This document shows positions 1 to 64,000 of a stretch of 64,000 bases of DNA, in pieces (the first letter of the stretch is position 1; each line of letters opens with the position of its first letter). The position numbers and the translations under genes were made by a program. The DNA lies in assembly GCA_010909165.1 (NCBI GenBank), contig VJWM01000011.1, positions 1,054,001 to 1,118,000 on the forward strand. Reading direction: 5' to 3'. The DNA is from Anthoceros angustus (Eukaryota; Plantae; Anthocerotophyta). The notes beneath the pieces are model-generated. The model ran no database searches. It saw nothing but the letters and a program-made list of their open reading frames with translations, and had not been told where the DNA came from.

Positions 1-17
1 TCCAAGGCCTTGCCTCG

Positions 18-1935
18 TTACTGCTTGCCCTTGTACTGGCTCATCTCTTCCTTGTACCTTTCCTGGCCTGCAAGGGCCTTTTCCGCCCACACTTTCTTGC
101 CAGCGTCGCCCAGGTCCTGCGGAACATATCGCCCGCACTTGTGAGAAACAGAAGCACAGATACAAACCGTCTTGCAGATGAAATACAGGTGTGCCGGACT
201 TGCCTGCCACAGCTTCGACACGATTGTGGTGATCTCCCCCAGCTTAGCTCCAGGGTTCGCGGTTCTCACTTCCTGCTGCTTCTCCTTCCTGCACCATACG
301 ACTTTGTTAGCAATCACGACTCGTGACAGGCAGAAGAACCATGAGTAGATGCAGCTCAGCATCTTACGTAAACAGGTTATACGCAGAGGGTGCCCTCTTC
401 GGCTTGTTAGGGTCCTTCATCTGCACTTTGACTTTTGCTTTCATGGACACTCCGTCTTTTGCACCCTGTGCCACCACAATGTTAAGGTGAGCAAGCAAAC
501 TCAGAATTAATGATATCCACAAGAACATCAAGCCTACGGCATCAAAGAGAACTTACCTTCTTCCTTAGAGAGGGAGAAGACTCGGCTTCATCTCCTTCCT
601 CGTCGTCGCTGCCAGGTACCTCAGCCTGATCACGGGAACATTCCACTCAGTCTCAAACAGAAAGGGGGAATCGACTGAGCACACCGAAAATATTCCTTAC
701 ATCGCCCTTCTTCAGCTTATAGGCTTCAATCTCACTTGCATAACGGAGTTTGTCTTCAGCGGCAATCTGAAAGCACAAGTAGTGCAAAGAGAGAACGGGG
801 ATCAGAAATTGCGGTTGACTACTCATTCATGCTGCGAAAAATTGATACTGCAGCCCTCATTACCTTCATGTAAGGGCTCTTAGCTTCATCACTGAGATTC
901 TTCCACTCTTCTCCAAGAACCTTTCCCGTCTGTAAAAGAAGCGAACGTCAAGGGGTAACAAAGGCTGGAATTCCGGCGTAATTGATCCACAGCCGAGACA
1001 AATGCGGCACACTTACTTCAGTGAACGAAAGATTCCGTTCAGAACGGAGAATTGGACGTCTCTCCGCAGAGTAAACAAAGAAAGCAGACAATGCCTTCTT
1101 CGGAGCTTCGGGGTCCTTTGTTTTCCTGGGACAAGAATAAACCTGTAAGATTTGGAACAAAACATAAACACACCATGAGCTCTTGAAGGCGCGCCTGTAC
1201 CTCTTTGGCTTGCTTTCCTCGACTTCAGGCTGCAGGATTAACAACAGACAAGCTGAGTCAAGGGTTTCAAGACTTAAAACAGACAAAAACATCAATAATA
1301 AAAAAAAAGGCCGAGATCCTCACCGGACTTGCCCGAGCTTGGGCCCTCTGCAGCCTCTTCAACTTCACCTCCCTTTTCTCCTGTGCTTCACTTTTCAGCT
1401 GGAGAGCAGCGGCCTGCTGGTCTAGCTTCGCCTGGATAGCCTGAAGCCGGGCTTCGTGCTCGTGCAGCTCGGCCGCCTTCTTGTCCAGGTCCATGCGCTC
1501 CATAGTTTGCGTCACAGCGGCCACGTCCTTGTCGAGGCAGTCTTGCAGCGGCATCTCCTTCTTTTTGGAGGCTCTCTTGGTGGCCTTGACAGCTTCAGGC
1601 TGAGGAGCATCAGCAGCGGGCGCCTCAGGGGCAGGGGCCTCGGTCGGTGGAGCATCTTCAGCCACCGGGGCCTGCGCCGCCTCCACGGCCACAGCCTTGG
1701 GTACCTTGGCAGTCCTTGCAGCCCTCTTAGGCCCGACAGGGACGGCATTCACCAAGTTTTCCTTGTCCACCTCCGGCATCGGGGCCGCCTCCACCACCTT
1801 CGCGCTCCTAGCCTTCTTGGCGTAGACAACAGTCTTCTGTTCAGTCACTTCGTCTGCCGGGAGCTCCGTGGGAACATGCATTTCCACCAATGCGGCTGCG
1901 GGCACGACCGCTCCACGGGCCTTGCGAGGAGGCAT
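18..1935 (-). CDS. Multi-exon HMG-box protein, 3xHMG-box-family-like but with only two HMG boxes
   Basis: Exon 1 (1935-1324, 204 aa) is a basic/Ala-Pro N-terminus plus a coiled coil (DKDVAAVTQTMERMDLDKK...EVKLKRLQR) resembling the 3xHMG-box N-terminal region. Spliced box 1: KTKDPEAPKKALSAFFVYSAERRPIL...|TGKVLGEEWKNLSDEAKSPYMK|IAAEDKLRYASEIEAYK. Box 2: KDPNKPKRAPSAYNLFT|..VRTANPGAKLGEITTIVSKLWQ|DLGDAGKKVWAEKALAGQERYKEEMSQYKGKQ*. Splice sites keep the frame. Confidence 0.85.
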
Positions 1936-2309
1936 TTCGGCAGCTACGAGAAGCGGGGAGGAGAAGCGGAAACCCTACCGCTGCTGCAGTTGGGACTCGG
2001 AGCAGAGGACGGGCAGTCTGGAGCTAGACGAGAGGCGAGGGGGAGAATGGACTAGGCGGGAGTGCGAGGTAGGCTTTTGACAGGACCAACTCAACGGTCC
2101 CTTTTCAAACGCTACTTGAATTTTCGAAAGTGAGAGCGCAATTCATGTGTCAACGGCTACACGAACCGTGGTTAAATCGGACAATCCACAACTCGACCAA
2201 CCACGTCCACTCCAGCCCTTGTAGTGTACATATGTATGTACATTCCATAGGCATGTTCAGTGCCACATAAAGGCATTGAGGTTGAGGCATTCCAAATTCC
2301 AATATCCTG

Positions 2310-5300
2310 TTTTTTTTTTGGGAACCAGACTTTTATAGAAATAAGCCCGAGGAGACCGGAAAGTCTGAGTGGGCAAGAACAATCATGAGACAGGGAGAGG
2401 ATCACCCTGCACAGAGGTGTCTACCTACCAGATGCACAGCCTACCACGCGAATAGAGAGAGCATCCAGACCCTAAGGCAAGCCACGAGCCCACCCCTACA
2501 TCAAGAAAAGTTCAGAGGGAAGCGGGCAGGAGGACGAGTCCTCCTCCAGAGCCAAGTTCATACAACGAAGAAAGAAGGGTTTGACCTTGATCTTCTGGGC
2601 ATGTTCATACAATAAAACTGCCGAGAGGCAGGAAGAGTTGCCATACCGGATTGAGTACCGGTAAGGCATAGGAGAATTGGAGCATGGTACAATAGAGCAG
2701 TACCTGGAACAATGAAAAAACCCTGTACCCGGAAAAGCATAGAGGCCGGGACAAAGATCCTGTCCAGTCTCCTCACAATAAGGTTTTCTTGGAGATTTGT
2801 CCAGCTATAGGACAGCGAGCTGGGTTGCCCGAGGGCAGGGTGAGCCGACCAAGGGTCTTCTAGATTGAGCCATGCATCCCTTAGTTCCACCAGACTGCAA
2901 CACAAGGGGTTCAGAGAACCCCTATTTCACACCTCACTTTCCATTGTTGTAATCCCCTGCCAAAAGCCAGGGGATAGCAAAATCAAGCTTGCCTTTGATC
3001 CATCTCTAGAGGGCAGCCCGCTGAGGGGAGTGAATCGGCGCATAGACATTGCAAATTCCCACCACCCCACAGGGGAGTTGCAGTGTAACCCATTGGCAGG
3101 CCAGTTCTAGGTTAGAACCCGCCCCACAAACCTTGTTCTCTAGAGAGGGATGGATTGTGATAGACAGTCCACCCTTGGTACCATCCGTCGGGACCCAAAA
3201 TGTCTTCCCTAGGATGTAGAGCTTTTTCAGCCCTAGATCCTGAGTTTTACGGGCACGAAGCTTATGCTCTTGCACACAAAACACATTCCACTCCACGTTG
3301 GACTGAAAATAATTACAAAGCGCACAACATTTCGAGTCTCTCTTTGACCACCTAGAAAGCCCATGAACATTCCAGGAGAGAACTTGAAGGTGTTGGCTGC
3401 GCAAATACCTCAGAGGTGTATAATCCTTTAAACCACAGCCTTGGGAGCAACCGCCCCAGCGGTTCTAAGGCTCCTGCAAGCCTTTACCTTAGTAGCAGAA
3501 ATGGACGTGGTGGGTGCAGGGTTGCTATCGATGACTCCCAGAACCTACCATGGCCAGGTGACACCAAAGGCATCACTGCTTTTCCACACCCACTCCAGGC
3601 GTAGGGCGCCATCCGAAGGAGGTTGCGATGGAGTGATTCACGCGAAAATCTTGGGTGATTGAACTAGCTCTTCCTCCAGGCCTTGTATGAAAGTGATGGC
3701 ATCTCTGGGATCCAAGGCCCCTTCCCCAGGTTGCGGATAGCGCAGTGCTGCCTGTGGAGGATGCAAATTGTAACCTTAGAGGCTCCCGCCGAGACACCAT
3801 GGCCTCACCCCGCCTCCCGAGCCTCAGAGACGCAAAGCTCGCAATGAAAGTGGGGTCAAGATCTCCCCATGTGCGAGAGCCGAAGGAAGCGCACACGTCC
3901 GAGTCCATGTCATAATCGCCCTGTTTAGCCAGCCTATTAGTGACAATAGGCACAACCGGGGTGGATGAGGCAGGCAAAATGGAATCCAACCCCTCTATGG
4001 GTGTTGCCAGAGAATCGCCAGAATTGCCGTCCATTACCACTCCGGGTGATGAACTCGTATGGGCGGTAGCATATATGCCATCACCAAGGGTGTACCTGCG
4101 CTTCTTCCCCCGAGCGCCCAGAATGGCCACGGTAGAGTTGTTCTCATTTGCGGCCACAGAGTGGTGTTCATCTGACATCCTCAACATGCCCGCTTAGAAG
4201 GGAATGGTCGACACCCGCCTCTCCTATCCGGGCCGTGAGTTCGTTAGAGGCGAGGAGCAATCATGGAAGGGAGGCGAGGTCAAATGTCCACAATCGCAGC
4301 AGCCAAACTAACATCGGCACCCATTGGCGAAGATGCCAGCTTCGGAGGGGAAGCTAGCATCTTGCAGCGGCCACTAGTTAGCTCAGCTAAGCTAAAGATG
4401 AAACATGGGGTGGAGGCCGGGGCTGGGCTGGTCGGGACAAGGCTGGGGTATCCTTGGGATGTTCGAAAAAGCCGATTTCAAAACCACTAGAGTAAAGGGA
4501 TGGCCGATCGGTGGGGGATTCAGGGGTGGCGATACAGATGAGGGCTTGCGTCACAAGCTGGGCTTAGGGAAGATTGGGTGTGGAAGTAGTGGGGATGGTA
4601 GATATGGCAACATGGTTAGCCTTGGATGGGCAAGAAGGAGTACATAGGATGGCAGATGTGACGGGATGGGAGTCCTGCGGGGAAAGGATGGAGGTCGGGT
4701 TTGGATCAACCCAGTCAACCATGGGTGTGTCAGCAACCGGGGGATAAAGAGCAGCTACGATGGCAGTGAGTTTGAGGGGGGTGGGGAGTGAAGAAGGGGG
4801 GATAGAAGGAATTTGCCTGTTGGAGGACAGGCTAGGGGACGAGCTGTGAGAAGTAGTGGTAATTGGGGCCTCTGGTCAAGTGTCCATCACGTCCTGCGCC
4901 AGAGTGAGAGTGGGGGTGGAAGTGGTTGGGGGAGGAGGTGTAGCCGAGCCGAAGAACTGGAGTTGTTTTTTGGCACCAGGCTTGCTACAGGATGGAGGGT
5001 CTGACGTTGGCTGATGTCTAGATGATTTGTGTTTGGAAGGGCCGGTAGGATTTTTGTTGACTAGGGTTGGGGGCTTCACGGTTGGAGAGGGCAAAGGACC
5101 AGAGTTCAGGACAAGTTTGTGAGCCTTCAGTTTGCTCGGAGGAGAATTTGGGGTACTCTTTAGTTGCTTCGACTTGCAAGGGGACTGCTTTTTTGGGGAC
5201 TGGAGAGAGGATAGGGAGGAAATGGTTGGAGTGGCGTTGGGCAGGGAGGGAATGATCAGAACCACCGGAGGCTTAGAGGACACATCGGGGAGGGGAGGCA

Positions 5301-6050
5301 ACTCAAGACCCATAGCATCTTCACAAGGAAGCACGGTGCTTGCCTTTGCACCATTTAGAACCTTTTTCCAGCGGTTGCTAGAGTTGCCATGCCCTGTGCT
5401 GGCATCTACACAACGCTCCCTCACAGGAGATCCAAAGCCCGTAGCCGGACGTCCCTTGATGTGAACAGAACCTGGAAGAGTAATTTTGGTGGGTTGGAGC
5501 TCCAGCCCAACTACAAGGTCAGAGCCTTGGCGAGAATTCTGGTATTAAAGGTGGCTATGCCCTTTCCCTTTACCACATCTCTGGTAGCTTCTCTGAACAA
5601 GTCTTCACGTACCTACTATTTTTTGGAATGAGGGCCAGAGTCAAAGTCCTCCTCGACCTCGTAGAAGAAGCAAAAGAAGACTGAGGCACAATAGTCCTCA
5701 ATGGTATGCAGCACAGCGAATGCTGGGCTGGAGGTAAACCGGTCCTACTCCCTAGCAACCATGAGTGGCGGGAATTCGGTTGTTAAAATACCATGCAGCT
5801 TTTCCTGAGCATCCTCCCACAGCTTATGAGTGTCTAGTTCTGTGGCAGAGGAGGGCTTGAATAGAGCGCATGGGATGGCGACAAACTTGTCGATGTCCGG
5901 AATCCCAAAGGAAGTGCCCTGCCTGCTTTTCTTCTAGAGGATCAAGCAAACCCGAAGGTCGATATAATCTGCAACTTGTTGCTCAAAAAGTTGAGCACTC
6001 TGTGGACTACGGACTTCCCTGGGGGGTTAGAAATTAGGTAGGGTTTTGTT
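2310..6050 (-). mobile_element. Degenerate L1-clade LINE: ORF1 remnants plus APE endonuclease; RT not recognisable
   Basis: 3404-3006 reads LQVLSWNVHGL...FCVQEHKL...ICNVYAP; 2905-2558 reads LVELRDAWL...LRRLDRIFV...HAPILL. These are APE endonuclease motifs. Broken Pro/Ser/Lys-rich ORF1-like frames lie upstream (3573-5760). A10 tract on the minus strand at 2310-2319. Confidence 0.75.
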
Positions 6051-6063
6051 TTTTTTGTAGGAG

Positions 6064-9000
6064 TAAAGGATAAAATGAGGCGAAAAAGGGGAAATAACCG
6101 TTAGCACTGGACGGCACTGAGTATACTCCGACTGAGTGAACGCACCTAGACCTACGATGGCGCATAAGGTAACGGGTAAGTCCGGACCCACCTGTGACCA
6201 GTGTGATAAGTACGCCAGGAAAGTAACTTAGAAGTTGGGCCGAAGGACTGACCAGGCGACGCCACGTGACGACCCGAGTGGAGGACGGCATGCAGGGTCA
6301 GACCGTGAACCTTGCCGCAGGCCGTTATAGTATTCACGCCTGGCCGCGCGCGAGGGCCGAGCACGCCGCGAAGGCTGCAGTGCACAGAGCCGAGTAAGCC
6401 ATGCACCTGCGCCACTGTGAAGAGGCGCCCCGCCTGGCATTACTCAAGGCGTGGTCGCGAGAAGGTGCTACCGCGCACCGACAATTTCGCGATCCCTTGC
6501 GCCCCGCACCGCTCGCGGTATCTCGGGACACTCGACGCTCGCACGCGCTCACCGCTGAGGTCGGAGAGCAACGCGCCAAGAAGGCGCAACGCCGCTAGCC
6601 TCACAAGCGGCTACAGAACCAAGGAGGAGAAGGCGATGGCACCCAAAAGCCCGGAAGTTTGGGAGCCATGGAACCTTGTGGAGCGCAACATTGTGACCCG
6701 CGCTATCCGGACTTTGGGCTCGCCCAGAAGCGGAGAATTGGTGTGGAGTGGCATTTGGATGTGTTCCATGGTCCGACATTTGACAAGGTCACCGTCCGGA
6801 GTTTGCCCTAAGATGTCAAGCGGTCAATAAGGAGGTGCGGTCCAAGAACCTCCGGAGGACCCAAGGCGATGGACCTTGAGGTCCCGGCGCGGCTACAACC
6901 GCCCCAAGGAGGAAGAGGGGAGGGTGCCGAGCCCTCAAGGCGAAGGGAAGATACCACCACGCTGGCTTAAGGCTCGACGCAACGGACCACCAACGGTTGG
7001 TCGATATCCGACTGACAGCCGAGTCGTGCGGCCGGATCATCGCCCATCGGAACCTACTCACCAAGGTGGATCACCTTGGTGATAATCTATTGGTGTTCCC
7101 GCACGCTACCGCAGGAAGAGGGCGACTGGGAAGGATTATCTTCGGCTTAGCTGTGAGGCTCGCAAGCTCAGACCGAGAAGCCTCGCCATCCCGCCCCATA
7201 CCGATCCATGTATGGGGGCATGGAAGGAAGGAGCTTGAGCGAGCGCCCGGAAGGACCGGAGGCCCCGCCGAGCGGCAAGGGCGCCGAGGGAGGAGGCCGT
7301 CAAAACCAAACGGACTCGGAGGAGGACGATCGAGGATTCCTGACTCCATACGCTGAACGGACCCCTCACCACCTGTGGAAGTATGGAAGCACCCCGCCTC
7401 CTCCTTCCGTGCCCCAACCGTAATACCACCCAGCAGAAGCACCCCAGCAGCCTCCGCCATCACTCCTACCGAGGAGCCCCGACTGTGAGAGAGCCAAGAA
7501 ACGCAAGACCACGGCTTAACGCTACCCCGCCGGCTGAAGATTCTTCCCCGCGACGAGTGGCAAGAAGCGGAGGAAGCGGAGGGCGTAAGGGACGCCGCCT
7601 GTGGAGCAGGAGGACACCGCGGTGATCCAGAGCCGGGGTCCTGCCGATGTGAAGGGGCAAAGGGCGTGCTCCTGACTCCATCACCTCCGCCGAGCCCTGT
7701 GGAGGAAAAGGGCGAGAAGGAGCTCGCCAAAAGGGCCAAGGAGGGGAAGCCCGAGCCAAGACTCGTGACCTAAGGGTCCCGATTGTCCGAGAACCCACCG
7801 ACTTGCTCCGGATCGGTATGGAGGTCCTGACGGAGTGAGATGCCGGCCCCGCCACGGACTTTGTGGGAGCCTCACTGGCCGCCGGAGGAAACACGGCGGT
7901 CCTGCTACCGCCATGGACGGTATGCCTGGGGTCTCAAGGGATGGCCGAGAAGACCTGTGAGGTGGAAGCCACCCGAGGCGCATGGTACTCCTCCGTGAGC
8001 AGCTGAGGGAGCCCAGAGGCGAGAAGGAAGGCCAAGCTCGGCCGGATTGAGGAAGGAAAACGCCGGAGGCGGAGAGGGAGGTCCGTCCATCCGCAAGGAC
8101 CGACAAATTCCTTCACCGGAGGAACAAACAAGGTGCCAAGGAGGCCCAAGCGCGGCGGAGGACCTCGCAGTGAGGGGCGAGCGCAGCAGAAGCGAGGACG
8201 CCCGGCGCGAACGGGCGCGGATCTCGCGGAGGCCTGACCGACCAGAGCCAAGCCGAGAGGCTCAGTGAAGGTGGCCAAGGAGGCGGAGGCCACGGGGCCG
8301 ATCGCGATCACTATCGGCGTGATCGAACCGTGGAGGAGGCGGCCGAGAGAGCCACGGCCAAGGCCGAGCAAGTGGTCATGGAGCAGCACGAGGGAGGCAT
8401 CGAGGCCAAGACCCGGGAGATTGGGGACCCTGTGGTGCACCGCAGGAGGTAGAAGGGCGGCAGGAGCCGGAGGACAACAAGGACACCTTGGAGTTGCAAC
8501 CCAAGATGCACGGAAAGCAGGGGTTCTCAACGAGAGAATCCAAGACTTCGAGCGAGAGGTAGAACGCCCAGCCCGCTTGAAGACGGAGGAGAATAGGCGG
8601 CGGCAAGGAGTTCGACGCAAGGTTGCAGCAGGATGTGGCGAAGCCGTGAGCCTGACGGGATACCCGCCTGGAGAAGGAAGTGGAGGACCTCCGGAAAGAA
8701 TAGACGAAGGGAAGAAAGCATCGAGGAAAAGGCTACAGCTCGTCCGGCCAGGGAAGGAGGAGCTCACCCATGGCCCGAAATCAAGTGAGCCAACAACGAC
8801 GGAGGAGGAGAACGCCGAGCAGCAAGGTTGCAAGAGGTAATCTGAGGCAGCCTTGACGGCCTCAAGGGAGTCCGCCCATACCGTAAGCTTGGCCACGGAG
8901 AGCGCCAGGCCGGGCGATCCGCCTGCCACGAGCACCTCCGAGGAGGGAGTACCGGTGCCCGGCTCATGTAGAGGAGGCGATTCAAGTCGATTCCGACCGC

Positions 9001-10484
9001 TTACTACCACGCAGAGCTCCTCAAGGCTCGGAGGTCCCGCGCCACCCCAGGCAGGAGGGTGGACTCCAAGGGAAGGAGGAGCGAGAGGACGGACCCGGGA
9101 CAAAGACAACCGCTGGAGTCCTAGGAGCGCTGCTTGACGACGCAGCAGAGCGAAGGAGAGCAGGAGGAACCGGAGGAGGAAGGCCACACCGAGGTAAGAC
9201 TCAGACCTCGCATGGAAGGACGAGGGAGGATCTTGAGAGGAAGGGAAAGGTGCAACCGGGCATTCGGGAACCAAGGGAGGGCTCAGGATGAACCCATGAC
9301 CAGCCCGGGAGGCATGCCCAGACTCGAGGTCCTGACTTTGTCCGACTCGAGGAAAGGCCGATCCCGAGGTCCGCCTCAAGGAAGTCCGACTTAGGGATCC
9401 ACTCAGTGACGATGACCCGAGGTCCGGACCCTGGGAAGGGTTGGGTCCAAGACCGACCAGAGGTCCGGACCCGAGGTCCGGACTCGAAAGAAGGCCCTGT
9501 GAGACCGGACTGAGGGAAGACTGACCTAGAGGTCCGGACCGAGTCGAGGTCCCGAGGTCCAAACTCGGGAGTGGGGAGAGCCACCATCACCAACCCCAGC
9601 AGATCCAGCCTTGAGGGCCCATCGCAGGGCCCAGAGAGAGAAGAGGAGGACGAGGAAGACTTGTTGTCGCCGCCGCCACGGTGGCGCATGGCAACCCTGG
9701 AAGAGGAAGGGCCCGCCCGCGGATCATCCGACGCCTGGCTGTGGCTCGGCTTTGGGCCGGTGCCAAGAAGGAATGGCTATCCCACCCCACCACCGACGGC
9801 GATAGCTAATAGGGTAGTAGTAGGCCGGCACACCGAAATGGCCCTCAGTAATAGAGGTGTAATAAAGGCGCCACCTTCGCGAGAGTATAAGAGGGCTAAG
9901 GCCGCCAATAAATCATCTTTCTTGGTGTTGATGCCGCTCTGCACCTTTGTGTGTCTTCTGCTAACGTGAGTCCCGAGTCACCGAAAGGTGCACGGCGCCC
10001 GGGAGATTGATCGTGGTCCCGTGACGGACCTAACGTGTTGTGGTGTGTGCGTGGAAGGGTGATCGTGACCCGTGCTCGCCCGAGCCGCCCAAAGACCGAA
10101 CGGATCGAACGTGAGCCGGAGGAACTCCGGAGGGCGGCAGAGTCTGGACGGAGAGGCCCCGAACGACGAGGAGGTCCGGACTGTAACCCGCCTTTTTTCT
10201 AAGACCGAGGAGTGTAGCGTGAGGGGAGAGAGGAAAGGACCGGAAGTGTGAGGACGAATGAACGATACGGACGCGAACGGGTCCCTAAACGCTTGGCCAT
10301 ACCGCTGACGGTGAACGCGCAGTAGTTAGGTGTGAGGTCGAACGAGCGCAGTAAGAATCATCTGAAACGCGGCAAACGGCGCCTTTCATTCCCTTGGGAA
10401 CGGACTTCTTCCTACAACGACACGGGATTGTGCGCGCCCGGCTGGCCATCAGTGAAAGTCGCGCCACACACTCCATCGACAACA
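6064..10484. mobile_element. Probable non-autonomous/degenerate LTR retroelement-like sequence
   Basis: GC-rich block with broken low-complexity and coiled-coil ORFs (e.g. 8265-8840 LNERIQDFEREVERPARLKTEE) and short internal GAGGTCCGGAC repeats at 9400-9560. The right end ...CATCGACAACA (10484) resembles an LTR terminus. No gag/pol motifs found. Confidence 0.35.
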
Positions 10485-10579
10485 AATTTGGTTGATGTCT
10501 GTGTTTTGATTTGCTCTCTGCAGACGAGGCAATACATATCCAAGCAAAGTAGCCATTTCTTTAGCAAATGGCTTCCCGC

Positions 10580-11200
10580 AACGTTGCCAAGCCATAAACG
10601 GGCAAGTACTTAGTAAATGGTCCGCTTTGCCACACTTTCTATATCTTGTAGGGAGATTGGGGTAGTTAAATTACTAAATGACATTGTCCTTTGGGTTGTC
10701 AGAAAGCACCAGCATCACCCCAGCAGGGAGGTCATGGATGGAAGACACCATAATTCCAAATCGAGCAGTAGTCCCCAGCCAGAGATCCTTGGTGGTGACC
10801 GGCCTGGTATACACTTCCCCTAAGATGCGAACCATGTCTTCTGCAAACTCGTAAAGATATGGGATGAGCCCAGGGAGCTCAATCCACACAAACGTGCGTT
10901 TCTTGTGTGGTCTTTGCAAGGGTTCCCACAGTCCAAGGTTCCATTGCAACCGGGCAGTTCTCCCTGAAGCCAAGACCTTTGGAAACGACCTCTTCGGCGA
11001 AAGCATGGGTAAACACCATAAATTTTGAAGGGGGGGAATATACAAACCCCCTTCAAGGAAAAAATAACCCCTTTGACGGAAAAGACACCATCCACAAAAT
11101 GCGGAAAACGGTTGTTTAATACGCATACACTGTATGCATATCCCTAGCGGAAAACCAAACGAAAATGGCATCCTCACGTTTTACATGGCGCCGCCGCTAC
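10580..11200 (-). pseudogene. DUF4283-like plus CCHC zinc-knuckle ORF remnant
   Basis: With frameshifts: ...VAMEPW...TFVWIELPGLIPYLYEFAEDMVRILGEVY...TARFGIMVSSIHDLPAGV..., then RYRKCGKADHLLSTCP (Cx2Cx4Hx4C with the first Cys degenerate). Confidence 0.6.
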
Positions 11201-11369
11201 GCAATCGCTTACTAACAGAGCACAGTAACAACAAAATTTGAGAAAAGACCCATTGTTAATTTTAAGAGGGTCGAAACATCCGAACATGCGTTTTCTCAGA
11301 GCAACTGCAAAACTAAACACCTACACCCGCTTAACATAGGCAGATTTTGCTAATCGCTCATGTTGTTCT

Positions 11370-14200
11370 ATCGCGAGGGATTGTTTGAGAGTCCACCATT
11401 GCATCCACCGGAATCGAATCTTCTACAGTGCCAAATTCCGCATGCGCCCATCTCCGTAAGGCCAAAGCTATCATCATTCACCCCAAAGCCTCGGTCTTCA
11501 TTGATGTCATTTTGGGTGTCGCTGCTGTCGGTCGCTCGCCATAGATCCAAAGTCTGTCCATCCTCCATAAGTCCTCCTCGCCTTTTCAACCTCTTCGCAC
11601 TCAATGCGACGATTTCGCAAGCCTTTCGCTAATACATACCTCTTTTGCCTGAATCGAGATGGTCCCCTTCGTGGCTCAAAAGTCCCGTCAGACGGCAAGA
11701 CATCAACGCTGTATGCGCTGGGCAATGTAACTCCGCATCTCAAGTCCGCCTATTGCAAGCCCGCCACACAAAGAACGCAGTAGTGTCGTAGTCCCACCTC
11801 GAGCATGCATCAATAACCCGCCTCCCTCCTTGGAGAATGTCCTCACGAAGTTTCATCATAAGACCCAATGGTCTCGGTATGGGCACACTAACTTGTCATA
11901 AACCTCGCTTTGACGCATGAGGGTGTCCAATAATGTATCTTCCATTGTTGAAGGTCCTGCATCACATTTGGCATCATGGCAGCCCCGCCCTTGAACATCC
12001 ATCTTTCACACCCCATCCAACTGTAACGTATTCCACGCCTCAAATCCTCCTCCGTCGTTGTTCATGTTAGTCTTATCCCAAATGAATGACACCAAGCTTT
12101 TGGCACACCACTTCGATAGCCTCCCTACCGTATGGGCTTCTTCAACACCATGCATGACGATAATCTAAGTCGCCATTTTCCGCTTTCTCCGAAACTTTGA
12201 ACAAAGACCCATCATGGATAAATCCATTCGCTTGTCCATTGGCCCGATGTCAAATCCACGGGAACATCCATGACTAGAAGGGTGTATTTCCTTCCCTCAA
12301 AACCCACGCATGTCCGTAACGCTATGGCTTCCACCAATCGACCTGCTTCTTACCGGAACATTGAATATCCGGAGTCCTTCTTGCAAGTCCTTGTCCGCCA
12401 AAGCCCGCCGCTTCTCTAAGCCCTTCCAATTATTGATCTCGAAAATGAAATGGGAGTCGTCGGGCGCTTTGTCAAGACCTCCTTCCGCCAAAACCAAACA
12501 ACTCGTTAGAATGTGAGGCTGCTCACAAACAGCTGAGGGCGCCGCGCGGCCCGCGGCCGGGCCCATCATAGATGAGGGCGCCGGCCGCCGGCCCCACCGC
12601 CGCAGTGAGAGAGAGGCCGCGGGCGCTGCCGGGGCGGCCGCACTATCGCCCGCATGGGTGCGAAGATGGGCCGGCCGGCGCCCCAACAAAGGATCGCAGC
12701 CACGCCGCGCCCCGTGAGAATTGAAAATGGAAAGAAGGTCCGGGAAAATGGCTTACCTTTCCGCAAATGCCGCTTTGGAATCGCGAAAGCATTTCATCGC
12801 TTGAGTGCCGGGATACTCGAACCTCTTCAAAAGAAGAGCAACCAAGTGTGTTAGCCATCGCCACTTGAATAATATGGAATTTCTTCCAAGCGATATATCG
12901 TCATCCATTCCTTTCGTGTCAATGAGACCGCCAAGACTTTCAGAAGGATAAGTATCACGCCCACACTCACTGAATCTTTGAAATGATTTCCAAGGCTTTG
13001 CAAGCATATCTTTTGGCTTCACAAGGTCTATTTTGTTAGCCGCTTGGCCACTTTCCGCCTCACCTTGCTCTTCTTGCTTGTCCCTCATATGCTTCTTCCG
13101 CCTGCAACTCGCTCCCACTTCAGAAATATCTTGTCTACATTTTCCCATACCCTACCCTCTTGTTTCAATGCATAAAATGTGGGTCTGTTGTGTTACATTT
13201 ATAAACATCATCTTCGTGCTTCATCATCCTCAATAAGCCCCAACACCTTATAGTTGAATTTCCATGTCATGGTCATCTGACACCATCCTGCGCAATAATC
13301 AATTCATCACGCAAATACCTCACCGCCTATAAAATTCATCTTCCGGGCTTGTCGACATCGATATGGTCTCGTGGGCGAGGACTCGATCTCGTACATTGAG
13401 ACCACAGACATGAGCCTCCACATCGAAACCGCTTTTGCCGGAGATGTCTGCAAGATGCTTCATTGCCGCATAAGTGTGGTTTCCTCCAAGGACTCCATGA
13501 CATATTTTTGGCCCCGAATCGCCGCCTAGTTTTTCCATGTCATCACACTCCGCAGGATCAATCATACAAGGCAAAACGCCTCTTCAATCCTCCTTTCGAT
13601 ATAACACGCGCCAAATAATTGGCCCATGCTTCATCCACCTCCGACTGCATCGCCAAAGCGGCGTCGTCAAGGTTCTCAATTTCACCAGCGCTTCCAATAC
13701 TACCGTGATATGTCGCTTCGACCCGTGTCAAGGGTCTTCATCCGGATAGCTTCCGCAATCCTCTCCTCGGTCTGTTGTCACATGAACAAGTGGGAATGTC
13801 ACCCACATTTTCCACCCTCTGCAGCTTTGTTGCCTTTCCTCTTTGCTTTTGCTTTAGGATGGTCCTCCGCTTCCTCCTCCCCGATCTCCTTCAAAGCAGA
13901 TCCCGCCTTTCCCTTAGGCCCTTCCTCCTCTCGCAGCCCTGTAGGGGCCGCCGCCGGGCGCCTCCTCCCGCCTCATGTGGTGCCTCGAGGCGCCTGGTGA
14001 GGGCCGGCCGGCCGCCTGGTTCACTCAGCCTCCAAGAGCTCCACGCCAAGAGCACCAGCCTCCCGACCGCTGCTGATGAGCCGGCTACCGGCCGCCCCTC
14101 TACCACCTCCACTGTCGAACCCCGGTGTTTCATAAGGCATGAAAACCCCGCATCCTCGTATCCCTAGCGTCCGAATTTTCTTCATCCGAATGTCCAGATA
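11370..14200 (-). pseudogene. Frameshifted ParB/Srx-like domain fused to a beta-class DNA amino-methyltransferase (N6A/N4C), TE-associated
   Basis: ParB-like part (13700-13320): LAMQSEVDEAWANYLARVI..(L)PCMIDP...VLGGNHTYAAMKHL...GL..R.LA..(H)ID. Helical linker ALKQEGRVWENVDKIFLKWE (~13170-13110). MTase motifs in beta order: KYTLLVMDVP/xGF (motif IV, ~12285-12255); SFIWDKTNMNN../VEYVTVGWG (~12095-12010); PRPLGLMMKLREDILQGGRRVIDACSRW..TTAF..ACNRR..AE (KP-like plus motif I, ~11885-11735). Confidence 0.7.
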
Positions 14201-14249
14201 TCGCATTGGCCATAGTCTTCATCCTCGGGGCCACCGTGCCCTCCTCGTC

Positions 14250-14860
14250 GCCGTCCTTCTCTTCCTCCGCCACGCACCTCGGCTCTTGCGCGCAGCCATG
14301 ACCCTCCTTTGAACGATCGCTTGTGTGATTTCCGACACAACGTCCCCGATGAACGCATTCCCCATCACAGAGCCTCGCGAATGAACAATGCTCAGGTTAG
14401 ACAACCGACGAAAGCATAAACATTGGAAAGCAAATTGGATGAGTTGCGACCGACTCCGCCACATTCTAAACAATCCAAAAGCTCGCGTGTTCGCACTTCT
14501 TGATCACAAGATTGTTGAACCCGATCTCGAACGCCTCAGATAGCTCGGGACTGTCACCGCATCAAATTCTTGGGGCCTTGTAATGCAGCAATCGTTACAG
14601 GATCCCCATTGACATGTCCAATGTTGCCACACAGCCCACCCAAATTGCCCGCTGATTTGGCAAAGGCATCCTTGTAACCCATAATAATCCTTGTATAACG
14701 GCGGCCCAAAACATGCCTGCCTTTGCTGGATCTGAACAACCATCCAATCCTTGTCCAAGACCTTCACGATCCATCCGTGCTCTGTGCCGAATGTAACCGC
14801 TCCTCAAGTCAGTATGGCTAAGGAATAGGAGCCACCCTCTTCCCACCCTTCCCCCTTCTC
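14250..14860 (-). pseudogene. Myb/SANT (trihelix)-like ORF remnant
   Basis: SWTRIGWLFRSSKGRHVLGRRYTRIIMGYKDAF resembles the trihelix W..I...M...G......C...W..L...YK pattern; multiple frameshifts. Confidence 0.4.
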
Positions 14861-14949
14861 TCCATGGCCTCTCGATTTTGTTGAAGCCGAGCCTGTGCTT
14901 CCAGACTTGAGTGGCCCCGCCTGGAAGCCGCCCGCCCGGCTAGCATGTC

Positions 14950-17250
14950 CTCCCAGACAGAGGTCTTCCTGCAAATCGCCGCATGCGCCTTCTCGCCAAC
15001 ACTTTGCTTTCCCGCCGCTGGACAGTTCGGGATCCGGACGGCCGCCCGATCCTTCTTTTTCGCCCATCGCCATCACCTTCACCAAGATAGGCCAATTCGA
15101 TGGGCCTTCCTTCTCCGTAATCACCGACCGCAAACAACAACGCGGCCAATGGATTCACAACCTGCAAACTCGAAAGTGAGAAAACCTGAGCTGCGCCCGG
15201 CCTCCCGCCCAATTTCTCCGCTCCGCAATCAGTTAGAGATGGCGCCCGCACTCGCCGCCACCGCCTCGAAGTCCCGCCACCGCCCGTCGCACAAAGCCAA
15301 TTGCTCGCCGCTTCGTGAGGACTGGTTGCGCCCACGGTTTGTATGCCAAACTTGCTTTTTAAACGCCGCCGTAACTCGCTCACCTCCAATAATTACTTTA
15401 AGTTAGGGTTTCGTTGCTCCAACTAGCCGATGGTTCGAACTTGGTCACATTATTAACGCCGCCATGTTGTACATGTTAACGCTTCACCGCTTCCTATTAT
15501 GTGGGTTTGTTTAATTATAAACCATAATGACTTTCCACATTTGCCTCCACCGCAAGCATTAGTAACTTAACGACGCTTTCTTCAACAATGGTTTTATATG
15601 ATCATATCCATCAAACGGCCTCCCAGAAGGCTTAGACATTTCAAATATTTGATGTTAGAATGAACCTTGCCTTCTTCAACTCCTCCACTATCGCCCCACT
15701 CTAAGACGCCAACAAAATGCTACCACCATCGGGTAGAGGACGACGATGTAAGTCAACGCTACCGAATGTCGTCGTGGATGCGCGCTGCAAACATGTCCTC
15801 ATTCGCTTTGATTGTGCGATTGACTTTGCGGATGGTGAGGGTCAATCCCAATATGAAAGACATCTTCAAAAGAACGGCGAGGAGAATTCTCCTCGCCGAG
15901 GAGAATCACTGGTGGACATGTAGGCAAAAGTGTGGCGAAGTAGAAGATGCGCATCAAGTTTTCAATGCTTGAGCATTCTCGCCTTGCAAACGTGCAAGAC
16001 GCTTGCAACTTTGTTGTCCACGCATTTTCTCATGGCTTCAACATCCGTCCGCATAATTGCCACACTACATCTCTTTCACATTTCACATGGATGCACAAAT
16101 CGGTGCAAACACGGAAAGTGAGAAAACCTTGGTATTGGGTAATCTCCTCGCCCAATTTCACGGCGTTCTACGCAATCAAGGGGTTAGAGATGGCGCTCAC
16201 TCTTTGTCCCGCTCACGAAGTCCGGACCCGCTCACCGCTCGCGCACAAAGTGAATTGCTCGCCGTTTCGTGAGGTAGTTGCGCTCCACGGTTTGTATGCC
16301 CGTAAACTTGCTTTTAGCGCCGTAACTCGTTCACCTCTCCACTGAATAATTACTTTAAGTTAGGGTTTCCTGGTTGCTCCAACTGGCCGATGGTTCGAAC
16401 CCCGGTGGGCACATTATTAACGCCGCCATGTTGTACATACATGTTAACGTCTACCGCTTTTTCCCATTGCGGGTGGGTTTGTTTTAATTATAAACCATAA
16501 TGACTTTCCCGTTACTTGCCTCCACTGCAAGCATTAGTAACTTAACGACGTTTTCTTCAACAATGGTTTTATACGGTTGGTGACTGTTATCCATCAAACG
16601 GCCTCCCAGGAAGGCTTAGACATTTCAGCGTATTTGATGTTAGAATGAACCTTGCCTTCTTTCAACTCCTCCACTATCGTCCTACCTCGGAAGACGCCCA
16701 ACAAAATGCTTCGCGCCACTCATCAGCGGAGACGACGATGTAAGTCTTGGCTTTCGATCGAATATAAATCGTCGTGGATGCGTTGCGCGGTGCAAACATG
16801 TCCTCATTCCCCTGTTTGATTGTGCAGATTGACTTTGCGGATGGTGAGGGTCAATCCCAATATGAAAGACATCTTCCAGAAAAGCAACGGGCGAGGAGAA
16901 TTCTCCTCGCCCGAGGAGAATTCACTTGCCTGGTGGACATGTAGGCAAAGTGTGGCGAAGTAGAAGATGCGCATCAAGTTTTTCAATGCTTGAGCATTCT
17001 CGTCTTACAAACGTCGCAGACTGCAACTTTGTTGTCCACTGCATTTTCTCATGGCTTCAACATCCAGGTCATAATTGCCACACTACATCTCTTTCACATT
17101 TCACATGGATGCAATATTTCGCGAAAGAAAGTAGAACATCAACACTGGGCGTCCCCCATAGCGCAACCAAAAGAGGAGAAGAGGGCTGGCGATGGGCGAG
17201 ATCGGTAGAATACCAAGCTTAATGGCTCCGGTACTCCTTAGTGTATTCAT
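14950..17250 (-). mobile_element. hAT-family transposase remnant, partly tandem-duplicated
   Basis: Across frameshifts: FWLRY...MF (zinc-finger-like start); AIVEELKKARFILTS (position of the catalytic DE motif); TIVEESVVKLLMLAVEANVES; RRRLKSKFGIQTVG...H...NWL (CxxH region). Confidence 0.5.
15163..17115. repeat. Head-to-tail duplication of a ~0.95-1.0 kb unit (15163-16103 and ~16104-17115)
   Basis: Colinear shared blocks (AATAATTACTTTAAGTTAGGGTTTC, GCATTAGTAACTTAACGACG, GACTTTGCGGATGGTGAGGGTCAATCCCAATATGAAAGACATCTTC) separated by many 1-4 nt indels. Confidence 0.9.
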
Positions 17251-18760
17251 GGATGCTAGTTCATATGGCTTCTCGCATCAAGAAATCACGTTACGAGTTC
17301 TGATGTCCAATTTTTGGTGGAAGTTGTTTGTGACTAAATGACACATGAAGAGGCATGTCTCTTGCACGAAGGTGGTGCATGTCTCTTGCTTGAAGGTGGT
17401 GCATCTCTCTTGCACGAGGGTGTTGTGGAGTCTTGGTTGCGGCTCGCTTCTGCCGTTCCTAACTCTTGCTATGATTTATGTGAGGCACGAAAGCAAGTGG
17501 TGCGGCAGGGGAACCGTGGCTTGTGTCTCTCTGACGCCGGTGGCTCTGTGTCAATGGCACTCGCTTACAATGTGAATTTGTCAATGGCACGAAGCCCGGT
17601 AGGCGTATACAACGTGCAAGATCGCTTTGCAATGGACCTTGTATATGAGACTACGTTGTGAATTTGGTGTAAAGCGTGCGAGGCTGATCCGGCCTTGTCA
17701 TACATTTTACAACATACAAGTGCGCTTTACAGCATGTTGTAAATTAGACTATGTTGTAAAATTGTGGGAGGCCTATCTTGGCCTCTCTTAAACGCTTTAC
17801 AATGTGTGAGGTTTGCAATGGATCGTGTTGTAAATTAGATTAGGTTATGTATGTTGTAAAACATGAGAGAGGCCCGATCTGGCCGTCTCAAACATTTTAC
17901 AACGTACAGGGCTTTACAGCGGACCGTGTTGTAAAACACGGTCCGTTCTGTAACTCTTGTCTTATTTGGAGGAGAGGAGAAGGCGGGAGGAGGTGAGGTG
18001 TGAGAGGTGTGTTTGGGTATACCTCTTCACTCCCACTTGTTGATCATTTTGGAAAGTGATGCTCCAACAACGGATCATCTCCGGTCCTTGTAGGATGGAG
18101 TCGGGTGAAAGCTGCAGATGCATTGCGTTGTGCGTTCGCCCCGCTCCTCGGTATATATTCGAGCGTGCCAGTGAGAAACCAGTCCTCACCAGGTGCGTTA
18201 TATTCCTCTTCTTCATCTTCACGCTCTCTGCAATTGGAGAAGGGGTTGTGGAGCGTAACCTGGTCGAGATGTCGTCCTCCTCTAAGGATGCGAACCCCCG
18301 CCAGCCAGCAAGAGACTCCCTAGGCCGCTTTGCAGCAAGCAAGGCGGCTAGGACAACTGCCTCCTCTGCTGCTCGCAAGGGACCCGGCCACCTTCCTCTG
18401 AAGCTCGAGCCGACCAAGCGGAGCGCCCTCAGCTGTGGCAGTCGAGGACTAGGCGCGAGGCCATAATCGGAGGACATGGGAGGTCCTCCATTGCGGCGCT
18501 TCCACAATTTCTCCCACGCGTGCCCCTCGCCCTGCGCAAAGAGGGAGCTCGGGGCCTCGACCTGGGCTGAGGCTATGTCTGACGGAGGAGGTGAGGCCCT
18601 CACGGCCTCGAATTTCCCTCGAGGTAACCATAAGGATGTGAAGATTGTGAGCCTAGGCAGCGTGCAGCCGGGCTCTCCTATCTGTCGATGCAAGCATCTT
18701 GGTCATGAAGCGGATCGAGTGCGTGAAGTTACCTGCCTCGGTCATGTTGTAAGCCGCTCA

Positions 18761-20535
18761 TGTGACACGGGTTTTGCTTCATCTCGCTCCTACTCCCACT
18801 CGCTCTAAAGCTATCTAATTGCTTTGTGTCTTGACCGCAGGATCTGTCTTGAGGATTGAGGAGGATCTTGTTCCTCCTGAAGATTACATGTGCGGTGAGG
18901 ACTCCGTACTGAGGCCTCCAGTCCTCCGACTCGGAGAATCCAAAGGAAGAGTCCTCCCGGCGACCCGAGAATCTGTGGGATTAGGTAGCAGGGCATGTAG
19001 GCTAGTTGGGGTTAGATAGGAAAGTTCCGGACTCTCCTAACCCCGGACCTCGAACATGCTTCTCGTGCGGCTCTTTTGAAAGAGCTTTCGTTAATCTCTG
19101 CGGGGTTTTCTTGTGTAGGCACATACTCCGGTTGCTTGACTAACCTTCCGCTTGCGTTTGGGATCGTGTTTGAGCTCGGAAGTGAGATCAAGATTGGAAG
19201 TGAGATGAGGAGTCAAAGTGTGAGCTCCTCTTCACTCGAGGTCACCGGATCCTTCAACCTTAGCTAAGGATCTAAATACTCCTATGTGTTTTTCGGTGGA
19301 ATCACCTCAATGCCATTACACTAATGACATTTCGTCGCATACGGTCCTTCAACCTCTTCCAGATCTGCGGTGACATTTCAACATTTCAACATGCCTCTAC
19401 ATTTCGGATGTTACGACTAACCATGCTTCGTGAAATCCCTCAGATTGGTTTTCAATTCGGCATACTATGTAGATTATCGCAAGTGAAGGCCTATCGAAAC
19501 TCTATACCTATTGCGTCTATTAGAAATTAGCTCAGGCGGTACGCCTTCTTGGCGCTGGATTGGCCATTTCATTAGGCGACTTTGTCGCTAATATGCAAGA
19601 ACTCGCATATCATTGTATTACAAATCTTTATATGTAGCACGCCAATCGTGATTGTCCTAGTGTATCTCCATTGGAATTGCGGAAGGCGCAATCCAAAGGA
19701 AGTACACTAGGATTCCTACCTAGATTCGCAGTTGCTATAAAATTTTCAACCGGTATACTCACGGCCTAGGTTGAACTCACTACTCCACCATGGAGTAGCG
19801 AGATTATACATGTCTGACCGGGCCCTTGATGAGTCGGCCAATTTTACCCCTGCAGTCTACCTAACATGCATATATAGCCCTACATGCAATATCTAGAAAA
19901 CGGAATTCCCATGGTTCAAGGAAGTTGCCTTCCTCGGCCCTCGAAATAGGTTTCTATCTACATGCTACTTTTCCCAAGGACCAAGGAACATCCTTCCGAA
20001 CCCCAAGACCAAGGACTAGGTTTCTATCTACATACCATTTTCCCAAGGACCAAGGAACATCCTTCCGAACCCAAGACCAAGGACTCGAAATAGGCTTCTA
20101 TCTACTTGCTACTTTTCCCAAGGACCAAGGAACATCATTCAAACCCCAAGACCAAGGACTTGAGTCTGCTTTCTTCCCAAACCCCAAAGACCAAGGACTT
20201 GAGTCCTACCTATTTGAATAGATAGGACTACGGACTCGGGTAGCGGACTTGAGCGGCCACCGGTGTGACCACACCAAGTAACCGTCCTCCCATCACCACT
20301 TCCTAGGACTCCCCTCTTGTGCGTGGGAAACTAGGCGAGGTAAGAGGAGCTCGCTCACGACATTCGTGCAAGGAGTCCGTGAGGTCCTCGGGTTAAACAA
20401 CATGTTCAAGCCGACTTGTTGGATGAGAAGCTTGTTTCTTTGAATATGCAGTGGGTCATTGTGCTTCTCCTTCCAAGTCGAGCTCTCCCAAGCCGAGCAC
20501 AGGAGGTGTGCGGATTGGATATGGGAGTCGTGACA
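18761..20535. mobile_element. Probable solo LTR (~1.8 kb)
   Basis: Termini TGTGACAC...GTCGTGACA (TG...CA with short inverted ends); non-coding. Flanks do not form a matching TSD. Confidence 0.45.
19940..20200. repeat. Tandem ~70-80 bp repeat, 3-4 imperfect copies
   Basis: Recurring TTTCTATCTAC..TTTTCCCAAGGACCAAGGAACATCCTTCCGAACCC.AAGACCAAGGACT. Confidence 0.85.
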
Positions 20536-20559
20536 CTGTAACCATCGACGTTATGTGAG

Positions 20560-21620
20560 TAGGAAAGCTTCGAGGCCGTTGGAGCTCAGTAAAATCTAGC
20601 GTAGATAGACTATTCTATTCCTCACCATCTTATATGTCGTGCTAAAACTTTGTGCGAGATAAGAAGGACATGGTTGTGGGATGACGCGTTCATGATCTCA
20701 CATCAAACTTGGGTGCAGTCAATCACATACTTGGGGAACCATATCTTGCGGATGTATGTATCCGGAGGTAGGCTACGGAGGGTGGGCAAACCAAATCCCT
20801 TCATGTGGTTTTCAATAATCTCACATGCTACACATGGGGAGCCTAATGAGGCGATACAACTTTACTATGCGATGTGTCGCTCGGTGTGAAGGCGGATGCC
20901 CACATCTTTGTAGCACCCTTCAAGCTTGTGCATTTCTTTGTGGACACGGAATCTAGCGAGAAAAGTGCGGCATGATATGTTGCAGTGACATTCCACCGAA
21001 CTTGTTTATTGCCAATCGTGGACATGTACGCATAGGTAATGTGGAAGAGGCACACACGGTTTTCGATAGGTTAGGCGAAAGGATGTCGTGACATGGACGG
21101 CCACGATAGTTGGGTATGCAAATCATGGGCTTGGCCAAGAGGCGCTTGTTCTGTATGGACAAATGGAGAAGGAGGGCACGATTGTGGGCAACCATGTTAC
21201 CTTTGCTTGCCTTTTGAAGGCATGTGCAAGCATTGGTGCCTTGGAAGGCGGTGCACTCACATTGTGGAGAGAGGACTAGATAACACACTTGTGGGCACTT
21301 GCACAGTGGACATGTAGGCAAAGTGTGGCGAAGTAGAAGATGCGCATCAAGTTTTTCAATGCTTGAGCCCAAAGGATGTGGTGACTTGGAATGCCACGAT
21401 TCTTTGGGTATGGACGGAAGGGCTTGGTCAAGAGGCGCTATTTTTGTATGGACGAATGCAGGAGGGCACTTGTGGTGATGAGGTTACTTTTGCTTGCCTT
21501 TTGAAGGCATGTGCAAGCATTGGTGCCTTCTAAGAGGCGGTGCACTCACACTTGTGCAAAGAGGACATTTGGATAACGTACTTGTGGGCGCTGGTGGACT
21601 GTGCCAAGATGCATGCCTCG
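20560..21620 (+). pseudogene. Degenerate PLS-class PPR gene fragment
   Basis: Fragments TWTATIVGYANHGLGQEALVLYGQMEKEG..NHVTFACLLKACASIGALEGG and LVDM*AKCGEVEDAHQVF, with stops and frameshifts. Confidence 0.85.
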
Positions 21621-23449
21621 TTTTTGTGACAGCTAGGAAAATTCTTACCGACATTTACAATGCTGGCACTATTTATAAATCGATAAATTTGTATAACATT
21701 TTACAATGTATTTGCAATGAACATGCCACATCACAATTTCACTAATATATAGCCTCATAAATGACATAAATCAAAAGGTCTCTTCCACATATTTACAACG
21801 GCATTTGCGACAAGCATGCCACATCGAATCTTACTAATATATAACCTCATAAATTACATAAATAAGGAAAAGGTCTCTTCCAAAATTTTACAACGGCATT
21901 TGCGACAAGCATGCCACATCAGCAAATAATATATTTATTCATGGATATTGGCTGGCTTGTGCATTTTACAACCATAGTTCTGACGCATGTGCCACGTCAA
22001 GAATATACAATAAAATGAATAATCCAATAATATAACATAAATTGGAGAAACCATTTTACAATGATATTTGCAATGAGCTTGCCATGTCAGCAAATAATAA
22101 ATTTATTTATAGATATTTATATAAAATGGTTTTCATGCGTTTTACAACCATAGCTACAATGCATGTGACACGTCGATAAATACAAAAAAAAAGATAATCC
22201 CATAACTAACATAAATCCAGAGAAACATATTTACAACATCATTTGCAACGAACTTGCCACATCAGCAAATAATAAATCTATTCATAGATATTCCAATAAA
22301 TGGTATTATTCCAAAAATCAAGTCTTGCACAATTTACAACCACATCTACAACAAACATGGTTTACAACGTCTTTTACAAGTACCGTTTACAACATCCTTT
22401 ATGCCACGTCATTATAAATTCAACAAAATGTAGTTTTATTAACAAATAACCCCCATAGTTTTCTAAATCAAAAGAGTTTATGCACAATTAACGTCATGTA
22501 CATGAGCAAGCCATGTCAACAAACCCCGTTGTAAAATTTGTGTCAACATGCCATGTCAACAAATCCCGTTGTAAAATTGTGTCAACATGCCATGTCAACA
22601 AACCCTTGTAAAATCCATGCCACATCATATTAGTTAGGAACCCTTGTTGTAAATGTTCAAAAACTTACAAGGCTTTGAGTATAGTAAGAGTGTTGTAGTT
22701 TCCTCTAACTAAACTTAGACCCATTTGTAAAGGTAGCCCCTCCTTGTAGTGGAAGAGCGGGCCCGCTAAGCGTCAGCAGTCGGGCACAAGACATCTCCGC
22801 CTCCACGCGCCACTCACGGGTCCTCAAGGTTTGTTTCATCACCCGATTCTAATGGAGTTGACTTTGTGAATTTTATCCTCTACTAGCGAAGTCTTTGCCA
22901 CAGTTCAGAATCTGGAGGTGGCCGACATCGCCGGCTCGGCCTCCCTACCATTCCGTGTGCCCGCGGACACCAAGAAATCTTAACCCAGATGTCGCTGGAA
23001 GGATCCCCATGCAAACAACGGTGTGAGCAATGATAGCTAGAAACCGAGGCCCTCCCAAGGGTGGGCTCGAATGCGTGGAGGCAGTTGTTCGGCTGCGGTG
23101 GAGTCCGTCACGCACCATCAACGGCGAAGGCTGCGGCACCATGAAGAGGCGGGGATTTCGAGCGATCCGGAGATCGACATCCGCCATCTTATCACCCCAA
23201 ACCGATGAGTGAGACTTTGGTGTCTGCAGAAACTACGAGTGTCCGGTGCGAGGCGAGTGGGGGTCTCAATGAGGAAATGTGAAGTCGAAAGTATCAACAT
23301 TGATTTGAAGGCATGTTGCAATCGGATGTGTGAGCCAGTTGACAAAAGAAAGGTTTCGTGAACAACGATATCGCTATTTACGGATGGGGAGGCGAGGCAG
23401 AAACATTTTGGAATCCCGATACGAGTTGTGCGGCGGATGCAGGTAACGT

Positions 23450-26120
23450 CAAGTTGTGACTCATCTTGGGGCGGATCCTTTCGAGATCTTTGCTGCGCCT
23501 TGAGTGTATTGCCTCGGCCACAGCAGGTATGAAGAGTTGAAGAGTAGAGTCATATTGAATGCACCGTGGGATGCTATGAGGCCGAATCCAAAACAGCAGT
23601 CTCACCATGCATTAAGTGCAATAGCCTGGATGGACAATGCTTTCCTCAACATGGCTGAGAGACTTCCAAATATCGAGGTCTTCAACTTACACACATACAC
23701 AAAACTAGAAATTTGGAGTGAATATAGGCGGCATTGTGAACAAAGAGGTCAATGATGATGACCTCGCGTTCTTGAAGCTATGGAAAGGGCACTTCAACAG
23801 GTAAAGATTCCAAAGTCTAACAGATTCTCTACTTGCTCGCTATCTGTTGGATTGAAAACAACTATCGAAATACAATCTCAAAGGTTGATCAAGGTAAGTT
23901 ACATTGTTATCCTTATCCCTTGTTTTCCATCTGGTCGTTGACCACATGGGCCAAACCCTCAATGGCGTGGTATATGTAGTATGTGAATGTGCCCCCCCGC
24001 TTGGGACGTCCCAGTGGACGCGCCCATTGTTATTACCTTATCTAAGGAGGGTTCCCTGGTCATGCGGGCCGGTCGGCGGCGCCAGTGAGTAACCCATGCA
24101 TGTGCCTATCACATTGCTTGGGCCCGCATCTGGCCGCCATGTCGACCTTGCGGGAATGAGGTCGGGGCCAGGCGTGGGCTGGCGCCCCCAACCACATTAC
24201 AAGTATTCTGCCTTGTAACCGACCTTCCCGGGCTTGGAAATGCCTGACAAATGTGTTCCGCCCATTATATCATTTAAGGTCCGTCGTAGGGTGGAGGGGG
24301 GGTGGAGGAAGGTCAAGTTGGCGGTGTCCATGACATACATTGCCACATCTCGGAGAGTGATGCTGGCCACGATGATTGCTGGACATCATACTATGTTTTT
24401 TATCTTGTAAGTTGACAACTTTAAAGGGCTCACAAACTACGGTGTGCATATGTTATGTGCGAGAAATATCAAAGCGACATTGGGCCACCATGACGGTGGC
24501 GTGCGAAGATGACAAAACACCGGAGCAAGAGTTATGTTGAACCACATAAGTATATGCTGCTATGTATCGATGGCATGGACGGAAGAAGCTACGCACATGT
24601 TGAGGTGGCCCAAAAACCTAGGCGAGGAATGCCGCATTTCCGTTCACGTGGTGGTGCATGATCCACAACTACACCCACAAAGCCACGGCGTTTTGCACTC
24701 GCCAACCTCGGGAATGATGCCAATTTGACTATCGTCGTCATTCAAGATGTCATCCACAACTATGATGGTGTCTTGAAAGTGTTGTATTTGCAACTTGACA
24801 ATACATGTCGGAGAACAAGAATCAGCTATTGTTTGCATATTTGAACATGCTCGTTGATATGGGCACGTTCGAAAAAGTGAAGGTGGGATTCCTCTTGGTT
24901 GGTCACACCATGATCAAATAGACGGATGTTTTCCTGCTTTTCCAAAAGCCTTAAACACAAAGCGCACCGCTACCGTGTTAGCGGACGTGCAGGCATATAC
25001 TCCCTCTCCAGGTGAAGGTTACATTGGAGGTTCCAGTTCCGGACATATGTCATGTCTGAGCGACGAGGTGAAGGTTGGAGGTTCCAGTTCCGGACATATG
25101 TCCGCCACACGGCAGGATGTGAGGTCAAGTATGCGCAGTGAAGAAGTTGAATAATCATCATACCGGCCTTCAAAATTACGCGAGGACAAACTGGCCAGTC
25201 AGTCCGATCATCGAGCAAGCGATTCAACTTCACGCTTTGGGAAGCGGAGTTTGGAGTTTTAAATTTCGTTCCTTACGAGGATAGCCATGATGTCCTTACG
25301 TGCAGGATAAAAAGGAACTGGGGCACTCACACCGAAGGTGTGGCTCATTTGAAGGATGGGTTAGTTGGTTTGCGACCTTATATGTAGGTAGAAGAGTACA
25401 AGTGGTGGGAAGAATTACAGGTTGACGACAAGATTCTTTGTTATTGTCGAAAACCACATCGGCCTTGTTCGGACCGTCCTTGGAAATGGTTCTCCCGTCT
25501 TTGAAGAGGAAGAGCAGTGACCTTCATGTACGATGAAGCTTTGCTAGAGGAAACCGTTGAGGAGCTTCCCCAGCGAGATATATGCAGGAGCATATCAAAA
25601 CATTGGAAAGCAGCAGTGAAATGGCGCTTGAATGGCGATATTGCGTAATCAAGAAGGAATGTTCCTCGCGATTACCATGCGCACATACACAGACCTTTAC
25701 GGATTGGGAAAGTAGGACGTGAGGTTGGATGCACCACAACCTCACTTTCTTATCCAGTATCGGACGGATCATACGAGCGTCTGGCGGTATGTAGAGGAAT
25801 ATATACTACGAGGAAGCGGCAAACAAGATGGACGGGCACTGGGGAAAAAGGGGAATAAGGTATTTTATCCCAAAAACATACAGGAGGTCTATGTCAATGA
25901 TACAATCATCCTTTATTACGGTTTTATTTTGAATGCACGGAAACATTTGTATGCGGTGGACAAAAAGGCGATCAGGGACAAATTGAGCGAATTGCGCGGA
26001 TTCATACAACCAGGTCAAAGTGTGGCGGAGGATAGCGATGACAATAATGGGGGGAATGGGCCAGCGATACGAAGGCGTGAACTCGGGGCGAATAGCTATT
26101 GGCGTGGGGCGACCGGCTGA
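23450..26120 (+). mobile_element. Degenerate DDD/E transposase, Sola-like/DUF7869-type
   Basis: FLKLWKGHF/VKIPKSNRFSTCSL (~23770-23850) and (LQLDN)..ENKNQLLFAYLNMLVDMGTFEKVKVGFLLVGHTH/DQIDGCF (~24790-24935); many frameshifts. Confidence 0.7.
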
Positions 26121-26299
26121 ACCATTCTCATTAGGGGTTGTATGGATGTGGCTCCCCACTTCACGTGTCCATTACGCCCATCCTTTCCAACTTAATCGCG
26201 ATGGAAGGTGGGGCGTGGCGCCGCCTATGTTCTTGTAAGTGCATAACTTTATGAGTAAATGAATGGCGATTGCATATACCACGTGTTTAAGTGAGTATT

Positions 26300-27225
26300 G
26301 ATGGGTATGTCACGCGAATATGGTGCATGTGATAAGCGGTTTGGGGGTAGTTTTGCAACACCACGGCATGCAACATGACCCCCTGCAAGGTTCTGTTCTA
26401 TGCCATTCCAAAGGAAGTGGTGACCATGCGGATATCAAACATGTGGAATGTGCCCTTGTGGACAATGGCGAGGGGGCGCAGGCCAGCCGGCGCCCCCTCG
26501 CGGAACATGCCACGCCGTACCACATCCACCTGTTCAAAATTCATTACGAAGGCTGGTGCCCAAGTGGATAGCAAACATGTTCCATGTGACCTTCCACAGA
26601 TGGTGAGGCAGGGAGGCGCCGGCCGGCGGTGCCCATCCTCCTCTGTTCAATAAGGATCACATTACAGGCGGAAGCGAAATTTTCTTCCCATAAATATGTT
26701 GATGGTTTGAACACATCGCGAAATTGCATAACCCTTCCATAGTGGCGTTCGATTCGATTTAAATAGCGTATTGCTCGGCCAAGCAAGCGTGTGCATTGTG
26801 GGTCTTGTTTTGGCGAAACAAATGGTTAAGGGAAGAGGGTCACCCGGTCATATGAACCAGCGGCTTCGTATGATCCAAGAGCCGGACCCTTTTTTTCGCT
26901 ATAGTTTCCACATAATAGCTGAACACACAGCTTTTAGACCCATCACCAACCCTCTTCAGCGGTTATTCACAAAAAACCCCCATCGAGGATATTCCCCCCC
27001 TTCAAAATTTATGGTGTTGGTATCCATCTTCACCTAAAAGCTACCATCCAATTTGACATGTGTGTAGACGGGGGGAACTCCTGTGACCCTGCAAACATAA
27101 TGTGCAATTTCCTCCATGCTAGGGTGAGGTTGCCCTAGGATTTTCCCAAGAACAACAACATATGTGAGCTCTGAGTGTGTTGTCTGGATATTGGCCGCGT
27201 CCAGCCTAATTAGGTCATGATCCAA
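26300..27225 (-). pseudogene. Second DUF4283-like ORF remnant
   Basis: YVVVLGKILGQPHPSMEEIAHYVCRVTGVPPVYTHVKLDGSF*VKM and LLGRAIRYLNRIERHYGRVMQFRDVFKP resemble the DUF4283 core and its downstream region. Confidence 0.4.
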
Positions 27226-28269
27226 GGGGTCGTTTCCGCAGTAGTAGTAGGTGAGTCTACAAAGCCTTCACAAAATTCCACTATCCCACAACAACTATAC
27301 ACAATCCATTAAATGGTGATCACATTGAGCAAAAAATATAAATGTCAAAGGCCCAACATTGGGATGGCAGCACTTTTCACAACGACAGGCTAAGCGTCAT
27401 AGTCTCAACACCACAAGCAGATTTCTTGAACTACTACCCTAATAGTCGGCGGCATTACACTTAGTTGAGCTTGCAAGAGCCATCAACGTGCCCCACGTGT
27501 AGTGGGCGCCACCACTCCCAGGCTCCTCTCCATCATCCGCAACTATAATAGCCAGTGTCAAGCTCCTCCGTATGATCCCATCCGCAATTGTCATAGCCAA
27601 CGTCATCCTCCATCGCAGTTGTGGCTGTATGCTCCTTCATCATGTTTACAATGACTGAGCCATCATTCATAAAGTGCATGACCTAGTTCTAGATCATACT
27701 AGAAGTAATAAAAACAAGCTACATGACTTAAAAGAATTTTACCTACGGTGACTTAAAGTACATATTTAACATAGGAAACTATGCTAGACCATTCTCCACT
27801 TTATCCCTAGACACCTTAAGACTCAACATGACAAACCTTGCTGGTGCAAAACGCTGTCACATTATATGAGTTTTTGTTAAAATGCTGCTCTTTAGATGTG
27901 CTGCCATAATAGTTCATGAGAGGAGTGAGTCATAAAAAGAATCCTTTGCTGTCTTAACCTGTATTCAAATATCCTTATCTATGTTCACATGTCCTTATCT
28001 TATGTTCATATGTCTAACGGGTGAAGCCCAACTAATGCTCTGTGTAAACCATATACAACTTATCGCGCTCTATGGAAACCATATACAACTCATCGTGCTC
28101 TATGTAAACCATATGTAGCTCACCGAAGCTACATATTATTCTAAAGGTCCCAATTCAAAAAAGAGAGAATTGGAGCCAACGCAGTACTGTACGACAGCCC
28201 TTACGTTTGGGCAAAGATATTGGTGGGGAGTTTTAGTGGGTGTGGGAGTTCTTCCTAAGTCCCACATAT

Positions 28270-28460
28270 CCTGCGATGGTATCTTGGTGCACATATACAG
28301 ATGAGCTTAGGGAGAAACCATCTTGGCGCACATATACAGATGAGCTTAGGGAGAACAGTGCGATGGTATCTTGGCGCATAGTATCTTGGCGTACATATAC
28401 AGATGAGCTTGGGGAGAACAGTGCGATGGTATCTTGGCGCATAAACAGATGAGCTTGGGG
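28270..28460. repeat. Short imperfect tandem array (~40-55 bp units)
   Basis: CATATACAGATGAGCTT.GGGAGAAC and GCGATGGTATCTTGGCG recur 4-5 times. Confidence 0.85.
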
Positions 28461-28955
28461 TACTATAGTTTCCCTCTCATGTTGCAATGTGAAAACATAG
28501 GGGAATCAGAACCCTTGCTAAAAGATTTCTTTCCCCGGTTCTTCTGATTTATTTCCAGAATATACCAGATAGAGAGAGAGAGAGAATTTTGCAAGAAGAT
28601 AACATAAATTTATCTTACTTATAAAACTAGGTGTTATTTTTATATAGGTTATATTATACAAAAAATTGAGATGAATACATGAAGCTACTTCTCACTGCTG
28701 AGAAACCACACACCTGTCAACGAGGGATGGACTCTTCCACTTCGTATGAGACTATTCCAATTTGTATGAGAGAGACAAAATATATAAAAAGTTTCGAGGT
28801 CCCTTTTCAGATTCCTTTTGTTAGGCTTCCATGATCCAATGTGAGTACAAGCGCCGTAGATGGATAATCGGAAGGAAAAGATTCATGGCTGAGACTGCCC
28901 TGCTAGCTGCATCAGATCTTCAAATACTGTGAGCCTGTCCACACTCACAAACTGG

Positions 28956-31862
28956 TCAGCGCATGAATCCTACAGCAGTCAATCCTTAAGAAAAGTGTTT
29001 GAACCAAAATCGCGTGAGAATGTTGGTCTTACCGCCTTAGCAATGGTCGAGGATTGTATGGGAAAAGTTGCCTCTGCAGAAGGCGTTCTATTGATGATTT
29101 TAGCTGAGCAAGACAAGCCCCTGCCCTATGCACCGACATTGAGCTGGGGTCTTTCATGGAGGGGACCCCCAAATGGGACTGGTAATAGCCATCAGCCAAC
29201 TGAGGAACCGTACTCAGAAACAAAGGCCATGTCTCCTCAATGAGACGAAGGCATCTACAATGCCACCACATGCCATTAGCTGCGACCGTCTGCAGCATGA
29301 ATACAAGTGCTGCAAAAGGAAGGAACTTACCGCATCAGGTACTGTAGACACAGAGGGCCTGTTTGTTTCGATATCAGAAAGTCAACAATGACGGAGTGAT
29401 CGTATTGCATCTGAAACCAGCATGAGTTCAGTCAAAGTAAGTGAAGTGCTTCCATGTCGATAACTTGTACAGAGAGGTGCAAAGCATCACTGAGATGGTA
29501 CCAAAGCAAGGAAGGCATGGCATAGACGAAGAGGTGCTATGGCTGTGACTGGGTCAGCTGGTGAAGCAGAAGTCGCACTTGGGGATGTTCTGCAATTAAA
29601 ACGACCAACACACACTCAGAGTTGCAACTTCTCTCTGGTACACAACACAACAATGGATGATGCACCCTTGAAACTTACAGTTTCTTTTGTGTCAGCACAG
29701 GCGCAAGGTTTGAAAGCTGAAGCAGCATATCAAGCAGTAGATCATCCTGAAAGCCTTGAGACAGAATAGGGTGAGTGAGAGAGAGTCTTGTCCCTCCGCA
29801 AACCGAGCCACCTGAAAAGGAATGTTATACCTCATCCAAGAACAGCTGCACAAGCGATACTGTGACTCGGTTCACAGCTGAAGCCATGTCATGGGAATCC
29901 ACTGCACAGGTGTCTATGATTTCTTGCAGCTTGGCTTGAAGCCAGAATACCAGATGCTCCTCAACTTGATTGACAGAAGTTTGCTTGTGTTGATGAAGCA
30001 ATCCTTCCTTGGATGTTTCAGAGAGAGGTATTTCCACATTACCTTTCAATGAGGTGAGTATCTTGAAGTAGAGGAGCAAGACCCGTCTTTGCAAGTGTCG
30101 GAAGGAGTGGGTCTGACTAGGTAACCTTGAGTAGAACGGCGATGAGACACAGGATTGGGTATCTAAAGGATCATTCTGTAAGAGGGAGGCATGGAATAGA
30201 TCTTCCGCATTTGAGCGGAGAGCATCCATACATGTCACAGAAAATGATTGATCAATTGAGAACGCTCCAGAGAGTCTCATCAAGATAGTCTGCAAATGAC
30301 TCAAGAAATGAGGTCAGCACGCGAGAGAATACAACAGCTCAGAAAGTCGAGGACAGAAGAAATCTTTAACGAATACCAGTAGCTTATATCGCAGTAGGTG
30401 GGAATGATGCTTGTGAGCGGGCAAAGCCAGATCCGAGAGGTCAGGAATCAGCAATTGTACATGCTTTAGGCAGGCATAATTTGTTGTCAGCGGTTGGCAT
30501 TGCTGTGGATCCAAGCAACGCACACAAGAAGAAAGCAACTGCAACCAGGATGCTAGAAGCAGCTCCTTGACTTCAATTTGTCGTATGTCACTACAGTGGC
30601 CTCCTAAGCACTTTGAAAAAATAGCGACAAAGCTTTGACCACCAGGTGATCCTCCATTTGGACAAATACACCCTGTGAGAACACCTTCTCCCCCCATCAC
30701 ATGAACACACCCCACCTTTGCAATCTGAGAGAGGAAAACCCTAAGAAAACTATGAGCACATTCTTCCTCTTCCATTGCATTCTTCAAGATGCACCTTAAA
30801 AGTTCTAGTGCGCAGGTCACCGCAGGCCAGAAGACAAATGCATCCGTCTCTTCTGCAGCCGATCCAAGGGAGTCCGTCAATCGAGCCCTCTTCCTGCATC
30901 GACCATCGTGCAACTCATCTTCTGGGCAGTGGCAGGCATTAGGATATACATTGCCAGCGCTCCAGCACGCTGACCCTGACAACCAGGTCCTGGAAGCACG
31001 CCATAGACATTCTAATAAAGATGTCCAGGCGGATACCTGCAAAACGGACGAGGATACAAATACCAGAGGTGTCAATCCTTAGCAGTGTATGTCACATGTC
31101 ACCAACTGCAGACCATGTTTCGCATTTTCTGGCAAGAGTTGTCTCAAGTACTCACAGAAACCTGTAGACAGTTTGCAAAAACTAGAAGAACTCTTTTTGC
31201 AGAATGACGGACATGTCTGTCGTCTGAAGTAAATAATAGAAGCTGCCAACAGCAGGGAGTCATTACAAATCTCAACTAGGCACAACGTCATCCAAACATC
31301 TGATTACTACGATGCTCACCAGGCTGCTGACACTAGATTCATAAATCGAGTATCTTGTACAATGCCAATTGGGACTCCCCAAAGAGTTACGAATTGCCTT
31401 GTCGGCCTACACCGCAGTTGTGCCGATTCACAGTCTGTAAACACTGCGGATTGTGGTGTATCTGATAAAACAAATACAAAGTTGAACTTGACACCCTAGC
31501 TGGCTATCATATCACCTTGGCAAGCAAACAGCAGACATGATCTAGGGTCCTCGATGCTTTCCCCTGCAAATACATCAAGGAAAACGTATGTCAATCTGTA
31601 TTATCTGACGGAGAGCATCTACCTTAGGTCTGTTGCTGAAGATTTCGAACCAAACAATGAGAGACTGGTGACCTCACTCACAAGCGAAGTCGCTGATAGT
31701 GCCTCCAATGTAGCCAGTACCTGTATACAACACCGGTAAGCACAACAGATAAATGAAATGAAAGAGGTCGAGGGTCATCAGCTCCACCGCACCTCTGCAA
31801 CGCTGTGATCGACGTACATGCTGAACAAGATTTTCACTCCGCACGAGTTGTGATGCGGACAT
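28956..31862 (-). CDS. LINS: Protein Lines homolog (Lines_C domain), multi-exon
   Basis: Spliced C-terminus IAPLRLCHAFLAL|MQYDHSVIVDFLISKQTGPLCLQYLMR|CLRLIEETW...LAQLKSSIERLLQRQLFPYNPRPLLRR|LTAVGFMR* matches the Lines_C pattern (YDHS.LLDFLIS.ET..CL.Y; FPYN..PLLRRL). Helical upstream exons at 29825-31075. The 5' exon structure is uncertain. Confidence 0.8.
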
Positions 31863-31947
31863 AGAAGCCTAGCGATATCGCCGAAATTTCAACTTCAGTG
31901 ATGAAGGGTGTAAGGGTTTTTGGTGGGCAATAGGGACCAAGGTGAAA

Positions 31948-33345
31948 ATGCTGCGGTCTTCTGTACGCGCGGTGGGTCGGTGTGCACATGCTTGCAGATG
32001 GACAACGGCGTGGGGTCAGGAAGCGGATTGCGATGCATCTGCTTTCTTTGTGAGAATCTCACTGCTTCAGGATTTGGGTGTTGTTTTGAGAAAAGCGGGT
32101 TGAAGCAGCTGATGCCTGATTGCGTGTGGCACCAGAAAGCAGGATGCAGGGCTTTGACTGCCAGGGCGGCATCCAGTGAACAGGAGTCCAATGCTGCTGC
32201 AGTGAAACCGCTGGGTGGGAGAACGGAGAAAATTGTGGCCGCTGTGGTTTTGGAGAGACTTCCTGTTGTGCTGCCACAGCTCCCAAAGCCTGTTGCGGAT
32301 TTTCAGAGCTATTCGTAAGTTGTGATGCAGAAACTTTCAGTCGGCCAATGAGTTGGCAGTTGTGGCATTCGTTTGCATGGCACTGTCTTAAAGTTTGATG
32401 GCCCTGCTCATTGTGGTGTTAAGATTCGCTTGGAGACAGCAGTATCGAAGAGCCTACCCTGAAGAATTCCTCAAGGCCTCCTCTAGCAAGTGAGTACAGT
32501 CCGGTTGTGGTCACATTGGTACTTCCTGCATACTCAAGCGTAACGAGAGTTCCTGCTTGGTGTGTCTGCTCAAGGCAGGGAAGATGATGGGGGAGAGATG
32601 CTATACGAGCCAGCTGCAACAGTCACCGAAGCTGACACAAAGGACAATCGGAGGTATAGGGTTAGCTCTGTCTTCTTCTCAGCACTTCCTGGCTGGGCAG
32701 TCATGCTGCTACCCTGCTACAGCTCTTTGGCTTGGATGCAGGTCGTTGATCAGGGCATTAGACCGTAGGCTGTACCTTATACTGCACGGCTTTCCGTTCG
32801 GGAGCTCCAGGGATAAGCCTGTTTGGCACTTCCCCGAAAAACAGTATGCAGACGAGGAGACCCTGCGCCTGGTATGGGCAGCATTCCAGGCATTTACTGA
32901 CCCTTCGCTGTGGCATACAGGATCTCTTGCATATTGAAGGTGCTGTTTGCAGTGTGCAGAATCTGCTGTGACATCCTTTGTAGAGGATCCAGACAACGAC
33001 CTGTACTTTGTGGGCAATGCCCCAGTGGGCCATATCGAACAGCATTGTCTCCAGCCTGGTGCCCCAATGCCAGTCTTCAAGGTGGGGATTGCAAGGATTT
33101 TCGTGCTCGAGTTTGAACGTCAGTAGCAGTGGCCATTATTGTTACAATTCAGAGTCTTTTGGGCTGGCTTGACATTCAGTTGCTTTGCACAGAGGTTCTT
33201 CTTCAAATCCCAGCTCATTGGCAACAAAGTGAACCTGACTGTAGGCAAACACAAAGATTTTGCCTGGGTTTCGAAGGAAGAACTCATTGAGTATTTAGAG
33301 GAACCTCTGGACAAGGACTTGATGAAGAAACTTTTACTTGATTGA
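31948..33345 (+). CDS. MRPL46: Mitochondrial ribosomal protein mL46 (DECOY-like), multi-exon
   Basis: EKIVAAVVLERLPVV; FAWRQQYRRAYPEEFL; SLIRALDRRLYLIL...WHFPEKQYADEETLR; YFVGNAPVGH; RFFFKSQLI...KDFAWVSKEELIEYL. The start (MLRSSVRA|) is inferred. Confidence 0.88.
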
Positions 33346-33718
33346 CACCACAACGAGATGCGCATTGCAATAGCTGACGGTCGACTTCGCGTCAATGGTG
33401 ATCGGAAAGCCACTTTGCCAGACGGTTCTGCTGACAGAACTGCTGTGGGTATGGAGGTATTTGTAAGTCAAGGTTGCACGAGCTGTTGCGAGTTAACTGC
33501 ATTTGGAGGCTACATACGATGCATCTGTAAGCTCTGGAAACACAGCTTTGTGGACATGTCTCACAAGGAAGCTGCTTTTCATGTGCTGCAGGCACATTCA
33601 GAGTGCCAACCTGTTATCCCTTTACCAATTGCTCCCGGACCCCGGTTGCTCCTGCACGAAGTCCGCAGGCAAAAGAGGAGTGTCTAAAAATATCTGCATA
33701 GTGATACAATGAACTTTA

Positions 33719-34040
33719 TCAATGCTCCATGTCCAGGAGGTCTGCATCGTCTGTGTAGCTTGCACAACTGTTTCCAAGTTCTACGTATGTTGCAAGTATT
33801 GACTTTGTCACGCTGTCATCTGCTATGTGGAGAGAGTCCTTTAAATGAAGAGGTATAATTCCGTGGGCATCGTCTTCCTTCCACCTTCTTTGAGTATGTA
33901 TGTTTAGCTCTGCGGCAATCATGCATGCACTCTGTGTAAAATCTTATCTCACTCCACAGCTCAGCATCGTCATGTTCAGAGTACTGGTATGTGTCTACTT
34001 GTATTGTAATATCTTCAACTCTCCTGCTCCTGGAGCCAAC
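33719..34040 (-). CDS. Possible spliced ORF of unknown function (3' exons only)
   Basis: Acceptor TTATAG| AVGSRSRRVEDITIQVDTYQYSEHDDAELW |GTGAG...GCAG| joins in frame to KLNIHTQRRWKEDDAHGIIPLHL...DLLDMEH*. No family recognised. Confidence 0.3.
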
Positions 34041-34149
34041 TGCCTATAAGAATTTGCCGGCATGAGCATCAGATCAGGCCTCTCTCCTGTCCCTTCTCTC
34101 GGAGAGTATGCCTCGCTCAGAAACTGGTAGCATTCCCTTCTCTGCAGAG

Positions 34150-36058
34150 ATGGGTCAGCTGAGGAAGTGCTTGACCATCTCAGCGTCGGTTCTTTTACTT
34201 GTGTTGGTTGCAGTCTCTGCAACGGATGCCACTACGGACAATGTCATTACCCAGTGGAACGCTCTGGCCCAGGAGGTGTCTGCTTCCCCCTGACATAGGA
34301 GATAAACGTTCCTGCCGCAGGATCCACATGAAGCTATGGTACTGAACTGGATTTGGTGCTGCTGTGTGAAGGTCTCCCGCCGGCTTGGCATCCCCAACCA
34401 AATTTCAGCTAGAAATTACGCTCTGGTGCACCTCTCCCAGTACAAAGCTCTGCAATTGGCTTTCAAGAAGGGTGTGAAACACCCGGAGGCTGCTGCAGCC
34501 TTCGCTGCCCACTTCATCCTCACTCAGTAAGCCTGCACACTGAGGAACACAAGCCTGCCCTTGCAATTCCTACTGTTGCAGAATTGCAGCCGACGTGCTC
34601 TGAACTGTTTGCTTCATCTCACGTTGCAGAGTGAGCCCCACACTGCAGTCATCACGACTGGACGGTTTCCTGGCCAAGCAGATCCTTCCTCTGCAGCTCT
34701 CCAAGAAGGAGGATGCTGAGCTCCGAAAGATTGCCCTATCCTTCGCCGTCCCTCTCATCAGAGAAAGGTAACCGCCAACTCGTCTTTCTCATCTTGCTGC
34801 AGTCACGGTGTGTGCAATCTGCTCATCAGCTGTCTCCATTTCCAGGGCTTTTGATGGAAGCCAGATTTGGGCGGAATTCCAGCCTGCTCCTCCAGGGAGC
34901 CCGGCAGGAGAGTACCAGTTCACTCCCAACCAGACCTTCGCTCTGTACCCGCAGCTGGCAAAGACCAAGCCCTTCGTGATCAAGTCTCCCAAGCTCTACG
35001 ACCACAACGGTGGCCCACCCAAGGTCCCCAGCGCTGCCTACAATGAGCAGTACGACATCACAGTGCAAGTGGGAGACGCAAGCTCGCCGTCTCAAACTCT
35101 GGCTGAGAAGGAGACGGCACGATTCTGGGAAGACGGTGCCAGTGAGAAATCAGACCGGGCCACTTGCTTTCTTGCTTGCTTGCTTCCATTTCTCTGCTTC
35201 CGGCAAGCTAACGATCATGTCCCGACATGCCTGCAGATACCTCGGCAGTTTCAGGGCAACTGTTCAACATCACCCTTGCAGCAGTTGGGTCTGAGCTCTC
35301 GCTGAAGGAGACAGCCAAGCTCTTTGCAGCATATGCTGTAGCCAGCTACGATGCCTCCATAGCCACCTGGTATCAGAAGTACAAGTACCTCTTCTGGAGG
35401 CCCATCACTGCTGTCAGGTAACAGGGCTGCAACCAACCGTGTGCATGCCGTGCATTTTGGACACTCCAGGGACAGGGAGCATCTGAACGTCAGGGTCTGT
35501 TTGAATTCTCGTCCCGTCCAACAGGCAAGGAGACTCGGTACACAAGCCCAGACCCAGCTTCACCACGGTCTTGAGCACTCCTCCTCACCCGGAGTACCCA
35601 AGTGGGCACAGCTCTGTTGCGGGAAGCTACGTCTCGGTGGTGTCCAAGTTCCTAGGCAAACAACCCAGCAGCAAAACCGATGCTCCCTTCCTTGTTGCCA
35701 CTGAGTCCTACTTTCTGCCTCCCCGCACATTCGAAACCATCGATGGGCCGGCCAAGGACATTCTGATCAGCAGGTGGACATCCTCTCGCTGTTCAAGTTC
35801 TAGCTCCTGATTGCAGCCCGCCTGGCTGGTGCCTGACAAACTGCGTTGTATGTTCAGAGTTTATGCAGGGGTTCATTTTCACAAGTCCAGCGATGATGGT
35901 TACAAGATCGGACTGGAGGTTTGTTTGTCGTATAAATCCATCCATCTCCGTCTCTCGTCATACCAATTGATTGTAGTGGTTTTGACATGCTGTGGTTCTG
36001 GCAGGTTGGCCAATATGTGTGGAAACACTTCGAGAAAGTCTTTGGTGACCTTGACTGA
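34150..36058 (+). CDS. Secreted vanadium-dependent haloperoxidase-like protein (PAP2/haloperoxidase superfamily), 8 exons, 419 aa
   Basis: Exons 34150-34275, 34372-34526, 34630-34767, 34846-35141, 35237-35417, 35525-35773, 35858-35918 and 36005-36058; all GT-AG, total 1260 nt in frame. Signal peptide; KYKYLFWRP, PHPEYPSGHS and SRVYAGVHF motifs. Confidence 0.9.
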
Positions 36059-38612
36059 AGCCCAACTCTGTCAGCTTTATCCCCCAAACTCAAAAGAAGC
36101 ATCGAGGATTTGTAGCACTATGAGAACTGGATGCGTGACAAGCTTCCCCAGTGTGAGGCACCATCCACTTCCGTTACAACGTGGAGGGCTGAGTCTCACC
36201 GCCGCATTTTGTGGATTGATTGACTTTAATTTTTAAATTTTATATGTAATAGGTAGCCTAATTCAACCTTCACTTAAATCGTACGACTTATAGCGTTATG
36301 TATATACATACACGGCAGGCCAACGTGGCGAACAAGGATCTTGTATTCAATGAATTGGTCCTAAGGCCCTTAAAATTAGCTAATTAGTTAATTTGATGTA
36401 AGAGCGAGGTACAATTCAATTCATATTATAATTATTAATATCTTGATGTTGATATTTTATTATTTTTACTAATATAATTCAAACATATAAAATTTAAAAT
36501 TTATGTGTTCAATGATGATGATAATCGGGTTTTAAAAGCATCAATAATTTTTTTCCATTATGACGGTGCCCTAACATGCCTTCTGATGATCACGATGGTA
36601 CCCTAACCTGACCACATCTATGGTTGGTATTATGCTAGGCTAAAATGCGTTGCACTATCTCACTCTATTTGTATTCTGTACTATTCCATTCCAATAACAC
36701 TCTCCAAAGCATATAAGATCAATGCAATATATTATTCTCACTCTTATAGCATTTCACGAAGCGGGAACGACCGATGTGCCATACTAGTTTTATTCTTCAT
36801 ATGCTAATATTTTGCCATACTAGTTTTATTCTTCATCTGCTAATATTTTGCCAAACGAATAGCGCCTATGCGGTACTATCCCCACTCTATTGGCAAAATT
36901 TCTGACTATCAATGTCGGGTTCTGTATTGGCATTGTGCCTGACTATCAATGTCAGATTCTCTATTAGCATTGGGCGAGACTGCCAATGCCAAATTATCCA
37001 TTGTCATTGTGTATGTGCCAAATTGCTCGTATCGAGTTTTCTCCTGGCATTGTGCCAAATTATCCATGCTGAGTTCTCGAGGGCCGGAAAACCATTGACA
37101 GAGTGCAAGACTGCCCTGCCGAGTTCTTCAACCGGATCTTCTCTTCCTAATCCCACTAGGACCTTTCAAAGTCAACATGCACGCTAGTGATATATACAGA
37201 ACAGGACAAAAACCAGAACCAATTGAGCTTTTATGTCCAAAAATAAAAGCTTGAGCTTTCATGTTTTTGAATAAGTTACTGAACTTAAAAACTATTATGA
37301 CACAATGCTTTCTTAATTTTTTTAAGAATCCAAAAAATGTATACTTCAAACTTGGTATTGGCGATTGGTATTGGCGATTATTTGCCGCACTCAGTGTTGC
37401 TAAATATTCGCCAACACTAAGTTTGGTTTCGTGCTTCACCCTTTTAAAATGTGGCTTCTTTTAATTTCATGCTTTTTTTTCCTCAGCACGGATCTCCTCC
37501 TTCTAGACCTCTTAAACTCAGTGTATCTACGCCTCGCAAGCTTTAAAAATTAGGCGAACTTCTCCATCGTCATGTGGGAAACAGAGTAAGGTCCTATCGA
37601 AGACGTCGAATGAGTTATTTTCACTTGATTCTTAAATGTTTCAAGTGCACCCGCACTGTAAAGTGAAAAATGGCAAACACAATATTTTATTTTCATCCCA
37701 CCTGGATCTTTCCAACTCAGCACACACGCTCGCACTTTACAATGAACAATGCAAAAAATTAGTCGCTTTATTTGAGGTACTTATCTTTTTTTTTCTGATC
37801 CTAATTTGAGTACTTCCAAGACCATGGATAAAATCCTTTTCATCCTTGTCCGCATGAAGGAACGTAAATTTGTTTCCATCGAGTAAATTTGCCAAAAAAA
37901 TCTATTTTCACCGTCATTAATCAATCTTCCCTTCAATTGGATAGATCCTAGGCCTATCTTACGAGATAGAGAGCATCTTCGAAACATGTATGAGTTTCTG
38001 CAAACAAAGTTACTTTGAGACTTGAATCCTCCGTATTATCTCGGTCGAAGAAGATGAGATTGTACTTGCATGATTTTGCTGAGAATTCCGGTTATACTTT
38101 TATGTTGAAAATGTAATTCCAACAATGAAGAACATACCGAACAAAATTAAGACGTTAGAATTCAGCTGTAATGTGCAAAGTACTTAGAATAGCTCCTACA
38201 AGAAAAGTTAGTTTGTAGACACATACTTATTAATTAAATATGATTTATGAATATTTACTAATAAATAAATATAAAAATTTTAATAGTCATAATGAATTAT
38301 AAATAAAAGAAGAAGAAGTCTATTATGATCCTCCTTTCCAGGAGTGACATCCATACACGAGTTCATTAGAACTCCACAGTTAAGCGATAAGTGCTTGGAT
38401 GGGGTGTTGCCCATCTTCCACGTTCATAGCCCTATGGGGCCACTTATTATAAACCTCATGCCTCTGTCTCGCAGTGGTTGTTAATTCCTACGAGGTTACT
38501 CCATATCAAATTCTAAAGTGGGACTACAATGTATACTTTGAAATTCTATAAAGTCTCCAAATTTACTAAAAAAGAAGTCTATTATAATCTACTTAGAAGG
38601 AATTTTCTCTCA

Positions 38613-38770
38613 AGAACTTGGTGCTTAACAACTTGTACCATGATGTGCCTAAGCTACTTGCACCAAGGGCATCCTCTCCCTCTAGGCACCTCATCTAAGT
38701 ACCGATCTAAGCTCATAAGCTTAATAATAACGTTCCTATGAATGTGTATCTATTTGGCCTAAAGTACATT
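38613..38770 (+). repeat. Dispersed repeat; second copy at ~53627-53835
   Basis: GAACTTGGT.CTTAACAACTT..GTACCATG.TGTGCCTAAG.TACTTGCACCA.GGGCAT...CATCTAAGTA.CGATCTAAGC occurs at both loci. Confidence 0.8.
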
Positions 38771-40049
38771 TGGTACACATTTCTAATTATTTATTAATAA
38801 TAATTATAAATAATAAAATAATAAATTTCCATCAAAAGTAACTCCTTGGAACACATCATCATCAAGAAGAGCTTGTGAGTTGTTGATGTAGCTTATTTCA
38901 CTTGACTCACTCGACTTCATTTGTAGAGAGTCAACGTAGAATTCCTCGTTCCATTGGACTAGCGAGAAATGTAGGTCACCACATCCTTGTGGTAGCAAGT
39001 GCTTAAAGATCCCAACAAAGTATTGAGATCCCCTTCAAAGCTATTATCTCTGTGACCATCAGTCGAGAATAGGACCCTAAATAGATATAGGACCTTGAAC
39101 AAGAATAAGACCTGAACGTACTAGCAGAAGGCCTAAACGAATTAGAGTAAAATAGAGGCTTCCAGATACTGGCTTATATCTCTCAAATAGATCAGCTGAT
39201 TGATATGATTTTTGTTAAACATCTCTATGCTATTGCTAGAGGAAGCTTAACAGCATAAATTCGACGTCATAGCCCAAGAAATCGGCCCACTACTGCAAAG
39301 CATTGGCAAAACTAGCTTCCAACCAAATATGAAGGCAATTCATGAGCAGGTTGGTGTCCAGACCAGATTCGAGTAGCAAGAGGTTGGCATTTTAGCTGGC
39401 CGGCCGGATAGACTCGGAAAACCCTAACTATTACACGAACTCTAAGTGTGGCCGGTCGTACGTGTGCTTTCAACCACTTTCATGTGCATCAATGAGATAG
39501 GCTCAAGAGTTGTTCGCATTGCACAATCGGTTATCGCAGTAATAGTAGATGAAAAGATATCTTTATCTTAAAATGGAATTTTCTTCTAGATGTTATAGGT
39601 CCCGCAATATGGTCCGGTATATACGAAGATAAACTTGATATGCTGGTGTTCCCATGCAGCTACACCCGCCCCATTCAATTGTTGGAGGGAAGATCGCTTT
39701 CTACACTATCTCGGCCTCCCAAGCTGACCGCCCGAGTGTAGGAGTCTCGAGTGTGGCATCTTGGGCAGTGTGAGTGTGGAGGCTTTGAAATTTGGCCTCT
39801 TCGCCTTTACATTGTATGATTGGTCTTCATCATGATGAGTGCTGAAGGATTGCGGTTATTTCTCATCCATCAAATTGTTTGGGTTGACAAGAATTAGATT
39901 AAGGCAATGATGAATAATAAGAAGTTTGTTTAGCCTTCTTTGGACTACACCAAATTGTTGGCAATTGCACGTAAGTCCTTGCCTGCATTTCTTCTCGCTT
40001 GAGTTTGAACTCCACTATGAATTTATTTATCTCATGCATATGCACTTGC

Positions 40050-40500
40050 CACTTTAGCGAAACTTGAACCAATTTACAACGGGGTTTTTAGACGGCGTAA
40101 AGATTGGGACATTTTCAAAAAGGGTTTTGTAAAACGGGCCTCCCTCCCTAGTAGTGGCATGCTCAATCTTTGCAAGTTCCACTTTGGACATTGTCTCTGC
40201 AAAAAAAGCCATTATCTCACCAAACTCCACTCCAAATTTATTTTCCATAAAACGATGTCTCTTCTGTTTACTATTTGCAACCCTTCGCGACGAAATCCCA
40301 GGTACATCGCAAGCCATAGTGACACTGGGCTTGATGTGCCACTGGAGTTGGTAGGGGTCTTTCCCAGAATAATTTTGCAACTTGTACCTGCACAAAGCGG
40401 GGCACCCTGTAGTTGCCTTACTCGCACGCAACACCTCCTAGGCCTGTTGCTATGGCTTCAAGATAAAGATGTTATTTACACTCGAGACCTGCAACTTTGA
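40050..40500 (-). pseudogene. Frameshifted protein-like remnant, probably TE-derived
   Basis: LQGAPLCAGTS..GKTP....LWLAMYLGFRRE / FFAETMSKVELAKIEHATTREGGPFYKTLF in AT-rich repeat context. Family not assigned. Confidence 0.35.
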
Positions 40501-40574
40501 AAGCACAAAATTGCTGGACCTCAATGTAGACAATCTCTTCTCCATATTTGTGCTTCAAGTTACAGAACATACTT

Positions 40575-40880
40575 CTCCAACGTAATGGCTGCAACTCCAA
40601 CGCCAAGCAAACTCCAATGTGATGCATTTGCAATGCGATGGTAACTCCAAGATGATGGCAGCTTCAACGTGATGGCAACTCTAGCACAAGGCAACTCTAA
40701 TGCGAAGGCAACTCTAGCGTGAGACAACTCCAACGCGATGACAACTTTAACGCGAGGCAACTCCAACGCGATGGCAACTCCAATGTGATGGAAACTCTAG
40801 CATAAGGCAATTCTATAGCGATGGCAACCCTAACGTGAGACAACTCCAATGCGATGACAACTCCAACATGATGGCAATGT
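40575..40880. repeat. Degenerate ~20/40 bp tandem array
   Basis: Recurring GGCAACTCCAA(C/T)G(C/T)GAT and CAACTCTAGC units. Confidence 0.75.
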
Positions 40881-40999
40881 GCAGGGCCAAGTTCTACTTT
40901 TCAACTCGTTCCACATTTTCTTCCTCTCCCTTGGTTAGTACAATTTGCGATACAGAGTTGGATACCATAAAAAGAACACGGTATCACCGTTCTTACGGT

Positions 41000-41130
41000 G
41001 GTATGTACCATGCTTTCTTTTATTAGTCGTTTCCTCACAGTCGATGGTATGTACCATGCTTTCTTTTATCAGTCATTTCCTCACAGTCGGTGGTATATAT
41101 CATGCTTTCTTTTATTAGTCTGTTTCCTCG
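41000..41130. repeat. 46 bp tandem repeat x3
   Basis: GGTATGTACCATGCTTTCTTTTATTAGTC.TTTCCTCACAGTCG at 41000, 41046 and 41092. Confidence 0.9.
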
Positions 41131-42524
41131 TAGTGCGAGATACCGCAATATGACTCGCTGTGCAATGTGAACAGCCACAAGTTCAGCGGGCTGGTGACCA
41201 ATCCATGCTTTTATAATTCTGTTGTTACTTGGTGTGAGTTACATGTTCAATGGGCTGGTGAACTTGCTTTCATAATTTTGTTGTTACTTGGTGTGACGTG
41301 AAAATTCATTCAGAATACATATGCGCACAACTTTGGATCAAAAGACTCAATTTAAGGGTTAAAACACTGGCCAAACACGACCAATCCAATTCTTTAAAAC
41401 CTCAGTTGCTCCTCTCCACTTCGACCCCGGGTCCCCTTTGGTTGTCCCCTCCGGACATCGTTTTTTTTCACCTCAATAAAAAAACTATCCAATTCTTAAA
41501 AAATAAGAGTTTGCGGGAGTCTTTTTGAATCACCTCTCAATGGAGAATCCGCAAAATCCCACTTAAGAATATTTAATTAGGTCAGATGGTCTAATGCGAT
41601 GAAAAACCAAAGAAACAGATGAAATGTTCCAAAAACGTCCGGTTATTACTAGTATCCGGATGGAGTTCCCCGTTGAAGCCCCTATTTTACTCTAACTTCC
41701 GCATACGGGGCCATTTAGAATCATTCTTTGGAACGTTAATGACGGCACGGAGACTTTAATTACGTCGAGGATCAGCAAGTAGAAACTAGGTGGCAAGTAT
41801 AAATCATGAAATACTCATCTGTGACGTGTGACGGTGAAAACGTAAAGCTGCTTCCACCTACAGGGCCTGCTTTGGCGGAGTAGTCGAGGTAGCCGTAGCG
41901 GTGTTGATGATATGCTTCGTTATCTGCAAATACACAATACACATTTTGGACGTGTTTGCGTGGGCTTGGAAGATTGCCGCTGCTTCAGCGTGGCAGAATG
42001 GCACTCCTTCTGTCTGCAAAAATGCCGCAGCAGCCTCTCCGGCGGTAAAGATGTCCAAGCTGCATACAGAGCGGAAATTCTTCCCATCACTACCTCGTGT
42101 TGCCTTGAACATGGCAGGCTCCGCAGGTTTGGAATATTCAACTAGCTCTGCGTTGTGGCATTTGGATTTGGAGCAAATGGAAAGAGTGCAATCTGGTGTT
42201 GCTGCTGTCTTCCACAACCACTTACAATGTTCAAGAAATGGTGTTACAGGGGACAAGCTTGTGCATCCATGTTGCGGCTTACGCACGATACCGCTGTTTG
42301 AAGCACAAAGGTATGACACGTGCAAACCCTACCAATGGCATTCTATGTTGCATGCTGGAATGCTCAGCCCTAGCTAGCACACGGATTGCCGTGCACCGTG
42401 GTTCAGGAAGCTTCAGGACCTTGGAGCGTACGCTTGCACAGCTGTGTGTTAACTCTGTGTTGATAAAGTGTGTGTTAGCGAGTGAAAGCGTTGTCTCCCA
42501 AGAGAGGTTGAAGAAGCTGGAGAG

Positions 42525-44478
42525 ATGGCGGCTGCGCAGCGTGTTGCAGGGGTGCCGGGCTCGGGAGGCGGGTGCGCTGCGGCCCCGGCCTCCCGCAGCC
42601 AGTGGAGGCAAGGCGAGCAGGAGGTGAGCTTCTGCCTCCTCAAACGGGCAGGGTCGGGATCGCCGTGGGCTCGCCGAGGCCGTGTGATTGCGGCGGCGCC
42701 GCCGGAAGGGGGGGCCGGGCCGGCTCAGGTGGTGCACCCGCTGGAGAAGGCGGCGCTGGCGGCGGCGGCGGCGCTGAGGGCGCATGAAAACGATCCAGAG
42801 GCGGAGGCGGAGAAGCACTGGCAGGCCCCGGAGGAGGTGATTGGGAGCGAGGCCAAGCTCCTGGTGCACACTTATGCCCGCGCCCCCGTGGTGCTGGTGA
42901 GCGGCAAGGGATGCAGTGTTTATGACGCGAATGGGAAGGAGTACCTGGACCTCGCGGCAGGCATCGCTGTGAACTCCCTTGGCCACAGCGACCCCGCCTG
43001 GGTGAAGGCTGTGGCGGATCAAGCCGCCCTGCTGGCGCACACCAGCAACCTCTACCACACCGTACCACAGGTTTTCTTCTCCCTCACCTTCCTCGCTCCT
43101 TCCTCCAATTGCATTGCATGTTTCTCCTGAGACCTTGCTTTTGTTTCCTCCTTCTGTTGCCCTGCAACTCATGAGACCTTGTTTTAGTTTCCTTCTCCCT
43201 TCCATTCGTTGTCCCTTCCTCCGGTGGCATTGCATCTCATGACACCTTGCTTTTGTTTCCTTCTCCCTCCCATTCGTTGTCCCTTCCTCCCATTGCATTG
43301 CATCTCATAAGACCTTCCTTTTGTTTTTTTTTCTCCCTCACCTTCCTTGCTCCTTCCTCCGATTGCATTGCATGCATCTCATGAGTGAGCCCTTGCTTGT
43401 CGCCTGGCATATGACAGGTGAAGCTGGCGAAGAGGCTGGTGGAAGCCTCCTTTGCCGACCGCGTCTTCTTCTCCAATTCCGGGACAGAAGCCAACGAAGC
43501 CGCCATCAAGTTCGCCAGGAAGTTCCAGCGCGTGAAGGCGCAGGAGCGGGAGGATACCCGCTGGCTCAAGTTGCCCTTCGGGCAGGCGAGCCCGGCCACG
43601 GGCTTCGTGGCGTATTCCGGAGGCTTCCACGGCCGGACGCTGGGGGCGCTGGCCCTGACCAGCAAGGCGCAGTATCGAGCCCCATTCGAGCCCATCATGC
43701 CGGGGGTGACCTTCATCGAGTTCGGGGACCTGGAGGCGACCCGGAAGGCGGTGCGGGGGGGCTCCATTGCGGGCGTGTTCGTGGAGCCGGTGCAGGGGGA
43801 GGGTGGCGTCCTCCCCGCCGTCGCCACCTTCCTCCGCGGGCTCCGGAAGCTGTGTGACGACGAGGGAGTGCTGCTGATCTTCGATGAGGTAAGCTCGCCA
43901 TCTTCCTTCTTCTTTCTCCTTTTCTCTGTTCTGAACTGGCTTGATACCTGCAGGTGCAATGCGGGTTGGGGAGGACAGGCCGGCTGTGGGCGCACGAATC
44001 CTACGGCGTGCAGCCGGACATTATGACGCTGGCGAAGCCCCTGGCAGGTGGGCTGCCCATCGGCGCGGTTCTGATGACGGAGGCGGTGGCGGCAGCTATC
44101 CAGCCCGGGGACCACGGCAGCACCTTCGCGGGGGGGCCTCTGGTGTGCACTGCTGCGCTGGCGGTGATGGACAGGCTGCAGGAGCCGGGCTTCCTGGAGG
44201 CGGTGGCCAGCAAGGGCCACATGCTCAAGACCAGGCTCCAGGAGGTGGTCGGGGGCAACAGGCACGTGAAGGAGGTGCGGGGGACGGGGCTGCTGGTTGG
44301 GCTGCAGCTGGACGTGCCGGCGGGTCCTCTCGTGGATGCGGCGCGGGAGCAGGGCCTGCTAGTGATCACTGCGGGTAAGGGGGATGTGGTGCGGATGGCC
44401 CCGCCGCTCACCATTTCGGAGCTGGAGTTGGAGAAGGCGGTTTCCATTCTAGCCAAATGCTTGCCTTCCCTCGGTTGA
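42525..44478 (+). CDS. argD: Acetylornithine aminotransferase (class III PLP enzyme), organellar, 3 exons
   Basis: Exons 42525-43070, 43418-43888 and 43954-44478. Motifs [55 protein letters not shown]|[35 protein letters not shown]. Transit-peptide-like N-terminus. Confidence 0.96.
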
Positions 44479-45860
44479 GATTCCCTGTGGTGTGAAGTAG
44501 ACTTTGTGTGTGTGCTGTGCGCAGCGAATTTTTGTTGCACTTGGTGCCTGCTCTGTACAGAGGCCGGTAGCTCGATTTGTCGAAAAACTCTTGTTGCCTT
44601 GCTTGCTGCCCGTGTTTGCTAAAGGTAGCTAGCAAGCTAGGACTCGACGCACGATGCATCTTTTTTGCCAAGCAATAAGTTGCCAAGCGCTAAGTCGTCC
44701 ATGTATTCAAGAACATGCTTGAAGGCTTCAAGAACATGCTTGAAGTCGGGGCTGTTCAGTGAGCAAGGGGTCTGTAATCTGAAATGCTTAGTATGCAGAA
44801 TATTTCTCGTGTTCCGGGTTGGAACATGGGATGCGGCACAAGGAAGGTCTTGATTGGCTACCGTGATCAGCTACCTACACGCACGCTGCACCTACATACA
44901 AGTGGCACTTAGAACACTTGGCATCCGCAAGTCGGACTTCTCTTACACTTGCCCTTTCCATCCTCGTCTTTAGTATAACTTACAGATCCTGACTTCGAAT
45001 TTCTTCCTTGTTCTTGTATGTTGGGAATCTTAGTCATGGCGGCTCTCGCGATCCATGATAGATATCTATGTACTGTAGATAAGTGTGTGCATGTTACATA
45101 CATACATGCATATTTATCTGCACTCTAGATCCAATGATGAACGAGGGTGGCTTGGTAGCATGATTTCAAGTACATATGTGCATGACGATATATGTATGTA
45201 TATATTGGCTACGAGCTCGTTCCGGAAATGGTGATCGAGGTTCTTCCGGTGTGCGTAGTACGAGCATATGTACCAACTACATTAGTTGACTTAAATGGGG
45301 TAGTCACGCGCATAAGAACTCTCAAGTAGGTATTTGTGATTGGCACACCCAAAAAAAAGACATAGTTTAAAGTCAGAGAATAGGTCCTAGTCACAAGTAG
45401 GCATAGCTAACTTGGCGGTGGTAGGAAGGGATTAGAAATTTGGACATTAGGAAATTCGAAAAAATTTTAAATTAGAAATTGAAGAGCCCGAAAACTTTGG
45501 CCATGGGCCTACACAGTACACAAACGAAAGCTATTAAATGACATTACCATGTGAAACATGAAAAGGGTCACAATAGGCTAACATAACATCTCAAATAATG
45601 GGCATTTATAGGAGATGTTGAAAACCATCCCACAAGCTTTGGCGTTTTACTGGAAATACCACATAAATGACGTTGATCCTATTGAGTTTCTTGCAAACCG
45701 CATTTGAAATTATGATGGGATTCATACTTTCGTAAATATAAATTTGTCTATAATTTGGCAAGGATCTGAGATTTTGAAGTAATACATCTTGTCGAAAAAA
45801 ACTATATCCTAACACATATCTATTGATATTCCATACTAAGATGCGTGTTCGAAAGCCCAA

Positions 45861-46070
45861 GGAAAGAGTTTCCTTGGCCTTCGATATGAGAAACCGCCCT
45901 CAAGGAAAGAGTTTCCTTGGCCTTTGATATGAGAAACCGCCCTCGAGGAAAGAGTTTGCTTGGTCTTCGATATGAAAAACCCTTCGAGGAAAGAATTTCC
46001 TTGGCCTTCGATATGAGAAACTCCGCTCAAGAAACGAGTTTCCTTGGTCTTCGATATGAGAAACCCCCCT
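45861..46070. repeat. ~43 bp tandem repeat x5
   Basis: GGAAAGAGTTTCCTTGGCCTTCGATATGAGAAACCGCCCTC(A/G)A at 45861, 45904, 45947, ~45989 and ~46031. Confidence 0.9.
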
Positions 46071-46203
46071 TAGTGGCTATATATACTGGTAGTCACTTCT
46101 CTTAAACCTTCAGATTAATTATCTTGTATTGTATTTGAGGTTTAACTCATAATAAGTTCATCTCAGTTCTTCATCAAGGATTTGGAGAAAAATATACATT
46201 TTA

Positions 46204-46818
46204 ATGTTCTCACCAAATAACATCCAAAAGCTTATGGATGATATTTCAAAAATGGAGATTGAGGCACAACATACATTACATCTTGAAGTTCAACGACTAC
46301 TGGACCTTGCTCTAAAGAAACAAAAATCGAATGACCTTGAAGAGGCTAATTCCTTACTACTTCAAGTATTACAACTCCAACCCAGCTCAGAAGATGTTGT
46401 GCACTTGTCTGCAATTTTGAATGTAGAGATTGCGGTACAAAGAACCACAAATACCAATATGGAAAGATGGTGCAATATCCTTGGCATCAAACTGGACGCG
46501 GATGAGAGCGCAGTCAACAAACGGTATAGGAAATTGGCTCTTCAATTACACCCGGACAAAAATAAATATGACGGGGCAGAAAATGCTTTCAAACTAATTT
46601 TGGAGGCAAAAAATGGCGTTCTTGCCAAGAATCCTAAGGATTTCATTGCGAAGAGTTTGTTTAAAGAATATGAGGTTAAAGTTAGTAGGAGTCATCATGT
46701 TAATCGTAAAAGTAAAAAAACTAGACGAGAGGCAGAGGTGTGTTCTTATCCACTGCATGGTCGAAATGGTCGTTGTCGTAAATGTAAGATGAATATGAAT
46801 TCTAAATCTATAAAGTAA
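46204..46818 (+). CDS. Intronless J-domain (DnaJ-like) ORF, 204 aa
   Basis: ILGIKLDADESAVNKRYRKLALQLHPDKNKYDGAENAFKLI (HPD motif), preceded by a TPR-like helix pair; AT-rich. Confidence 0.75.
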   Translation: MFSPNNIQKLMDDISKMEIEAQHTLHLEVQRLLDLALKKQKSNDLEEANSLLLQVLQLQPSSEDVVHLSAILNVEIAVQRTTNTNMERWCNILGIKLDADESAVNKRYRKLALQLHPDKNKYDGAENAFKLILEAKNGVLAKNPKDFIAKSLFKEYEVKVSRSHHVNRKSKKTRREAEVCSYPLHGRNGRCRKCKMNMNSKSIK

Positions 46819-47399
46819 TATTTTTTTGTAACTACTTGAAAACATGAAATATTGTATGCGTTCTTTGTTGAACTAACCATTGTATTGACCAACGTTATCA
46901 TATTCTTACTAGGTATTTTTTATAGGATCTTTATCTCCCTTAGCTTAATTGTGCATTCAATTTGGGAACTAACATCCAAGATCTTTACAGTGGTCTTGAT
47001 CTTTAGACCGAGGATGAGGTTAAGGTTTGTAGGAGTTGTCCTCTTAGTTGTAAAAGTTCGAAAACTAGGCAAAAGGGAGGGAGGTGTTCTTATCCACTAC
47101 ATGGTCGAAATGGTTGTAGGAGTTGTGTCGGTTGTAAAATTCAAAAACTAGGCCAAAACGAGGGAGGTGTTCTTATCCACTACATAGTCGAAATGGTCCA
47201 TTGCTGTAAATGTAATTGAATAATGATTTAAAATTACACTGTAAGTTTTTTTTAACCACAAAAATCCTATAACATATAAACCTCGGCCAATGATGAAAGT
47301 AATGAGATCGAGCTCACAATGATGGGGCTCGGTATTGCTCCACCACGACCACAACCTTGTTGGGATGGGTCACCACGACACATGCCATTTGCGACATTA

Positions 47400-47760
47400 G
47401 CATCGTCCACCGAAGCAAGACGCTGGTTCAGAGACCCTCACCCTGCGTGGCATCAGTTGGTCATCAGCTCCGAGGCTTGCTTCCTGAATCTGGGAATGAA
47501 GCTCCCTCCCCTGCTGAAGCTGAAGCTGAAGCTGATCCAGCACGGGCACAGGGTTGAAAGGGGGATAGGAATAGCATGCAACCGCATTGCTGTCGGGCAG
47601 ATTGCCAAACCCCTTGGCGAGCATCCTGCATGCTCCGCAGGGGGCATCAAAATGGTACATCAAGAACAGTATGGCTAGTTGATTCTGAATTATGAAGTCT
47701 ACAAAATTCCAGAACTTGCTTAATCTGGACCTTTGGCAAGACTGGTGCACCTCACAGTCT
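47400..47760 (-). pseudogene. Degenerate PLS-PPR fragment
   Basis: NQLAILFLMY..CG.CRMLAKGFGNLPDSNAVA...QQGRELHSQIQEASLGAD resembles S/P/L motif pieces. Confidence 0.55.
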
Positions 47761-48271
47761 GGCCATAGGCATGCTTACGGCTGCCCCGGGCGCAGCCAGG
47801 TGCCGGAATTCCGACAAGCGGGGGAATCGACTGACGAGTGTGGAGGGAGGCGGCAAGGTTTGCTCCGGTCACCGCCAAGGAGCTTCGATTGCCGAAGAGT
47901 GCCGACGAGCCAAAATCGAAGAAGTGTGTTTGTGGTGACACAAGGATGGCCTCCTACAGCCTTGAGGGAGGAGAATGTCTGGCTCAAGTAAGCAAGAATC
48001 GGAACTCGCGTTGGGTTGCGTTGCGGACGGGCTTGACGTTTGCTTGTCCGGATGTGGGATTCAGTTGTCAGTCATGTCGTCTGCACCTCCGTTTGGTTGT
48101 TTGGTGAAACTGGAGTGAGACGGGGAACCTAGACCTTCTCGCACTCTGACTCAAGCGGCTGTTCATATGCTTGCAAGGATGTGAAGAGCGATAAGGAATC
48201 GGGAGCCCAAGCCTATGATCCCTCGAACCTACACTCTGGCTCAGCTGAATTCCTGAATACAAGCTCCGCGA

Positions 48272-51200
48272 ATGCGATGCTTCTATACCATGTTTGCTCG
48301 GAGCGTTGCGTGTCATTGGCACTCAGGCCAAAGACAAACCTGTATGATAACAGGTATCCTTGGAAGCGCTGCCGCTCGGCTGAGTTCAAGGTGCCACCTG
48401 GTGGCCTACCAGGACGGTTCCAGGGGAAGAAGAGAGGGAGAAGGACCTTCCAGCGAGGGGAAACTCTTGTGGGGACAGTCTGTTCCGGACCAGACACTCT
48501 GGTGGCATAGTAGGTCCCATGCCCCAGACTTTCGGCAAAGGGAAATGACCTTGTCGAATGCACGTGGACCTCGCAGGACTGCAGGATACCAAACGGGCGT
48601 GACGGCTGAAACCGTGGACAGACTGTGTCGGGAGGGTGAGCTTAGTGAGGCCGTGAGCGCCCTAGGGGTCCTGGTACACGCCAATTTTCCTGTTGCCAGG
48701 TCCCTCTTCTATACTGTGCTCAAAATCTGCGGTGTTAAGAAGCATCTAGCTTTGGGTCGCCGTGTTCATGCTCTCACGCTGAGAGCGGGGTATGAGTCGG
48801 ACAAGTTCCTGAGCAACCACATCCTCCGAATGTATGCTTCTCATACACGGTTGCAGGAAGCGATGGATGTGTTCACCATGGTTGTCCAACCAGATGCCTT
48901 TATGTGGTCTTCTATAATCTCTGCGCATGTGCAACAGGGACAAGTCAAGGAGGCAATACAACTGTATCATGACATGCGCAGGTCAAGTGTGAAGCCAGAT
49001 GGGCATGTGTTCGTAGCAGCTCTACAGGCTTGTGCGAGGGGTGCGGACTTGGCATCGGGGCAGCAGGTGCATGCTGATGTGTTGGCGTGTGGCGTTGAGC
49101 CTCATTTGTTTGTGTATAATTGCTTGGTAGACATGTATGCAAAGTGTGGCAGCTTGGCAGACGCTCAGGGGTTGTTTGACATACTTCCCTGCAAAGATGT
49201 GGTGACGTGGAATGCGATGATGGGAGGATATTTCCAGCAAGGCAAGAATCAGGAAGCCCTTCGTCTGTACTGTTCTATGCGAGAAGAAGGTGTTACATCA
49301 CCTGATTCTGTGACATTTAGTTGCGTCCTGCAGGCATGTGCAGGTATTGGTATCCCTGCTTTGGCAAAGGGGAAGCTGCTTCATGCCCAGATTGAAGAAG
49401 AAGGCCTTCAGCATGATGTGGTTGTAGGGAACAATTTGATAAACATGTATGTGAAGTGTGGCAGCCTTGAAGAGGCCCAGAGTGCATTTGACGGTCTTCT
49501 ATTGAAGGATGTGGTGACGTGGACTGCTTTGATAGCAGGATACTCCCAGCAAGGCATGGGTCAGGAAGCTCTTCGTCTTTTCAGTGCAATGGAACAAGAG
49601 GGCGTAGCTGCACCCAATTCTGTGACATTTGTGTGCCTCCTGCAGGCATGTGCAAGTGTTGGTGCCAAGGCCATGGAGAGGGGTAAGCAGCTTCATGCAC
49701 AGATTGAAGACAAAGGCCTCCAATCGGATGTAACTATAGGCAATAGTCTGATAAATATGTATGTGAAGTGCGGCAGCCTGGAAAATGCTCAGAGCGTGTT
49801 TGATGGACTTTGTGACAAAGATGTGGTGACTTGGAGTGCTTTGATAGCAGGATATTGTCAGCATGGCAGGGTTCAGGAAGCTCTTCGTCTCTACAGTGCC
49901 ATGCGAGAGGAAGGCATCGCTCTGCCCAATTCTGTAACATTTGTGTGCCTTATACAGGCATGTGCAAGTGTGGGTATAGCGGCTTTGGAGAAGGGCATGC
50001 AGCTCCATGCTCAAATTGAACAACAAGGCCTTCAATCTGATGTGGTTGTTGCCAGTAGTTTGATCAACATGTATACAAAGTGCGGCAGCCTACAACTGGC
50101 TCAGAGCGTATTTGATAGACTTCCGCAAAAGGATGTGATGGCATGGACAGCTCTGATAGCAGGATACACGCAGCAGGGCATGGGTCAGAAAGCCCTTCGT
50201 CTTTACATTTCCATGCAGCAAGAAGGCATGGCTCAACTAAATACTGTCACATTTGTCTGCCTCTTGCAGGCATGTGTAAGTGTGGGGGTCACAGCTCTGG
50301 ACACTGGGAAACAGCTACATGCTCAGATTATACAACAAGGTCTTCAAGCTGATGTGGTTGTGGGCAACAGCTTGATAAACATGTATTCAAAGTGTGGCAG
50401 CCTACATCATGCGCAGAACGTGTTTGACAACCTTTCCCAGAAAGATGTGGTTACGTGGACTGCTCTCATAGCAGGTTATTCCCAGCAGGGCATGGGTTAT
50501 GAAGCCCTTCAGCTGTACAGCTCCATGCAAAAAGAAGGCGTCGTGCCACCGGATGCTGTGACATTTGTGTGCCTCTTGCAGGCGTGTGGAAGTATGGGTA
50601 CCCTGGCTTTGGAGAAGGGGAAGCAGCTCCATGCACAGATCAAAGAGCTTGGGCATCAGTTCAATTGTTTTGTAGCCAACAGTTTGGTCAACATGTATGC
50701 GAATTGTGGCAGCCTAGAGGAAGCCCAAAGCGTATTTGATTTACTTGGTCAGAAAGATGTAGTGACCTGGACCACTCTGATAGCCAGATATTCCCAGCAG
50801 GGCAGGGATCTGGAAGCCCTTCAGCTTTACAATGCAATGCAACAGGAAGGCATGGATGCGCCAAATGCTGTGACATTTGAGTGCCTCTTGAAGGCATGTG
50901 TAAATGTTGGGACGCCAGCTTTGGAGAAGGGAAAGGAGCTTCATGCACAAATTCAAGAACAAGGCCTTGGAGCTGATTTGACTTTAGGCAATCATCTGAT
51001 AAAAATGTATGCTAAGTGTGGCAGGCTAGAGGATGCCCAGGGTGTGTTTGACGCACTTCCTGCAAAAGACTTGGTGACGTGGACTGCTCTGATTGCAGGT
51101 TATTCACAGCAGGGCATGGGTGAGGAAGCCCTTCGTCTCCATAGTGCTATGCGAGACGATGGCTTTCCTCCAGCCAGTGCGCTAACAATGGTGTGCATCC

Positions 51201-52342
51201 TGCAGGCATGTGCAATTGTGGGTATCACTGCTTTGGAAACTGGAAAGCAACTTCATGCTGAGATTGCTGCCCAAGGCCTTGCATCTGATTTACTCGTGGC
51301 CAACAGCTTGATAAACATGTATGCAAAGTGTGGAAGCATACAGCACGCTCAGAGCCTGTTCAACACGCTTCCTCACAAAGATGTGGTGACATGGACCACT
51401 CTGATAGCAGGATATTCCCAGCAGGGCATGGTTCAGCAAGCCTTTCAGGTGTACAATGCTATGCGACAAGAAGGCATCACTGCACCCGATTCTGTGACAT
51501 TTGTGTGCCTCCTGCAAGCATGTGGAGATGTGGCAGCTTTGCATGCAGGAAGGCAGATTCATGCAGAAATTGATGACCAAGGGCTTCAAGCTGATGTCGT
51601 TGTAGCCATTAGTTTGATAGACATGTATTCAAAGTCTGGAAGTATGGTTGAGGCACAGAAGGTCTTTGATGGATTGCCTGAAAGAGGCGTAGTGGCCTGG
51701 AATGCACTGATTGCAGGATACAGCCGCCAAGGGGACAGCAAGTTGGTGTTTGCCTTGGCTAGCAGAATGGCAGAAGATGGTATACGTCCAGACGGCATTA
51801 CTTTCCTAAGCCTGCTGACAGTTTGCAGTCATGCAGGTTTAGTGAACAAGGGGCGAGAATACTTCGAGGCTATGAGCAGATACCATGGCATCATTCCCAC
51901 CGCGGAGCACTACTCATGCATAGTAGATCTCCTAGGTCGTTCAGGCCAACTTGATGAGGCACTAGCAGTTGTTAGGACTATGCCTGAACAGCCTCATATT
52001 GCGGTCTGGCGCACTCTACTGGGTGCTTGTCAAAAGTGGAGCACCGTAGAGATTGCGCGTTATGCTTTTAGTGAAGCAGTGAAGCTGCACCCACAAGATG
52101 CTGCAGCGTATGTATTGATGTCTAACATATATACAGGTGCCCAGATGCAGGAGGAGGCAGAGGAAATGCAGGCAACGAGACAGGAAATCGGGGCATGGAA
52201 GCAACCTGGACAGAGCTGGTGGACTGACCCGGACGGTCTGGTGCACAGCTTTGTGGTTGCAGATAAACAGCATCCTGCTAGTGAAGTGTTCTCTGCTATG
52301 CCGCACTGTATCAGCTTGCTGTCATCGGGGATAAACAGGTAA
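48272..52342 (+). CDS. Intronless PLS-class PPR RNA-editing factor, ~32 repeats + E1/E2 + WW-type PG box; deaminase domain truncated (E+)
   Basis: Nine P-L-S triplets plus a leading L-S, then P2-L2-S2 (GITFLSLLTVCSHAGLV, AEHYSCIVDLLGRSG), E1/E2 and KQPGQSWWTDPDGLVHSFVVADKQHP. Stop occurs before any HxE/CxxC. True start may be 48272 or a later Met. Confidence 0.95.
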   Translation: MRCFYTMFARSVACHWHSGQRQTCMITGILGSAAARLSSRCHLVAYQDGSRGRREGEGPSSEGKLLWGQSVPDQTLWWHSRSHAPDFRQREMTLSNARGPRRTAGYQTGVTAETVDRLCREGELSEAVSALGVLVHANFPVARSLFYTVLKICGVKKHLALGRRVHALTLRAGYESDKFLSNHILRMYASHTRLQEAMDVFTMVVQPDAFMWSSIISAHVQQGQVKEAIQLYHDMRRSSVKPDGHVFVAALQACARGADLASGQQVHADVLACGVEPHLFVYNCLVDMYAKCGSLADAQGLFDILPCKDVVTWNAMMGGYFQQGKNQEALRLYCSMREEGVTSPDSVTFSCVLQACAGIGIPALAKGKLLHAQIEEEGLQHDVVVGNNLINMYVKCGSLEEAQSAFDGLLLKDVVTWTALIAGYSQQGMGQEALRLFSAMEQEGVAAPNSVTFVCLLQACASVGAKAMERGKQLHAQIEDKGLQSDVTIGNSLINMYVKCGSLENAQSVFDGLCDKDVVTWSALIAGYCQHGRVQEALRLYSAMREEGIALPNSVTFVCLIQACASVGIAALEKGMQLHAQIEQQGLQSDVVVASSLINMYTKCGSLQLAQSVFDRLPQKDVMAWTALIAGYTQQGMGQKALRLYISMQQEGMAQLNTVTFVCLLQACVSVGVTALDTGKQLHAQIIQQGLQADVVVGNSLINMYSKCGSLHHAQNVFDNLSQKDVVTWTALIAGYSQQGMGYEALQLYSSMQKEGVVPPDAVTFVCLLQACGSMGTLALEKGKQLHAQIKELGHQFNCFVANSLVNMYANCGSLEEAQSVFDLLGQKDVVTWTTLIARYSQQGRDLEALQLYNAMQQEGMDAPNAVTFECLLKACVNVGTPALEKGKELHAQIQEQGLGADLTLGNHLIKMYAKCGRLEDAQGVFDALPAKDLVTWTALIAGYSQQGMGEEALRLHSAMRDDGFPPASALTMVCILQACAIVGITALETGKQLHAEIAAQGLASDLLVANSLINMYAKCGSIQHAQSLFNTLPHKDVVTWTTLIAGYSQQGMVQQAFQVYNAMRQEGITAPDSVTFVCLLQACGDVAALHAGRQIHAEIDDQGLQADVVVAISLIDMYSKSGSMVEAQKVFDGLPERGVVAWNALIAGYSRQGDSKLVFALASRMAEDGIRPDGITFLSLLTVCSHAGLVNKGREYFEAMSRYHGIIPTAEHYSCIVDLLGRSGQLDEALAVVRTMPEQPHIAVWRTLLGACQKWSTVEIARYAFSEAVKLHPQDAAAYVLMSNIYTGAQMQEEAEEMQATRQEIGAWKQPGQSWWTDPDGLVHSFVVADKQHPASEVFSAMPHCISLLSSGINR

Positions 52343-53029
52343 TGTCAAACCCATTTGAACTCAAGGCCTAGGGTAATGCCACCAGCATGAATTCCTGACC
52401 CTGCTGAAGGAAATATGTAGATCTTCATCGATTGCCCACTTGATCTACTCTTAATGTAGTTAGCAGATACTAGAGTACACCGCCCAGTTCCAGACAAGAT
52501 ATGCAAGGTACGCTGGAAAATCTCGTGGAGAGTGCCATGAGGAGCGGCATCTGAAAGCGATCTTAGCCTAACCAAGATTGAGCCAAGGTCGTCATTACAC
52601 GCGCCTGACTGCTTCGCTGCTCGATGAGCCCGAAACCGGCCGTCTCCTTTCTCAATGGATCACAAACAGACAGTTATAACTGACCCTTCATAACGGACCC
52701 GAGGAAGGCCGGGTGATGGGGTAAACGAGTTTTCGGGTGCTTGGCTTGGCCGGTGTTCACATTGCGGATTGAAAAATGCAGGTAAGTAGGCAAGCCCTAA
52801 ACCTTGTAACAAACACAACAAACTTGTAGCAAAAACAGACATGCACATACATTCCACATGCATTTGGCAAATGTAAGAGAACTTAGGAGGAAGGTAAGTA
52901 GGCACGCTCTAAACGTTGTAACGAACACAGCAAACTTGAAGCTAAAACAGATACGCAGCACTTGGCAAATGAAGTAGAAATAGCTCACCCGAGCAGTTAT
53001 TCTCATCCCCCAACAGTTCCTCACCCCTC

Positions 53030-53300
53030 CCCGATTCCTATGTTGCGTGTCACCAGAGTAGTAAAACGTAATCCCGATTCCCATGTTGCGTGTAACCAGA
53101 GTAGTGAAAAAGGTAAAAATCCGATTCCCATGTTGCGTGTAACCAGAGTAGTAAAAAAGGTAAAATCCCGATTCCTATGTTGCGTGTAACCAAAGTAGTA
53201 AAAAAGGTAAAATCCCGATTCCTATGTTGCGTGTAACCAAAGTAGTTAAAAAAGTATTATCCCGATTCCTATGTCGCGTGTAACCAGAGTATTAAAAAAG
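53030..53300. repeat. ~46 bp tandem repeat x6 immediately 3' of the tRNA
   Basis: CCCGATTCC(T/C)ATGTTGCGTGTAACCA(G/A)AGTAGTAAAAAAGGTAAAAT units. Confidence 0.92.
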
Positions 53301-53325
53301 ATAAACGGGCCCGGTGAACCCTCCA

Positions 53326-53406
53326 CGTGGTCGGCAGGATTCGAACCTGCGCGGGCGAACCCACATGATTTCTAGTCATGCCCGATAACCACTCCGGCAC
53401 GACCAC
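53326..53406 (-). tRNA. trnS-AGA: tRNA-Ser(AGA)
   Basis: GTGGTCGTGCCGGAGTGGTTATCGGGCATGACTAGAAATCATGTGGGTTCGCCCGCGCAGGTTCGAATCCTGCCGACCACG: cloverleaf with CATGA-CT AGA AA-TCATG anticodon arm, long variable arm, A/B boxes and a downstream T6. Confidence 0.96.
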
Positions 53407-54008
53407 TTTGATGCACAGACTCAAAGATTAAAACATTAAGTCATGTAAATTCGACACTCGGTCTCCCTGCGCAAACAAACATGGAGTATGAAGAGTGCCC
53501 AGCTTGGAAGATGATGAAAACATGCTCGACGGGTGGTTACAAACCGGTGGTCACTCGTGGGCTGCCCAGGGCATGATGCAAGACCTGTTATTCATTTAAG
53601 TACACTAAGAACGGATTTTCGTCATGGAACTTGGTACTTAACAACTTTTGTACCATGGTGTGCCTAAGGTACTTGCACCATGGGCATGCACTCCCTTTAA
53701 GCACTCCATCTAAGTATCGATCTAAGCACAAGATGCTTAATCACGAAGATCTTATAAATGTATGTACACGCAAGATGCTTAATTACGACATTCTTATAAA
53801 TGTATGTCCATTTGACCTAAGCCATTTGGACACTTGTGTGACAGCCGAATGGTTCTCCGGTCTCCCCCATTTCGTGTGACACTCGTGTGCCCCTTCATTG
53901 CTTTTGCGAGTCTATGCCTTATTCATGCCATAAATTTGGAAAATCAGTTTTACCTACACAAAACGAAACAAGTTTTACCTACATATTTGGAGAAGCTAAC
54001 TTATATAT

Positions 54009-54356
54009 TTGGAGAAGCTAACTGGTAAAAACCTCCAGGGGATTCATGATCCATCTGCTCCTTCTTGTCATGGTGGCAACACATTATCGGAAGTTGTTTC
54101 CAAGACGGCGGACCGTGCTCGCCATACTTTGAACTTGAAAATTTTTGGTCTTGGTAATGACATTGTTGCACCACTTGTGGCTGCAAAGGAGTTTCTCAAT
54201 AGGCTAAAGGTCGATGTGGTCGTTCCTCGAGCCTTCTGGCTTGGAAAGGATCCTAGTAGGGAACGCATATTGATTATGACTGTGCACTTTATGAAGGCTA
54301 GGTCTATGTTACGGACAACTCAGTTATATATGAGTGAGGATCTTACACGAAGCTAG
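54009..54356 (+). pseudogene. LINE ORF1-like remnant
   Basis: LKIFGL...RAFWLGKDPSRERILIMTV...LYMSEDLT resembles the ORF1p RRM/CTD ending (R.G...RP.IV......I.EDLT). Confidence 0.45.
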
Positions 54357-55422
54357 TCACTTTCAGCGCATCTTGTGCTGCAGGTCAAGTGGGAATGAAT
54401 TGGTGGTGTTTGGTCCTCATTCACGCAATTTCATTGACAATGTTGATTGATTGACGATTATTTATCTTATTTGAATTTTATTTTTACATTTGAAAATTAT
54501 TTATCTTATTTAAATTTTACCATTATATTCGTCCACACCATTTTACCGCAAGCTACTGTATATAGTTATCATATTTCAGTCCCATGATGCCCTTAGTGGA
54601 CTTCAATAAAATTCTTCTTCTTCTTCTCGTCCAGACATGTGCCCGTGTGGGCACCACTCTCGGAGGGTACATAGTAGTTAATGCACCTGGTCACGGACCG
54701 CCATGATAGCACGGCATTCCAAGTTCCCAGCAGGGCACGGGGCCCTGCAGCAAAGCTCGTCAACTCTAGTATAACAGGGCAATGCGAGAAGAAGGCATGG
54801 ACCCCCTGATTCCGTGACATCACTGTACATGAAGCCCGGACGAACTTTAGTGACCGGGGCAGCAGTTGTGATTATAAAAGAAGTTGTCCTAGGACACGAT
54901 GTACTGCAATAAGAATCAGCTCGCAAACAGAGAAGAGTGGAACTCGTCCTGACGTACCGTAAAAAGAATTACTTTCTGTTACATATGTACATACATTATG
55001 TAGTGGCAGCATAACGCCAACACTGGAAGCACATTCTCTGATGTACAATATCCTACGTCTGCCTCGTTTCTGTCAGAGACTCTGCTGAGAATTCCACCAC
55101 GTCGGCATGTACTTTCTGCTTCGTTTTATTCCAACTCCCAAACAGCCCGGAGATTGTAATGAGAAGAGCCGGGAGATTGTAATGAGACTCCCTAGGAACT
55201 CGCCAGTGATGTGCCCGGGTAAATACTGAAGGGGCTTTCTTCGGAGATGGTGAAAGCGGAATTGCACACTATGCTTAGAGAGGAGACCACCTGGATGGTG
55301 GTGTCCTCGGGCCTGGTTGACGAGCTCTTCCAGAGACGGAGTGTCTGTGAAAGGAGTTGGATGAAGCTTCCTATTTGGCCATGAATTCTGTTGCGCCAGA
55401 GCTGCAGAAGCATCCACCTGCT

Positions 55423-57671
55423 CCTCTGCCTCTGCCTCTGCCTCTGCCTCTGCCTCTGCCTCTGCCTCTGCCTCTGCCTCTCTGCCTCTGCCTCTGCCTC
55501 TGCCTCTGCCTCTGCCTCTGCCTCTGCCTCTGCCTCTGCCTCTGCCTCTGCCTCTGCCTCTGCCTCTGCCTCTGCCTCTGCCTCTGCCTCTGCCTCCTCT
55601 GCCTCTGCCTCTGCCTCTGCCTCTGCCTCTGCCTCTGCCTCTGCCTCTGCCTCTGCCTCTGCCTCTGCCTCTGCCTCTGCCTCTGCCTCTGCCTCCTCTG
55701 CCTCTGCCTCTGCCTCTGCCTCTGCCTCTGCCTCTGCCTCTGCCTCTGCCTCTGCCTCTGCCTCTGCCTCTGCCTCTGCCTCTGCCTCTGCCTCTGCCTC
55801 TGCCTCTGCCTCTGCCTCTGCCTCTGCCTCTGCCTCTGCCTCTGCCTCTGCCTCTGCCTCTGCCTCTGCCTCTGCCTCTGCCTCTGCCTCTGCCTCTGCC
55901 TCTGCCTCTGCCTCTGCCTCTGCCTCTGCCTCTGCCTCTGCCTCTGCCTCTGCCTCTGCCTCTGCCTCTGCCTCTGCCTCTGCCTCTGCCTCTGCCTCTG
56001 CCTCTGCCTCTGCCTCTCTGCCTCTGCCTCTGCCTCTGCCTCTGCCTCTGCCTCTGCCTCTGCCTCTGCCTCTGCCTGCCTCTGCCTCTGCCTCTGCCTC
56101 TGCCTGCCTGCCTCTGCCTCTGCCTCTGCCTCTGCCTCTGCCTCTGCCTCTGCCTCTGCCTCTGCCTCTGCCTGCCTCTGCCTCTGCCTCTGCCTCTGCC
56201 TCTGCCTCTGCCTCTGCCTCTGCCTCTGCCTCTGCCTCTGCCTCTGCCTCTGCCTCTGCCTCTGCCTCTGCCTCTGCCTCTGCCTCTGCCTCTGCCTCTG
56301 CCTCTGCCTCTGCCTCTGCCTCTGCCTCTGCCTCTGCCTCTGCCTCTGCCTCTGCCTCTGCCTCTGCCTCTGCCTCTGCCTCTGCCTCTGCCTCTGCCTC
56401 TGCCTCTGCCTCTGCCTCTGCCTCTGCCTCTGCCTCTGCCTCTGCCTCTGCCTCTGCCTCTGCCTCTGCCTCTGCCTCTGCCTCTGCCTCCTCTGCCTCT
56501 GCCTCTGCCTGCCTCTGCCTCTGCCTCTGCCTCTGCCTCTGCCTCTGCCTCTGCCTCTGCCTCCTGCCTCTGCCTCTGCCTCTGCCTCTGCCTCTGCCTC
56601 TGCCTCTGCCTCTGCCTCTGCCTCTGCCTCTGCCTCTGCCTCTGCCTCTGCCTCTGCCTCTGCCTCTGCCTGCCTCTGCCTCTGCCTCTGCCTCTGCCTC
56701 TGCCTCTGCCTCTGCCTCTGCCTCTGCCTCTGCCTCTGCCTCTGCCTCTGCCTCTGCCTCTGCCTCTGCCTCTGCCTCTCTGCCTCTGCCTCTGCCTCTG
56801 CCTCTGCCTCTGCCTCTGCCTCTGCCTCTGCCTCTGCCTCTGCCTCTGCCTCTGCCTCTGCCTCTGCCTCTGCCTCTGCCTCTGCCTCTGCCTCTGCCTC
56901 CTCTGCCTCTGCCTCTGCCTCTGCCTCTGCCTCTGCCTCTGCCTCTGCCTCTGCCTCTGCCTCTGCCTCTGCCTCTGCCTCTGCCTCCTCTGCCTCTGCC
57001 TCTGCCTCTGCCTCTGCCTCTGCCTCTGCCTCTGCCTCTGCCTCTGCCTCTGCCTCTGCCTCTGCCTCTGCCTCTGCCTCTGCCTCTGCCTCTGCCTCTG
57101 CCTCTGCCTCTGCCTCTGCCTCTGCCTCTGCCTCTGCCTCTGCCTCTGCCTCTGCCTCTGCCTCTGCCTCTGCCTCTGCCTCTGCCTCTGCCTCTGCCTC
57201 TGCCTCTGCCTCTGCCTCTGCCTCTGCCTGCCTCTGCCTCTCTGCCTGCCTCTGCCTCTGCCTCTGCCTCTGCCTCTGCCTCTGCCTCTGCCTCTGCCTC
57301 TCTGCCTGCCTCTGCCTCTGCCTCTGCCTCTGCCTCTGCCTCTGCCTCTGCCTCCTCTGCCTCTGCCTCTGCCTCTGCCTCTGCCTCTGCCTCTGCCTCT
57401 GCCTCTGCCTCTGCCTCTGCCTCTGCCTCTGCCTCTGCCTCTGCCTCTGCCTCTGCCTCTGCCTCTGCCTCTGCCTCTGCCTCTGCCTCTGCCTCTGCCT
57501 CTGCCTCTGCCTCTGCCTCTGCCTCTGCCTCTGCCTCTGCCTCTGCCTCTGCCTCTGCCTCTGCCTCTGCCTCTGCCTCTGCCTCTCTGCCTCTGCCTCT
57601 GCCTCTGCCTCTGCCTCTGCCTCTGCCTCTGCCTCTGCCTCTGCCTCTGCCTCTGCCTCTGCCTCTGCCTC
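55423..57671. repeat. Very long hexamer microsatellite (CCTCTG)n/(CAGAGG)n, ~375 units
   Basis: Essentially pure array with only 1-3 nt unit deletions and no A on the + strand. Confidence 0.99.
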
Positions 57672-58707
57672 CAGGGAATGGCCAGGATCGGCCAGTTAGT
57701 GACATTAACTGCAAGAACGTCAAGAAGGACAAACTTAGCAGTACGAAAAGGCTTACGAAGGACTGCAAGAAGTAAATATCAAGCTCAAGCACCAGGAACA
57801 GCAAAAGCGCTACCCAAAGCCCTGGTAACAAAAAGCTTACTACACAGGCAAAATCACCATCGGATGGTGGGTGGTGGCGCCAAGGCGACGAACCCTGCAT
57901 GCTTGGCCACGTTTTCAGGTTGAGGACCTTTAACAAACAAGCAATGAAATGCCTGGTGCGCGTGATAAAAGCAAAAGATACTGAATTTACTGTATGCTAT
58001 TAGAGCGTGATGATTCTTCTGACCGCACCTACACAACTTTTCACAGGCTAGCTGGCAAATGGAAAGCCGGCATGCGGGGACTCGTCCTGACTCCAATTTT
58101 CAATTTCCGACATGCACCGGGCTGCAAAGGTTCCAGCCCACATACTACCTTGATGAGGAGCAGGAAAACCTGGAACCAATGAACAATGCTTCATCAAACA
58201 TGTTCCCCCGAGAAGTGGTAAGGGAGGAGCGATGCCGTTACTCTGTACAAGAGACATCTAGCTTGTTCGGGGATGGAAGAGTGAAGAAGGGTCTTCCGTC
58301 CAAAAGCTCGAACTCCATAAAACCGGCGTCCTATCCAGGGAGGGGACTACCCAGACGGGTCAGTGGCTGTGTATTCTTGCATAAATCCACATTCGACTCC
58401 AGGTGCAAAGCACTTTGAAGGCGGAGTCTTCCTCCAACCTCCAGGAAGACTGGGAAAGACCCACTGCCGTAATAGTGAGCACGCGGCCCACGCGAAAACA
58501 GAATAATAATCGTTCCGCAGCCACGGGTGGTAGCCCGATATCAGAAATCTTTGATGACGACCGGCCTGGACGCTGCCAGTCGCCTCCAACACTGCAATCA
58601 GTGCATTGCGCAGCGGGCACATTGTTTTTAGAGCTTGTGCATCTGGTTTGCACCGCGTGGAGACTCGGAAAGCCCAGCTTGCAAGCTCGCTGGTGCTTGC
58701 CGTGGCG

Positions 58708-60804
58708 ATGGCGTCGCAGCTGATACCGCACGTTGTCGCCTTCTTGTCTGCAATTTTGTTGCTGGGATCCGTGGTTGCTCCAGTTGCTGGAAAATCCATC
58801 GCCCACGAGCGGCCAAGGTACCGATGTGAGGCCAGCAGCGAGGCCATAGCCAGCTTGCAAGCTCCTCCCCCGGGGATAACCGTGGGAATCGAGCACTACG
58901 GCTACCACTTCGTGTCCAACAACGTCTCTGGGCTTTCCCCGCTTCTCACAGGCGGCGACCGCATTGTGAATCGCGGCACAATCTTCCTCCCAGAACAGGA
59001 TGTTGCTCCGGAAGCGTACGCTCCCTACGCCATCGGTACAACGCTGTAATCCATACCTGACTGGTCAGTGCCCAGTGCACGCTATCGCTGCTGTGATTCG
59101 CGATTCAACTTCTTTGCTTCTGTGCAATGCTGCAGGGTCGGCTGGCAGGGGACGATACAGCGCCGTCTTGAACAAGGCGGACGTGAATTTGGTGGCGCAA
59201 GCCATCTTCCAGAGATTGGATATTTCGGAGTGGGCTCTGGTCGCCCACGGAAACGCGCGGGAGCTGTGGGTGCGGAGCTTGTGGGTTCGCTGCCCGGCCA
59301 GTTCACGGCACTGGCATTGTTGGGCTCTACGCTGCCGGACAATGTGGATCTCGCCAATTCCAGTGTGGGAGTGTACGTCTACTTCGGCAGCCAGGACACG
59401 GTTGTGCCGCCTTCCACGCTCGCCAAGTTCGCATCCCGGCTTCCTGGTAAAGTGCCTGAATCCAAATCTGGAACTTTCTTCAAATGCTGTCCGAATCATG
59501 GACTGCACTGTGATGGCGTAATCCCCTTCAATGGCAGGCAAATGTTCGTGATGAACCCATCTTGATTTTGCAATTTCTTGACGGTGTACGGTCATGTGCA
59601 GGTGATGCCTATGTTGCTACCTCGTTGAACACCACGCACTACGGCCTCGACTACAGCGATTGCCTAGGCAACACACCCACACCGACAAAACGAGGCCCAG
59701 GCAGCAACAAGACGGAGGCAGCCCAGGGCGTGGCAGATCAGATATTTGAGGACTCGCTGAATGCCGTGTTACGGTTTCAGCCATGGCCGCCCATCACGCC
59801 CCGAGCTGTGTCCTTCGGGAACCAGGCTTTGCTGCTCCCCAACAACATTGGGTCTAAGCCTTACCCCGCCGGAATCCCCAGGAATCAGGTCACATTCCAG
59901 CGCTACCCTGCCCCGGCCGTCGCCCCGGCTCCTCCAGTGAGTCCCTTCTCTCCAGAAATCCCGTTTCTGAGTCTCTTCCCGTCAGACCGAGTCCTCGTAG
60001 TTGAACCTTCTGCTAATGGGCCTTGGGATTGGCATCCGATTCGGCATTTGCAGAGATCATGGTATGTGTTTTCCCCGGAGAACATCAAGGATGGCGCAGG
60101 CTTGCTCTATTTCCCAGGAGCGGGAATCAATATCAAGAACTACTTCCCCCTTGCGTTCGAAATAGCCGCGCGAGGTTACCTTGTGGTCCTGCTGGAGCAA
60201 CCTGCCCGCTCCTCCACTCAGGCCGACAACCTGACTCAACTAGTGTCGGACGCGAACAATGTGATGGGCAGCACTGTTTTCAAAGGTACGTATTCTTTCT
60301 GTTCTTCTTCCGCCGTCCTGTGCAAGTGCTGTTCACAGAAACTGCTCTCCTCCACTGTACTCGGTAGGTGCAGTTCTCACCAAACTGCCGTGCTTCTAGA
60401 AACGTCTCACAAGGTGGGTACGTGCAGGCCTCGGGGTGGAGAAATGGGCGGTGGGCGCCCATTCCAGAGGAGGTAGAGCTGCCTCTAACGTTGCGGCCCT
60501 GCAGAACGGAACGGACACCCAGAAGGTGCAGGCGTTGGTGCTTCACGCAGGCGTCGTGGGTGTCAACCTCACCTCTTCCCCACTTCCGGTTGTGCTCATT
60601 TTCGGCAGCTTTGACGTCTTTTTCCTGGGCCAGCCTGTGTCCCCCTTGCTCAACAAGGCAACCACCGAAGTTCATGTGGTGGAAGGCGCCAACCACGAAC
60701 AAACCGCCGACTACGAGGGTACCGTAGTGGGCACTATCAGTTCCCAAGAGCAACAAGCCACCTTCGCTCAACTCACAGCGGACTTTTTGCGCAAACATTT
60801 GTAG
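58708..60804 (+). CDS. Secreted tandem alpha/beta-hydrolase (two Abhydrolase_5-like domains), 4 exons, one apparent frameshift
   Basis: Exons 58708-59035, 59136-59446, 59602-60285 and 60428-60804; signal peptide. Domain 2: GLLYFPGAGI..KNYFPLAFEIAARGYLVV, WAVGAHSRGG, LIFGSFD, VEGANHEQ...ISSQEQQ. Domain 1: TIFLPEQDVAPEAYAPYA, EWALVAHGN, VYFGSQD. Exon 2 is off frame by +2/-1 at ~59254-59260. Confidence 0.8.
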
Positions 60805-61399
60805 CAACCAGGGTGACCTCGTCGGGGTAACGACGGCTTACTGACCGGAGTCAGATTATTTCTTATTCTTTTCAAATTTGATCCAAGACTGTCCTTGCAT
60901 CCGATAACGTTGTCGTCAGTCGGATTGCTGAGTAGGTTTTGAGGACTTCATTTGTTGAGCGAGTCTTAAAATATTGGGTCTCATCGACATCGAGTGAGAT
61001 TGACAGAGAGCGTCGGGCTCTCATTCCGCCGCGATTATGTAATGCTTTGATCCGCGATTTTGCTCTAATCCCTAAATGGTTGTTCTTGTATAAGCGCCAA
61101 AGATCATTAATGTCGTGGTGATTGTTGGGCGCCAACTGAGCTGCTAGGCATTCTTTTGCCCAATGTTTCTCTTAGTTGGTAACCTAAGACGCTCATGAAA
61201 CTTTGCATGCTTCAGTCCAAATTATGAGTGCCCTTGTGAGAATGTTTACCAGCATATCCTTAGTATGATAATATCCTACTTAAAGTGGTGCCTTTCTTCA
61301 CGCACTCTATGAGGAGATCATATCTACTTTCAATATGCTTGAATCCAGCATGGAAGATCGGGTTTTTGGCAAGGGTGATTGCTCCTTCATTGTCCTTGC

Positions 61400-63550
61400 A
61401 TAGGATTGCAGTAAGCTAGTCTGGGGAAACCCTAGGTTGGTATCTATCTGTCCGAATCCAGGTGTTTCTTGGCAACTTCGGCGCTTGCAATGTTCTCGGC
61501 AACTTCGGCGCTTGCAATGTTCTCGGCAACTTCGGCGCTTGCAATGTTCTCGGCAACTTCGGCGCTTGCAATGTTCTCAGCAACTTCGGCGCTTGTAATG
61601 TTCTCGGCAGTTTCGGCACTTGCAATGTTCTTGGCAGTTTCAGCGCTTGTAATGTTCTCGGGTTCAGTAGCCGAGAGGGCAGTTGTAGACTACTCTTTGA
61701 AGCTCCACGTGACGGACCTCTCCCCAATTACTCATTGGTAAGGAATTTCATCTTCTTTATCAACTAGCTACATTATATGTCATAGCAAATGTACATATGG
61801 AATACTCATCCCCAGCGGGTAGTCGACTGATACTCGGGGGAGGTTTACAAGCTAGGTCTAACTAAACCTAAAAGGGTGGGGCCGTCATTGTAAAGGTGTC
61901 GCCCCTGAGAGTGTGAGCCATTTCATGCCATGACAACTAGCTACTTATTGGTAGGGGATTTTCATCTCCTTTGTCCACTACTTATTGGTAGAGAATTTTC
62001 ATCTCCTTTATCCACTACTTGTTGATAGGAAATTTCATCTCCTCCTTGTCTCTTGGGCACATCGTCTCAATGAGCAAGGTCTCAACTTCCATTCGAGTGG
62101 TTGCTAGGTTATAGTCTTGAATCCGATTCACCCGAATATGGTTGTCATCCAATTCGAGACTATAACTCGACATCATAATCGCATTGCTTCTACCACTCTT
62201 CTATTCAACTTTTTTTTGTGTGTGCATGTAGAGGAATACATCTGTTCTTGAAATGAGAGCTCAGGTGAGTATCACACTTTGTACAACATTTTAATGTCAC
62301 ACTTTCAAGAAGTGTGATAAATGTAAGATCAGTTTCTGGCCCAGGGTGTGCTCCGTTACACAAGGTGTGACAAACCTTATATTTAACTCGAGTTAGGTGA
62401 ATGATCGGAGGCCATCCACTAAAATTCTGTCATGGTTAACCAACTGGCACACTTGGCATGCCCAGGTTGGTGAGCCACGGACATAACCGAAACGGCTAGT
62501 CAACTCCACATAACTGAAGGGGCTAGTCAGCTCCTTGGAACGCGCCGGCTCTACCTGGTTGGTATTCCTGTTTTATCAAATTGTGTTTGCGTTGTAAATC
62601 TAAACTCTTTTATTTCATCTGGATGGAATAGAAGAGTTTAGATTTACAACGCAAATATAATTTGAAAGAATTAAGGACAAACATAATATAAAAAAATAAG
62701 AGAATTAGTAATAGAATCAATTAATGAGTCCAAAAGTAGAGTTTCACTTTCATGTAATCCTAAAGTTCGAGTGTTTAATTGAAAAGCATTTTTCACAATT
62801 GGAGACTTTAATGGAAGGCCAAACATTGAACCTTATTCAGAGGCCAAAGAATTGGGAGGCCAATTTGTAGAAAAAGATTGGGTAACGCAAAGCAAAATTC
62901 TCAAAGTATATATAATAGCAATCACGCTTGGAGTATAAACGAAAGGAATGGAGAAAAAGGTCGCTTTGGGAAATACCGTAGCCTCGGATGCTCGTTTTAA
63001 TAGCACAGTGTACCACTGTGCTCGTGTCACATTGAACAAGAAGTTGTTGCAGCCGGGAGGCTTAAAGTTAACGTTGAGGTATTATGATGTTGCTCATTAT
63101 GTAAGAGCAAACACCGCAAGATCTGGTCCGAACAAACAAGTATTTGATTGGCTTTACGGATAAGAGCAAGCATCAATTGATGGTGAGGAAGTATATCTTT
63201 CGCTGGGAAAGTATATCAAAGTGCTCCAACACAAATCAAAGAGTGGGCAAATTTGAATGACGGTTCCACCAGGAAGACCTTGGTCGTACAAGCTCATGGC
63301 TGGGGACATACACAACAACAAAAATGAAATGGTTGTTGCAAAATCATTTCTAGTGGGCGAGAATTGGAACAATAGCTGAGGAAGTGCTCAATAGCTATCA
63401 GGCTTGTGCCCAATAAATAGGTTATATCCATGAAATGATGACAAACCAAGGAAAAGAATTCCAAGGTATTTTGGAGGACATATGGTGATGTGTTGAATGA
63501 ACATAACCTATCAATTACAAAACAAAGCAAACCTATGAACTAGCAAAGAA
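61400..63550. mobile_element. Probable TE-derived sequence (LTR-like with internal repeats and broken ORFs)
   Basis: Contains the 27 bp array, repeated CTACTTATTGGTAG..AATTTCATCTCC units (61730-62045) and fragmented ORFs with no recognisable domain. Confidence 0.3.
61462..61660. repeat. 27 bp tandem repeat x7
   Basis: GGCAACTTCGGCGCTTGCAATGTTCTC at 61471, 61498, 61525, 61552, then diverging copies. Confidence 0.92.
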
Positions 63551-64000
63551 AACTATTAAACAAAAGAAAACTATTGTACAAAATTAAACTATTAACTAAT
63601 GTAGCAATTAAACCGAGGAACGTAACTTAGGAACTGTGAGGAGAAGTGTGGAGAAACTACTCGTTCCCGCTATGGGCAATGCTAGCAAGCACACACTTTG
63701 TTTGGACAAGAGAGTTGTGAAAGCAGAGCATGTTATCCTAATAGGGAAGTGCATACCTCCGCCAAGTTGAAGGGGCAGCCAAGACTGGGTAGACGATCAT
63801 ATAACAGGAGGGGAGTCCCTCCCCAACGTTAAGCGGGGAGCATTTGTCTAGACTCCACCATGCTTCTGATGATTGCTAGTATTTACTGAAGACTTGTTGT
63901 TCCAAGCCCTTCTTCACATTATTGTTGTGTGCCTTAGTTGCCTTTTTATCTTACACTCCTTATATGTGTATGAGAGGCCCGTGAGTCTGATGCCTGCAGC

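Follow-up and report, generated by a model that had tools for sequence, protein, structure and literature searches.

Characterised vanadium haloperoxidases (VHPOs) come from seaweeds, fungi and bacteria. An intron-containing gene of VHPO type at positions 34150-36058 of the window (the whole stretch of 64,000 nucleotides of Anthoceros angustus DNA that was analysed, to which all positions refer unless stated otherwise) raises the question of whether a land plant encodes a working, secreted enzyme of this kind, and of how the gene reached a hornwort. The evidence set out below leaves little doubt about the VHPO family identity of the protein and the green-lineage ancestry of the gene, both of which are regarded as nearly certain, and bears with graded strength on the chemistry that the protein may perform.

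Gene structure, transcription and genomic context

The gene lies on the forward strand at 34150-36058 in eight exons, bordered by AG before and GT after, which sum to 1260 nt (419 codons and a TGA stop) and are separated by introns of 78-107 nt; the GC content of the coding sequence is 55%, against 50% for the window. Exon 1 (34150..34275, 42 codons) begins with a start codon at 34150 that has A at -3 and G at +4, and contains a putative signal peptide (aa 1-24, 34150-34221) with cleavage probably after V-S-A; the joint 34275/34372 is present in transcript contigs. The predicted first helical bundle is encoded by exons 2 (34372..34526, 155 nt) and 3 (34630..34767, 138 nt), both transcript-supported. 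The length of exon 2 is equal in a second hornwort-like locus (L002), Physcomitrium and Diphasiastrum, and is 164 nt in Riccia with the intron positions unchanged. Exon 4 (34846..35141, 296 nt), likewise supported by transcripts, covers a linker region with conserved PxQT..YPQL and ..FW.. elements.

All three vanadate-site motifs named in an earlier note on this DNA were recovered in the exons that follow. KYKYLFWRP starts at aa 286 (35377-35403, K286..R293-P294) within exon 5 (35237..35417, 181 nt), which also encodes W283, and PEYPSGHS starts at aa 321 (35589-35612, P-E-Y-P-S325-G326-H327-S) within exon 6 (35525..35773, 249 nt), which also encodes H320, five residues ahead of S325. The third motif, SRVYAGVHF, starts at aa 381 and is interrupted by intron 6, with S381 and two bases of R382 at 35769-35773 in exon 6 and the remainder (R382..H388) at 35858-35879 in exon 7 (35858..35918, 61 nt); H388 is the presumed ligand for vanadate or phosphate. 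Exon 8 (36005..36058) supplies 17 codons and the TGA, and the C-terminus ..FGDLD is similar to the FGDL end of moss and liverwort orthologues.

A public transcript contig of 3201 nt from run X1 had no differences to the window and skipped all seven introns at the modelled borders, in agreement with the exon borders, length and splicing of the intact 419-aa, eight-exon gene that the earlier note had described. The contig is taken as a spliced transcript from its intron-less form at the seven GT..AG sites, the library type of the runs being presumed. The same splice joints were observed in contigs from three related organisms (90-99% alike). The 3' untranslated region (36059..36300, forward strand) is covered by one X1 transcript contig to at least 36300 (X1 record 1, 36003-36300), and a transcribed leader (34000..34149, forward strand) by an X1 contig. 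Within the leader there is a 22-codon upstream ORF at 34062-34130 and an in-frame ATG at 34108, 14 codons ahead of the modelled start. The X1 contig extends approximately 1.5 kb upstream of 34000, and this region represents either a long 5' untranslated region with upstream ORFs or an assembly fused to a neighbouring transcript.

In the hydropathy profile of the joined protein, the sole strongly hydrophobic stretch is at aa 7-25 and is followed by V-S-A. This pattern fits the signal peptide proposed in the earlier note, suggesting a protein destined for secretion, with the vacuole as an alternative destination. There are three N-X-S/T sequons, and the mature part contains no Cys.

No second copy of the gene was found within the 64-kb window, and no biosynthetic gene cluster adjoins it. 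The nearest recognisable neighbour, approximately 6 kb downstream, is a class III aminotransferase gene with several GC-rich exons (42846-44478, forward strand), three ORF pieces of which match Aminotran_3 (Pfam) at 7e-50, 2e-39 and 4e-14. Two long ORFs of 159 and 253 aa on the reverse strand at 29825-31075 resemble exons of another gene and have no Pfam match, nor do the ORFs at 32557-32937 and 33358-33687. The second hornwort-like locus, L002, is a Logan contig of SRR33208241 that contains the same eight-exon gene at its positions 5139-7375, encoding a protein 75% identical to that of the window and flanked by two long intron-poor PPR genes; this gene is either another species' orthologue or a paralogue.

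Family assignment and predicted fold

The window was searched exon by exon, and the exons were joined only for motif and length counts, BLAST against fetched proteins, alignments and trees. Full-length Pfam, PDB-sequence, word-index and Atlas searches and structure prediction were conducted with a surrogate in place of the window's own protein, namely P0167, a transcript-derived protein from a close relative that is 75% identical to the window model, aligns gap-free over aa 22-418 and spans all exon junctions.

At the level of single exons, the best PDB match of exon 6 was the Zobellia iodoperoxidase 4CIT (E 1.5e-4), and all of its PDB matches were VHPO-family chains except for one chance-level row (E 0.71). 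Exon 5 matched the Curvularia chloroperoxidase (VCPO) at 6e-5 over residues 323-364, placing W283, K286 and R293 on W350, K353 and R360, and exon 6, which carries the S-G-H residues, aligned with Curvularia residues 390-436, so that the motif mapping onto this enzyme given in the earlier note was reproduced. There was no PDB match for exon 4 alone. Single-exon Pfam searches gave only sub-threshold PAP2 and VCPO_2nd matches on exon 6, and a DIM match on the signal peptide was dismissed as chance.

Searched against PDB sequences, P0167 matched 4CIT at 5e-21, followed by NapH3, the Curvularia VCPO and NapH1, with no acid phosphatases at E 0.01. It exceeded the Pfam gathering thresholds of VCPO_2nd (36.9 bits, with 27 required) and PAP2, and the ESM Atlas look-up returned bacterial VHPO-family clusters only; no NCBIfam model matched P0167 or the Physcomitrium and Coccomyxa proteins. 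An AlphaFold2 model of P0167, built with 60 homologues, had a mean pLDDT of 95 and a pTM of 0.92, and Foldseek aligned it over its full length with the Zobellia iodoperoxidase (4USZ/4CIT) at TM 0.75-0.76, then with XhnO11, NapH3, NapH1 and CiVCPO, the full-length matches including 3W36 and 1VNC. Class A acid phosphatases covered a third to half of the model, at a TMq of approximately 0.35. Identity was 16-24% to any tested haloperoxidase and 22-24% to the nearest characterised enzyme. The PDB matches, Pfam scores and fold agree on the bacterial-type architecture claimed in the earlier note, and the protein is, as judged from sequence comparison and the surrogate model, a bacterial-type member of the VHPO family with two predicted helical bundles, within the PAP2 superfamily.

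Active-site residues and selective constraint

In the alignment, the window protein keeps D277, W283, K286, R293, P294, H320, S325, G326, H327, R382 and H388. Across the 29 green sequences, K286, R293 and P294 are invariant, and H327, R382 and H388 are each conserved in 28. One of the two Sphagnum jensenii copies, P0101, is substituted at the His equivalents of H320 (Asn), H327 (Asp) and H388 (Asn), and this paralogue is likely to be inactive. Position 326, beside the catalytic His, is Gly in the hornwort, the lycophyte, Klebsormidium, the chlorophyceans and nearly all bacteria, and Thr in most mosses, liverworts and several trebouxiophytes, a distribution that suggests a substitution that is either recurrent or ancient. 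The residue at H320 is His in most relatives and Phe in the Zobellia enzyme; the Curvularia enzyme has Phe397 at this site and algal bromoperoxidases have His.

The anion-binding residues are common to VHPOs and PAP2 acid phosphatases and therefore cannot decide the activity. The position four residues past the ligand His offers some discrimination, as the PAP2 phosphatase motif is SRX5HX3D, with Asp at the site of Ser392. This site is Ser or Ala in 28 of the 29 green members and Gly in Botryococcus, is Ser, Ala or Gly in most bacterial-type relatives too, and is also without Asp in the aligned Zobellia iodoperoxidase and NapH3. The missing Asp, the two-bundle fold and the nearest sequence matches jointly tilt the reading towards a vanadate enzyme, without proving it.

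The gene is under purifying selection, with a dN/dS of 0.11 against the L002 gene. Among the differences listed for close relatives, 22 were synonymous and six nonsynonymous, and three of these six were located at the signal-peptide cleavage region.

Distribution and ancestry in the green lineage

An exhaustive protein search with exon 4 as the query returned 91 cluster representatives at E <= 0.001 out of 1.84 billion. Through cluster look-ups and word searches, relatives were identified in mosses (Physcomitrium XP_024360198.1, LOC112274722; Sphagnum; Ceratodon), liverworts (Riccia; Marchantia polymorpha MPTK1_2g09150, i.e. Mp2g09150; M. paleacea), the lycophyte Diphasiastrum complanatum (O6H91_13G102500), the streptophyte alga Klebsormidium nitens (KFL_000220060), trebouxiophytes (Coccomyxa, with C-169 XP_005645038.1; Myrmecia; Chlorella ohadii; Botryococcus) and chlorophyceans (Monoraphidium, Scenedesmus, Raphidocelis). 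In public annotation, the plant orthologues bear the names 'PAP2/haloperoxidase domain-containing' or 'uncharacterized' protein. Identity of the window protein is 53-64% with the other land-plant proteins and approximately 30% with bacterial proteins, and the nearest non-green relatives are mostly from soil bacteria (Acidobacteriota, Verrucomicrobiota, Streptomyces and Acetobacteraceae, at 24-33% identity). Seven metagenomic proteins of 2900-4500 aa (P0043, P0054, P0055, P0065, P0073, P0077 and P0090) each contain one VHPO-like domain, approximately 32% identical to the plant protein, and form their own clade.

The exon structures of seven orthologues were mapped on their genomic loci and compared with the window for both intron position and phase. 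All seven window introns are matched in L002, Physcomitrium, Riccia and Diphasiastrum, five of the seven in Klebsormidium and in Coccomyxa C-169, and three of the seven in Chlorella ohadii. The phylogeny across bacteria, algae and plants that the earlier note had called for gave a single green clade (100/100) in a maximum-likelihood tree of 49 rows, none of them brown-algal, with the embryophytes nested in it (100/100), Klebsormidium and one further transcript as their sister and the chlorophytes outside, i.e. in the order of the species tree. Quick trees concurred, the green clade being monophyletic with a long stem. Support for a bacterial sister group differed between trees, at 36 in a quick tree and 88/87 for a metagenomic pair in the maximum-likelihood tree. 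The window gene falls among the embryophytes in the tree and shares their intron pattern.

These patterns indicate an old nuclear gene of green plants, apparently inherited vertically through chlorophytes, Klebsormidium, bryophytes and a lycophyte. The earlier note had left its origin between horizontal acquisition and retention from algal ancestors; the intron positions shared as far as the chlorophytes and a green clade that mirrors the species tree favour retention, and acquisition by this plant or by land plants in particular finds no support. A more ancient bacterial transfer into the green-plant ancestor, before chlorophytes and streptophytes diverged, would be compatible with the data without being demonstrated by them.

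There were no fern or seed-plant names in any search list. The first two word-index searches missed orthologues, in the lycophyte, Marchantia, Klebsormidium and the chlorophyceans, that were found by a third, so that a missing name in such a list counts for little. With this reservation, the gene would seem to have been lost either before the euphyllophytes arose or within that group.

No study of a green-lineage VHPO family, and no enzymology or vanadium measurement for any of its members, was found in the searched literature on haloperoxidases of hornworts, bryophytes, Physcomitrium, Coccomyxa and Viridiplantae, which accords with the statement in the earlier note that no embryophyte VHPO has been characterised. 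Of the suggestion that orthologues might prove both ubiquitous and already characterised, the first half was borne out, with annotated genes in mosses, liverworts, a lycophyte and many green algae, and the second was not. An unspecified 'haloperoxidase', which may or may not belong to this family, is present among the plant candidates in a survey of horizontal gene transfer (PMC9667741).

Proposed function and alternative explanations

Under the proposed function, removal of the signal peptide would leave a protein that is delivered to the apoplast or cell wall, with the vacuole as a further possible destination. Orthovanadate would be bound through His388, with Lys286, Arg293, Ser325-Gly326-His327 and Arg382 holding the oxyanion, and H2O2 would be used to oxidise iodide or bromide, and less likely chloride, to hypohalous acid. 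This acid might function in detoxifying H2O2, in defence against microbes or in cross-linking phenolics of the wall, along the lines proposed for brown algae; a role in mucilage or symbiont cavities is speculation. The full explanation, of a functional, secreted, monomeric and vertically inherited VHPO acting by this mechanism, is considered evenly balanced between true and false, and the halide-oxidising mechanism itself, as read from conserved residues, is placed at or slightly short of that balance. The broader proposal, that a true extracellular VHPO has been kept by non-seed land plants and green algae since before the chlorophyte-streptophyte split and lost toward the seed plants, is put forward tentatively, its chances being somewhat below even. 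Several considerations count against a haloperoxidase: some solved members of the fold family do not halogenate (NapH3, from its PDB title), identity to the closest characterised enzyme is only 22-24%, many moss, liverwort and algal orthologues carry Thr at position 326, and little bromide or iodide is available in freshwater and soil.

In a secreted acid phosphatase, engaged in phosphate scavenging or in the turnover of phosphoesters in the wall or apoplast, the roles of nucleophile and general acid would fall to His388 and His327, respectively, with no vanadate in vivo. Membership of the PAP2 superfamily and the K-X6-RP, PSGH and SR-X5-H elements, which are PAP2 phosphatase motifs, would suit this function, but the Asp of the SRX5HX3D motif is replaced by Ser or Ala (Gly in Botryococcus) in all green members. 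Similarly, relatives are annotated as 'acid phosphatase/vanadium-dependent haloperoxidase' or 'phospholipid phosphatase', and the PDB title of 3BB0, among the fold matches, records dephosphorylation by an apo-chloroperoxidase, whereas no acid phosphatase was retrieved by sequence at E 0.01 and the predicted fold is the two-bundle VHPO type, of which acid phosphatases cover at most half. The length of 419 aa in two bundles also differs from the single-bundle class A proteins of approximately 200-250 aa. On land, phosphate is a likelier substrate than halide, but plants already secrete purple acid phosphatases. On balance a phosphatase is thought unlikely, though it has a real share of the probability. 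A smaller share goes to a protein that has the VHPO fold and performs other chemistry, whether as a non-halogenating vanadate or phosphate enzyme (an isomerase like NapH3, or a peroxidase on organic substrates) or as an oxyanion-binding protein. NapH3, a rearrangement-catalysing VHPO homologue, ranks high in both the sequence and the fold comparisons, and identity to any tested haloperoxidase is low (16-24%); however, the strong constraint on ten tabulated residues across the whole green lineage would fit catalysis at an oxyanion site, and the gene has no biosynthetic gene cluster beside it. Other chemistry of this kind is therefore rated improbable.

With respect to origin, a gene recently acquired by this plant from soil bacteria through horizontal transfer, or an assembly contaminated with bacterial DNA, would account for nearest non-green relatives in soil bacteria (24-33% identity) and for an architecture of bacterial type. 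Neither is easily reconciled with seven spliceosomal introns that are all removed in transcripts, with intron positions common to a moss, a liverwort, a lycophyte, Klebsormidium and chlorophytes, with a monophyletic green clade on a long stem, or with identities of 53-64% to land plants compared with approximately 30% to bacteria, and the downstream neighbour, an ordinary plant aminotransferase gene with introns, counts against contamination. Such a recent bacterial source is accordingly given almost no credence. Readings of the locus as contamination or as a pseudogene were rejected on the introns, splicing, intact frame and dN/dS.

The preferred reading is a vertically inherited VHPO. The gene is transcribed, its product is predicted to be secreted, and it has been conserved in each of the three bryophyte lineages, in a lycophyte and in green algae, whereas the searches returned no orthologue from seed plants. 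It is thus a candidate for a cell-surface chemistry that was ancestral to green plants and later lost, possibly involving defence by reactive halogens, the removal of H2O2, cross-linking of the wall or the emission of organohalogens from mosses and peat. If the protein is a true haloperoxidase, surface chemistry with halides and H2O2 would be an ancestral green-plant trait and this would be the first embryophyte VHPO; if it is a phosphatase only, the finding is an ordinary one. The presence of orthologues in transformable models, Marchantia (Mp2g09150) and Physcomitrium (LOC112274722), makes the proposal directly testable.

Comparison with known systems

The closest characterised counterpart is the iodoperoxidase of Zobellia galactanivorans (4CIT/4USZ), which shares a monomer size of approximately 410-460 aa and two helical bundles, with TM 0.75-0.76 both ways, and in which the K..RP, SGH and R..H residues align residue for residue and the Asp four past the ligand His is likewise missing. 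The two differ in that identity is only 22-24%, the plant has His320 in place of the Zobellia Phe, and the plant gene is eukaryotic, with seven introns and a putative eukaryotic signal peptide. The Curvularia inaequalis chloroperoxidase (1VNC, 1IDQ) has the same fold (TMq 0.69-0.75), but the fungal enzyme is longer, at 609 aa with additional insertions, and is 16-19% identical. The class A acid phosphatases (Escherichia blattae 1D2T; PhoC) share the PAP2 superfamily, the oxyanion-binding motifs and a superposable second bundle, but consist of approximately 210-230 aa in one bundle (TMq approximately 0.35).

Bacterial-type VHPOs are already known in bacteria and brown algae, and the plant orthologues are publicly annotated but unstudied. 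In brown algae, bacterial-type vHPOs form a third vHPO class that was acquired early in the Phaeophyceae (bioRxiv 10.1101/2024.02.19.579948). The green lineage resembles this case in being a eukaryotic lineage with a bacterial-type, rather than algal-type, VHPO, and differs from it in that the green-lineage genes are their own clade, in a tree without brown-algal sequences. Within land plants, the window protein is 53-64% identical to orthologues such as those of Physcomitrium, Marchantia and Diphasiastrum, the intron positions of the Physcomitrium, Diphasiastrum and Riccia genes are identical to its own, and it is distinguished from most moss and liverwort orthologues by Gly326, where these have Thr.
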